A program made the position numbers and the translations under genes. Below the pieces are notes generated by a model, which was not told the origin of the DNA, did not search any database, and was given only the letters and a program-made list of their open reading frames with translations. Shown piece after piece: positions 1 to 64,000 of a stretch of DNA of 64,000 nucleotides. How positions within the stretch are numbered: position 1 is the first letter of the stretch; every line of letters begins with the position of its first letter. The stretch comes from Lophium mytilinum (lineage: Eukaryota): NCBI GenBank assembly GCA_010093605.1, contig MU004198.1, positions 1,180,726 to 1,244,725 on the forward strand. Reading direction: 5' to 3'.

Positions 1-331
1 GACCACATTGTTGTGGTCAAAGGATTAAAGTGCGTTACGATGGTTGAGGAGATGGTGGAGGAAGGGAGACATTGATGAGAGATCGGACGCGGACGATAGT
101 CTTGGCATAGCCACGTGATATCCATTTCAGCCAACAGCAAGTTCAGCTCGAATACACATTCAGATGACGATGTTAGAATCAGCAGTTTCTGTATCTGGAT
201 AGAGTGTCATGTCTGAACAATTCAGTAGGCCGATGTGACGGTACCTTGCACAAACTACGTCATTCGCTGGACCCTTTTTATAGCTGTCATTGAACGTCCA
301 TGCTTTCTTCAACAACATTCCAAACATCAAG

Positions 332-1683
332 ATGGAGGTCGCTGCAGGAGCTGTTGCTTTCGAAGCTGCTACGACTACGCTTGAGGGCGGAGCAATTGCC
401 GGGTATGCCATTGCTCAGAAGACCATGCCGTTGAAGGCGACGTTTACTCAAATTGCGACGTCGCCTCAAACATCAGACCGGTGAGTTAGACTGCTCGTCG
501 TATATCAACAGGAATACTGATGATCAATAGAAGCTCTCTATGTCGTCTAGGCCATACCGTCAGTGTCGTTGACGGCAAAGCATACATCTTCGGAGGGACG
601 ACGACCGAAGCTATCTGTACCAATGAGATGCACATCTTGACTCTCCCCTCCAAGAGTAGCGAAACGGGTACTCAGTACAAGTGCGTCCCAGCACTATCCG
701 TCGAACATCAAAAAGAAGTCCCGCCGCCAAGATGCTATCATTCAGCCACCGTGCACGGCGAAGACATCCTTGTCTATGGCGGCAAAGATGATGATGGGCT
801 GTCTCTCCAAGAGGAGTCGAAGTTATGGAAGTTCAACACCAAAACCTTGCAATGGTCATGTCTACAGTACGCGGAAGACGAAGCAGGATCCGGACATGCT
901 ATCTACGGACACGGAGCTACGATTCAGGACGACCAACTAGTGATCTACGGCGGAGTGCGGAGCACACCGTCGGAGAAGCAGTTTCGATCACCAAATCTCA
1001 TAACGCTAGGCCTGAAGGTGTTCACAAAGCGTGTCGCCAAGCATGCAATGGAACCTGCGACGTGCTTTCCAGCAAATCTCGTGGCAATTGACGATGCCGT
1101 CTACACGATCAATGGCGACGACGAGCTCTCTACGAATGTTCGGCAAATCAATCTCGAGGCCGCGATGGCATCTAGGCCAGCTACTCTCGAAGGTGATAGG
1201 GGAATCAAGGAGATAGCTATTCCTTCGAATCCTCTTGCTCCTGGTCCTAAAGGTCCTAGAGACGGTGCGGCACTCATACCCGTCTCGACTGGCCACGGGC
1301 GGCACTACCTCATCTACATGTTCGGCACCACACCATCACAGGCCATCGTTAACGCGAACTCGTCCACGCCGGGTAAGACCAGTCAGGCTAGTAGCTTCTG
1401 CAGCGATGCATGGACGCTTCAGATCCCATCTTCAGACTTGTCCTTGTCCGGTGCGAAAGACAAGGCTCGAGATGTGTTGGGGATGGACTCGGGGAGCTGG
1501 AGCTGGAGTGAGGTTGAGATAAAGACGGACACTGGTGAATCAGAGCACGAAGGAAAGCTCCATCCTGGACCCAGGGCTTTCGCGGGATACGCGGCTATTG
1601 ATGATAGGAGCATTTTGGTTTGGGGAGGACAAGATGCAGCACACAACGCGGTTGGTGACGGCTGGATCATCAGATTCGAATGA
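332..1683 (+). CDS. Kelch-repeat (beta-propeller) protein; exons 332-480 and 531-1683
   Basis: Repeated kelch GG motifs (KAYIFGG, ILVYGG, LVIYGG, ILVWGG) and PPPRCYHSA / HPGPRAF. Intron 481-530 (GTGAGT..CTGAT..AATAG) joins the two ORFs in frame. Confidence 0.85.
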
Positions 1684-2406
1684 ATAGCTTGATGTAGTCA
1701 GCGAGTTCCCGAAAGGGTCAAGTGATGAGACGAAAGGATACAAGATAAGAGAAGTTGAGATATTCATATTTTACTCCTAATTGACCACGTTCGCCCCACA
1801 ATAGCCAGCTAGGTAGCAATGAGGGTCTAGGTACCCGTGCTAAATGAAAGGTACCTTGATTGCTTCTGAGTACATGTTACACTACATCGTCATAGTTCAG
1901 TGAAGAATTTGTCGGCCGCTTTTCAAGTCCCGTGACCGGTTTCCCTGATCCGAAAATTCTCAGTCTGGACAACTAGCAGGCCATCCTAGGGTGGCGGAAG
2001 CGGAGACGGTGAGTGTTGACGGAACGTGCGGGGATTGGGTCTGTTATGGGGTAATGTATGGGGTAATAGCGTGTTGAGGTTCTGCTGGGCACGTGTGGTT
2101 ATCGTCGAGTGCACAGGTGTTGAGGCTGATTCGGGCAGCTGCGGACGAGCCGACATATCTGGGCAGCGTGGCAGCCAACCCGCAGCAGTGAATAGCACCA
2201 TGTTGCCCACCGCTGACGCAGCTCGACACTCTATTTATCGACACAACAGCACACGGCGAACACACTTCCGGCAGACAACCCCGAATCTCGTGGTCTCGCT
2301 CGGCCCCGCCCCTCCTTAGTCGCCCTCGGTGCCCTGGTGCCCTCAAAACACCTTGGCTTCGCAGTAAACCGCCGCAAACCGAAACCCACATTTGGGTGCG
2401 ACCACC

Positions 2407-5400
2407 ATGTCCACCATCTCCGCCAACTCGGCCTCTCCCTCCTCCAAGGGCGGCCTCCAGAATCAGAACCAGAACCACACGCGGACCTACCAAGCATGCA
2501 TACCATGTCGTCGCCGCAAGGTGCGCTGCGACATGGGGCCTGTCGACAATCCCCACGACCCGCCCTGTGTACGCTGCCGCCGTGAGAGCAAAGAGTGCTT
2601 CTTCTCCGCCACCCGTCGCAAGCGCAAACCCCAGGACAGCGGCGACGGCTTCGAGGACGACGGCGAGCTCTCCGACTACGAGATCCGCAATGGTCGGAAG
2701 CGCCTGAAGTCGCTGCCATCCGAGGGCCCGAGTCGCCCAGACGTCCTCAACACCAGCCGCTCGACCTCCTACACCTCCAACCAGCCGCAGCCTCCCCTCA
2801 CCCCCGGCGGCTCTGTCGCACGATATGAGCCCCTCCGCCGACCGGGCACGAACACCCACCAGACCCCTCCGAACCCACCGAATGACGAGGACGACCAGAA
2901 GCTGAACAATGCGACGGCTGCGATTATGGCGAGCAAGGAGGTCTATAGCGGACACGATGCCTTGAATCTCCTCTTCGAAGCGGCGGGACGCAATGGCGAT
3001 ATCGAGCAGCATCACCGAACCGGCAGCTCGGGAAGCCATGCGCGCCCGATGCTGGGCATGGCCAACACCCCAGGCTCGCAGAACAGCTATCAGAGTCCGC
3101 AGGCTAATACGCTGCCGAATCTTAGGGGAGGAATTGGTGGGAACATGAGGAATACGGCAGAGGCGGCGGTAGATCCGGCCATTCAGATCAACCCGAGTGA
3201 CCAGATCTCAACCACCGACGCGACATATGCCGATGCTATCAGGGCATGGGGACGCTTCCGCTTCGTGCGCGCCGGATGGCTTACGGCAAAGGAAGCTATT
3301 GCCTATATCGACTACTTCTACACCTACCTCTCACCCCTCACGCCCATTGTAGTGCCCGATTACCGCGATCACAGCTTGCATGCCAAGCTGCTGAAGGATG
3401 AGCCCCTCCTAACCGTCACTTTACTCACGATTGCCTCTCGATTTGCGCCCCTCGCCGGCCCAGGCGCCAGCTCGAGACCCTATGCCATTCACGAGAAGCT
3501 CTGGTCATACCTGCAGGGAATGGTAGATCGGTTGATATGGGGCCAGGAACAATTCGGGGGTGGGTTTTGCGGAGCCGGACAGCAGGCTGGATCCGATGTC
3601 AACCCGCTTTCCCGCAAAGGCCTCAGGACTCTTGGGACGGTGGAGAGCTTGATGCTGCTGACTGAATGGCATCCGCGAGCTCTGCATTATCCTCCCGGCG
3701 ATGACGATGACGAGCTCCTCGTCCCTGAGACCGGCGAAAGCAGCAGTGTCTCCATGGACCTGTTTAAAGGAGGTCCCGGTGGACAGCGGATCGACAGCTG
3801 GCTGGAACCGTGTTGGCGAAGTGACAGGATGTAAGTGCTTCAAAACCGTAAATAAACACAAATACTAACTCGTTAAGGTGTTGGATGTTGCTGGGAAATG
3901 CCGTGGCTCTGGCCGTCGAAATCGGAGTTTTCGACGAGAAGAGCGAGGCCGAGTTCCAGGAGGATAACGCAAACCTCCCGCATTCGATAGTGAAGGCATA
4001 CTATCGCCGTCGGAACCACCTCAAAGATCTCCTCAATATCTACCTCAGCCAGACCAGCGGCCGTCTCGGCCTTACTTCCATGGTCGGTCTCACCTCCATG
4101 TTGCCAAAGGTCCAGCGTGACCTCCAGCCCTCCGAGAAGCGCCCAACAGATGTCTTTGCCGAGCGTATGGCCGATATCAAGCGCCAAACCTCCTTCATGT
4201 CCCTTGGCGCCCCCGGCGCCCCCCGCCAGCAGGGACCCTTCGAGACAATTCCAACCCAGACTCGCCATGCCATCCAAGACTTGGTGCTGAATTTCTGGGA
4301 CGAAATTGCCAAAATCATGGAGTTGGGAAACCTGGAGTTGTTTGCGAGTCGGAAGTCGACCCGGAATGTCATAGCCACTGGCGAGTATCAGCAGAAGTTG
4401 CAGTCATTTCAAGACCCATTGAAGAATTGGAAGGCGGACTTCGATAGATCCAAAGACTGTAAGTGCATTGAACTACCAGCGTCTGATTATAAATTCGATT
4501 TCAAGACAAATGCTCTGACAGACACGACAGTGCCAGCTCAACTTCGCCACATCTTGATGATCGAGTACGATTATACCCGCGTCTATATCAACTCGCTCGC
4601 GCTCCAAGCCGTCTTAGAGCGCGTGAAACAAGACACAGCACCTCCCGATCAGCTCCACCCTGGGTCCTTCGCCTCTAACTCCAGGCAGCCGTCATCCAAC
4701 GCTGGCCTTGGCGCCAACCCGCACTCCATGGGAACGAAATGGTACGGCAACGACCGCTACTACGTCAGCGAAGTCAGCGACGGGTGCCGCTCTCTGCTCC
4801 GGACCGTCGTCGAAGGCCTATATCCCGGGGACTATCTCAAGCATGCCCCAGTCCGGACTTTCTTCCGCATCATCAGCGTTGCCATCATCCTGCTGAAGAC
4901 ATTCGCCCTTGGTGCGCCTGAAGACGACGTGGCCCTCTCGCTCGGCCTCCTCAGCCGCGCTATCGAGGCCCTCCGGAGCAGCATCGTCGACGACGTCCAC
5001 GTCGGCAACCGCTTCGCCGACCTCCTCGACACCCTCACCCGCCGCACCCGCGCTCGCTTCGTGCGCCTGACCACTACCGGTGGCTCCGCAGGGATCTCCC
5101 GCGCCGGGTCGCACGAACCGCCCGGCCCAACGGGCACGCAGGCTCCAATGATGCCGCCGCCGACCGGTCCGTTGGGTGCTGGAGGCGCGCAATGGGGCGC
5201 TGGTGCGGCCGGCTCTGGCTTCGGCCTCTCCAACCCCACCTCCCCCAGCCTATCAAACCGCAACACGCCAATGCTGCACGGCGGCCAAACGCAGAATCAC
5301 AACCAGAATCAGAACCACACCCAGACGCAAAACCACGCCCACCAGAACCCGCTCTGGGGCATCTCAACCGAGCCGTACGACCCCGCGAACAATAACGTCA

Positions 5401-5684
5401 GCATTATGCCGCCGCCGTACACGTTCCCGTATAACGTCCAGGGCCACAATCACGCCGCCGCAAACACGAACGAGCACCTGCACTTCGGGAACGGCACGGG
5501 CAATGGCTTGGGCGCGGCCGGTGGGGACCAGCAGGACGGGTATTTCCCGGATTGGCTGGCGCTGCCGCTGGATCCGCTGCTAAATACGGCGTGGGGGCAG
5601 GATGTGAATCAGACGACGTTTGGGCCGGATGGGGGCACGGATTTGCTAGATTTGTTGCTGAGTATGGGGGGTGGTGGGGGATAA
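2407..5684 (+). CDS. aro80: Zn(II)2Cys6 fungal transcription factor, Aro80-like; introns 3831-3877 and probably 4459-4530
   Basis: Binuclear cluster RTYQACIPCRRRKVRCDMGPVDNPHDPPCVRCRRESKECFF. Middle homology region (LRTLGTVESLMLLTEWHPRALH, WRSDRMCWMLLG, LKHAPVRTFFRI) and C-terminal DWLALPLDPL resemble filamentous-fungal Aro80 proteins. Splice sites are canonical and preserve frame. Confidence 0.85.
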
Positions 5685-6309
5685 GTGGGTGTGTAGAGGG
5701 GCGGGTGTGTAAGTTCGATTTTAGGTATATTGATGTGATTTCTGGCGATGGCGTTGGCGGAGCGTATGGGATGGTCGGAGGCTAGCCTACGATGGTTTGG
5801 CTGTACTATATGTACAGCGTAGCGGGTTTGAGGCTTTTGAGATTTTTGGCGAGTTGGCCTTACTTTACGTGCCATAAAGGGCTTGAGATTCTTGATGCTT
5901 ATATGAGCGAGCTGGGTTGCTTGAGATTATGCGGGGGGTTAGATGGGTTGGGTAGATGGAATCACTGCTTATTAGCGGCTGCGGAATGATCAAAGTATTA
6001 TAATATTATTTTACGAGAGGGAAGTGAGGTTCGTGAAGACGATATCGAGACATGAGTGTTTCAACAGAGGCCTGCAAGTAATAGATTCAGTTCTTTGTAT
6101 CTCTACGCGCCAACTCGAGGATGTGTTCTCGCTACTTTCTAGAGCTGTATAAACTGTGGAATGCAGGCCGTAGTATCTGATATTAGAAGGAAGCCGAGCT
6201 GATATATAGAAATGCAACCAAATTTGCAATAGCGATTGCTTGTTGGGGTTGATTGTTATAATCCAGTATAGTTCCGGACCTCACCTATATCAGCCGCACT
6301 ATTTCCCAG

Positions 6310-6492
6310 ATCCAGTACTCTTCGGGGGGCTGGATGATCTGCGGCGTGCAACCGTAGCTTAGCCAGTTGGTTCAGCGCGACAACAGTTGTTGCCGCCAAG
6401 GCCAAAAACTCCTCGTTTGTAGCGGAGGGGGGGGGGGGGGTTCTGTACGGCTTCGGCCCGAGTTTTTTTGGGGTTGGGTTCGAATCCTAATT
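6310..6492 (+). ncRNA. Putative structured ncRNA, unit 1 of tandem family
   Basis: Ordered hairpins: ATCCAGTACTC-TTCG-GGGGGCTGGAT; CTGCGG-CGTGCAA-CCGTAG; long middle arm; AAAACTCCTCGTT-TGT-AGCGGAG(G)n; GGC-TTCG-GCC. Then T7 and GGTTCGAATCC (6477-6487). Confidence 0.55.
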
Positions 6493-6640
6493 GAGGGAGG
6501 GTTTATTTTGGTGACTCAGTGAGACGTGTTGAGAACAAGGGACAGGTTAGGATGGTGAGTTAGGATACGTCATAATCGGAGGTTAGCAAGGGGAAGGTCA
6601 AACGAAGACTATGCATATGTATTCTTTTATTTTCCGCTTC

Positions 6641-6817
6641 GAGTCCCTTTCGGGGGCTGCATGAGTTACGGCGTGCAACCGCAGCTCAGAGCAGGGTAGC
6701 TTAGCGGTCCTTCCGAGGACTCGCGAACTTACCTAGAGTATAAAATTCCCTGTTTGTAGCGGGGGGTTTTTGTAGGACTTCGGTCTGAGTTTTTTTGGGG
6801 TTGGGTTCGAGTCCGGG
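6641..6817 (+). ncRNA. Putative structured ncRNA, unit 2 of tandem family
   Basis: AGTCCC-TTTCG-GGGGCT; GAGTTACGG-CGTGCAA-CCGCAGCTC; GCGGTCCT-TCCG-AGGACTCGC; AAAATTCCCTGTT-TGT-AGCGGGGGGTTTT; GGAC-TTCG-GTCT. Then T7 and GGTTCGAGTCC (6804-6814). Confidence 0.55.
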
Positions 6818-7012
6818 TGCGAAGTGATGTCTTTTTCTTTTCTTTTAGTGGGTGATCTTTGGGACTTGCGATGTTAAGAGTTGAAAGTGTGTTGAGAGTC
6901 GAGAGATGTATAGGGAGGGATGCGATACTCAACGTTAGAGGTCTCTAACGCTGAACTGGCATTAACCTTACTTTACATAAACTATGTATGTATACCCTCT
7001 TATTTCCTCACC

Positions 7013-7184
7013 GAGTCCCCTTTGGGGGGCTGGCTCAGTGGTAGCCTGCAGTGCTTGCTAGGAGGCGGAGACGCCCGTTTTAGGGTTGTCGGTTTTCTAG
7101 TCGATAAAATTCCTCGTTTGTAGCGGGGGGTTTTGGTAGGGCTTCGGCCTGAGATTTTTGGTTAGGGATAGGTTCGAAGCTGTG
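7013..7184 (+). ncRNA. Putative structured ncRNA, unit 3 of tandem family
   Basis: AGTCCCC-TTTG-GGGGGCT; A-box TGGCTCAGTGG (7031-7041); CTAGGAGGC..GGTTTTCTAG arm; AAAATTCCTCGTT-TGT-AGCGGGGGGTTTT; GGGC-TTCG-GCCT; GATTTTTGG; GGTTCGAAGC (7171-7180). Confidence 0.55.
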
Positions 7185-8289
7185 TGTTGACACGGTTTCA
7201 TTTCTTCTTACTTCATGAATGGTTCTAATGTGTCGTGATTATAAGACGAATGCGATTCGACGTTGACGAAGCTCGTTTGAACCCCCGGACACTTCATGAT
7301 ATAACCCCCATTATTTCCCAGCTTTGAGAAGATTCAGGGCCCGCATAGAGGGTTTTCTGGTGTTTTCAGCGGGCAATCGGTTGTGCAGGATGCGAAGAGT
7401 GATAGTTAAGAATGGATGAGTGAGTGGGAAGAAGTAGCAAGAATGAAAAAAGGGGTAAGTTCTTGCATCTAGCATGGCCAGCCCTACGAAATAAAGTTCT
7501 GACGAAATCATGACGGTGGGCCGCTAGAAGCAGATCTAAGCATCACCTTGAACTTTAACAAGACGATTAACTCTTAGGAGATGGGTGCACATCACGTGTC
7601 TATCACCTGACATGTAAAATATAGCATCGCGGAAACTTATAAGTTTCTAGAGGTAAGGACTTGCAACTTCAAGTCACTTGCCCGGTGACCGATTTTTGTA
7701 CTCTGGGCTCGCCATGCTGTTCATCTTGAATACCTGCCGCTTTCTCTCAACAAGCCCAAGATAGTCTCAGCAGGAAAGAATTTCAAGACAGCTTCCAACT
7801 TGCATATAATGATCTGATAGGTAGTAGCAAAGTCACACCTCCACATATCTGGGACCTGAATATTCCATTCGCTTGACGGCGCTTCGAGGAGCAATGCTAC
7901 GCGAATTGGGCTGAAAATGATACGCTACTTTCCTTGGCTACTACACTGTTTTTCAGCTCTCGTTCTGGGCCGCACGCCTCTCGACCATGACCTTGTAACA
8001 AAGGCTTGGCTATCCAAACATCGCACTCCATGAGTATTGTGGCGGGCGCCTTAGGCCTTGTCTTTCCTAGTCTGTTTCTTCGTGACCTATGCTGCGACGA
8101 GCAGCGCCTCTCTGATCATGGCATCAAGCTTAATTCAGCCCTTGCCGTACACTCGAGCATCTGGATCGTGGACTAGCATGAAGCAATTGTCTCGTGGCCA
8201 CTACTGGATATGCGAGAAATAGTCCTTTCATCCGTCCTCTTAGTAGTAAATTCGTCTTCTTGGTCTTTTATCTGAGTAGTCAAGTCACA

Positions 8290-10572
8290 ATGCGCTTCGC
8301 CGTCGTATGTGCTGCAGTGCCAGCAATTTCGTTCGTATCTGGATCTCTAGCCTCCGCTATCGGTAGCCCCTTGAACTTCGAAAGTCCGTCCCTTGTTGAA
8401 ACTCCTACCACCACGCTACCGCCAGGGTCACCTGAATTGCTCAAGAGAGCCTCGAAAACGTCGAAACGACACAAACCTACAAGGCGACCACAGCCGCATC
8501 CAAAGCGTCCACAACATCATCCAACTGGCGGTTGCAGCGATACCGAGCTCGTCAAGAATGGCGACTTCAACAGAAATGTCAAGGGATGGGAATTTTTAGG
8601 GGGAGGCGGCACACAGTTCTTCTGGATCAAGAGCTCCAAAAAACGTCCTGCGCATTCAGGCGCCGGACAAGGCTATCTCTTCTTACCTCGAGGATATTCT
8701 ACCCCTTGGCTGAGCACTGCCGTACCGGCTATAGAGTATGGCAATACCTACACCGTTTCTGCGTGGCTACAATACGAGGCCCCGAACGATCTGAGCCAGT
8801 GCACAATCATATTCACGGATAATGGAAACGAGTCCATCGACCTTGTTCTCACCCCAGAATGGACGAAATTCTCATTTGACAGCCCAGGGACTGGTCGACC
8901 GATAGAAGTACAACTCAGGATTACGTGTGAATCAACATTGCCCCTCAGCATTTACATTGATGATGTTAGCGCCAAAGCATGCATACCAAGGAACCCGAAT
9001 CCTGCTTGTCAGGCCCTACCTCGAGCTGACAACGCCCTCGTCAATCCAGGATTCGAGTGTCCTGACGGTATCACGGCCTGGAACGCTGAGTCCTACTATG
9101 GCTCTGGTAACGATAGCATCGTGCAGGTCAGTGGTAAGAAAGGGAATCCGACGCATTCTGGGAATGGGTAGGTCCTACACAATTACTTGAAACTGGCCCC
9201 GTTCTAACTATGTTGCAACAGAATGGCGGCTCTTTTGTTCGACAACTCTGTCGGCGACTTTGGAATTCCATTACCAGGCGTCTTACTATATCAGTCCAGC
9301 ATCACCGACGACACCTCCAGGCAATTCATGAAAGCCTCACTGTGGCTTTCGGCAGATTCTAGACTCAACAACGTCTCCGGTTGCTTGCTGTACATGTCCT
9401 CAAGCACGAGCACGTTCTTCTACGATTTCGATATCAGCACCATCACTACCAAATGGACCAAATTCGAAGCTAACAACATTGAACCCTCAACCTACGACTA
9501 CCTCTACATTGGTATCTACCAGTGCGACAGCGACCCCCAGCCCATAATCTACCTCGACGACATCTACTTCGGCAAAGACCCAACCTCCCCTCCCGCTCCA
9601 GTAACCAGCGAGTCGCCCCAACCTACACCCACTTCTGGCCCATGCACCACCACCCCAAACATGGTCGACCCCAGCTTCGAGCTCGGCAACCTCGACAACT
9701 GGCTCTTCCACGACCAATCTTTCAACTTCGACACCACCTTCTCCGTCGACTCGGCCTCCACCTACGGTCCGCCCCACGCCGGCTCCGGCGTCGGCGTGCT
9801 CACCTTCGCCAGCGACGACGGCTCTGCCACCATAATGCAGCAGATCTTCGGCCTCTGCGACGGCGTCTACACCACCAGCGTGTGGTTCTACGTCCCGGTG
9901 GGCTACGACGCCTCCCTGTGCACGTTTAGTTATGGCGTCTTCGCTAGCGCTAGTGGTACGCCTACCGCGGCCGGCGTCTGGACGAAAGTCGAAGTCGTAT
10001 TTTTGGTGCAGAATATCGAGACGACGTTTCCGTATACGTATATCTCTGCGAATTGTCAGAATACGGGGGAGATGGTGGTGTTGGTTGATGATATCACTTT
10101 CGGCCCGCCGCCTGCCTGTAGTGTCGTGCCCACCATCTCGGACGGTAGCTTCGAGAGCGGGGATGTCTCGATCTGGGACGCCGGGTTTGGGGAGGGCGAT
10201 GAAACTTTCGCCATCACGACCGCGAAAGCGCATACGGGCAAGAAAAGCGGCTTGCTGACGTTCCCTTCGACCTCCAACAGCGCGGTCTTCAGTCGGGATT
10301 TTGACGCGTGCGTGGGCGGGAAGTACACGTTCCATCTGTGGTACTACGTGCCGAAAGCGTATAAGAGCAGTCCGTGCTCTGTGAATGCGTTCGCGTCGAA
10401 TTCGGAGGACTACTACACGGAGGATGTGGCGGTGTGGGATAAGTGGGTGGAGTATAAGCTTGATTTCGTGGCGGGGGCGGCGGTAGAGCAAGTGGATTTC
10501 GGGGTTAGTTGTTTGAATCGGTTGGGGAAGGCGGTGATTTATTTAGATGATATGGGGATTACGGTGCGGTAA
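8290..10572 (+). CDS. Secreted protein with four tandem CBM4/9-like (galactose-binding-fold) domains; exons 8290-9167 and 9222-10572
   Basis: Hydrophobic signal peptide MRFAVVCAAVPAISFVSGSLA. Four repeats begin LVKNGDF/LVNPGFE/MVDPSFE/ISDGSFE, contain HSG/HAG/HTG, and end IYIDDV/IYLDDI/VLVDDI/IYLDDM. Intron 9168-9221 (GTAGGT..CTAAC..CAG). Confidence 0.75.
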
Positions 10573-10886
10573 GTATGTAAGCGAAGGCTGATAATCTGGT
10601 GAAAGACCGAAGGCTATGAAATTTAGATTTCAGAACATTTTGGGAGAACAGGAATCGTGATCTTTGGGGTCGTCGTCTTTGCTAGGTACTCAGCTAGTCA
10701 TCTGCTCCGTTTTCGACAGTCCTAAACGGAAGATGGGGAATGCCTCACTCTCGCCAGGTTTACCGAGTCCTGAACCGCTTGAATCACTCCCGCGATCAAA
10801 CTCATCATCGTTCATCTCTTCGGAGTAGTCGCAAATCTCTTCCATAGTTCCGTCGCCTACTTCTGATCGCCGAGTGCTCCCTAAAC

Positions 10887-13761
10887 TCATATCGTCAGGT
10901 CGTCGTCGCTGTCTTCATCAGACCAAAAGACTTCTTCCAGCTCGGATTTGTCGACGTCGTCTTCGGGATTAGAACTCAATGGCGAACGCCAGATCGGTGG
11001 GTCGTGAAAGTAAGGGCATTGGTCTTCTCGTCCTTTCCAGAGCCGTTCGAAATCTTCCCGTGTATAATCCCGAAAATCCCGAAAATCCCCATACTGAGGC
11101 GTTCGAGGATATCCTTTCCGCAATTTGCATATATCGAAGCCACAATAGGAGAGCACGGCGTCCCAGAGATCTCCTCGATAGCCCCCTACGTCCTCATTGG
11201 TGCGGGTATACGCGTCGTGAGAAATTGAGTGACCAAAGCTGTCCTTCGAAAAGATGTCTGCTCCTCTCTGAATCAAAAAATTGGGAGCAGAGTACTCTAC
11301 TTCATACCATGGACGGTCAACGCCGAGGATAGCAAGATGAAGACATGTTCTTCCATCAACGTCGCGGGCGTGTATGTTAGAGCCTGCGTCAAGCAGGAAC
11401 TTGAATCTGTGCGGATCATACTCCCCTTTCGCGAGCTCAAGTAAGGGGTTCGGATCTTCGTAGGATGTCGGGTTCAAGTCTATGAACGGCCTCGCAAGAT
11501 GAAATGTCATTTTGAGTTTCTCCTACTTTCATTAGCAGACGCAAACGTGGATCAAGGTACAATGAAGTACTAGGCGTGAATTGAAAAACGATGGCCAAAT
11601 TTTGACCTCCTCAGTCCTTCTATCACCATAACGGTATGCCATAGGAGTGGAAGGGTCGGCACCAGCATACAACAGCAGTCGATCACAATCGAGATCTTGG
11701 TCGTTTTGCCGAAAAGAGAATGCTAATCTGTACTAATAGTTATTAAAGAGCTTTGTTACAGTGTCTCGTCATTAAGGTTCGCACGATTTCCTGCCACTAC
11801 TTGTGGTACCTCGTGGTACTTTCAGGTTTCGGGGATCTACTTCTAATTTGCGTGCACCCTTTTGACTTTCTTGGTGTGGCCCACTGGCTCTAGCCCAAGG
11901 TTGAGCTTCGACGTGATTCGCAATTCTAGAACTACCTTGAAGCACCACAAGCAAGGATAAGAAATCTTTTGAGATCCCATGTCGAGACATCGCAAAGGTC
12001 AGAATGAATACAACATACTCGAAAAACTTTCTATTCTGCACACTACGGGCCATCTCATCAACATCTGCCCCGTTCTCGAGAAGGAATCTGCACATGCTAG
12101 GTTGTTTCATTGCATACTATGTCATATAAGTACACAAAGCCAGTGCAAAATGATTCAAGACTTACATGCAGCAAAGGAGTTCCCCAAGAGTCCTTATCTC
12201 TCAACGTTGCTTCCCCACGTGAGAGAAGCTGCTGAAGCGCTTCAACATTACCATTCTCGACGATAGAGAAAATAGGAGAATCATCTGGTAGGGTCTTTCC
12301 AACGGAGACAAAAGGATTTCGGCAGGAAAATCCGGTGGAGAGTTGAAACTGGCGAATTTGGGCAACAAGGACGTTGTTGAGATCCCTGTGTCTCACGAAC
12401 GCCTTGACTCGTGTGATAGTCTCTATCATATCCGTTTTTTTGGTACTATCACTATCACTGTCACGCTCGAATGTGATGCGCCGTTCCGTTATCGAAATTT
12501 TTGCTTTGTAGAAGCTAGTCGAAACGTCCAAGTCTCCGCGTTTTTGGGTGACCTTTTTTACCTCCGCGAGAGACGTCTGCGGGACTTTTCGCTCGTCAGT
12601 GTATGCTCTGAAATTACTAGTGAGTCAGCTGAACCACTTGCAAGCTTGATTTACATCTACACTCTGCGATGCGGTAACAATGCCGCATAAACGTTTCAAC
12701 ACTCTGTCGTTCAGCTCGTATGTATCTGTGGAGTCAACCTTCCGTTTTCCTAGCTTACGGCGCCCTGAATGCTGATGCAATGTTGATATTGATTCGAGAA
12801 GGAGGTGAAGGTCGTTGATGATGCCATCCGCTTCCTCATTGTGCCAAGTTCGGCCTTCTCCGAAATCAAGCTGGCATAAGCGTGTCAAGCTCTCGTGCAG
12901 CTTGGGATATTCATCAGTAAATCGCTCGTCATCGACGTCTCCCGAGGAGTGCCTTCGCGGCGACGAGGATCGTTGTGCAACGTTGGACTGGGTTGAAGAG
13001 CCGGAAATTTGAGCCTGGATAGCCTTCAGCAGCGTGAAGATGTCTTCACTTTGGGTCTCTAGTCTAGAAGGCGCATTCTCCAGTTTCTGTGCAATTGAGG
13101 TCACTGTGTCCCGTATGTGATCAATCGTTGAAGTTTTGAAACCCTGCAGGTTGTTATTGATGGTGGATACGTCTTCGGTCCGCTGGAGTAGGAGGGTGGT
13201 CTGTCTTTGGTCGTGGACGGCTTGATCGGAAAAAGCACTTTGAAGCTTAACAATTTTGTCTTTACATAGAGATGTAGTGTTTCTTTAACAGTGTTGAGAT
13301 GATCAGCGTTCGTTGGAGCATTTCTAACGTAAGGGCCCTCACGATTGTAGAAGACTCAGCTGAACCCCAAGCACTGTACAGTGGTGGTTCACTTCCTGCC
13401 ACACTTGCTTGACATCATCCTTCTTCAAGACTGTCTTGAGCCTTTTCCAACTTTGCTTGACTTTTGTGTCCGTGGGAATGATCTGTATGCTGTCAATGCT
13501 CTTTCGGTAGCGCTGTACATCTCGACTGCACGCCTGGATAAGGCTAGTAACATTCTGTAGATCAGCGTCGGGATCTGCCAATGCCCTACACAATTCCAGT
13601 TGCGTCAAAACAGATCTCAGGTCTGCGACAGCTGAAGCCAGCGACTTGATCCGCTGCGGCGCGTCTTTGACGCCACTAATGCTCTCGTAGAGAACTTTGG
13701 TACCCTGCAGCGCGAACCCGACGATAGCAAGAACACTGGCACCCGCACTAACAGGATCCAT
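10887..13761 (-). CDS. Fungal N-terminal HeLo-like domain plus ankyrin-repeat protein (multi-exon; internal exon structure uncertain)
   Basis: N-terminus MDPVSAGASVLAIVGFALQGTKVLYESISGVKDAPQRIKSL..SWKRLKTVLK is typical of HeLo-like/STAND N-terminal domains. Ankyrin motifs GNVEALQQLLSRG, DSWGTPLLH, FLLENGADVD, DGRTCLHLA, LIQRGADI. First intron 13342-13283 checked in frame. Confidence 0.7.
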
Positions 13762-14415
13762 TCTCAAGGTAGCAGCAGAGGAAGATGGGCCAGAGAGATG
13801 GCTTATTGAAGTAGCATGACGAAGAAGACTGATGATGATGGAAAAAAGACGGGCGAAGACGAGGCAGTGATAACGAGCCAGCACAGCCCTGACTTCGGGT
13901 GGCGGCTGTGTAGAAAGATACTGACCAGTGCCCTCGCTGCATGATCTGGCGGTGTCGCCCTGACGGACGTTGTGATAGGATGTGTACGAGGGCGCCTTGT
14001 TGCCTTCCTGTTTTTCCCTTGGCGTTGCCGCCTGAGGTGTCGTCCCACAACTCCGGTTTTCTCCCTGCACACCGCCATCTCCATGCTCGTCTCAACCTTC
14101 GACTTTCCATCAATTAGTATTGTAAGTCCATCCCTTTGTGAAATGGAACACTGTTGCACCTTTGAGAATGATGTTTCGCTCGTTTTCGATGCTTTTGTGG
14201 TTCAAATAGGTGTCTCTATCGTGCAAATTCTAGTTCTGTCAATTCGTATACTTTCAAACTATTTGCATTGGTATCGACATTACCCCAGCCTCTTTCTACA
14301 CTTCTTCATCGTCCTGTCCTACGGCATTACCTCGTAAATGGAAGTTCTAGAAAACGGTATACGCCGGAAACCAAGGACCTAATATCTACGCGCAACATAA
14401 CCGCAAGCATTACCA

Positions 14416-16297
14416 TCAAACGCTCTTCGTAGTCACTTCAAAGAGTCCTCCCTTCTCTTCAGATCCCGAATCATGATCGAAACTCGTTCGCTTTTCACAC
14501 TCGGCCGCCCACTCCGCCTGGCTTAAGAACGCAGCGCGAGCCTTAGTGTCTTCAGCCTCTGCCACCTTCCATTGCTTCACGACTTGCATCCTCTTCGCCT
14601 CACTCCGGATTTCAAAGGCCATTTCAAACGGATCTGGCTTCACGATCAGGAGCGAGTTTGACTTTTCGAGCGGAACCTCGATTTCTTCGCCGGTTACAGG
14701 GTCGATTTTACGCTTGAGGTTGAACGCCCAAGCCAAGCCGCCAGCAGCGAGTAGCATCTCGTCTTGCGTGATGGACATGCCGAGACATTGTCGCTGGCCC
14801 CATCCAAAAGACGTCATTCCTTTGATACTGGGATACTTCGTCAAGGGAACTTGGAACGTAGGCCAGGAAGGTTCAAGCCAGCGTTCAGGACGGAAGCTGT
14901 ACGGATCTGGATATTTAACGGGATTGCGTAGAAAGGCAAAGTCGAGAGGAAGAATACGAGTCCCCTTGGGAATGAACATGCCGTTGAAGGAATCGTCGGC
15001 TTCGAGTTCGTGGGCGACGCCTGCGGGCTTTTGTCAGTGGCAGGAAACTTAGGACGAGGGCGAGTACTGCTTACCTGTAGGCACATTCGGCTTCCAACGC
15101 ATAGCCTCCTTGATGCACGCACGAAGCGTCGGCAGATTCGGGGAGTCGTTCAGCGTAGGCATACGGTCGCCACAAGCGTGTTCAATCTCCCTCTGGCATT
15201 TTTCGAGCCACTCCGGGTGATGGACCATACACACCAGGAAGTAGTATAGGGGGCCAGCCACAGTGAAGATGCCTACGAGAGCCATCATTCCGATGACCGA
15301 CGACGCTTCGTAATCGTTAGAGATGTTACTCTTACGGCCCATGTCTGCGGCGTCGAGGAATTGTCGTGTGAAGCAGGGACGCTGCTTCCCCTCTGCCATC
15401 TTCTGTTTCGTCTCCTGGAACCGGGCCATCCACCACTCCTGTTGTTCATCGTGTCGTTTCCTTTCAGCGATTTTCCAAGGGTTCATAAAGACCGGAAGAT
15501 GCCACAATGGCGTCAGCACATTAGTGATTGGGCCCGCCGGGGACATCTGAGTGAGCAGCCCCCATGCGCTCTTAGTGCAATAGGCGCTCAAACTAGGATC
15601 GTCCCAGGTAAGCTGGCACATGACCTTGGACGCCATGTCTTCGAGGGAGAAAGCGAAGTTGTCTGGTTCGTTCAGAAGATTGTAAAGCCACCGCTTCACT
15701 TCGAAGTCCATCACCCCGTAATAGTGTGCGTTGCTGGCTTCAGTAAGGTAGGAGTGAGTGAACTTCCGTTGACGAGCCCAGTATTCTGAGAAGAAATGTT
15801 AGTGTGTGTATAAGGCCGGCAAGGGTTTATCTTTGATAAATGAGAGATGAAGAGAGACAGAGTTTTAGAAACCCCCATAGTGAGTACAGCAGGAGAGAAG
15901 TCTACTTACGATTTTTACCCATCAAGGGAAGATACTCCATCGAACCATGCGTACTCTTCGAATCAAACAACGACCGTATTACGGGACGATCCGAATATAT
16001 CTTAGCGCGCTTGACCAGCAGCTCCTCGGCCATTTTCTCGTCCGAAACGATAACGAAGTTCGCACCGAGCATCTTCGTGCGATAGATAGGTCCGTATACG
16101 TCGGACCATTCCTTAAACTTCAACCACATGAAGTTGATTGGGAGATCGTGGACTCGACCAACCCAAGGAATCAACCAAGGTCCTGGCATTCCTTGAACGT
16201 TAAACTTGGCATTGCGACGGGCGAGTGCTTCGGAGATGGCGTAGAGGGCAACGCTGAAGATTGCAATTGCTAAAACGAGGACTGTGACGGGATGCAT
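14416..16297 (-). CDS. Cytochrome P450; exons 16297-15910, 15785-15075, 15020-14416
   Basis: N-terminal membrane anchor followed by MPGPWLIPWVG; ExxR (KEAMR); PERW; heme motif FGWGQRQCLG. Two canonical introns preserve frame. Confidence 0.95.
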
Positions 16298-18098
16298 GGC
16301 TTCGGTAGGTGATTTATCACGTGTCCGGTTGAAACAAGGAGGTGATGTAGCGAGCGTATGCTAAGGAGTAGCAGTTGACGTATAAAGAGTTTCAAACGAG
16401 GCAGAAGTGTCAAACTGCCGCGTAGCGATTGTCGAGGAGCAGAGAGTGAGTGAGGATACACTCAATAGATCGAAGTGGAAATATGGTATGTGACTTCTCA
16501 GCAGTAAACAAGGTCCGCGAAATTTCTAAAAGCGGACAAATGGTAGCCCGATAGTGCAAGAGGTTTTCTGGGGCTTCAAGGGGTCTTCAGGCGTCCAGGT
16601 CTTCAAGTACACTCGCTGCACAGGGATATCATCAGACGATCATTCCACGAGCAAGTTTCGGCCTATCTCTGACACCCTCGATAAACACTAATCCAACAAT
16701 CAAGTTGCGATCGAAGACCCTATCTTCCCGCATTAGAGTGGTATTCAAGATCTTTGACAGGGACTTTCGGGAATACCACCTGGGTGTAGAGGCCAGTGGC
16801 AAGGCTCGGTGCGGGTGGCTTGTGGATGGGCTGAACAGCGCACAAGGTACATTGTCCTGGCATCGAAAGAGTATCAAATGGCGAGACAAACGACGTAAGG
16901 CCAATGAAAGAGGCGGAAGTATGGCCATGAAGCTTTCACAGGGGTAGAGCTAGTGATGGCAGTCGGTCCTAGCTTCGAGCGGTCGTGATAACGAACTGTT
17001 TCCAGTCTTGGACCGTTGACGACAACGTCTCAAGGCCGGGGCAAGGCTTTGCAAAAGCTCACAGGGGTGCCGACAACGCTGTCACCCACTTTCGTGTGCT
17101 GAGCCTGGTGAATTGGGCTAGCTCATGTTTCCCCTCTCGACATCTGCCAGGTATCATGCTCCCGTTCTTTGGAATAGCTTCTAACAACTCAGCGACTTGC
17201 CTATCACACCTCTCTCTGGTAGGTTGACAAAATCGCACTCGGGCGACACCACATGGCAGCCTTGCGTCTGACCAACATCCTAGCCGTCTCCTTACGCGAT
17301 AAACGTGGTTAGGCTGAAAGCTTCCGCAGTATCGGCTTCCGGACATTTCTGTTGCTTCCAAGCGAAAGCCGATCTGTACCCCATGTGGCGCTTTCCAGGG
17401 CAGTTGTTACCAAGCAACATGCAGATGTAGGGTTCCGTCTCCCTCGTGAGCTTCATGACATGACGTTGGTGGTTCACAATGCTGGCGACATCTCATCCAG
17501 GACAGCCCTGGGGCCGTCCGCAACCCCACCCCGGTGCAGATACACTAATGCAATCAAAACACCCTAGAATAATTCCCGACGGCATCTGGGCCACTCGGGC
17601 TGGTCCGCGTCGATTGTGTGGATCCGTGGTAGCATCTCTCGCCTAAAGAGCTAGCTTCTTGATATGACCCCAACACCAACACCCCTCTCTATGACTCCAT
17701 CATCGGCCCAAAAAATGCAGCAGTTGACAAATCATGTCTATTGAGGGCATGGGTATCTGATTCGATTGTTGCTATCTAGCCGTGAGAAACTCGGGTACCT
17801 GCCGTCTCGCGCTCTTGCTGGGAAACAACAAACAACCGGCTACCAGTTGCCTCTCCTAAGGGGAACGGCACCCCACCGCAGACCCCGTGGGTATTCAGCT
17901 GAATTCACCGACCCGCCGACCGTCAGCGGATTCCAAGTAGTCAATGCAGCCCGCAAGAAGCACAGCGTCAGAGCACAATCTTTAACTGATTCCTCGGGTC
18001 TACTTCATTCGCGTGCTGTCCGCAAGACTAACGTTGACAACACCGCTCACTTTTCAACACTCATCAATAATACACCTACGGTACTACAGGCAGGCACG

Positions 18099-19807
18099 AT
18101 GCCGCACTCACTCACCAGCGAAGAATCGACAATGCCTTCCAAACCAGTTGGCGAGTACCCGAAGACTGGGATCGATGTCTTGGTCATCGGTACGGGCCTG
18201 GCAGGTCTGACGGCCGCGATTGAATGCGTTCGCAAAGGCCATAGTGTTAGAGTCCTTGAGCGCAATGCCACTATCAATACTGCTGGTACGTGTCTCTAGC
18301 AAAAGACTCTTACCTTCACACTCGAACATCATTTAATGTGTTTGCAGGTGACATGTATTTCATGGGCCTAAGCGCCACCCGCTTCTTCAAGCATTGGCCA
18401 GAACTCGCAAAGGAATACGATGAGATCTCCCTCCACAATGCTTGGATTGAGACTTTCAAGCATACCGGCGAGGTCGTGATCACCCCGAAGAAGGTCGCGG
18501 ATAGGCTCAAGGCGGATGGCCTGGATCCCAAGACTCCTCCGGGCACTTTCCAGATGCGGCCGCTTATTTACAAGATGTTTGTGCGCCAGCTTGAGCGACT
18601 GAACATCCCTATAGAGTTCAATCGCCGCGTGGTTGACTATTTCGAGGATGAGAAGACCGGCAAGGGTGGCTGTGTCACCGAAGACGGAAAGCGTTACGAA
18701 GCTGATGTCGTGATCGCCGCTGATGGTGTGGGCTCGAAGTCCCAGAAACTCGTTGGTGGTCAAGTTCGTGCGAGGTCGTCTGGTCGAGCTATGTGGCGTG
18801 CCGCGTTCCCCATTGAGCACTTGGACCAGAACCCGGAGGTGAAGGAGTTCTTCAAAATGATGCCTGGCAACGAGCCAATCGTGCGGACATGGCTAGGGTG
18901 AGTGGACAAACCTCCAAACATCACGGTAGCCAATACTGACACCCAGAAGCCCCTCTACATATGCCTTAACGCTCACTCGTGAAGATGTGATGGTTTGGAT
19001 TGTTAACCACGACGTGAGCCTCCCAATTCCTGCTTCCGATAATTAGCGCTAACATCTCAGGTCACGGGAACCGAAGCTGAGAGCTGGAACCACACGATCG
19101 ACAAGCAAGAAGTTCTCGACGGCTTAGACAAGATGCCTGGCATGGAGAAGCACAAGTGGGCTCCCATCTTCAAGGACCTCGTCAACTGCACTCCTCCAGA
19201 CACCATCATCAACTTCGAGCTCCTTTGGCGTAACCCCCAGCCGAAATGGTGCTCTCCCGGCGCCCGTGTGATCCAGATCGGGGATAGCGCGCACTCCTAC
19301 CTCCCCGCGTCCGGAAACGGTGCCACGCAGGCGATCGAAGATGCAATCTCTCTTGCCTCGTGCCTCCAGGTCGGTGGGACTGAGAACGTGCCGGACTCCG
19401 TCCGCGCACATATCCGATTCCGGTAAGTCTTCTTCCCAATGTTGCCGTTGTCCGTTGTTACTCATGTGTACTGTAGTTTCATCCGCAACTCTTGTGCTCA
19501 GAAACTAGGGTTCTCCAACGCCGAGCTGCTCCAAGACACGGATTGGGATAAGGTGAAGCTGAACCCCCGCCGCGCAGCTCCTCGTCTGCCAAAGTGGGTT
19601 TGGGAGCATGATCCCGAGGCGTACGCGCACGAGAACTATGCCCAGTGCGTGAAGAGCATCAAGGCAGATGTCCCGATGGAGAATGAGACCTCGTTCCCGC
19701 CGAATTATCCCAAGGGCTATACGTATAAGCCTTGGAACATCGAAGATATCATGGAGGATATGAGGAATGGAAAGGAGATCGACCTGGGTCCGGGTGATTG
19801 GAACTAG
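18099..19807 (+). CDS. FAD-dependent aromatic monooxygenase (group A; MAK1/salicylate-hydroxylase-like); 5 exons
   Basis: GxGxxG (VIGTGLAGL), DG motif (VIAADGVGS), GD motif (QIGDSAHSYLPASGNGATQAIED). Introns 18286-18347, 18898-18949, 19014-19060, 19423-19476. Alternative start at 18132. Confidence 0.92.
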
Positions 19808-20421
19808 ACTAGGTGATGGGCGTGTAGAAGATAGGCGACAGCTTAGACATTGCTTAGTGAAGCCATTGGAGTTTATGGTCTCTTGATGTAGAGAGTAATG
19901 CTTCAAAAACTTGGTGTTCGTAAAGTCGTACATGTACGGGTTCAAAGTTGATAGATTAGACATGTGATGACGACACCATTGCCTGATCTGCTCCTCATGG
20001 CCTAACCTTGTAGGATAACGCCAATGGTCGAGATAACAGCCTCTGTGGGCTTTCAAGGGGCGGTGGATGGCAGCTCTTCGAAGGCAGCTTTGGTGATCCG
20101 TAGTAAAGACAGCTTATTTCTGTAGTTCTAGGGAAAGAGACCCACTAATGTTTGCTTCAACAACAAACAACGTTAATGCTACAGCAAGCTCAAGGTTTGC
20201 TTATATTTAGGTCTGGATAACGAAACGAGATACTATTAATGAAAGAGAATGTCTAGGATCGACTTTTATCGAACGTGGTACGCGTTGTCCCAGTACCAGC
20301 GCTGAAGGTTTCGTTCCGAACCATGTGTGCGGCCGCCTATATAATTATAGAACGCCTTACGGCTACAGCCTCATCCCTTCATCGCTACCGTATTCCCATT
20401 GCTCTTCAACGGATCAACCCA

Positions 20422-21393
20422 CTACTCTTCCCTCTCCACAAACGCGCTTCTCTCCCTCAACCAAGTCTCGAAATTCATCACCCCCTCCTTGCTATTCAAA
20501 TCCTCAACATCAACGCCATACCCATCCGTCGCGAACCACGTAACCATCAAGTTAACCTCCTTCACCAACCGCATCAGCACGCTCCCAAGCACCCAATACG
20601 TCGCCGGCGCCGCACTCCCCGTCGCCTTCTTGAACGTAGCATCCAACTCCGCAAACGTCAACTTCGACCCCGCAATCCCAATCGCGGTGCAGAAATACCG
20701 CGGATCCGTCGGCGCCGCAAACGCCTTCTGCGCAAACCGCCCAATATCAACCACACTAACCCACTCATTCGGCTTCTCGCGCATGGTATCGCGCATCGCG
20801 GCCAAGAACACCTTCGTCGGCATGCCCGGGACCAGATTCTCCATGAACGCAACCGGACGCAGCACCGTCCAGCTCATCTTCGCGCCCTTGGCGCCAGCCG
20901 TGTCGCGTAGGTGGTGCTCGATGCGGTGCTTGCTCTGGAAATGCGGGATCGGGGTCTCGACGTCCCAGGAGGATTTGTCGCCGCCGCGGTCGACGGAGCT
21001 GTAGACGAGGTGTTTCACGCCGCGCGCGATGCTCTCGTTGATGAGGTTTTTGCCTTGTGCGACTTCGCTTTCGAAGGTTACGCCGGCGCCCATGGAGATT
21101 TGGACGGAGTAGACGCCCCAGATTTTGGTGGTGGCGTTTCCGGATTGTTCGAGGACTTTTTCGGCTTCGTTAAAGATCTCGGGGATTGCGTTGAGGTCGC
21201 CTTGGACGAGGTGGAGGCCTGGGTATTGCTTTTCGAGCTTCTGGGCGGAAGGAGAGGAGACATTGCGAGTGACTGCTAAGAGTAGGAATTTCTTCTCGGA
21301 GCGTGAAGCGTCTTCGGCGTGTAGGGCGGCGATCACGGCTGATCCCTGATTGCCAGTTGCGCCAGTGATGAGAATGGGTTTTGGGGACGCCAT
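20422..21393 (-). CDS. NmrA-like atypical NAD(P)-binding SDR protein
   Basis: ILITGATGNQG Rossmann motif; VKHLVYSSVDRGG, PIPHFQSKHRIE, WTVLRPVAFMEN. Intronless. Confidence 0.9.
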   Translation of the reverse strand: MASPKPILITGATGNQGSAVIAALHAEDASRSEKKFLLLAVTRNVSSPSAQKLEKQYPGLHLVQGDLNAIPEIFNEAEKVLEQSGNATTKIWGVYSVQISMGAGVTFESEVAQGKNLINESIARGVKHLVYSSVDRGGDKSSWDVETPIPHFQSKHRIEHHLRDTAGAKGAKMSWTVLRPVAFMENLVPGMPTKVFLAAMRDTMREKPNEWVSVVDIGRFAQKAFAAPTDPRYFCTAIGIAGSKLTFAELDATFKKATGSAAPATYWVLGSVLMRLVKEVNLMVTWFATDGYGVDVEDLNSKEGVMNFETWLRERSAFVEREE

Positions 21394-22545
21394 GATTGAG
21401 GTTGGGAGACGACGGAAAGAGCTGGAAGCAGTGATAAGGTGTACTTTTGGACGGGAGAGCTCATCGTAAGACATTCAAGGGTAGGTATGCAGTAAGTCGT
21501 ACGCCACTGATGCTTTCGTGCGTTCATGCACGCGTCGAGCTGTCAAAGTTTACTCGGGCGTACGGCATATTGCGTGCCGTTCGGAGATGTTGTCTGTCCC
21601 TCATGGCCAACAGCTGTCAAAAGCTACTCAGGGTAAGCGTTTCTCCATTTTTCCTATCATTTCTCCTGCTTCGTACATAGTAAGGTTGCGCCATTTCTAA
21701 GAAGGTGAATACGCTATTTCTCTAGCAAGCTTACTGCAAGCTTGGAAAGCATTACAGCCTCGAAGCCTGCAGTAGATACGCCGGTCTCTCGAATTGCCCG
21801 GAGCACCGACAGGTACGGCTGCAGTTACACCCTTGTACATATGGCAGTTCCCGGGGCAGCCGGGCGGCCATGCTGTGGCCGCTAGCTAGGCACGTGCCAA
21901 TGGCATCTCAGGTGCATTGCATAGCGCCCACTCAAGCCTCTAGTAGGGTCAAGGTATATCGACGAGTTCTGGCTTTTCATAGCTCTCAGACTCTCGACCA
22001 TCTCCTAACCCATGTCGAGGCCTTCACAGGCCGTTTGAACTCGCGGTATGTGGTTTCCCGAAAGCAGTCCATAATCCACCGTTCTATCATTGCTCTTTCT
22101 GAAGAGATTAAGATTTATTCACTGTAATGCCACTCAACGCCTCATTCACACTGAATCGGGGTCCAAGTGGCATCGAAAAATTACAGCGTTTCAACCGTTT
22201 ACATCTGGCCTACCCCAGGTGGGTCGTGACGTTCACGATCCAATTTAGCGAGGCACTAGGGCTGCATACCCGCCGCTAGGCGAGCATGCTAACTCCAATC
22301 CAGACTACTACTTCTAGTACACCTTTTTGATGCACACCAGGCACACCAGCCAGCATCCCGCATTGAGCCGTCGTCGGCCAAATAACCTCCCGCATAATCA
22401 GGCCCATCATCCTTGACACCCAGCCTACCTTAACCGCAACCGTGGTGGAGAACCGAAAGCTGCATGCGTGGACGTAGCAGTAGCCCAAGAATCATTCACC
22501 CAATTCCGGACAGCTCATAGCAACTAGTCATCGGAGACTCGGCGT

Positions 22546-22577
22546 CAGCACCAGCACCAGCACCAGCACCAACACCA
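22546..22577. repeat. (CAGCAC)n hexamer microsatellite
   Basis: cagcaccagcaccagcaccagcaccaacacc upstream of the SnoaL-like gene. Confidence 0.7.
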
Positions 22578-22677
22578 CCCACCATCTACCCACCAAACCC
22601 CATCTCAGTATTCGTACACCCTTCGTACATACATAGGTCGTACATATATATTACCAAACACCACCAAAGCACTAGCA

Positions 22678-23301
22678 ATGGCGAAAGCAGACAACATCAC
22701 ACAAAGTACCACCACAACAACCATCGAGAACTCCCTCTCTGCCGCCACTGCGAACATGACCATCGCCACTCCCACCAGCAACGGCCACACATCTACACCG
22801 TCGAAACTCGACAAACCAGCGTCTACTACAGCTCCTACGGCACCCCCAACTTCAGCACTCACCCAAGCCGCCCTAGACTTCCTCAAAGATTTCTCTACCC
22901 TCTCACCCGCCATCATCACATCCCACTGCACGCCGGACTTCACGCACTCCATCTCGCCCGCCTCGCTTGCGCTGCCCTCGCGGAATCTGGAAGAGTTCAA
23001 GACGCACTCGGCCCGCGTGTACTCACTATTCTCGACGTGGGAGATCGTGCCGGACACCGTCTTCGAGGATGTTGGGAAGAGCACGGTCGTGGCGCATGCC
23101 AAGATGGGGGGGAAGGTGAAGGGGCGCGCGCTAGGGGACGTGGACTTCTGGAAGAACGAGGCAGTGTTCTGGATCGAGATGGGGGAGGTTGAGGGGAGGT
23201 GGATGGTCAAGGCGGTCAGAGAGTTTGTGGATAGCAAGCTCGGGGAGGAGCTGAGGAGGAGGTTGACTGGGACAGCCAAGGAGAGGACGTTGGAGGAGTA
23301 G
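22678..23301 (+). CDS. SnoaL/NTF2-like fold protein (AusH/Trt14-like small tailoring protein)
   Basis: Low-complexity T/S N-terminus, then FTHSISPASL..VVAHAK..WKNEAVFWI..VKAVREFVDS, a pattern seen in fungal NTF2-like proteins. Confidence 0.7.
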   Translation: MAKADNITQSTTTTTIENSLSAATANMTIATPTSNGHTSTPSKLDKPASTTAPTAPPTSALTQAALDFLKDFSTLSPAIITSHCTPDFTHSISPASLALPSRNLEEFKTHSARVYSLFSTWEIVPDTVFEDVGKSTVVAHAKMGGKVKGRALGDVDFWKNEAVFWIEMGEVEGRWMVKAVREFVDSKLGEELRRRLTGTAKERTLEE

Positions 23302-23616
23302 GGGAATGGGGTGGTGTTGATGGGATTGGGGATGCCCGGTAGACTCGAGGGGCTAGATGGGGTTGGATTAATGGGGTAGATGATGGTCTGGATTATGGTC
23401 CAGGATTAATGGTATGATGATCAGTTATAGACATTTGCAACTGATTGGGTAGTTATATACGACTGAGATGGTTTCTTACCCTCAAAGAATGGATAATCAC
23501 ACACTACCTAAACATTCATCGACTCAATTCGTCCATAACACACCTACGAACAATCTTTGCTCAATCCGCTACACTTCTTCTCTTCTGACTTCCAGTACTC
23601 TCAAATCCCCCCACAT

Positions 23617-24224
23617 CTACAAAAAGAAACTCTGCCAAAGCGCCAACGACCCCGCAACCAGCGGATTCAAGATCCTAACCCTATTCCAACTCGCCCACTG
23701 CCGCGCCACCGCCTCCGCATTCTCCATCTCCTCCACACTCGCCCTCCCCGCCAGCGCCTCCAGCTTATCATTCAGCGGCTGCATATTCCGCGCCGAATGC
23801 ACAATCGTAATCAAATGGCACACCGCACTAACCGCATAAACCCTCCAATCCGCCTGAGCACTCCCCTTGACAGAAGAAGTAGACTGGCGATACAGATACA
23901 CGGCGACGGCGCCGTAGCCGAGGAAGCCGAGCATGCTGATGGGGCGGAAGAACTGGTTGCCGACGGTCCAGCAGAGCGGCCACTGGCGGCCGAGGAGCTG
24001 GGCGCGGGAGGTGTGGGAGGGGGATTTGGCGGGGGGGAAGTCGACGAGGAGGGCGGGGACGGTCATGAAGGATTGGGTGATGGCGTTGCCTGGGAGTATG
24101 TCTTAATAACTTACACCAAATAAAAATACGAAAGGGATAGAAGAGAAGAGGCTGTACCGACGAGGATGTAGGACATGGAAATGCAGCTGCCCGCGATTGA
24201 CTGGATGAGTGTGTTTGACGCCAT
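23617..24224 (-). CDS. DUF1772 / anthrone-oxygenase-like membrane protein; exons 24224-24158 and 24089-23617
   Basis: Four hydrophobic segments with VPALL..RQW..GN, MQPLNDKL and WASWNRVR motifs. The intron joins LVG|NAITQSFMT in frame. Confidence 0.7.
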
Positions 24225-26860
24225 GTTGGCGTGGTGGTGGGAGATGCTGAGCTGGACGGAGATAGTAGTGGGGATGTGATGTGATGTGATCGCCGGGGGA
24301 AGGAGGATCAGACGGCAAAGATTCTTATACCGAAAGTGAGGTATGTTTCGACGTGAAGCGAGCAACCCTTCGCCGCGATCAGCTGACCCGGACCTGATCG
24401 GCCAAACACTTTATCACCAGGGCGCACGCAGTAACAGTGTAATACCGCAAACGGAACCACTACGGGTGCGCCCCGTTACTCTAGCAATAGCGCCCGGTAA
24501 TCTTTGGCCGGTGGCTGGGGTGCTGATGATGCTCCAGTAGCGTGTCTGGGATAGGGCCCCGATGACAGCTACGTCCATGCATGCAGCACGGATTGATCTC
24601 CGCAATCTACCCTTCGCTCAATGTCTGAGATGTCGCGATTACGCTACGGCTCCCCGAGTCGGATATGCAGAGCGGGATATTGCTGGGACGTTGACACGCG
24701 CGTGGAGAGGGGTTGGGGTGGTATACCTAGTAAGGTACGGAGCATGGTTCCATGGATCTATGACGATAGCTAAAACCTGCCTCTCATTGCACCTCGGGTG
24801 ATTAGTTTTTGTGGAATTGAGTTTTGTTGGCTTTGAGAAGTTGGGATGGGGTTGGTGACGCCATTCTGATCGAAATGATGGGTTTGGTGGTGAGATGGTG
24901 AGGTGAGACAGTTCAATGCTGAAGGAGGTCTAGGTGGAGCAATCAGTCACGTGGCTTTTTTCACCCATCACAAGGCTGACATGCTTTAGCGCCTTCTATA
25001 GAACTATCCTCTTGGCAAGCATTGAATCAAACCGTGTACGAACCGTTTACAGCCGGACGCTAAGATGTTCTCACCACTTAGGCACGTCACGTGCTCATCG
25101 TGATACTAATCCTCAACGCCTTTCAGCAATGCTCTGTCTTAGCCACTGTGTATTTACTGGAGTTGCTACATTGGATACGCGAGAAAACAAGTAACATGAA
25201 GTCTGTCAAAACATCCCTCCTAAATTTGCCTGTCACGACCAAATGCCTCAAACGACACAAGCCCTCGCGCAATATCGCATCCGGCGTACCGCAGCCTTCC
25301 GAATCAGGCCCTTGGACTCTTCTCAAGAGAATGACATAGAACACCAGCCCGCCTCATGTATGTATGTATGCTCTTACGCTGGGTTGAAGATCGCCTCCTC
25401 GCCCTCCTTCTGTCCCCCACCTATCCTCCCATGACTTATCTCGGGCGCTGCAATAATGGTGGTGTCTCTGCTCGTGAAGGATGAGTCTATCTTCGTGAGA
25501 CTGGGCTTGATGTCCTTCCGCACGGTCATTATGCTGAGAACGTTCTCGTCCAAGCCGTCCGAGAAATCCGGCGTGAGATGGCAATTGTTTTCGTTCGCTG
25601 CATTTTGAAATGCAGGCGGAGGCATTCCCTAGAGATTCAGCTCCTGGCTCCTGTGCAAACTGGCGGTTGACGGTAAAAGGAAGGCCCAACCTGATTAAAG
25701 TGCCCATTACATGGGAGATTGACCTAGGCAGAGCGCGAGTAAATGAAACCTCTACACTCCCTTCATCTCCGGATCCTTCCCACGCTCCCAAATCGCTAAG
25801 TTTAGGGTCTCGAGAGTCGAGTCAAGTCACAATTCGTGTCGACCAGAGCTCAACAATCGATTGTCTGAGAATCATTGCATTTGCCGTCGCAGGGAAAACT
25901 CACCTTGAGTTCCAATTCCATGAATGGATTTGATTAGATCCGCAATCCAAACCGATCGTTTCCATGATAGACCCAGCTCCGAAACCCGTATTCACTGTTT
26001 TGGTAGTGTCACTTTAGTAAGACAGGTAGATGCACATTTTGACTTGCTCTTAAGCCCGGTCCTTCATTCTTGAGTCTTCTCACGTTCATAACACAGCCAT
26101 GAACGCGTGAAATCCTAGAGCAAGGTAATTCCTTTACCTTTGGGTTTTGAGGTCTAGTCGTTCTTGCGTGCATGTTCTCTCCCAGAGAGTCTGCTGTGCA
26201 CGTTCCTCATCCTCGATACTGGTTTCATATTTTCGACGTGCACACTGCTTTCACAGAGTACCTACATCTCCACGCCCTCTCATCCCCTATCTCAGGCTTC
26301 TCCCAAACCCGCGGTTCGGTGGGCGCGGTATTGAAGGCACCGCTGTGGTAAGGAACCGTGACCACCTGGATCAATGACACGGACGATGGACCGGCTATCA
26401 ATACCATTTTGGTGGCTCGCTCGGCGAATTCTGAGGCGGCGGCTGTGCCCTCAAAACGTGCGATGGCGGTCCAGGCAGCGCTACCGAACGGGCGTGGAGC
26501 ATCTCCTGGAGCCGACCGTGCAGATAGATGCGAAGAATTCTCGCATACACCCGAAGAATGTCTGCATGATTGCGGAAAAGATCGCGCAGGATATCAAAAT
26601 ATCAAGAATAGAAATTGAGCTGCAGTGTAAGAAAGTTATGATCTGGAGGTGTAGGATATTGATGGATGTTTGACCAGAAAGAAAGCAGACGTGATATAGA
26701 GTCATATAGACATATGCATTAATACCTATAGTGTAGAGCTATATGAAGGCTCAAAAGATGGATACACGAAGCGTGATATCGGGTTATATGCCACAGAAAT
26801 GGTAATGAAAGTAGAGTCGTAGATGCCATAACGCATCACCGTCGTATCTTGATCATCTTG

Positions 26861-27829
26861 TCATCTCATGCAAGCTTTCGAGGTACCCGAAGAAGCTGCT
26901 GTCGTCGTTGATGCTCTCGCAACATTGCTCCTCCAATCGTGTTTCGTTTTGACGTCCGTTAGGGGTAGCCCTTTGTGATAAAGCAAATACCCGGACACCT
27001 GGTCTGTAAGCTCCGGTGGAAGGCGGTGTCCAGCTACCAGCAAGACCATAGTCCTAACATCAAACACTCTCTGACTTTCGAGGAGGAACTCGAGTGACTT
27101 GGCGAAATATGATCCACGCTCCCACCACTCGACTTTACCGGCGGACAGACCAAGCCTTATATCTTTCACTACAGTCCATACATCCCAAATAGCGCTCTTC
27201 TCCCACCACTCTAGGGCGATATACAACATGGCATCATCTAGCAGGAAGTATATGCTCTGACGCTGCGAATTGAGCATGTAGACGAAAGGCGAATCGGTTC
27301 GATGGAGCACAGATATGCTAAACCACACGAGGGTGTCGCAGGCGAATTCGTAACCATATGGGAGGCGAGCGAGACGCCAAACGCCCTTTATAAAATCTTT
27401 CATCCGAAGGGTGATGGTCGAGTATTCCCCGCCGGGTTGGATATCGCGGCAAAGATCGGTGGTTGAGGCGCGGAGGAGACGGGAATAGGCGTCAGCATCG
27501 GATGAGTCGAGAGGCTTCGTAACATCAGCAGGGGCGTCGTCCATCTCGACGTCCTCGTTCTCATCGGATGTGGCATTTGGGAGAAGGCGGCTTGGAGCGA
27601 TTGGAGGTGGCGCGGGAGGCTGAGGTGAATGAAATTGCTGAGACCGCTGACCCCCGTTCATCACCCAAGGACCGACGCGGAATGTCGGGTTGTTGTAGAA
27701 GTCTGATCTTGGGAGCGGGGCAATGCGGTCCAATGCCTGATAGAGGCGGACGTCTGTTCGGCGGGACTTTGACGGTGGCATGTAGGAGGAGCAGAGGTCG
27801 AGCGGGCGCTTGGCGCAGAGGAGACTCAT
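26861..27829 (-). CDS. Hypothetical protein (322 aa) with C-terminal RLPPEL F-box-like motif
   Basis: Single long ORF with protein-like composition, divergent from cwf23. No family recognised. Confidence 0.6.
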   Translation of the reverse strand: MSLLCAKRPLDLCSSYMPPSKSRRTDVRLYQALDRIAPLPRSDFYNNPTFRVGPWVMNGGQRSQQFHSPQPPAPPPIAPSRLLPNATSDENEDVEMDDAPADVTKPLDSSDADAYSRLLRASTTDLCRDIQPGGEYSTITLRMKDFIKGVWRLARLPYGYEFACDTLVWFSISVLHRTDSPFVYMLNSQRQSIYFLLDDAMLYIALEWWEKSAIWDVWTVVKDIRLGLSAGKVEWWERGSYFAKSLEFLLESQRVFDVRTMVLLVAGHRLPPELTDQVSGYLLYHKGLPLTDVKTKHDWRSNVARASTTTAASSGTSKACMR

Positions 27830-28140
27830 GCTAGAGGGCGCGGAGGAGGTGGTGAGGATAGATGAGGCTGCGGTTGTTGGATGGCATGATGGCGTGGACG
27901 AGGTAGCAGCAGCAGAGGGCGAAGCGATGTGATGAGATGCAGGGTGAGAGGGAGCTTGAAATCATCCGATGACGCCCTCGTGCAGCACGCTTGAGGCTTT
28001 CAGGGTCTGCTCGGAACTTGCCGCCTTAGCCTTCCGCGATTCACAACATTTCACAGCCTTCAGGACCTTGCCACCACAACAACACCCCTCCACATCACGC
28101 CCTGCTTTGCAGCCTGCGGACAGCCGCAATACCCGCGACT

Positions 28141-29208
28141 ATGAGCTCCGAAGACCTCAAAGATCACGCCAAGACGGCCGAGGTTGACTTTTATGAGCTG
28201 CTGGGTGTTGCCTACGAAACCAGCGAGTCCGACATCAAACGCGCCTACCGAAAGACCTCACTGCAGTACCATCCCGACAAGAACCCTGGCAAGCTCGATG
28301 TCATCGAGAAATTCCACCTCCTCGCCATCGCCCGCGATGTGCTCCTCGATCCTGAGGCGAAGGCCCTATACGACAGGTTGCGGCAACAGAAGAGGCAGCG
28401 CGAGCTCGAGCATCACCTACTCGATGGGAAGAGGCGGCAGATGAAAGAGGACCTGGAGGCGCGCGAAAACGGGTTTAAACGAAAGCGCGACGACGACTTC
28501 GATGCCGAGGAGAAGCTGGCGAGGGAGATCAGGAGGCTGGCCGAGGATGGAAAAAGGCGGAGGATGCAGAGGGAGGAGATGCTGAGCCGGGAGAAGCAGG
28601 AGGGGGAAGAGCCCGAGGATTCGTCCATATTGGAGTCCGACACCGCACCACCTCCAAAAGGTCCATCAGAAGTCCCTGACGAAAACCGCACCGTCAAGGT
28701 TTGCTGGCTGCGAGAAGGCGCTGGCGTAGCCATAGACAAGACCAAACTGGCCGAAATATTTTCAAAGTTCGGCGAGACGGACAGCGTGTGGGTCAGGAAG
28801 GACAAGAAAGTGCGCAGGAGCGATGCTGCGAAACATAAGAGCGTCATGGCAACGGGCTTCATCGTCTTCAGATCCATCGTTGCCGCTCATGCGGCTGTAG
28901 AAGACGCGAAAGAGAAAATCCCATTCCTGGACTCTGTGTCGTGGTGGAAGAAACCGGACATTCCAGGCATTCAGTCACCTCCAGCACCTAAGCTCTCCGC
29001 GCCATCTACGCCCGTGTCAACACAAAAGTCTTTCCGCGCATCATTCCCGGGCGTTCGCCCAGGAGGCGCAAGTCTTGGGACACCTTCATTTTCATTTTCT
29101 CCGCAGAGTCCAAGTTTGGAAGAGGTCACTATGATGCGATTGAAGAAAGCTGAGAAGAGGCGTCTGGAGGACCAGATTCGGAAACAAGAAGCTGCTGCTG
29201 ATGAGTAA
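28141..29208 (+). CDS. cwf23: Pre-mRNA splicing factor Cwf23/Cwc23 (DnaJ domain, coiled coil, degenerate RRM)
   Basis: J-domain DFYELLGV..IKRAYRKTSLQYHPDKNP; RRQMKEDLEARE coiled coil; RTVKVCW..FSKFG RRM-like segment; C-terminal SLEEVTMMRLKKAEKRRLEDQIR. Confidence 0.88.
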   Translation: MSSEDLKDHAKTAEVDFYELLGVAYETSESDIKRAYRKTSLQYHPDKNPGKLDVIEKFHLLAIARDVLLDPEAKALYDRLRQQKRQRELEHHLLDGKRRQMKEDLEARENGFKRKRDDDFDAEEKLAREIRRLAEDGKRRRMQREEMLSREKQEGEEPEDSSILESDTAPPPKGPSEVPDENRTVKVCWLREGAGVAIDKTKLAEIFSKFGETDSVWVRKDKKVRRSDAAKHKSVMATGFIVFRSIVAAHAAVEDAKEKIPFLDSVSWWKKPDIPGIQSPPAPKLSAPSTPVSTQKSFRASFPGVRPGGASLGTPSFSFSPQSPSLEEVTMMRLKKAEKRRLEDQIRKQEAAADE

Positions 29209-30181
29209 ATACCGGCATGGGATACTATTTGACTTTTAGCGTGGTGTTACCGGGAGGTTTGGGTTTGCATCAAGATACCTACCACTAATAGGAGTTACTC
29301 ACCAGATGGTGAGTGCCATTTTGCATCTCCGGAGCAGTTGACCATCTAGTGCTCGAAGACGAATCGTGAAGAAAGCACCAGAGCGCCACGAATATTCGAA
29401 GACATAATTGCGCGCTCTCACGGCGTGAATACTTACCGCCCTCAAGACTTGACCTTTCCGATTGCTGTTCATGCCTCCTACTTCCGCCGGCGACAGCAAT
29501 ACCTTGACACATCTACCACACTAATAATTTACATTGTCCCATGACCTCCTGGTATCAGGTCTTTCCAAACAAGCCACATTCTCAACCCCGGACTTCCATT
29601 CGGCAGCCGCTTTCCCTTGTCGATAGCACGAGGCTGAGTCGAGGCTGAGCTGCCAATTTTTCCAAAAGCGGCTAGCGCATGCAGCTCAGATATCGCCAAC
29701 AGTCAATCAACACCACCATGGATGCACCACCGACCTCATTCCTCATGTATTAGCATCCCATGTCAGGTAAATGCCTTGTCATATGGAACAGCTCGGTTAG
29801 ATACGTACGCGCTCTCCATCCTCAGGATGGCCAGTTGATCAACGAATATGCTGGTCTGGTCACTACAAGGCTGAAGGCTAGAACAGTTGGTTGCATGGCT
29901 CGTAGCCGTCCTAGCCGTCCTGATAAGTGTTTAGTCGCTTCCTTATCAGCTGGTGGTGACCTCTTTGGGATACTGATCTCTTTAATATTCATGATTTATC
30001 CCTTCTGACCGCGCGGCCGTCTTTGACTGAGATCACCTCGGTAGAATGATGAGTTGGTTTTTCATTGCCTCGTACCCTGAACTCATCATATGCGCATCTA
30101 CTTCTAGTCTGCCTTCCTTGAGTGTAGAAGCCTGTTTCCTCATCCCAAATCCATTCTGTCTCCCTGTGTAGACAAGGCGTC

Positions 30182-31916
30182 ATGGCGCCTCGTTTCTCAA
30201 GAACCATACTAGCCTTTTGCTTTCTTCTCTCCTCTGTGGGCGCAATACCTAGTCAAGGCACCTTCATTGGCATAACAGCATGCTCCACAAACTTCTCCCA
30301 GAACATGACCGAGATGACCCTCCCGCAGTGTTACTCCCTCTGCGGCACGGGCTGGGCATCCTACGACAAATGGGACGCCCTTACCAGCATTTTGACCTGG
30401 GTGGTACCTCTCTTCGTACTAGTCGGCAACATGCACTTCTCACACTTCGATGTCGCCATCTACAAGAAGCACCCAAACCAGCGATGGTGGTATGCCGCAC
30501 GGCGAGTTGTGGTAAACGACAGTCGCAGTCTACTTTTCAACTACGCTTTTGTGATACTACACGTCCTTGCCGACCCAATCGATACGATATGGAGTCTGCT
30601 GGATAAATTAGCTTTCGCGAGGGAAACAAAGGCATATATCCATCAGCAGATCAGATATCTATCACGCCCTAAGCTCCCAACCGTCACCGCCAAAGGCACC
30701 ATCACCATATCCCTCCACCGCCTACCAACCCACCCCAGCGCACCCAACCCGCAACCCCCAAAGCTCACCCCCCGCAACCTCCAAAACCTACAAATAGTCC
30801 TCTTCGCCCTCGACGACTTCTCTCCCTCCCCCTCCATACCAACCCTCCTCCACCTCCTCCACCACCCTACCCTCCCCTCTCACCACCGCGAGAAGCTGCT
30901 GGACACCCTCACCCACACCGCAACCCTCCTCTCCCAAACCCGCATCAAAAGCGCCCGCCGCGCCGCCCTCGCCGTCATCGCCTACGCCTACCCTCTCTTC
31001 ACCTCCGTCGCCAGCGGCGCCGCCGCCTCCTCCACCCCGCTGCACTTCCCCCACACCATCGCCCTGCGCGAGCTGTACTACTGGCTCATTCCCACCATCG
31101 CGCTTAGCTCAGCGGCGGGCGCGTGGCCGACGGAGAAAATTGCGGAAGTCGCGTTGCTGCCGCTTGTGCGTGAGGTTAATCGGGTCGCGCGGGAGATGGG
31201 GATGAAGGGGGAGAAGATGGTGCTGGAGCCGCTAAGGCCGTGGGGCGGGGCGGTGTATACGTGGCGGCCGGGTAAGCGGGTGAGGTGCTGGGGGGAGGTT
31301 GGGATGCTGGGGAGTGCGCTGGCGGTTGTGGCGGGGGCGTGGGGGTTTAGTTTTGCGATGAGTGTGGTTACGCCGACGCAGGGGTTGGGGTGTAGGGCGG
31401 TGACTGAGGTTGGGTATTTTGCGGCGTGGTGTTTGAGTTGTGCGGGCACGTGGTGGGTGTGTTGGTGGTGGGATAGGGAGAGGGGATGGGGAGAGACGTG
31501 GGGAGAGGGATTTGAGGAGAGAAATGTGAGAGCGCGTCGGCTGTTTATCATGGTGTTGGTTAAGGATGCGGTTTTTGCGGTTCCGATGACTTTGATATTG
31601 TTTTTGGCGTTTAAAGGTATGTCGTAATTATGTCAGGATGTTTGAGCGAAGCTGATGTCTTTTAGGATGGTGGAATAGCTGTGATTGCTGGTCCGCGAGG
31701 TGGAGTCTTGGCTTTACGAAGGCGCGTGTTCCGCTTGGATTGGCCGGGTGGGAGAAGCAGCACGATTACCTTTATTACGCCCTCATTGGGGGTGCACTGG
31801 GTTTTCAAGTGCTTGCCGCAGTGGGCATGGTCGGTTGGAATTGGGGGGTGTTGAGACTGATTTATGGGGATGAGGCGGATGAGAATAGGGTAGGGATATC
31901 GAAGGGAAAGGCATGA
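30182..31916 (+). CDS. Multi-pass membrane protein of unknown function; exons 30182-31616 and 31666-31916
   Basis: Signal-like N-terminus and several hydrophobic helices, with motifs TWVVPL, LADPIDTIWSLL, TPTQGLGCR and GWWNSCDCWS. Intron 31617-31665. Confidence 0.7.
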
Positions 31917-32536
31917 GACGCTCATTTGTGAGTTCTTTATTCTTCCTTTTTGCTAAGGTTCAAATGGAAGCCATTTTACGTGGAGGTCTCCGGGTATACT
32001 TCAGCAAGTCTATGCTGCTTGCATGAGAATTAGATAAACTCAGCATCGCGACCTACTTTTCTCTTCACGTTTTCAACAAGTTCTCTCCTCTCAAAACGAG
32101 ACTTGCTAACTGCAAAGTTTGGTCATAATGCCGAGGATCACGAAGAGTATGGGTTCAGACATCAAACATCCAATGTGATCATGCGGTTCTCGCGTCCTAA
32201 TTGGCCACCGTCGACTTCATACGTTTTTCCCCACCACCTCCCTTTGCGGCAACATTCTCCACATGTCCAGTAACAAAACGATGGCATCAGCTCTATTCAA
32301 GTCCCGACATGATTTTTCGGCAATAAGTTCCTCCTTCGCACATCATTCGCCCTAGTATGAGCAACCCCGAAGTCTGATCCCACCCGCCTCATGCCAACCT
32401 TGGAACCACTTCACTGGCAGTCTGGAACCTCCAGTCATTAGCTTTCCAGCATTCGAAAAGGATATATATACCACGGCCCGCCAGTCATGCCCCTTTTATT
32501 TTTCGCTGTTCCTTACATACTATCCACCCAACTTCC

Positions 32537-34330
32537 ATGTCCAGGCCAATGCCTGCCGACACACGTCCACATGATCCTAGCAAGTCCCTGGGCCTCAGGA
32601 TAGCTGAGTTATGCCTCGGCCTAATGAGAATTCCAGGAATTGGATCAACACAGCCCGTTCATCGCATCACGGGAACGCATACATCCTCCTCTGAGTCGTC
32701 GGAAGACACGGAGAAGCAGGAACAAACGACAGCATCGGAACGGCCCATCTCATGCTCAGAGACTTCTAGCATAGATGGAACTTGTGTAGACTGGGACGGT
32801 CCAAATGATCCGGCACAGCCAGTCAACTGGTCATTGCGCAAGAAAGCGAAGAATCTAGCCATAATCACCTACCTCTCCTTTCTCACGTTAGTCATAGCCC
32901 TGGTCTCCACCTGAGGTATTTTTAGACTGATCTCCAAAGACCATTCAGCTCAACCATGTTCGCGCCCGCGGTCTCCGACGTAATGAAGACTTTTCACTCA
33001 ACCAATTCCGAGCTCGCATCCTTCGCCGTTTCCGCCTGCGTCCTTGGTTACTTCGTTGGACCGCTCTTCTTGGGCCCAGCGAGCGAATTGTACGGTCGCG
33101 CCCCGATTTACCACATGTGCAACTTCTTCTTTACCATTTTCTGCGTTGGTTGTGCGGTTTCTAATAGTCTCGGTCTGCTGATCACTTTCCGCTTTCTTGC
33201 GGGCATGTTTGGAGGATGTCCGATTACCATTGGCGCCGGCTCATTAGCAGACATGTTCAAGCAGGAGGAACGGGGAACGATGATTGCTATCTGGGCGATT
33301 GGGCCGCTGGTTGGGCCTATTATTGGTCCGATCGCGGGTGGGTTTCTGAGCCAGAATGCGGACTGGAGATGGGTATTTTGGCTCATTGCTATTGCTGTAA
33401 GCGATTCAGCGCCTCTTTAACGATCATTCAACCGCTAATGCACGCAGGCCGGAATCGGCGCATTGCTCTCTCTGCTTCTGCTGGATGAGACGTACCCGCC
33501 AACCATACTAGGCGACAAAGTTGCACGCCTCCGAAAGAGCGTTAGGAATAAAAGCTTCCACTCTGTATACGATGCCGACCCAAATCGACGCACATCCAAG
33601 GTCTTTATATACGGCATTGTACGCGCTGTGCGCCTCTTTCTCTTCTCGCCAATCGTATCAATTCTATCAATCTATCAAGGGGTGAGCTTTGGCTATTTGT
33701 ACTTGCTATTCACCACGTTCCTTCCTATCTTCCAGACCCGGTACCACTTCTCAGAAGGCGCAGTAGGTTTGGCGTTTCTTGGCATCGGTATCGGATCCAT
33801 TGTTGCGCAGGTATTCGGTGGACTAGCCTCAGACGCGATTCTGAGGAAGCTGGCTGGTAATGGCGTGCTGAAGCCCGAATACCGCTTACCCCCGCTCTTC
33901 CCGATCTGCTTCCTTATCCCAATCAGTCTCTTCTGGTATGGCTGGTCCGCGGAGAAGAAGGCGCATTGGATCGTGCCACTCGTTGGTACCGGGGTGCTGG
34001 GGTTTGCGCTCAACATGGTCTTCGTAAGTCAAGTTCTAAAGATCCCGCGAAGCTGGCAGTGCTGATGCCCAATAGACATGTATCGTCACATACCTCATAG
34101 ACGCGCACCCACTCCACGAAACCAGCGCCGTAGCAGCATCTGTCGCTGTCCGTTCCCTCGGTGGAGCGTTATTCCCGCTCGCTGGACGAGCCATGTATAA
34201 AGCCATGGGACTGGGCTGGGGGAATTCACTACTCGGATTTCTAACACTTGCGATGTGCCCATTTCCCTGGTTATTTTATAAATACGGCGAGCGGATTCGG
34301 ACGAATCCAAAGTTTCAGATCAAGTGGTGA
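32537..34330 (+). CDS. MFS drug:H+ antiporter (DHA1 family); 4 exons
   Basis: VDWDGPNDPAQPVNWS, PASELYGRAP, GPIIGPIAGG, ETYPPTIL, KPEYRLPP, LGWGNSLLG, YGERIR. Introns ~32887-32939, 33396-33447, 34024-34075. Confidence 0.93.
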
Positions 34331-35651
34331 GGGTGGAGTACCGACTCGGGACGTTTCTGGTTGCGCCAGTTGAACGCGGAAATGTATTCAATCGCGGAAG
34401 TTACGGAATCTGAAGAACTTAATATATGTAATCAGCAATTTTTGAAAAGATAGTATAGCGGAGTGTTTTGGAAGCCTGGCCGGCGGAGGTGAAGTACAGC
34501 GCCAGGCAATAAGTCTGTGCACACCTGTTTGCCACTGCTTAGGGTGTCCCCCAAAAACTTTTAAACGTCCAAGCGCGATATCAAGTTTCAAGCAGTGCAA
34601 ATCAGACCGTTCCTTGACTCATTAGCTATACTACCTCTCTCAGTGGGTCCAGTGAGCAAGATTGGAGCCGAGCAGTAACGGTGTTCGTGCGCCTAGCCTT
34701 ATGGTCTAGTACTGCAATCAATACTCTTCGCTTCGATTTAGAAGGTGAGGAAAAGTATAGCGATTCAGTTAGAAGTATTATATGTTAAGTCTATCTTCCT
34801 TTAATTTCAACTAATTCAACCCCACCATAGAAAGGTAGAATCTACAGAGTCCCATACAGTGTCCTCGGCCCCACCCCGACGCATAAGGCTAAAGCGAGTG
34901 TATTACGGTTGAGGAATAAAAGCTATAGATGATCACCATGGTTTATGCACGCCGTCCGCCACAGTTCCAGCCTTGCATGCAACAAGCATCACACGATCTG
35001 GGATTAGCGAGAGGCGCTCTTCGACGTACCTATCGGGTGATCCCAAAGGGATGTGCAAGCGCTGTGGCGCCTTTATGTCCCCGGGCAATGAAGAAATTCA
35101 CGTGATGTTTCAGCTGAAAATGATGGTTTGGGCATTAATCTCCGTCTCTGCGTCAAGCCTGGCCCCCATGTCCTCATGCAGTCTATCGAAATTTCAGCCT
35201 TGCATACAGGTGTGCTTGAGTTGCAATTTGACTGGCCATACCCAAGATTCGGGCGTAGGTGTTCGCCTAGTATCAGTTTGCCTTCTCTTGAAAGCTGAGG
35301 GAGCGCAGAGTCGCAGCTGTCATCGGCGCTGGGCGTCAACATTCTGCTATATGTAAAAACTAGTATCCTCAAAACAATGGTAAACGTTGCAATTTCTCAG
35401 ACCAATGGTTTCAAATCCGATAAACTACATTCAGCTACCAATTTTCTTCTCGATACTTTTTCCGACGCGATCAGGGTATCGTGCAAACCGCTTGTAGCAA
35501 AAGACCGTAGTCTATCCTCTAAGCTGAGGCATACTCATTCCACCTACAGAACTAGTAAATTGCCTTCCTTTGCGACTCTAAGCTTTTTTTCTAATCCTTT
35601 CTACCTCAGACAGCATCGCCCTTGACGAAACCTCTTCCAATTCGAGGAACG

Positions 35652-38600
35652 ATGTCCGAAAGACCTTTGCAAAACGCTTCGCTCCATGGCATTCACAAGG
35701 AACCTCGCACTCGTTCGAAGCTGCTTCTGTACGACACGATTCGGCCCCAAATTCTCGAGTTCACATACGACAAGCTTCCCGAGGACAGAAAGCGCATCCG
35801 AATGCTTCGACTATTTCCTGGGGTCCTTGACAATCCCCAGATAGATTGCGAGATGTTTGAGGCAGAATTTGACGAAAACCGTTACCTGCTGAAAGTCAAC
35901 AAACAGGACGGAGGTAATGAGTACAACGGCACGCAAGACAAGAATGTACAGAACGGGACGAAGAGCAAGAAAAAACCTCGGAAAGAACACATCATCCAGT
36001 ATGAAGCTCTGTCCTGGCGATGGGGCGACGAGGTCAACACTCCTTACAGCATCATGATCAAAAAGGATGGCAAGCTTTATCGGAAACGTGTCTCGGAAAC
36101 TCTCGGCCTGGCGCTGAAATACCTTCGACACGCAGAAGATCGAATCCTCCGGATCGATGCCATCTGCATCAACAGAATGATCATGAAGAGCGCAGTTCCC
36201 AAGTCTCAATGATGTCGCTCGTGTACACTGGCGCGAGCCAAGTCTGCGTCTGGATTGGAGAAGACGACGACGAAAGCACAACCGCAATCCGCTTCATCAG
36301 GGAGGAAATTAACGAACTCAAAAACTTCGACCGGCTCTGCACCGACAAACAGCATGCTCCAAAGTGGCGCGCCCTCCTGGTCCTGACGCAGCGCGCCTGG
36401 TTCTCCCGACGGTAGGTAGTGCAAGAGATCGCACTCGCCCAGAAAGCAACAGTGTACTGCGGCGCAGACGAGATATCATGGCGCGAGCTCGCTATCGCCG
36501 TTGAGCTCTTCGTCGAGGTCGAAACCGCGACGCATCGTCTCTCCGAGTTGATGAAGAAAGACGACAAGTTCGCCCTAATTCCGAACTGGTTCGAACACAT
36601 CTCCGAGCTGGGAGCTAGCCTCCTCGTCAACGCGACTGCTCGAATCTTCAGAGAATATAAGAGAGGTCAGGGTACTTTCACGTCACTCACGCAGGCACCT
36701 TCTCGCCGAAGCCTGCTCAGCCTCGAGTATCTTGTAACTTCTCTGTCGATATTCGACTGCGGACGTCCGCATGATTCCGTCTACGCCCTGGTCACAATTG
36801 CGAGAGACGCGACCCCCCTGCCGCCTTCTTCCGCCATGGAACGAACCAAGGAAGCCCTGATCGCGGAGGTGTTCTCGGACCAACTTGAACAGAAGCCGTA
36901 TCCGCTCGACTACAACAGTCCCTATCCCGACGTCTGCAAGGAGTTTACGCTTTTCTGCATCGAACGGTGTGCCAAAGCCGACCCACTTCAAGCCCTTGAC
37001 ATTCTTTGTCGACCGTGGGCAAAGGACTGGCAACCAGGTGAGTACATCGGGCAAGACTCTAAGAAGAATCTCAAATGGGAAACCCTCATTAAGCGTGAGG
37101 ATCCTTGGATTACCCCAGAAGGCCGAGATGCTCCGGATACTTTCGAGCAGTACTGGGAGAGGGCGGAACAGGTTCTCCCTGTGCGGCCTAAGATCAAGCA
37201 ATGGTTCCCCATTTCAAAGGATGACGAATCCACCCCAAATGAAACAACTATATCAGCGCCGCCGAAGGGTGCACTGAAACAGCAAAAGAAAAAGCAGCAG
37301 AAGAGAAGGAAAAAAGTGCAGAGCAATGAAGTCCCCAAGACCAACGACGAAGACGACGATGCAAATATCAAAGAACTCGGCCTCCCCTCTTGGGTTACCC
37401 GCATCACTGGCGCCCCCTTTGACATCTTCCCCCACCCAGGCATGGACATGGTGAAGATGGGCCGCAAGAACGCCGACCCCCTCGTCGGCATCCCGCAAGA
37501 CGGCCACCGCAATTACAGCGCCGGGCAATCCAACGGCGTCGATCTCGCCACCCTAAAGTTCAAAAAGCGTGCCCGCCTCGGTCACTACAGCCTCTACGTC
37601 AAGGGCTTCCAATTCGACAGAGTGGCCGAGGTCGCGCAGGTATCCCAGGCCGGCGCTATACCAGCCTCTTGGCTTGATCTGGCGAAGTGGACGAATGCAA
37701 GGAGGCCAAGGCGGCCTGACGACGACCCGGGAGATCCACTGGAGGACTTTTGGCGCACGCTGGTCGCGGATCGCGGAATGCATGATCGGAATCCACCGTA
37801 CTACTATGCCCGGGGGTGCAAGGAGACGATCATGAAAGGGGGGATTCGGAGTAATGCTGTCAACACGACGGCGCTGATCTACAACGAGCGGAATTCTATC
37901 ATCGCCGAGTTCTGTAGAAGAGTCCAGGCTGTCATCTGGAATAGAGCGCTTATCCGCACGTAGAAGGGCGCGCTAGGACTTGTGTCGGAGAATGTGAGGA
38001 GGAGCGACTTGATTTGTATTATTTATTGGTGTACTGTCCCTATCATTTTGAGGAAGGGAAAGCGGAAGACGGAGGAGGAGCGGCAGGAGGAGATTTTCGC
38101 GGACCATTTGGAGACGGTGACGAGAGCGTTACGAAAGTGGGTTACGCATAGGCCTCGCACAGCCCGGTATTTGAAAAAGGATAAGACGTGGAAGGAGGGG
38201 GCGGAGGGGTAGGTGTGGTGTTTTGTGGGGGTGGTGGTTGGGTTGATGGTTGAGGATTTGCTGGCGCTGTAGTGGGCGAGTGTTGGGGGGTTGAGTCCTT
38301 CAAGATTTGAAAGAGTGTAATAAGAAATTTAAGACGGAGGCGAACGACAAGATCAAGTGGAAAGAAGCAAATGAACCGCAAAGCCAGAGCAATTGGGGAG
38401 AGAAAGAAGTCGAGGAAAAAGTTGGGGAGGAAATTGAGGAAGAAGCTGGAGAAGAAGTTGCGGAAGAAGTTGGACAAGAAGTTGGAGAAGAAGTTGGAGA
38501 AGAAGTTGGGGGAGAAGTTGGGGAAGATGCGCAGAAAAGAAACGAAGGAATCAACGGGGAAATTGGAGATGGGGATGGAATAACAGGAAACAACATGGCG

Positions 38601-39002
38601 AATGGAAAGAACGAGGGAGACAGAAAGGACGAAAAGGGAAACGAGGAAGATAGGGTGAGAGCGGATCATAGTGGTAGTGTCGTAAACAGCGTTGAGGTTC
38701 AGGGAGGTGTTAAAGTCGCGGATTGGGACGGCGGTGCGAGTGAAGATGATGAGAGTGAATACTACAGCGAGGAGAGCGTAGATGACAGCGATGATAGTGA
38801 AGATAACAGCACAGAGCCTGAGGAAGCAGAGGAAGAAGAAATAGCAGAGAGGAAGACTAAACAAGCGAAAGCCGACCAAAGAGATCCATATCGGCATTAC
38901 GAGTTCTTGGGGGAGGCGTACATCCATGGGGTAATGGATGGCGAGGCTGTACGGCAGAAGTTCTACAAAAACAAACCGGACCATGTCTTTGAAATTAGGT
39001 AG
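35652..39002 (+). pseudogene. HET-domain (heterokaryon incompatibility, HET-6-like) gene with frameshift and premature stops
   Basis: IRMLRLFPG, YEALSWRWG, IDAICIN(Q), QVSMMSLVY, WFSRR*VVQE, LPSWV, FWRTLVADR, and C-terminal YEFLGEAYIHGVMDGEA. Frameshift near 36172; TAG at 36413-36415, 37961-37963 and 38210-38212. Confidence 0.85.
38410..38525 (+). repeat. 12-bp degenerate tandem repeat (GAAGAAGTTGGA-like) encoding (EEVG)n
   Basis: About 9 imperfect units within the HET pseudogene C-terminal region. Confidence 0.75.
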
Positions 39003-40745
39003 ACTCATAGGCATTAAGTACGGAATGTATTCACGCTGATGCATTTGGGCGGCGCATGCGATTGAGTTTAGGGCGGCTTCACGTGTTTCTCCGATGCCTC
39101 TTCGAGTGTTTCTCCAGATCGCACGTTTACTAGCAGGATCAAAACGCTGTTCGTCCGGCCTATCCATTCTGAAATCCGGATATCTTTGTCGGTAATGACA
39201 AAGTAATGTTGAGCAGTTTAGATCTTGTCCTGAAATCTGGATTGTGGTGTACAATAGCGATTCCCGTCTTCCTACGTCGCTACAACAACATAGGGGAAGT
39301 TATGTTTCAGGTCTATGTGACTTTCACTGCAGAAAATCTCGATAGGCGACTAGAACGAGGTGGATGAACGTGGTTTATTTTACTGAAGTATATGTCTAAT
39401 TCAGGCAAACCGCTGGAATATGCAAGAGTAGATCTAATGCAACGCTAAAATCGAGCTTTCGAGAACATTGAGTAAGGCAAGGAGTATGGCTTTGTTCGCC
39501 ATAGCTATTCCAATCAACAGACCACAAAGATTGATTTTACACCACCCGTCAAAGTTTGGTATCCGGCCACATTTTGCCCTTCATCATTTCCAATCGGGAC
39601 GCATCCTCCATCAGTGATGCCGGCGAAAGCACCTAATCGAGGATACTATAAGCATAGCCTGCCTCCTATGCAAGGATAATTCATATCAAGCTAATACTTA
39701 TCCTTGATGTCCCAAGACTAAGGATAATTGCTTACGAAACTGACCTCACGTTTCTCTGTACTCATCACGACACTGTGCCTTCGTAAGACTAACTCTCTCC
39801 ATTGCAGGCTTAAGGATGAACAACTTAGCTCTTTCCTCCTCATGCTCGTTTGGATAGTCGCAGTTGCCTTGTCCAATTTTACCTTCACGTCCAGACTTTT
39901 CCCTCTTCCGATCGATAAGAAGTATGTAGACCGACTTTGGAGACTACATGTCAGCTCTATTTTCTAGTCGTACTGGCACGGAAAGTCGTCAGTCAAAGAC
40001 CGGGAAGGCTGTGGTCTCAGCTCACTCGTTTGTGAGAGGGCTCTAATGTTGGCGAGCAGCTGATGTGCGTATGAAGGGTCGATGCTGAGGGGAATCTCGG
40101 TGGTTCTTCTCCTGACTGAAAGCGGTTAGCCCTACCTTTTCTCCACCAATCGAAATTGGGTGTTTACTCCGCACTCTGGTCTTTACCCTGGAACTTCTCC
40201 TCAACAAGACGGCCTCTCATAGCAAATAGCGACGGTTTAGGAGTTAACTCGCGTATCGTATATCCTACACCCGTAGAGACTTTGAGAAACCTCATCATAC
40301 CCAGAATCACTGACCTAGAACTAATGGGACTCCCGACATTGCAAGCTCAACAGAGACAAACAAAACCTACACCTTTAGATTGACTCTAGCGACTCCAATT
40401 CATCCAGCCCGTCGATAATCAACGCTAACGCCCTATCCGGAGCTCTCTTCATATACATCCCGGTATTTCGAGTTGCGCTCCCCGTCGTCAAGGCTTCTAG
40501 AGGTCTTCTCCTCATTCTAAGAGTGGCGTTACGTGCAGCGATCTCTCCAACCCGGCCTGGCGGGCCTCAAGCCTGTTCAGTCAGCATGCGATCAGTTTTC
40601 TATGAGGGCCATTGCGTACGGAAAGACGCGCCGGCCACCGCGATGCAGCGCTCAAGCCTCAGGTATCGACGCCATCAAAGCCTTTTACGCCTCTAGGCCA
40701 GGCGGGATGTCTCTCATTCAGCAAATACTGACAGGAGCGGTACGA

Positions 40746-40827
40746 TTTAGCCGGTTGGCAGTTTCTTATTGTGGTCATCCTTCGCCCGTCTGCTGAGCCG
40801 CCACAGTATACACATCGACTTTAGCCG
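40746..40827 (-). promoter_or_regulatory. Two XlnR/XLR-1-type sites (CGGCTAAA) upstream of the cdt-2-like gene
   Basis: TTTAGCCG at 40746-40753 and 40820-40827, about 200-280 bp upstream of the ATG. Matches the GGCTAAA XlnR consensus. Confidence 0.5.
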
Positions 40828-41026
40828 GTCCGTTTGACCGCTTCGTATTTGCTTGGTCCCTTAATATGGTAAGGACCAAATAGAGATGGTGTCTATATGA
40901 AGCCCGCAATTCATTGCTGTCGAAAAGTCTTCCTTAGTCGTTGGTCTTCGTGAGACTGAAGCACCGTCTTCGGTAGCTGCGTTACTCCTACGCTCATATT
41001 CTATCTTCGCGAGAAATTCTTTCGTT

Positions 41027-43000
41027 ATGGCACCTGCAGTAGCTATACCCGTGTTGAAGAAGGGTGAGGTTGAGCTTGCTCAGGCAGAGGCGCCTCACCT
41101 CCGCAAGGTGCATTGGCGCTCCGATCCAGGTCTGCGAAAGCTCTATGCATGGGCATTCGTTATCTGCATTGCCTCCGCAACGACTGGTTACGATGGGTTA
41201 GTGGGATTCCTCTCTCTAGTCTGACAATCGGGCGACAAGAATTCTTACTCTTCCAGATCTATGTTGAACAACCTGCGTATCTTGGATACCTGGACTGGTT
41301 ACTTCCATGATCCTACCGGCTCCAAATTAGGCCTCTTGACGGCGCTCTACAGCATTGGCAGTATTGCTAGCCTTCCGGTCACGTAAGGACTGGTCGAAAG
41401 AACATGCAAACCAATTCGCTAAAGCGCTACAGTCCTTTCATTGCCGACCACTATGGCCGAAAGCTTGCCATTACCATTGGATGTATCATCATGATTGCAG
41501 GAGCAGCGGTACAGTCCGGAGCTAAGAACCTCGAGAGCAAGTACACCCGCTGAACTTTTGGGGTCGAGACTGATTCGTTGCAGTGTTCATGGCCGGTCGC
41601 TTCTTCATGGGTTTCGGAAACAGTCTTGCTCAGCTTTCATCTCCTCTATTGCTCACAGAGCTTTGCCATCCTCAACATCGAGGCCGCGTGACCGCCATCT
41701 ATAATTGCCTATGGAATGTTGGTGCCATTAGTATGATAATGCCTCCATCAACACTTCTAAGACATTTTACTAACAAGTATCTTAGTTTGTACCTGGCTGA
41801 CCTTCGGTACCAAGAGAATCGGCAGTGATTGGTCCTGGAGAATTCCAGCTCTTACCCAAGCCTTCCCCTCGGTTATCCAATTAGCATTCATCTTCTTCAT
41901 CCCCGAATCTCCACGTTGGCTCATCGCCAAGGAACGAAACGACGAGGCTCTCAATATCCTCGGAAAATATCACGCCAATGGCAATAACGACGATCCCACG
42001 GTCCAATTCGAGTTCCACGAAATCAAAGAGACGCTCCGTTTGGAGTTTCAATACCAGAAGACTAGCAGCTATCTGGACTTTCTTAAGACCAAAGGAAATA
42101 GATACCGGCTTCTACTGCTGGCCTCTCTTGGACTTTTCTCGCAGTGGTCTGGCAATGGACTGGTCAGCTACTATGCTACGGACGTTTATAAGAGCATTGG
42201 CATCACTGACGGCGACACGCAACTTGGAGTATGTATCACTCGATAACATCCACATGCTGAAATCTTTGCTAAATCTCGGGTAGCTCAACGGAGGCCTCAC
42301 GATCCTCGCTCTCATCGTTAGTTGTTCCTGCGCCATGATGGTTGATAAAATTGGCCGTCGACCTTTATTCATTGCTGCCACCGCTTGTACGTACCCGCCT
42401 CCAACCAAAACCCATAAGCTCACTAGATCCTAATCTGGGGTGTAGGCATGTGCATCTCCTTCATCGCCTGGACCATCTGCGCCGCCTACCAAGAGCGCGA
42501 TGGCAACGCCGGCGCCGGCCGCGCCGTCATCGCCTTCATTTGGATCTTCAACGTCTCGTACGCCCTCGCCTGGTCCGGGCTGCTCGTCGCCTACACTGTC
42601 GAGATCTTGCCTTTCAAGATCCGCGCCAAGGGTCTTATGCTGATGAATTTCTTTATTCAAGTCGCTTTGACTATCAACCAGTACGTCAATCCACTGGGAT
42701 TCGATCACTTGAAGCCGAACTGGAAGTTTTATACTATCTACGCTGTAAGCTCCCATCCACGTTTTCCTTTTTAGTACGCGGTTTGACGTAGTTTTCTAGG
42801 TTTGGCTGTTCCTCGAACTGCTTTTTGTTTCGTTCCTCTATGTTGAGACACGCGGTCCTACGCTTGAGGAGATTGCGAAGATCTTTGATGGCCCGAATGC
42901 GGAGGTTGCGCATGTGGATATCGAGAAGGTTGAGTCGGATGTCGTTGCTACGGGGTATGAGAAGGGCGATGGGGTGCATATTGAACATTCACGTCTCTAG
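41027..43000 (+). CDS. cdt-2: Sugar porter family cellodextrin/lactose transporter, CDT-2-like; about 8 exons
   Basis: EAPHLRKVHWRSDPGLRKLY..CIASATTGYDG, GFGNSLAQLSSPLLLTELCHPQHRGRVTAIYNCLWNVGA, PESPRWL, FSQWSGNGL, ETRGPTLEEIAKIFDG closely resemble Neurospora CDT-2 as I recall it. One intron is GC-AG (41537-41583). Confidence 0.88.
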
Positions 43001-45369
43001 ACTGTTCTCTTGGTCCATTTGTTCGGTACAAGTTTTGGTGTGAGTTTAGGTCGTGGCGATTAGCAAGATGAGGAGGAACGGGTTGTGCAAGAGTAATGCG
43101 ATCGTTAGTTTGATGCTTATCACGTGCGCTCGGTGAGCGATGCTAAATTTCTACTCGATGATAGTTTGCTTGACTGTTGACTGCTCTTCGGGGATTCAAA
43201 ATACGCTTCAAAGTCCCATGAAACGTAGCGCACTATTACGTAGTTGGATAAAAAATGATGGTATATTTGTCCAGTCGTCTTACGCCTTTCAGAGTGAAAA
43301 ACATGCAGGGCTTGGAAAGAGGCCCAGGGAGTATATCCTTGAAAGCTGACATCCGAAGACGTTTGAGCATCGTCCATCTACTCTCCATAAGCCATGGTAC
43401 TGGGATATGTTGCGAAGTCTAGTTGACCGGACGCCCGCGTGATTCAGAACAATAAGGGGAGCGGACTTGTAGCGGGAATCGTAGGCTTGATGCAATATCT
43501 TCAAAACCTAGATACTACCATCTCCTGACCTCTCTAGGTCTGGGAAAGCTTTCAATCTCGTATAAGTCGTGTCTAGACCTTCGAAGTCGTCCACCGGGTG
43601 CAGAAGCAACACGACAAGACCCGAAGTGAGGTCAGCAGCGAGGGAACACATGAACGGTAGAAGCAGGACCCTGCCAACGTCGTACTTGCATTGTGGCGGG
43701 TAGTCGATCGTCACGAGGTTGTTTTGCGGGGTATGCATCTCCTGTCTAACGGGCCCTCTATCGTTCATTGCGTTCGAAATTTGCAAATAGTTGCCATTTG
43801 ATGAGCTTATCACGGGACCACGAAGATGCGGTGTCCGCTCGTCGTGGAGGAAATCAATGCAGCACCATCACAGTCGGCCACACGAAGAAAAAGGTTGCAA
43901 TACTAACCGTCAGCAGGATCACGAAGAATGGAGTTAAGATGAGGTTGGCGATAATGGGTGAATGGGTCTTCGGGAGCTAGATCAGCCACCTGGCGATCTT
44001 CCGTGAAGGTTAAAACGTTGATTGGACGGCAGGCTTCGGAACAGCTGAAGCGGCCAGCGCCAATCAATATTCTTGGCACCTGAAGCCGGGCCTTTCAGCA
44101 GGGACTTCCTCGCTTCTTCTGCCTCTGTTCAGCTCCTCCATCTCCCTCTCTTCCGGAACTCAAACGCACGTTGCCAGCTGCTTCCAGCTTCCAAGGCGAC
44201 GATCCACCATGGCTTTTCGGAGAGTTGCTGAGTGCACCGTACTCGGAGTCGATGGATGCCTACAGCTTGTCGAAGCTCAAGTACAACCTGTAACGGAGTG
44301 CAATCCGCGGGGGCTGGACAAACCAGAGACAGCGGACAGCAATCGCGACGCTTGCGAAAAACACTTCTCCAGGGCCATCTACGAGCTCGGCCGTTCTCTT
44401 GCACTCATGCAAGCAATGCCCCTGGATCGCCGCTTGTCAAATGCTATCTCGAGGCTTTGCCGCACGCTCCACCAGGAGCCCTCATGTCGGCCAATGCGGT
44501 GAAACAATCACCACCCGTCGAGCAACGTTCTACATCGCAGTTCCGCCTCAATCAGACTTTAGCTCCTGGGACGCGTCATATGCAGCTTGGAAACAACCTG
44601 TTTCGATTTCGAAAGCATATCTTGCCATTCGGCATTCGCCGGTAGACGAAGACGTACGTACCCTGGATGAGACGACACCTGCAGGAACCACAGCGTATGG
44701 GTACAAAACTCAAAGCTCCCGAACTCGCTGGCCATAGATCATTCGGTGACGACCTTGACCGTTATCCACCGGCAGACTGTCCCCTGCATGCAGTCACATA
44801 GGCTCTGCAGTAGTCAGCCTTCCTGCTGCTTCTGCGTGCGCAAATGTCCGATTCTACCGGCCAAGATCCCTTGGTGACGCGTGCAAAAGCCTCAGATATC
44901 AGAGGAGACCCATCTTGGCAGCCCAATGCCAATCGCTCTCCCCAGCCTTCTCTGTCTTATCGCGTCTTCTCTTGTCCCAAGCTCCGTTTTCGACTTCGGC
45001 TCTCCGCGTTATCCACTCCCGGGGGTGAATATGCTCGCACCTCATGAAGTCAATAGGCCCAGTCGGTGCTGAAAGCTTACGCTTCACCAGCGGACCTGTT
45101 TTGGCCGATTAGCTGCAGTGTTACGCCTATATGCACCTCCCCATGATGGTGGACTGTTCGTCGATCACTACTTGACATCGGTGCTGGCCTTGGGAGGCGT
45201 CAAGCCATGGCAGCGCCATCCCGCTCGTTACCGTAAGTAGTGGAAGTTAGCCGCTCACTTCCTCAAATGCTCTACGTTCTATCCCGTTTCCAAGAGATAG
45301 CCCTCAGTAGGTTGAAAACAGCCCGAGTCATTCCCGTACATCAAATAAAGATTAACACGCCCCTAGATT

Positions 45370-47324
45370 ATGCGGTCCATCCCAAGTACAAGTAGTTACT
45401 TTGACCCTTCAGCAGCTCCACTGCCTAGGATGTATACGAGTTCCAAAAGATTTCCTACCGTCCAGCGGCATAGCTCGCACCTATACGACCCACTTTCCGG
45501 CAATCTAGCACCCACGATTTCCGAGCTCGCCAAGTCGCGAGCTATGAACCGCATCTCGACCCACTCGTCCTTCTCAATAAGACCGCACAGCAGACTTCAA
45601 AATCACCGGTTGAGCAATAAAGCTATTGAAGACCTAAAAGCGCTCGAGAAGGACGTTGAATTCCTCGATGTCTCGGCTATTCCAAGCTCACCCGCCTCAG
45701 CCTCATCCGGCGTGAGTAACGATCCACCGCCGCCAACGAAGCCAGACATGTCTCTAGAACACCAGATAGCATTCATCTTGATTGTTTGCTCTGCCCAATT
45801 TCTTTCATTAGGCGGCATGAACCAAACGGTCGCGCCGGTCATGATCCTGGCCAAGTATTTTCATATTCAAGACTACGGTACGCTGAGCTGGTTCTCAGCG
45901 GCTTACAGTATGACAGTGGGGACTTTAATTTTGCCTGCAGGTAAGGGTTATTCCAAGTAGTGTGCGACTTTTTGAAACGTTGTAAACTGCGTCATACTGG
46001 CATGTATCTGCTAACACATGGTACAGGCAGGCTTGGCGACATGTACGGCCACAAGAAGGTCTTCCTGATAGGTTGGGCATGGTTCTCCATGTGGTCTCTG
46101 ATATCGGGCTTCTGTTACAGGTGGGGTGTTGTCGTGTTCAGCGTATGCCGCGCGTTCCAAGGCATAGGACCAGCCTTGATAGTGCCCAACGCCATTGCCC
46201 TTATCGGCCGGAACTTTCCAATCGGCGTGAAAAGGAATACGGTTTTCGCATGCTTCGGTGCAGCGGGGCCTACAGGAGCAACCGCCGGCGCCGTCTTTTC
46301 AGCTCTAATTTCAGAGTTATATTGGTGGCCGTGGTGTTTCTGGATACTCTCAGCTGTGTGTCTCTGCGTCATGGCCATGACTTTCTGCATCATCCCTAAC
46401 GAAGACGGCCCTTTGCATCCCCCTGGAATCGACCCCCCGACTTTCGACTACCTAGGCTCGCTAACAGGAGTCACCGGCCTAGTGCTCATCAACTTCGCCC
46501 TTAACCAAGCCCCCCTCGCCGGGTGGTCCACGCCCTACATCCCCGCCCTCCTAACCCTCGGCCTCGCCTCCATCGCCCTCTTCATTTACGTCGAGCTCTA
46601 CACAGCCCCGCACCCCCTCATCCCCATCCGCGGCCTCGGCTTCGAAGCCCTCTTCGCCCTCGCCTGCATCGCCGCGGGCTGGGGCAGCCACGGCATATGG
46701 GCCTACTACCTCTACCTCTTCCTCGAGCACCTACGCGGGCACAGCGCCCTCCTCACCGCCGCCGAAACCTCCCCGGTCGCCCTCACTGGCATCTTCTTCG
46801 CCCTCTCCACCGTCTGGCTGCTCCGCCGCATCGCCGTGTCGTGGGTCATGCTGCTCGCCATGCTCTTCTTCCTCCTCGGCGCGCTGCTGATGGCTACAGC
46901 ACCACTGCATCAGACGTATTGGGCGCAGACGTTTGTCTCGGTGCTGCTGATGCCCGGCGCGATGAACCTCTCGTTCCCGGCCGCGACGATCCTGTTGAGT
47001 TCGGCGCTGCCGAAGGAGAAGCAGGGGATCGCGGCGAGTTTGGTGAGTACGATGGTGAACTATAGTATTAGCTGTGGGTTGGGGTTCGCGGGGTCGATTC
47101 ATCGGTATACTATTCAGCGGACTGCGAAGGAGTTGGGGCTACAGGGGGCGGCGCTGCTAGGGGATGCGACGCCGAATGTTGTGCAGTCGAGGCTGATGGG
47201 GTTGAGGGGCGCGTACTGTTTTGCGGTTGGCTTGAGTGGGCTGGGCGTGGTGGTTGCGGCGGTGTTTATCTTTGTGTCGAAGCGGAAAGAGAGGGCGAGG
47301 GTGAAGGAGGAGGGGGATGGGTGA
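45370..47324 (+). CDS. MFS transporter, 14-TM DHA2 type (ATR1/AMF1-like); intron 45941-46026; start codon uncertain (45370 or downstream)
   Basis: LSWFSAAYSMTVGTLILPAG|RLGDMYGHKKVF, RAFQGIGPALIVPNA, MNLSFPAATILLS..QGIAASLVSTMVNYSISCGLG. Confidence 0.9.
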
Positions 47325-48894
47325 GTGAGCTCCCGGAGTTCGAGTTCGCTGCTGTGGCGGTACGGAAGAGGTAAAAAGCTTTGGTGGATGGATGATATAT
47401 TGTATATGTACCCTTGTATAGGGAGTGGGGATCAGTTGGCATGGCACAAACGTCGTCAGAAGCATGGAAGGGTCTCTGGAAAACGGGTTTTGTATCTGCA
47501 AAAACGTCGGTATTATGTAGAATCATGCGTTATGAGAACTGTTGCTGCTGCATTGGCAACTTTCAAAATGAGCAATCCCTTCAAATATTGCAAAGAAGTT
47601 GTACACAGACTCTTCAGTAGCAAACCGTCATATCCTGCCAGATACTTTGTCCCATCCATACTCAGCAACCATTCCTAAACACCGACAAACTCCCCCAAAA
47701 AGCACCACCTAACCCATCCCTGGCATAAACTCCAAAAGCCTAGACGATCGCGGTATGAATACAACGTCTAGTCATCATTTCCCCCGTTACAATCCCCATA
47801 GATCAATCAGTGTTCCCATCGTTTCTCATATCCACACCAGCATTTCAAATCGCGGTATCAATACAAATTTCTCTCTGTCAAACACGCCTCACAGATCACA
47901 AATCTCAGCAAACTAGTCTCGTCGCCTACCACTTCATCCACACGGCCGCGGATGCGGCTAATGGAAAATGTGGTATGACTTCCACGATCCGGGGTGTAGA
48001 TGAATTTGGCATATGAAGCCCCTCAGCACGCTCCCACCGCACCTCCTCGCAAGCCCAACCTCTACCACAGCGACCGCAATGCGCACCGCTCGTACAAGTA
48101 GCGCCCCAGCCGCCAGCGCCTCTACCGCAAACGCGTCCGCTTCAAATGCGCTTCAGACGCACCGGAGTGGGTCCGCAGCATCACTTCATGAGACACGACT
48201 TGCCCCCTTTTGGAATTAACAAACCAGTGCATTTCAAAAGCGAGCGCCTTAGTGACGACGGCCGGCCTCCTGTCGTAAGCCCACGGCCCTAGAAGTGGCC
48301 CCCTGGGCTTGAGATGCATAGCGTGTAGTGGGTGGATGAAGATGCTTGGTTGCGGTGACTTCGCCGTGGAGGGTGCTCTGGACGCAGTTTCAAGGGGATG
48401 AGTGGAGCGGCTTGAGCGCTGGCATGTGCGCACTTCTATTCAGGGCGAATAGATGTGTCTGAGATTGGTGGGAGGGGTTTGGTACGGTGGGTTTTGTGAG
48501 GGGAGATTGGGTAAGGGGGATAGGTGTGGGAGCGAGATGATTTAGTTTGGGGAAAGGGGGGTGGAGTTGTGGGATGTATGAGGCGGAGAGCAATAGTGTC
48601 GGAAGGGGCAGCTGAGGGGGAAGGAAATCCACTCACCCGCATGTACGGTAGTGAGCCCGCGGAACTTATCTAGATGGATGCGTTCGAGTTTGGGGAGTGT
48701 GCCTCGATAGATTCTCAGGACGCTGAGGGAGGTTCAAGGGTTCTCTTTCACCTTGAAAGCTAGTAGACTTGCCATATCATCTTAGATAGCAGTAAAGACA
48801 GATAGAGCTCATAGAACAGCATCACGATACCACATAGTGAGGAGCAACCAGATATTCTAGAACGGTATTCCAGCTATACTGAACTCCGACTCCT

Positions 48895-50057
48895 TCAAGG
48901 CACGCCCTGAGCCCTCAACTTATCCTCCTCCAACCACCTCTGCATCCAATGCCACCCCCTCCCATGCGCCCTTGGCCCAACCGGATAACACGGCACGCCC
49001 GCCCTCTTCCACAGCTTCCACAGCATCGCATTCACATACCCCTGATTCCAAACATACAACTGCGTCCCCTCCAACCCCTCCGTATCCCCATTAACACATT
49101 CCGTCCTATACCAGCGCCTCATCCTCGCCTGTGACTTCTTCTCCGCAAACGTGTCGTTCAGCAGCGACGGCATGAACGCCGCGCGCAGATCGTCCGCCTC
49201 GTCGTTGTCGAGGCCCTCAGGGGCGGAGTGGAATTCGCCGGCGATGCATTCGGGGCCGGTATTGGCGCTGAGCGTGCGGCCGACGGGTTTGATGCGGTGG
49301 AGGACGGGGCTGGCGGGGGAGTATTTGTACTCGAATTCGTAGCCTAGCAGGCAGTGGTGGTTGTCAGCACTCACAAGACGCTGATAGAATATACGCGCTT
49401 GTCGTAGATCTGTGTACGCCTGTATGTCACTGCTTGAAGCGCCTGAGCCCCTTTCCAGAGTTGCGAAGCTCGTGTGCTTGACCGATCAGCGTACTCGCCA
49501 GGCAGCTTCAGACAGGATATACAAGATGCACATAGTTCGATGACGTCCTTAGGCGTCACGACAAAAGAACAGGGAGAAGAGTACTTACCCGCCCATTTCT
49601 CGTCATCAAACACCTCATCAATGCACATCGTACTCTCCACACTTGGCGAGTCTTCCCACCTCCCAAACGGCGCCGCCGCACCCGCGCTGACATGCAGCCG
49701 CGGCACGCTCTCGCCCACGCCCCGCGCGCTCGACACGCTGCCGGGCTCGCACACGTTGAACTGGTAGTCCTGCGTGTTGCTCCAGTAGAAAGCAACCTGG
49801 ATCGCCTCGTGGAACTGGTGAAAGGTCCAGCCTGCGGGGATGGAGAGGGTGCGGTGAGGGGACTCGGCACACTCCTCGCCGATGCCGCGCTCCGAGGGGA
49901 TCGTGATGTGGAAGAGGTAGTTTGGAAGTGGGGGTGGAGGAGGAGGTGGTGGTGGTGGTGGTGGTGGTTGGAGTCTACTGCGCTTGTTTGTGTCCGTGGT
50001 GGAGGTTGAGGGGGGATCAGGGCTTAGGGGTCGTTTCTGACGGTTGGACTGAGACAT
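48895..50057 (-). CDS. pRiA4b-ORF3 / MM3350-like domain protein; exons 50057-49589 and 49343-48895
   Basis: RTLSIPAGWTFHQFHEAIQVAFYWSNTQDYQF, then GYEFEYKY..HRIK..PECIAGEFHSAPE. Phase-1 intron GTAAGT..CTGAC..CTAG. N-terminal poly-Pro from a trinucleotide repeat. Confidence 0.72.
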
Positions 50058-51172
50058 GTCGAGCCTTGATCGAATGGATGTATGAAGGTGAATGTATAGA
50101 GAGAGACTATGATGGGATTGATAAAAGAGAGAGGTGGTGATGGGAGATGACTGTGATTTGAACGGTGAAGGATATCAAGGCCGTGAACTGACGTCTTAAT
50201 GGCTGAGGTCACGGATCTACACCATCCGATGTTTTGAGTAGGAGAAGCACTAATGGGGAACGAAAAGCACCAAAGGGGACAGTGACCAGAGCCGTGCGCA
50301 TCTACAAAGGGCAACATGCGCAGCCACTCGATGATGGAAGGTGGCTCTGGCTTCTGGTGAAGTGCACGGTGCGGTCAGTCCCCCTTTGCACTCCATTTGC
50401 TACTCACAGAGTCTAGCATAGCACCTGCGTTGACTGTGGAGTCCAGAAAGATGCTTTGCCCATACTGCTCTACAGCTGTTAGAAATCCCTCGACACGCCC
50501 TTAGAAATGTGAAACAAGATGCGAAGGAAAGTTGCCTGTGAGAACCCCTCGGACGGGCGTTCTATTAGATGTTTGTAATGGGGGTAGTCGCTCCACAACT
50601 CAGATCTACGCGAGTCATAGAGATCGATCTACGCGATCCACGCAAGGATCATGGCACTAGCTCAGGGAACTCCCACCACTAGCCAAGCATAGTCGACTCC
50701 CCACATGCTCCCTTGTCCGCACGTCCACAAGGCCTCCAAGGGAGTCTCTCCAGATTCCATTCTGCCGAGAGGGCCATGCTCGCGCCTGGCCCTATATGTG
50801 AGCCGCTACATGTGCACGATGGTATCCAGGCTGCCCAAACGAGCCTCTTCATCATGCCGCCCCTCCACCCGGCCGTGGTGCAGTAGTGGTTCACGCTAAT
50901 CGAGCGGCTAAGCCTTCGGAAGGCTATCTCCCGCAGCCACGCCACATAGGCCACGTACTGTACTCTAGAGTATCAGAAACAAGCAGCGTGCATGGCAAAG
51001 AAGATTATTCAAAGACTTCCTATTCGTCCAAACTTGACTATGTACATACGTAAAGCTGATAAGATACAGGGTAATTCCATCAGCGCCTCATCTCAGCAAT
51101 CCTGCAGGGCAGTACACACGCGCATGACCAGCGTCTAGCTCCATGCAGCCATCAAAATGATGCATAACCAAT

Positions 51173-52265
51173 CTACCGGATCCGATCGTTGATAGGCGCC
51201 GCCCTCATCTCCCTCTTCGCATTAGTGGACGCCGGCAAATAGTTCGTGCAGTCAGCGAGGTTGCTGCTGCCGCCTGGCACGCCGAGCAGCGACAATCTGG
51301 TCATGGCATCAGCGAATTTACCGCTCCACTTGCCCGCGTTGTTGACGAAGCCTTTGAACTCTTTGCCGACGGAAGTCTGGTTAGCCAGCGCGGTGTCCGA
51401 CGGGAAGACGAAGACGTTGGCAGGAGGGTTGAGGGTGTCCGAATAGTACTTCACATCCCACCGGCCGGGAGTGCTGTCTTGAGCCTGGCCGGCCTTGGAC
51501 GGGTCAACGTGGAATTGCTTCGATGTGGAATGGGCCCCTAGTAGCGCAGCGAGGTCGACGGCATCAAAACCCTTGTCTTGGAAAAGAGCATATAGAGAGT
51601 GTCCGGCTGCGTGAACGTCGGGGAGAAAACCGTTAGGTGCTGGGTTGCTGGAGTCTTTCCGGCCGACATAAGTCTTGATTCGGGGCCCACCAGGACATGT
51701 GACGATGGCGTGAGCTACGATAGTCAGCGGTGAATTTATACAGCACATGTCGCATGTTACTCACCACCCGCAAAAGTAATCAAGTCTGCCACTCCAACGC
51801 TTCGCTTCTGGGCAAGAGCGAGGAGCTTCGCAGAGATGTCCTGAAGTCCGTTGTTCTCGCTTCGGCCGGTTTCGGGCGCGAGGATCAATGAACCGTCACA
51901 ACCACCTATCACGTGATGTTAGGGATAGATCAACGGTGAACACGAAGTCAGCGGCACTCACCCGTGCTGCCTTGCGCTTTGTTCCACGTCCCGCAATCGT
52001 GGAAAGTTTCCCGAATAGCTGCACGAGCATCATCATTGCACTCGCCCGTGGACGTGTCAAGAAACATAGAAGTCAGGTCGGCAGAGACGGTCTTCCATAT
52101 AACAGGACAAGCCGCATCTTTCCGTCGAAATAGATCAGGAAATGCAACGCGCTTTGCAAGAGATGAGATTGAATCAACCTGAGGTAGGCTGAGGGAGCGT
52201 GGGATGGAAGGAAAAGACAAAGCGGAGGCAGTTGTTGCCAAAAGAAGGGTGTTGGAGATATGCAT
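51173..52265 (-). CDS. Secreted ascomycete class II heme peroxidase; exons 52265-51962, 51905-51765, 51714-51173
   Basis: Signal peptide; distal RAAIRETFHDC; GGCDGSL; ENNGL; VADLITFAG; CPGGPRIKTYVGRKD; proximal LLGAHS; DSTPGRWD; SD..L. Confidence 0.92.
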
Positions 52266-54501
52266 GGCGCTGATCAAGACAGAAGACAAGAAGCCAAGGA
52301 TGAAGTAGGAAGCTTGACACTGTTCTGAGTGGAGGTATAGAGGAGATTGAAGACGTCTCTGTTTGATCAACTCTTGGGGGTGGGTCATGGCTGCATTTAT
52401 ACCGAGGCCGTGGGAGTTCAGGCTGAGACAAGGAAGAATGCCTAGACCTCTCCATGGATTTGAGTTCGGATGATCTAGAAGACGTTGGCTTGCATGACTA
52501 GAATGTCTCCGTGTCGAGATCTGAGGTAGTTTGAGGTTCTTGGCAGAATTCAATAAAGCCGTGCATGGAAGCGAAGGCGTAGGTACATGAGTCCCAAGGC
52601 GCGGAGAACCGAGAAGGGCAGAACTTGGAGAGGCTTCTCTGTTCTTGGCGCGTGTACACTTTCTTGTCGGAAGTATCTGCACACTAGCGTGTTGGTGTTC
52701 GGGGTGGCCTCACGGGGATTCAGAATCTAGATGCCCTGTGATCTTGACACGGCGAGATCTAAGCTTGCCAGAAGCCTCGTTATTGACCAGCTACCTAACA
52801 GCAGGAATACATTCACAGTGGCGTCCAGCAAGGAACGGCGGCATCTAGGCAGTGGTTGGACCGTCTGTTGAGACGTATGATTCAGTACTATACTGGACGA
52901 AGAAGCAACCCATACCGGACAGTCCGTAAGAAAGCTGGGACAAAAAGTGATTGTCCGCACACGATTGGACGGATTCATTCGTGTTGGAGAGCCAGATTGG
53001 TGATTTTACGACAGGAAGCTGGCAGCGTGTGCTCTCCAGCTTCCAACGGAAGTCCGTGGCGTACCTGGTCCCGCCTGGTGTCGTCGTGAAGACTGAGATG
53101 GCCAAAAGACGTCGGCCTTTCTGCAGCCAAGAGGAGGTTCCTTGCGGTGGGTCTACAGCCAAGAAGAAGTTGTTTGCGGCGGAACGAGACATCGGTCCAT
53201 ACATGCTTCACGTGATTGGATACGCAGCGTGGTGGCTCTCATATCGGAATAGCTTTCGACCAAGAGTCTCAGTCGAGGTTAAGTTGGCGATGTTCCAGGC
53301 CAGGAGAATACACGTGGAGCCCAGATAAGAGCCCAGATAATGCAACGGAATCCTCCGGTATAAGCCGTGGAGTCTAAAATAAGCGCGGGATATGCGGAGA
53401 GGAGGTGGATCGGGCTCCTGGGACGGCTTGGCGGGAGATGTGCGAGGCTTCCCGCAGGTGATGGGCAGGCACAGACGGCAGCCTTGCTCTATTTGGATGT
53501 GCTGGCGCCGTTTTGGGGGTCGGCTGACAACTTAGTGACGGTGATTGGAGCCTTTAACGAGCCAGAGCTACGGATCTGCGGAATCTGAAAATTATTTAGT
53601 CCGACTGTCAGCTCTAATCTATCAGGCTCCGGTTTGTCGGGACCTGCTGTCAATGTTTTGTAGATCTAGGATCTCGGAGATGCTATGAAGACGATCTCTA
53701 CAAACCGCTTCAAGCTCACGAGCAGACTATGAGTTCTCCACAGGGCGAAATTTCAACCGCATGATTAAGCTGATTTGGAATCGGCGGGGCTGTGCGTTGG
53801 TTAAGAGGCGGCGATGTGGTAGCATACCGGCCCAGCTGAAAAGTACGTGCTGCAAATGGTAGAAGCCTGTCACCCACGAGGGCCAATGGCGGGCCGCATA
53901 AAAGATCCGACTCAGCGGCATTCTATGGAGCAAGTCCCCAGGCGTGAACCTGGCGATACGGTGAGGTAGATGGAGGTCGATGCTAGCGTTGCCTGATATG
54001 TGTTTGCGGCGATGAGACGCCTCCCTGAAGGCCTAGAACGTCAGGTACACTAGCTGCTTGGCAGCCTGCTCTGGCTGGCGGAATAGCTGCAAGACGTCGC
54101 AGGCTGGGTCCAGTGACTGGTCGGTGATGGTGGCCATGCTTGCCGCAGGGACAGGTGCGTCGCAATGAGGAGCCGGAGACGTAGCGATTGAGGAGTCTCG
54201 CCGAGAACTCAAACCAAAGCCTTTTTTTTCTCGACTACATACGTCAAACCAACGAGACTGCAAGATCGGCTTGAGCCTCCAGCTGAGTCCCTTGGCCAGT
54301 CCGTCGTGCGGCATGAGTGAAGATGCCTGGGACTCAAAACCGTCGTACTAGCACTCCAGGAAGCAACCATCCAACAATCCGAGGCTGGCGAGTACTCCTC
54401 GTGGAATCAGGTCCTTCAATCTGGCACAAAAGATCAGCGTCTGGGGACAGTTTTTGTCGGCACTTCCATCGACCCGAGAGCGTTGATCTCGTAGGGAACT
54501 T

Positions 54502-55102
54502 TCATAGCTTCGCTCTCGGCGTGGACACTATTCTTTCTAGCCCTCCCCTCAGGTCGGGTCCCATCCCATCCGCCCTAGGTTTCCGATTATCCCTGTCCAC
54601 AAAGACATGCACAAACACTCCGACTGCCTTAACCGCATCTTCTCCTCTTTCAAAGACCCCGATCTCGTAGGTTACGCTGCTCTTGCCCAACTTATTTACT
54701 CGCAATGCCAAATCTACCATAGCAGGGAATCCAACGGGAGAGAAGTAGTCGCAATGGGAATGTACGACCAGGCCGATGCGTTCCGAAGTCGGCGGGTTCA
54801 AGGCGCAGTGTTCCATCAGGTAGGTGTTCACGATTGAGTCGAAGCTGTGCTCGTTAGAGATATGCTACCCAGCGTGGTGTTGAGGGATGGACTCACAGAA
54901 AGTAATATATACTATTATTCATGTGATCATACATGTCGTTATCGCTCCTAGTCGTGGCTATCAGCATGCACAGCTTGAATTGCAATTCACTACTGTAGGA
55001 AGCACTCGTGAAGATGTTGCGGAATGATTACCATCGTGTCCGGTACTCCAACTGGAACTTGTAGTCACCCCGTGTGCGGCTCTTGAGGTCAGCTTGCGCC
55101 AT
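54502..55102 (-). CDS. Hotdog-fold acyl-CoA thioesterase (4HBT-like); 3 exons
   Basis: YRTRW|SDNDMYDHMNNSIYYFL|FDSIVNTYL, GLVVHSHCDYF, LRVNKLGKSSVTYEIG, VHVFVDR. Confidence 0.9.
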
Positions 55103-55364
55103 TGCAGATTATAAAAGCCTGCGACAAATAAACAGGACGATGGGATGCAAATGTTATAGAAGGATGGCCGTCGTGCCTCGGTGGAGATGAACCCTGGATT
55201 GAAGTTGACCCGAAATGCGGAGCCTCAAACACGCGTCACAGGCGTTACAAAATATCGGCCTCCAACCTCACCAATACCCCACCTATCCAGGCGACACCAC
55301 GTTGGCTCCCTCACCTCGCATTTTAGCCTATCTGGTGGGCAAGGGTCGTCTTCCTGCTCCGTCG

Positions 55365-56871
55365 ATGGCTCTGGTGCCCTCGCCCAAAAGCGAGTTCCAC
55401 GTCCCTCCCCCGGATACCTTCGAAGAGCCCCCCGCCGTTGTCGTCCCCGACGCTGGCGATCCCTGGCCACGGCCCTACTACCTCGAGAATGGCCTGAGGA
55501 AGGTCCGCCCGTACCATTTCACCTACAATACCTACTGCAAAGCGAGGTGGCGCGACAGGGAAATACTGGACATTTTTGCCAGCGAATTTCGAGACCGCCC
55601 GTTGGAGTACTATGTATGATTTTCAGACTCAAAGAATACCAAAATGCCTTCTACCACCAAGCTAATATATACAGAAAAGCGCCATCGAGTCTGGTTATAT
55701 CACGATTAATGGCAAGCCAATTCCTTCCCCAAGCTCCCTCATTCGAAACGGCGACGTGATTACGCATACCATCCACCGCCATGAAACTCCAGTTTCTGCC
55801 ACGCCTATTGGCATCGTTTACGAAGACAATGATCTCATAGTCATCAATAAGCCCGCGGGCGTGCCTGTTCACCCCGCCGGCCGGTACAACTTCAACTCCA
55901 TCACCGAGATTCTGCGCGCGGAGCGACACTACACCTTCAATCCTCTACCATGCCATAGACTGGACAGGCTGACAAGCGGGATCATGTTCATTGGCAAAAA
56001 TAAGGAAGCGGCAGAGCGCATGAGCGAGCAGATCCGGAGTCGGACCGTGAGGAAAGAATACATAACACGCGTTGTGGGCGAATTCCCCGAAGGCGAGGTC
56101 GTTTGCGATCAGCCCATCCTGCAGATTAGTCCCAAGCTAGGCCTCAATCGCGTCAGAGCGAATGGTAAGGAGGCGCGGACGGTTTTCAAGCGGCTGGCGT
56201 ATTACCCGCCGAAGGGTGGGGACAACGGTGTTGCTGGCGACATTGCAGAAAACCAGAAAACCAAGGGGATGGAATGGAAGAACCTTAGAGGGTACTCGAT
56301 CCTGCGGTGCATGCCGCTCACTGGTCGAACTCATCAGCTTCGAGTCCATTTACAGTTTTTAGGGCATCCAATTGCAAACGACCCAATATATTGCAATCAA
56401 CGCGTCTTTGGTCCGTCCCTTGGTCGTGGCGAAGAGGTTTCGGACAACGACGATGATATTATCACCAGACTCGGGCGCATGGGCAAAGATGAAGTAGCAG
56501 AGGCGGTGGCATACCATGATGAAATGGTCGACAACTACGAAAAGCGTCGAGCGGAGAAAATGTCAGGAGAAGTGTGCGAGTTCTGTCAAACGGCCCTCTA
56601 CACCGATCCCGGAGTGCATGAAATGGGAATCTATCTTCATGCCAAAAGATACGCCTGCACAGACGGGAAATGGGACTACGAGACTCCTCTGCCAGATTGG
56701 GCGCTGCCTCCGCCTGGCGTAGACGGTCCCACAGAAGCAACGAAGGAGTCGGACCCTCTAGCCGTGGACTTAAAGAAGTTGGGGCTCGAAGATGATGAAA
56801 GCTCCATCCAGGCCTCCAGTGAGACTCCCGAAGCACATTCATCACCAGCAGCGGTGTCTCTAGCTACTTGA
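55365..56871 (+). CDS. RluA-family tRNA pseudouridine synthase (Pus8/Rib2-Pus9-like); intron 55614-55674; possible upstream in-frame start 55215
   Basis: GLRKVRPYHFTYNTYCKARWR, HRHETPV, INKPAGVPVHPAGRY, catalytic HRLDRLTSG, LTGRTHQLRVHLQFLGHPIANDPIY, IYLHA. Confidence 0.93.
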
Positions 56872-57584
56872 AGTACATGGGTGGCGTCTGGCATATCAAT
56901 GTGTTTTTCTCAGCAGCGCGGCCCGCGCCGCTTCCGGGTCTCTGCCATACAAAATCTCTTCCCAGATCTTCGTACATTTCTCCACCGCTGTCTCAAGTGT
57001 CTCAAAGCTGTGACGTACATCTGGACTAGAGAAGTATATACGCTTCTAGGCAAGCGGTTATTCGCGACGCCATCTATACCTAGTTGTATCTACAAGGCCG
57101 CTTTATGAAGACCGCACTTGAACGATCAATCCCGTTTTTGCGGATAAGTTCAAGCGTCGCAAGCAATGGCAGAGGAGGGTACTCGGAATTATGGCGAACC
57201 AAGATAGATGCCGACATTAGAAATCAATATGTTAAGATATGAATAGAGAAAGGACTGGGACTGCGCAGAATGGGAGCCGCCCTCAAAGTCAAAATACCAG
57301 CGGCATGCCGGTTCGACCTTCCCATGGAAACTACCCGCTCACCCCACATCAAGATCATTCCCGCGAACGTTGGAATGACGGCATAGCTCATTCAGGCTAA
57401 AAGGAAATTACCTACCTAGGTAGTCAAGGCGTGGGCATCGATGCGGAGAATATGCCCCACTACGCTGGAGCCTCCAAGAAACTTTACCCCTCCATATCCA
57501 CTGTCGACTTTTATAGAAGCTCAGCTCATCTGTCGTTCTCGCATCAGAATTCTGATTAAATTTCGTAACACTACCGACATCGCA

Positions 57585-59056
57585 ATGGCAACGGGCAAGA
57601 CTGGTGTGGCTCTAATTGGTAGCGGTGCGTTCTTCTCTATCTTGTCGTGCAACTATGAGCATCTCTTGCAACCGTTTCTATATTCCGAATCAGCTCAAAA
57701 AACACCTTTGTATTTCATTTGCCAGGCGGTGGTCTCTAGTATGAGCCGCTTGGTTAAGATCTTGAACTTTCTCAAATGCGAGCCTATATTTTTGCTTCTT
57801 GCCCTGTAAATTTGTTCAAAAGCGTCACGAAATCCCTAGAGCAGTGGCGAATAATGGCGAAGAAATGGTACTTTTTCTAAGAACGGAGCTTGCCACCTAT
57901 CGTTCCCTTCAAAGGCAATACCATTTTCTAATAAACTCCTCATCTCTAGGACTCTTCGCGCAGGAAGAGCACCTCCCAGCCCTACTCGGCAACCCATCCC
58001 TCAAACTCGTCGCCATATACTCGCGTAGCCTCGCCTCAGCCAAATCCCTCTCAAAAGACCTGAAAGATGTGGATCTATACAGCGAAGACAGCGGGGAAGG
58101 GAAGGGATACGCCGATCTCCTGAAACGAGACGACTTGAAGGGCGTCATCGTCTGGTAGGACCATCGTACTTCATGGACATACCCACCATCTAACCGCACC
58201 CACCAGCCTCCCAATCTCCAACCAGCCCACCTTCATCAAACAAGCCCTCTCCGCCGGCAAGCACGTCCTCTCCGAAAAGCCCGTCGCCCCAACCCTCGCC
58301 GCCGCCAAAGACCTCATCGACTGGTACCGCGCCTCCATCCCCCCGAGCACCATCTGGGCCGTAGCCGAGAACTTCCGCTACCTGGATACTTTCCGCTACG
58401 GCGCGGAGCAAGTCTCGAAGCTAGGCCGTGTTCTCGGCCTGCGCGTGCGCATGGGCCAGATGGTGAAGCCGGGCGGCAAATGGTATGAGACCGCGTGGCG
58501 CAAGACACCGGATTACCAAGGCGGTTTCCTGCTGGACGGCGGGGTGCATTATATCGCTGGCACGCGGGTGTTCCTAGGACCGGCGAATGCGATTGTAAGG
58601 ACGAGCGCGCATACGCAGCAGCTGCAGGAGCATCTGCCGCCGGTGGATACGGTGGATGCGACTGTGAAGCTGGCAAGTGGGGCGACGGGGACGGTGTCGA
58701 TGAGTTTTGGGACCACGTTCAAGGGGAATGAGTACTCGGTTGCTTGTGAGAAGGGGACCGTGACGGTGTTAAGGGGGAAGGTGGTTGTGACCAAGGATGG
58801 AGAGGAGGAGGTGAAGGAGTTTCCGGATGAAGGGTCGGGGGTTACGCCGGAGTCGAGAGCGTGGGGGGAGAGTATAGTGTCTGGGAAGGCGGATCCGAGA
58901 CAGTCGCCTGAGGAGGCGTTGGCGGATTTGGAGCTGGTAGGTTTTGTTGTGTCTTTGGTTTATTGGTTCGTGGTTGCTAACGTGGAATAGCTGGAGGCTT
59001 TCTTGAGGAGTGGGGAACAGAATGGGGCGCCGGTTGAGCTGAAGTATTCTACCTGA
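57585..59056 (+). CDS. Gfo/Idh/MocA family NAD(P)-dependent oxidoreductase; 4 exons
   Basis: GVALIGSG|LFAQEEHLPA, ALSAGKHVLSEKPVA, AVAENFRY, QGGFLLDGGVH. Introns 57625-57949, 58155-58206, 58937-58990. Confidence 0.92.
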
Positions 59057-59834
59057 TCCGACGTACCGAGCCCAGCCATAGGCTCATGCACACACATTTC
59101 TCACTGCTTGCGGGGATTTGTACCCCTTGAATTTCGAAATTCTAGGCGCGATGTCATGTCTCAAGAAGTGCAAATCAGACTGCTCCTTGACTCACTAGCT
59201 ACTGGCTAGTTAAATTACTCCTCTCCGTGTTATCAAGTGAGCAGAAAATTGGAGCCGAGCATTGATGAATCCGTCTCCCTAAACTTTTGCCCTAGTACTG
59301 TGTTAATTATCATTAAAGGAGAATGCGCCATATATAGCGAGTGCGTTGAATCTACGCAGTGTGCATATTGAATCGTATAATTGAAAGATAGACGAGGTAA
59401 ACGGGAAAAAGTTTAGGCTATTGCTAAAAAGCGCCTGGCGCGCATAGTCGAGATGTGTAAACTTGGGGTGTCCCGAAGAAATTATCGATCATTTGAGGTG
59501 ATCGCTACGACATGATATTGATAGTACAGTGTTAGGTCATAAGTTTGGGCATATGGATATATTATTATTTCGGTTCTCTTCTTGCTTGATCGACATCACT
59601 GCAAAGAGTACCACAGCTAGCAGGCGTGAGCTTAGTAAAAAGGTAGTATTGAAGTCCACCACGTGGACCTTCAGGTTGTATTTGGAGTTCTAAAAGCTTA
59701 TATGGACACCGCATTTAGTTGCAAGGAGCGCCCAATCTTATGTCTTGGAGCTGTAGATAGGGCTTGACGAAGTCCGCGCGAAGAAGGTCAAAGGACAAGC
59801 ATCGAGTGCACACCGCCAAACCTCGCCCTCACTT

Positions 59835-60924
59835 TCAAAGGTACGACTGCTTCAGCCATCTAATGCAACTACTAAAGCGACGGATTAGCCAACGACAAGA
59901 AAAGATAGAAGACTCACCCATCCAACGAGAACAGAAAGTCAAGATCCATATCCTCAGTATCACCAAGCAGATCCCGTATCTCATGCAGGCAGCAATGCCA
60001 CGCAAACCAGTACTGCAACACCTGCCTAACGTACTTCCACCAGACACGCGGATCAACAGTGATCCGACGCCCCATCAAGTTCTCCACAATCCGAAACAAC
60101 GTCTCCGCAACCACCGTAATCGGCGCCCCAAATTCCGCCTCCCCAGACCCCTCCACATCCCTCGAGAGTCCCCCATACCTCCGCATCCAAGTGGCTAAGA
60201 TACGATACAGCATATCCGCCTCCCGCGTCCTCGCGAGCCATGCATCCGCCGGCGCGATCTGGGATATCGGCGCTGCCATCGGTACTGGAGTCGGATACAA
60301 CGACCGCCTATGCACCGGATCCCTCCCGCCGTCGAACCTCACGCGCGGGTGACCGGAACGCCGCGCTACGAGGATCATGACTTGCTCTAGCTCCGCAAGC
60401 GCAGTTTGGGTGTCTAGTATCGTGCAAGGCGAATCCGGCAGCATCTCCTCCAGGCGCATAGTCATGATCTCGCGATCTGTGAGGTTCGCAATGCGGCGGA
60501 TATGGGCGTACTGCTCAAGTGAGAGGTTGAAGGTGCGCATCATCATGTCCGCATCCGTCTCGGCTTGGGCTGTGATGCGGAGATGCGAGAGGCCGGGGGT
60601 GGGGATGGGAGTGCGGCAGTTGGGGCAACCAGGCTTCTCGCTCAACCAGCGGCTGATGCAGAAGCGGCAGAATGTGTGGTTGCAGGGGGTGCGGACGGGG
60701 TCGGTGGGGATAGCGGCCGCGGGGGCTTGGATGGAGAATGGGAGGGAGGCGAGCAGGCGGAGGTTGGGACGGTGGTAGTAGTCGTCGACATCTGGAAGTT
60801 CGCCGAAGGGGCGGTCGCAGATTTGGCAGTCCGGGTCGTCTGATGGGGTTAGAGTGGCTGGGGTTAGTGAGGCCTGGAGTGTCGCGAAGAAGGGGTGGTT
60901 GAGGAGTTCTTGTGGGAAGCTCAT
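59835..60924 (-). CDS. RING-finger (C3HC4) protein, putative E3 ligase; intron 59917-59872
   Basis: CQIC..PVRTPCNHTFCRFCISRWL..CPNCR. A short terminal exon joins in frame. Confidence 0.82.
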
Positions 60925-61944
60925 GTTTCTGGTAAGCTTTCTTTGGGAAAATTTGCAGGGAATGTTGCAGTAGAGTAGCTGATACAGCAGATTTTGCACC
61001 TATTTATGAGAAGATGACTTTATTAAGACACAGGTATGTGAGAGCATTGTAGACTCACATTGTCGTGATCATTTCGAGAGGGTAGGTGCTAGACGACAAA
61101 GACATTGTAAACGCGAGAAGATCATTCTGAGTATCAATTTCCTAGTCTTGAACTCACCATTGAGACACAGTCGCTCGAGTGGCAAAACTCGAACGCAGCT
61201 GTACTACGAATGCTTCGCTAATTGACGAATGTCTAGCCATGGAGAGTTTGAGGATGAAATCGCAATATGAGAGATAGAAAGAGACATGATTAGCCTCATA
61301 AAGGACTAGGCCATGAGTCTAGGCAGACGGATACAGCACAGGTCAACTCCAATCTTGCTGAATCGATATCCCAGGGCAGTGTTGAACCGGTATGCATAGA
61401 CTCGCTACTGTACCTTGAAAATCTTGTTCCCTTGTGAAGCGATTCCAACGAACAGCGCTTTATTTAACTACTACACGTCCTATGCAATCTAAAAGTTTGA
61501 GTGCATGTGGTAAATAAGTAGGCTTCATGCCTAGCGGGATGCGAAATAGCGAAAGGAGTCAATATTCGGGCCGAGGAGCCGAATCTGAACGTGGGCTTGA
61601 GTAGTGGAAGGATGTTGTGGAGGCTGATGAGGAATGGAATGAAGTCGAGAAAAGGTCGTGAGCTTGGACCACCTCCCTCACGTCTGAATCTTGGCGTCCC
61701 ATTTCTTCCTCCACTTCTTTCATGTCGCATCTTAAGCTCTTGGAATATAATATCGACGGTTTGTGTTTAAGTTATGTACACATCAACGAGTACCTAGCAG
61801 AATCGTCAAACGAATCACAGCAGATTTCGTGGTATTCATACAATGTTTAGGATACATACTGATTCCACGTAAGGGGTCCACAGCTTGTTAACGACCCCAA
61901 AACCACTCATAGCTACTCAGGTCTCGCTACTACCCCTCCTCACT

Positions 61945-63285
61945 CTAGAGCTTATCATAATCATCGTCGTAGTACTTATCGCCCCCCTCGTCTGCAGAGT
62001 AGTCACCCCGCTTCTCCCAGTCGTGGCGTCTCGCATTGGTCTCCACCTTCGCAATGTCCGACTTGCCGTCTTTCACGCCGACATAGCTGGTCAACCTGCC
62101 GTTCTTCACGATCTCTATGTTTACCACGAAGCTCGGTCCGAAGGGGGGCGGAACCCAATCCCCGACTCTCAGTCGATCCCACTTCTGCCACGTTGAGCGC
62201 TGGAACCATTGAGCTATCCACTTGGTCGGCACAGCCCACGTAATATCACGAACGTTTTCGGGTTTTGACAAGTCCAAGGCTTTCCAGAGTTGGCCTTTCG
62301 TAGTAGTCTTCTTAGCCTCGAAGGTAACTCCGGGGATAGACCGAACCTTGCCCTGCCAGTGCTTCGTCTCGCTGCCATCGGGAAAGGCATCTACGTAATT
62401 AGCCACCAAGGGCCCAGCCGGATCGATCCGTATCTTTTCCGCCGACCCCGTGATTGGGTATATGAGATGTCCAAACACCCACTCTTCCCAGGAAAATCCG
62501 AGCTCTGCTGAAGGATCGCCCTTCTGATGGAACGGTTCGTCGAACCGCCGCTGATAATACAACGGCTGGGAAACGAACCACGCGGCGTGTGCAATTTCAT
62601 GGACGAGAGTGACTGCAAGTATGAACCAGAAACGGATCTTTGAAGCCATATTCGCTTCTGGAAACTTATTCTTCATCCATAAGTAGTACTCGTAGTTCAG
62701 CACCACCACAGGGAGGAACTGACGATCCGGGAATCGAGGATTATGGACAGGTTCTGCGTCGGGCCAGGTTGTAGGATGCGTGGAACTGTACCAAGGAAAG
62801 ATTCTACGCTCGGCCCATGTCCGTCCGTACGTGAAGTCAGCTTCTCGGATAGGGGGTTGAAAGGCGATGGTGATATTCTTGCTCAAGCGTAATAAAGCCG
62901 AAGCGGCCAGATCGAATGCACGTCGAGTATGCTCTGCATTGTTTTCTCGGAGATAAGAAACCCCGGTGGCGTAGTTGATTACGGGGTTCCCAGTGTACAT
63001 GTGACACCACCATGGCAATAGACATTTGGTGGTGATCAGCTTGGAAGCGAGCCTGAGCGCTGGCAACATTCGGTCGTAGTGCAGGTAGTCGGGGCGGCCT
63101 TTAGCCCCTCCACTTAATCCAGCATCGGTCCGAATCCATCGATCTTGCGCGAACATAGGATGAACGGGACCAGTGAGATCGGGCGCCGTCGCATTATCCA
63201 ACCTCCATGCTCCAGAAGTTCGCAGCTCGGGCTTGTGTTCCATGAAAGTGTCGTAGACCAGCTTTTCCACGGTGTGAGTGGGCAT
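61945..63285 (-). CDS. Hypothetical protein with HEXXH zincin-like motif
   Basis: Long intronless ORF containing LAVTLVHEIAHA followed by EPF..AELGFSWEEWVFG. First ATG at 63285. Confidence 0.72.
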   Translation of the reverse strand: MPTHTVEKLVYDTFMEHKPELRTSGAWRLDNATAPDLTGPVHPMFAQDRWIRTDAGLSGGAKGRPDYLHYDRMLPALRLASKLITTKCLLPWWCHMYTGNPVINYATGVSYLRENNAEHTRRAFDLAASALLRLSKNITIAFQPPIREADFTYGRTWAERRIFPWYSSTHPTTWPDAEPVHNPRFPDRQFLPVVVLNYEYYLWMKNKFPEANMASKIRFWFILAVTLVHEIAHAAWFVSQPLYYQRRFDEPFHQKGDPSAELGFSWEEWVFGHLIYPITGSAEKIRIDPAGPLVANYVDAFPDGSETKHWQGKVRSIPGVTFEAKKTTTKGQLWKALDLSKPENVRDITWAVPTKWIAQWFQRSTWQKWDRLRVGDWVPPPFGPSFVVNIEIVKNGRLTSYVGVKDGKSDIAKVETNARRHDWEKRGDYSADEGGDKYYDDDYDKL

Positions 63286-64000
63286 ACTGAGTCTGCGCTG
63301 GTTGGTAGCCGAACTGTCGGAAATGGAAGTGCACGAAGCTCTCTGTGGACAGACGGTGGTGGAGATATTGGTTGTGGTGGTGGCTCTAGAAGTGCTTCTA
63401 AGGTGGAGGATAATGCCATGATGACAAGGACGTCTATAATTTATATGCCAGCCGCGCCTGCTACGAGCATTCACTGCTGTCCGCAGGAAAGGGTGAAAGC
63501 AAAGTGACCAGAGCTTCAAAGACACTGACTATCTGCAGGCGGCAGCAATGCGTCAAGACATTCACCCCGGTGCACGTGTATCTTTCGATACGTGGTAGTC
63601 TACCTTCTAAGCTCCTTGTTGGCGGTCATTAAAGAGCGACCGAGTATAGGAAGTCAACGAAGGTGAGGGAGCAGAGGAGAGCTCTGTCTTAAAATATTCT
63701 GAATCGATGCGATGACTATTCTGCTGTGACTCGAAATTGACACGAGGCTTCTATGACCGCCTCTCGAAAGATGACTTATGACTTACAGTACCAGATCATA
63801 AGTCTAGTCACACCTAATCATCACTGCTGACTCGAATCTTGCTCATTCGCCACTACTGCAGAGGGTACCCTGGCTGCCCCGTGGCCATATGTTCAACAGG
63901 TAGTCTAGTTTGCACTGCTTGAACCTCGACAAGGGCATGGAATTTTTCAAATGCTGTGGGGCGGCCCCAAGTAGTGGCGAAGTGAGTGCGCCTAGACTTA

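Follow-up and report, generated by a model that had tools for sequence, protein, structure and literature searches.

Three copies of a repeated, non-coding and structured element lie in tandem, between genes, on the + strand of the window (the whole 64-kb stretch of DNA that was analysed), at approximately 6285–6487, 6614–6814 and 6990–7181. Their start-to-start distances are 327–373 nt, in agreement with the sequence-only reading of this locus, which had placed three units here at a spacing of 330–370 bp. All seven elements listed in that reading were recovered from the sequence of each unit, always in the same order. The first is a 5' hairpin with the loop UUCG, UUUCG or UUUG, which ends in GGGGGCU in all three units. 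It is followed by a hairpin with the loop CGUGCAA or CUGCAGU and by a long arm that varies among the units. The fourth element (helix 4) is an 11-bp stem formed by AAAAUUCCYYG and CGGGGGGUUUU with the loop UUUGUAG, and the fifth (helix 5) is a hairpin of the form GRC-UUCG-GYC. A run of 7, 7 and 5 T follows in units 1, 2 and 3, respectively, with G as the next base in each, and GGTTCGA is located 7–11 nt past this run. The units reach approximately 25–35 nt further upstream than previously described, into a conserved TATA/ATTATTTCC region.

The upstream promoter-like region of unit 1 (6285..6306, +) consists of CTATATC, which is TATA-like and lies about 27 nt before the hairpin, and of ACTATTTCC. 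It falls into the direct-repeat families D2 and D8 and shares 83% identity over 23 nt with 7299–7321. The predicted RNA body (6311..6469, +) comprises hairpin 1 (6311–6334), hairpin 2 (about 6339–6357, loop CGUGCAA), the variable arm (6356–6403), helix 4 (6404–6444), the UUCG hairpin (6449–6458) and the T7 run (6463–6469). Helix 4 of this unit carries one A-C mismatch and an expanded run of 14 G. The B box GGTTCGAATCC (6477..6487, +) is an exact match to the pattern and begins 7 nt past the T run.

In unit 2, the upstream region (6614..6634, +; CATATGTAT and TTTATTTTC) belongs to D2 and D7 and takes part in the alignment of the 5' block. The predicted body (6641..6796, +) contains hairpin 1 (6642–6658), hairpin 2 (6663–6687, loop CGUGCAA), the variable arm (about 6694–6734) with the A-box-like word TAGCTTAGCGG (6697–6707, one mismatch), an 11-bp helix 4 with the loop UUUGUAG (6742–6770), the UUCG hairpin (6775–6786) and the T7 run (6790–6796). 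The B box GGTTCGAGTCC (6804..6814, +) is again found 7 nt past this run. Unit 3 starts with the upstream region 6984..7007 (+; TATGTATGTATACCC and CTTATTTCC; D2 and D7). Its predicted body (7013..7159, +) consists of hairpin 1 (7014–7031), the perfect A box TGGCTCAGTGG (7031–7041), the hairpin with the CUGCAGU loop, a long G-U-rich arm (about 7055–7104), helix 4 (7106–7134), the UUCG hairpin (7139–7150) and the T5 run (7155–7159); the B-box-like GGTTCGAAGCT (7171..7181, +) is located 11 nt past the latter. A fourth, promoter-only relic at 7299..7340 (+), 312 nt after the equivalent region of unit 3, has ATATAACCCCCATTATTTCCCAG followed by a diverged start and belongs to D2, D7 and D8. The covariance model built from the three units (R1) gave no match in the body of the relic.

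R1 was searched against the 64 kb on both strands with filters off (E ≤ 10). The units scored 160–189 bits (160.5, 189.3 and 173.7 for units 1, 2 and 3), and the next best among the 20 matches listed at E ≤ 10 reached 8.3 bits. Similarity between the repeat periods is limited to two blocks. The 5' (promoter) block spans 53–60 nt at 77% identity for units 1–2 and 2–3 and only 20 nt at 85% (E 0.064) for units 1–3, and the 3' block spans 54–83 nt at 72–87% in all three pairs. The spacers had been described as unrelated and indeed yielded no alignment with each other; the middles of the units are equally unalignable. The region also lacks coding potential, as had been stated, since no open reading frame of at least 80 aa is present in 5875–8194.

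The units match no known family. Searched with Rfam at the gathering threshold, the whole window gave no match, and a permissive search of 6200–7300 yielded three matches, all far below the gathering scores. ARAGORN with default settings found no tRNA gene in the window or in 6200–7700, and no Rfam tRNA match was obtained at E ≤ 10 in 6200–7300; both results agree with the earlier reading, which could not match the units to tRNA. A tRNA with a long intron was rejected after ARAGORN at 80% stringency with introns allowed returned five mutually inconsistent low-quality calls in 1.5 kb, three of them on the minus strand. U6 snRNA was likewise discarded: the Rfam U6 model is absent at the gathering threshold in the window and at E ≤ 10 in 6200–7300, and the units are devoid of ACAGAGA. 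CUGAG precedes the T run in units 2 and 3 and CCGAG in unit 1. A box C/D snoRNA was nevertheless rejected, as unit 3 is free of C-like words (GGAUGAUC, CAUGAGU), no terminal stem was seen by eye and no snoRNA model matched the units. The 5' part of unit 3 bears what we take to be a word-level resemblance to the 7SL/Alu 5' region. Rfam SRP models gave no match at E ≤ 10 in 6200–7300, and neither hammerhead nor SRP-Alu-like readings gained support by eye or from Rfam. In the literature searched, the motif strings retrieved only unrelated papers, none on a fungal ncRNA, and publications on fungal Pol III ncRNAs contained no description of such a family. Neurospora milRNA loci transcribed by Pol III have neither A nor B boxes according to the excerpted text of PMC3547838.

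Folding was evaluated with z-scores from dinucleotide shuffles on both strands of each unit. The values for the + and − strand were +0.80 and +0.41 for unit 1, −2.40 and −1.99 for unit 2 and −3.48 and +0.04 for unit 3. Unit 1 as a whole folds no better than its shuffles and may therefore be a decaying copy, and unit 2 also folds well on the minus strand. These values bear on the earlier argument that G-U pairs reveal selection on a + strand RNA. The richness in G-U pairs is real, with 4–6 of them among the 12–14 pairs of helix 4, and the summed helix energies are −161 kcal/mol on the + strand versus −97 kcal/mol on the − strand. The argument holds only in part: a whole-unit preference for the + strand is clear only in unit 3, and the case made from G-U pairs is confounded by the G+T-rich composition of that strand (GC skew +0.156), which by itself favours + strand folding.

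Covariation within the three units is thin. A single pair of helix 5 is compensatory (A-U in unit 2, G-C in the other two), and the RNAalifold covariation term is only −0.75 kcal/mol. The only addition to this comes from a by-eye reading of 30-nt contig ends derived from other copies. In two of the three distinct sequences preceding 7125–7127, the loop-proximal pairs of helix 4 are U-A, in place of the C-G and U-G of unit 3, and the loop has another sequence as well. Judged from these sequences, helix 4 is kept by compensation.

The proposed multicopy nature of the element was confirmed by assembly contigs, which reveal, read by eye, at least three further copies elsewhere in the genome. They have the upstream motif in common with the array, show compensation in helix 4 and carry a B box past the T run. 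One contig that enters unit 2 at 6639 is preceded by ...ATATACCCCATTATTTTC..., which is the same upstream motif. Two contigs leaving at 6794/6795 go on as ...GGTTCAATTC... and ...GGTTCGAGTC..., and one leaving at 7160 goes on as ...GAGTTCGAGA.... Three of four such flanks contain the B-box core within 30 nt (by eye), in otherwise different sequence; the 30 nt of one 3' flank contain no B box. The RNA contig of another copy continues past its T run. Within the window, position 31947 was ruled out as an extra member on reading, and weak motif matches at 31323 and 33981 (three mismatches each) were set aside. A metagenome scan for homologues with the pattern TASGRCTTCGGYCYGAGNTTTT gave two loci, neither of which was accepted: one (L001) is AT-rich, coding-like sequence, and the other (L002) lies on a GC-rich, bacterial-looking contig, where the pattern fell on a terminator-like hairpin that follows a stop codon.

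TATA-like words occur 22–27 nt before hairpin 1, the predicted start, in all three units and in the relic. An A box (TRGCNNAGTGG) is perfect only in unit 3. In unit 1, the sole one-mismatch word lies inside helix 4 (6420–6430), and TAGCTTAGCCAGTTGG is a gapped A-box-like word recognised by eye. The best A-box-like words of units 1 and 2 are found about 45–58 nt into the unit and not at about +20, and words with at most one mismatch are common in the window (33 found versus 24 expected). Every unit combines an oligo-T terminator with a downstream B box (GGTTCGANTCC), and T5 followed by GGTTCRA within 3–25 nt occurs at four distinct places in the 64-kb window compared to 0.30 expected, the units being three of the four. 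A T5 terminator is strengthened by a following A or G, as stated in an excerpt of PMC5356446.

GGUUCGA had been listed as a T-loop/B-box of the structured RNA. The motif sits past the T run, and the copies retain little of the stem that flanks it; it is better read as a downstream B box in DNA. From its position and conservation, a promoter element is more likely than a part of the RNA. With the B box downstream and the TATA-like box upstream, the unit looks like a Pol III gene of the SNR6 layout.

We propose that each unit would be an independent gene for a structured + strand RNA of about 145–157 nt, made by RNA polymerase III. The promoter would be split as in yeast SNR6 (U6): a TATA-like box would precede the start by about 25 nt, an A-box-like element would lie within the transcribed part and a B box for TFIIIC would follow the terminator after 7–11 nt. 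The RNA would start at the 5' hairpin (GAGUCCCC-UUCG-GGGGGCU), terminate at the T5–7 run and end with helix 4, the UUCG hairpin and an oligo-U tail, leaving GGUUCGA outside. Together with the promoter-only relic and the copies elsewhere, of which there are at least three, the three genes would constitute a small, fast-evolving and lineage-restricted family. Its conserved ends and freely varying central arm would recall other Pol III RNAs whose function is unknown or that serve as scaffolds. We have moderate confidence that the units represent an undescribed, lineage-restricted family of Pol III ncRNAs. The analysis shows their anatomy, their pattern of conservation and the lack of a known family; which polymerase reads them, where the RNA begins and ends, and that it is produced and has a use are what we infer.

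Among the other explanations, a decaying repeat family without RNA function is the most serious, but it appears unlikely. It could consist of Pol III pseudogenes or relics of tRNA origin, comparable to yeast ZOD1, or of a low-copy SINE- or MITE-like element; the conserved blocks would then be remnants or DNA bound by TFIIIC, and their clustering here would have arisen through duplication or through insertions that recurred close to Pol III sites. Several tRNA-like words are consistent with such an origin, namely the perfect A box and the D-arm-like GGCU-CAGUGGU-AGCC in unit 3, the T-arm-like UUGGG-UUCGAAU-CCUAA in unit 1 and GTAGCGGGGGG in helix 4, which precedes the B box by 47–57 nt, a tRNA-like spacing (by eye). 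The G expansion and the helix mismatch of unit 1, the relic after the array and the dispersal of the copies, one of which has an exact 35-nt stretch in common with unit 3, point in the same direction. As excerpts of the respective publications report, ZOD1 is an ancient tRNA gene with weak Pol III transcription (PMC5356446), and Aspergillus fumigatus has SINEs related to tRNA that are low in copy number and whose A and B boxes are degenerate (PMC5063351). However, a Pol III SINE copies only the segment from start to terminator, whereas the upstream TATA/ATTATTTCC region and the B box past the T run recur in the dispersed copies. A tRNA-derived SINE was also rejected based on the position of the B box past the T run, the lack of direct repeats flanking the units and the lack of an A-rich or LINE-like tail, and a by-eye inspection of the unit edges revealed no target-site duplications. 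A MITE is disfavoured by the inverted pairs, only three of which exist in 5950–7650, none at unit boundaries, so that no terminal inverted repeats flank the units. Neutral decay would give neither two blocks of 72–87% identity beside an unalignable middle nor compensated pairs in helices 4 and 5, and the ARAGORN results, with no cloverleaf by default and inconsistent calls at 80% stringency, also speak against this explanation.

Considerably less probable is a small RNA resembling the Sm class and made by Pol II, or a precursor of polycistronic type. In that case the U run would represent an Sm site flanked by a hairpin on either side, with the GGUUCGA region lying in a 3' terminal stem-loop of the RNA. 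The Sm-site consensus is RAU4-6GR, and fungal Pol II snRNA genes also use TATA boxes. In unit 3, GAUUUUUGG has the textbook form and is followed downstream by the 6-bp hairpin CUGUGU-GUUG-ACACGG. Units 1 and 2 read GUUUUUUUGG at this site, and in two other copies the U run is followed by C (...AUUUUU-C...), which breaks the consensus. The downstream hairpin is not conserved between the units, the GGTTCGA core is conserved without its stem, and no Rfam snRNA model matched.

We consider it very unlikely that the 3' part is a tRNA-like processing element of the mascRNA type, at which cleavage by RNase P or RNase Z would generate the 3' end of an upstream RNA. Rfam aligned 6450–6497 weakly to mascRNA-menRNA (RF01684), in unit 1 only and with 14.6 bits against a gathering score of 42.5 (E = 9.4). 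By eye, (G/A)CUUCG can form an acceptor-like pairing with the downstream UUGAGG (unit 1) or CGAAGU (unit 2), with changed pairs, but this pairing fails in unit 3 and is in competition with the UUCG hairpin, in which a compensatory pair was seen. Of the five T-stem pairs, unit 1 forms 5/5, unit 2 4/5 and unit 3 2/5 (by eye).

Transcript evidence over the units is limited to one RNA contig from run X3, which is spliced, of low level and on the minus strand, and which spans units 2 and 3. The RNA label of this run is a guess; X3 is treated as RNA because its contigs skip the GT..AG introns of the neighbouring gene, which DNA runs do not. The contig covers 6635–7147 and 7211–7515 with zero differences and joins 7147 to 7211, removing a canonical intron of 63 nt (7149..7211, −; GTAAGA...CTAAC...CAG) that contains the complement of the T run and B box of unit 3. 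X3 coverage excludes unit 1, and that of X4 stops by 5990. That a minus-strand spliced long non-coding RNA is the functional product, with the units incidental within it, is very unlikely given intron signals at unit 3 only (the equivalent sites in units 1 and 2 are without a GT donor), a word depth of 10.7 compared to 155.7 for the contig of the neighbouring gene, a longest open reading frame of 66 aa, conserved blocks that fold far better on the + strand and dispersed copies that would be left unexplained.

Apart from tRNA, 5S, U6, SRP RNA and RNase P RNA, little of what Pol III transcribes in filamentous fungi has been charted. If the Pol III gene reading is true, the units would add a new class of small RNAs for these fungi, the SNR6-type promoter would serve more than U6, and compact natural Pol III expression cassettes would become available, of practical interest for expressing guide RNAs in fungi. 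Even as non-functional relics, the units would still be probable TFIIIC/Pol III binding sites and could affect the neighbouring genes and the antisense transcript.

Compared to known systems, the units share with the fungal SINEs AfuSINE2, MgSINE and Foxy, as excerpted from PMC5063351, the short length, low copy number, dispersal, degenerate A and B boxes and an oligo-T tract. Fungal SINEs, in contrast, carry both boxes in the transcribed 5' part, target-site duplications and LINE-related or A-rich tails, whereas the B box of the units is located past the T run, their upstream flank is conserved among copies, and neither duplications nor tails were seen. RNA170 and ZOD1 of yeast are small loci that are bound by Pol III without belonging to its classical genes; their function is unknown or they descend from ancient tRNA genes (PMC5356446, excerpt). 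Compared by description only, these are single-copy in yeast, whereas the units form a family with conserved non-tRNA hairpins. RUF70 of Yarrowia lipolytica was recognised by T tracks and compensatory changes among its copies (PMC2566860, excerpt). It is about 70 nt long and, lacking a separate promoter, is transcribed together with the tRNA-Trp that precedes it. Again compared by description only, each unit is about 150 nt long and has candidate TATA and A-box elements and a B box of its own.

SNR6, the U6 gene of Saccharomyces cerevisiae, has an upstream TATA, an internal A box, a T-run terminator and a B box in the 3' trailer (PMC5356446, excerpt), a layout that the predicted promoter of the units resembles. 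The RNA is also alike in having a 5' hairpin at the start and oligo-U at the end, the ends being predicted for the units. The units differ from SNR6 in that they are not U6 and are multicopy and diverged. The B box of SNR6 is situated far downstream of the terminator, rather than 7–11 nt past it as in the units. To our knowledge, a B box just past the terminator in a U6-type split promoter has been described among fungal genes only for U6.

Y, vault and similar animal Pol III RNAs are small paralogs with conserved termini, a variable centre and an oligo-U tail. The likeness is a functional analogy only: the units have no Rfam match to them in sequence or structure, and we know of no protein partners of Y- or vault-type RNAs in this fungal group. 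We tentatively propose that this filamentous ascomycete possesses an undescribed, fast-evolving family of Pol III RNAs of about 150 nt, with a U6-type split promoter and a B box just past the terminator. With its conserved terminal hairpins and free central arm, the family could possibly represent, in fungi, what Y, vault or RUF70 RNAs are among small RNP RNAs.

The array of three units (approximately 6285–6487, 6614–6814 and 6990–7181, + strand) described in the sequence-only reading proved to be real. A MAFFT alignment of units 1–3 showed a mean column identity of 72%, and a repeat finder placed the unit parts in register at spacings of 327–373 nt, where 330–370 bp had been noted. All seven elements listed in that reading are present in each unit. 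A covariance model built from the three units scored them at 160–189 bits within the 64 kb, with the next best match at 8.3 bits (filters off). The units were stated to lack coding potential and, indeed, no ORF of at least 80 aa was found. When whole repeat periods were compared by BLASTN, the spacers, correctly described as unrelated, gave no alignment between units, and neither did the unit centres. Similarity is confined to a 5′ block (53–60 nt at 77% for units 1–2 and 2–3, only 20 nt at 85% with an E value of 0.064 for units 1–3) and a 3′ block (54–83 nt at 72–87%). Conservation begins approximately 25–35 nt 5′ of hairpin 1, the 5′ hairpin of the unit, where a TATA-like word precedes (A/C)TTATTTYC. 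This upstream motif occurs a fourth time at 7299–7340 (+; ATATAACCCCCATTATTTCCCAG), ahead of a diverged start and 312 nt past its equivalent in unit 3. It is followed by no recognisable body and no covariance-model match, and is probably a decayed fourth gene.

On the + strand of each unit, the TATA-like word lies 22–27 nt before hairpin 1. After hairpin 1 there is an A-box-like word, perfect in unit 3 (TGGCTCAGTGG, 7031–7041), of which units 1 and 2 have weaker versions, and then a hairpin with a CGUGCAA or CUGCAGU loop and a variable arm. Helix 4, the AAAAUUCCYYG stem, has 11 bp with three G-U pairs in each of units 2 and 3 when paired by eye; the RNAfold version runs into the loop and has 13–14 pairs, 4–5 of them G-U. 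A UUCG hairpin is next, then a T run of 7, 7 and 5 in units 1, 2 and 3, respectively, then G, and GGTTCGA 7–11 nt past the T run. The RNA would end inside the T run, and GGTTCGA, previously taken as a T-loop/B-box, would be a TFIIIC site in the DNA. The motif is present in all units, while a T-loop in the RNA is disfavoured: the would-be T stem has 5/5, 4/5 and 2/5 pairs in units 1, 2 and 3 (by eye). Conservation of the core but not of its stem fits a TFIIIC site. We see an even chance that the units belong to a lineage-restricted, so far undescribed family of small RNA genes of the Pol III type, whose split promoter would resemble that of SNR6, the yeast U6 gene. In SNR6, a TATA box lies 5′ of the transcribed region and an A box within it, and the B box sits in the 3′ trailer, past a T-run terminator (PMC5356446). 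The main rival, a decaying tRNA-derived repeat or a family of TFIIIC sites without functional RNA, is rather improbable in our view, and an Sm-class-like Pol II RNA is a minor alternative.

Selection for a + strand RNA had been proposed from the G-U pairs. The segment-wise folding energies sum to −161 kcal/mol on the + strand compared to −97 kcal/mol on the − strand, and helix 4 yields −12 to −14 compared to −2 to −4.5. The whole-unit z-scores against dinucleotide shuffles (+/− strand) were +0.80/+0.41 for unit 1, −2.40/−1.99 for unit 2 and −3.48/+0.04 for unit 3; the strand signal is thus clear in unit 3, ambiguous in unit 2 and absent in unit 1. RNAalifold predicted 52 pairs for the three units, seven with a double change in some sequence, the cleanest being G-C/A-U in the UUCG hairpin; the covariation term was only −0.75 kcal/mol. 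Helix 4 of unit 1 contains a run of 14 G (6427–6440) of uncertain length, at which contigs of X1 and X2, sequencing runs of probable source DNA, break or end in loose homopolymer.

Partial matches of X1 and X2 contigs from elsewhere in the genome show further copies, at three or more other loci. Among the contigs listed, three (records 5–7) share 7125/7126–7160 with 0–4 differences, one being identical over 35 nt. They are preceded by three distinct sequences, each with an A-rich/C-U-rich 5′ strand plus loop. In two of the three, the loop-proximal pairs are U-A, compared to C-G and U-G in unit 3, and the loops differ, which suggests that helix 4 is kept by compensation and that its loop is not conserved family-wide; this was read by eye from 30-nt loose ends, not computed. 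A contig joining unit 2 at 6639 carries a ATATACCCC-ATTATTTTC motif before it, and in other copies three of four flanks past the T run contain GGTTCAATTC, GGTTCGAGTC or GAGTTCGAGA. A Pol III retroposon would carry neither upstream flank nor sequence past the terminator. The recurrence of both motifs therefore speaks against a SINE and in favour of a gene family that spread as DNA.

Rfam at gathering thresholds gave no match in the whole window, as anticipated. At E ≤ 10, three matches were obtained in 6200–7300, all far below gathering scores: mir-1898, mascRNA and an 11-nt tmRNA T-loop. A mascRNA-type processing element is a minor candidate, and its score of 14.6 bits against a gathering score of 42.5 speaks against it. 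The claim that the units are not tRNAs held, with no tRNA found by ARAGORN; at 80% with introns, five poor, mutually inconsistent calls resulted in 1.5 kb, three on the minus strand, and were rejected. No inverted repeats bound the units, and literature searches found no description of such a family or of its motif strings. A pattern scan for homologues matched a GC-rich, bacterial-looking metagenome contig (L002, 1100–1190, minus strand), with GGTTTGTACGGCTTCGGCCTGAGGTTTT and, 15 nt on, GGGTTCGAG directly past a stop codon. The curious likeness to the 3′ block was taken as a terminator hairpin and chance.

Run X3 was treated as RNA, since its contigs skip GT..AG introns of the neighbouring gene. 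One of these contigs, of 818 nt, joins 6635–7147 and 7211–7515 without differences, at a word depth of 10.7 compared to 155.7 for the neighbouring gene's contig. The 63 nt omitted end in CT..AC on the + strand; on the minus strand they form a canonical fungal intron (7149–7211, GTAAGA...CTAAC...CAG), indicating low-level, spliced minus-strand RNA overlapping units 2 and 3. The intron excises the complement of the T run and B box of unit 3, and the longest ORF of the spliced RNA is 66 aa. A repeat boundary also lies at 6635, so the left end of the contig may be an assembly break. An antisense lncRNA is a minor alternative. Such RNA libraries usually lose small RNAs, and the contig is evidence neither for nor against a + strand small RNA.

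The units lie in a 2.2-kb gap with a + strand gene on either side, between the end of the upstream gene's RNA contig (5985) and the next ORF start (8194). The + strand of the gap is G- and T-rich (GC skew +0.156, 6001–8000). Neighbouring ORFs encode a fungal Zn(2)-Cys(6) domain and Kelch repeats, which marks the window as fungal, and the nearest atlas cluster for a neighbouring protein is an ascomycete fungal-specific transcription factor (weak score, 0.76). The upstream gene (2392–5985, +) looks like a single Zn(2)-Cys(6) transcription factor gene, and its RNA contigs skip introns 3831–3877 and 4459–4530. A separate repeat occurs just 5′ of unit 1 (6154–6240, similarity seemingly on to ~6260), without a match in Rfam; among the contigs of other loci that match it, at 12–17 differences, is one of 3561 nt from X3 with a word depth of 362. 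At 7555–7644 (+), snoR07, a family of box C/D snoRNAs, is matched below threshold (30.1 bits against a gathering score of 44; E 0.015 when 1 kb was searched). The guide-like stretch is aligned, but with AAGACGA as the C box and CUUA as the D box; a snoRNA relic or chance is possible.

If the units are Pol III-type genes, the predicted product may, by analogy, be a stable oligo-U-tailed RNP RNA like RUF70 of Yarrowia (PMC2566860).
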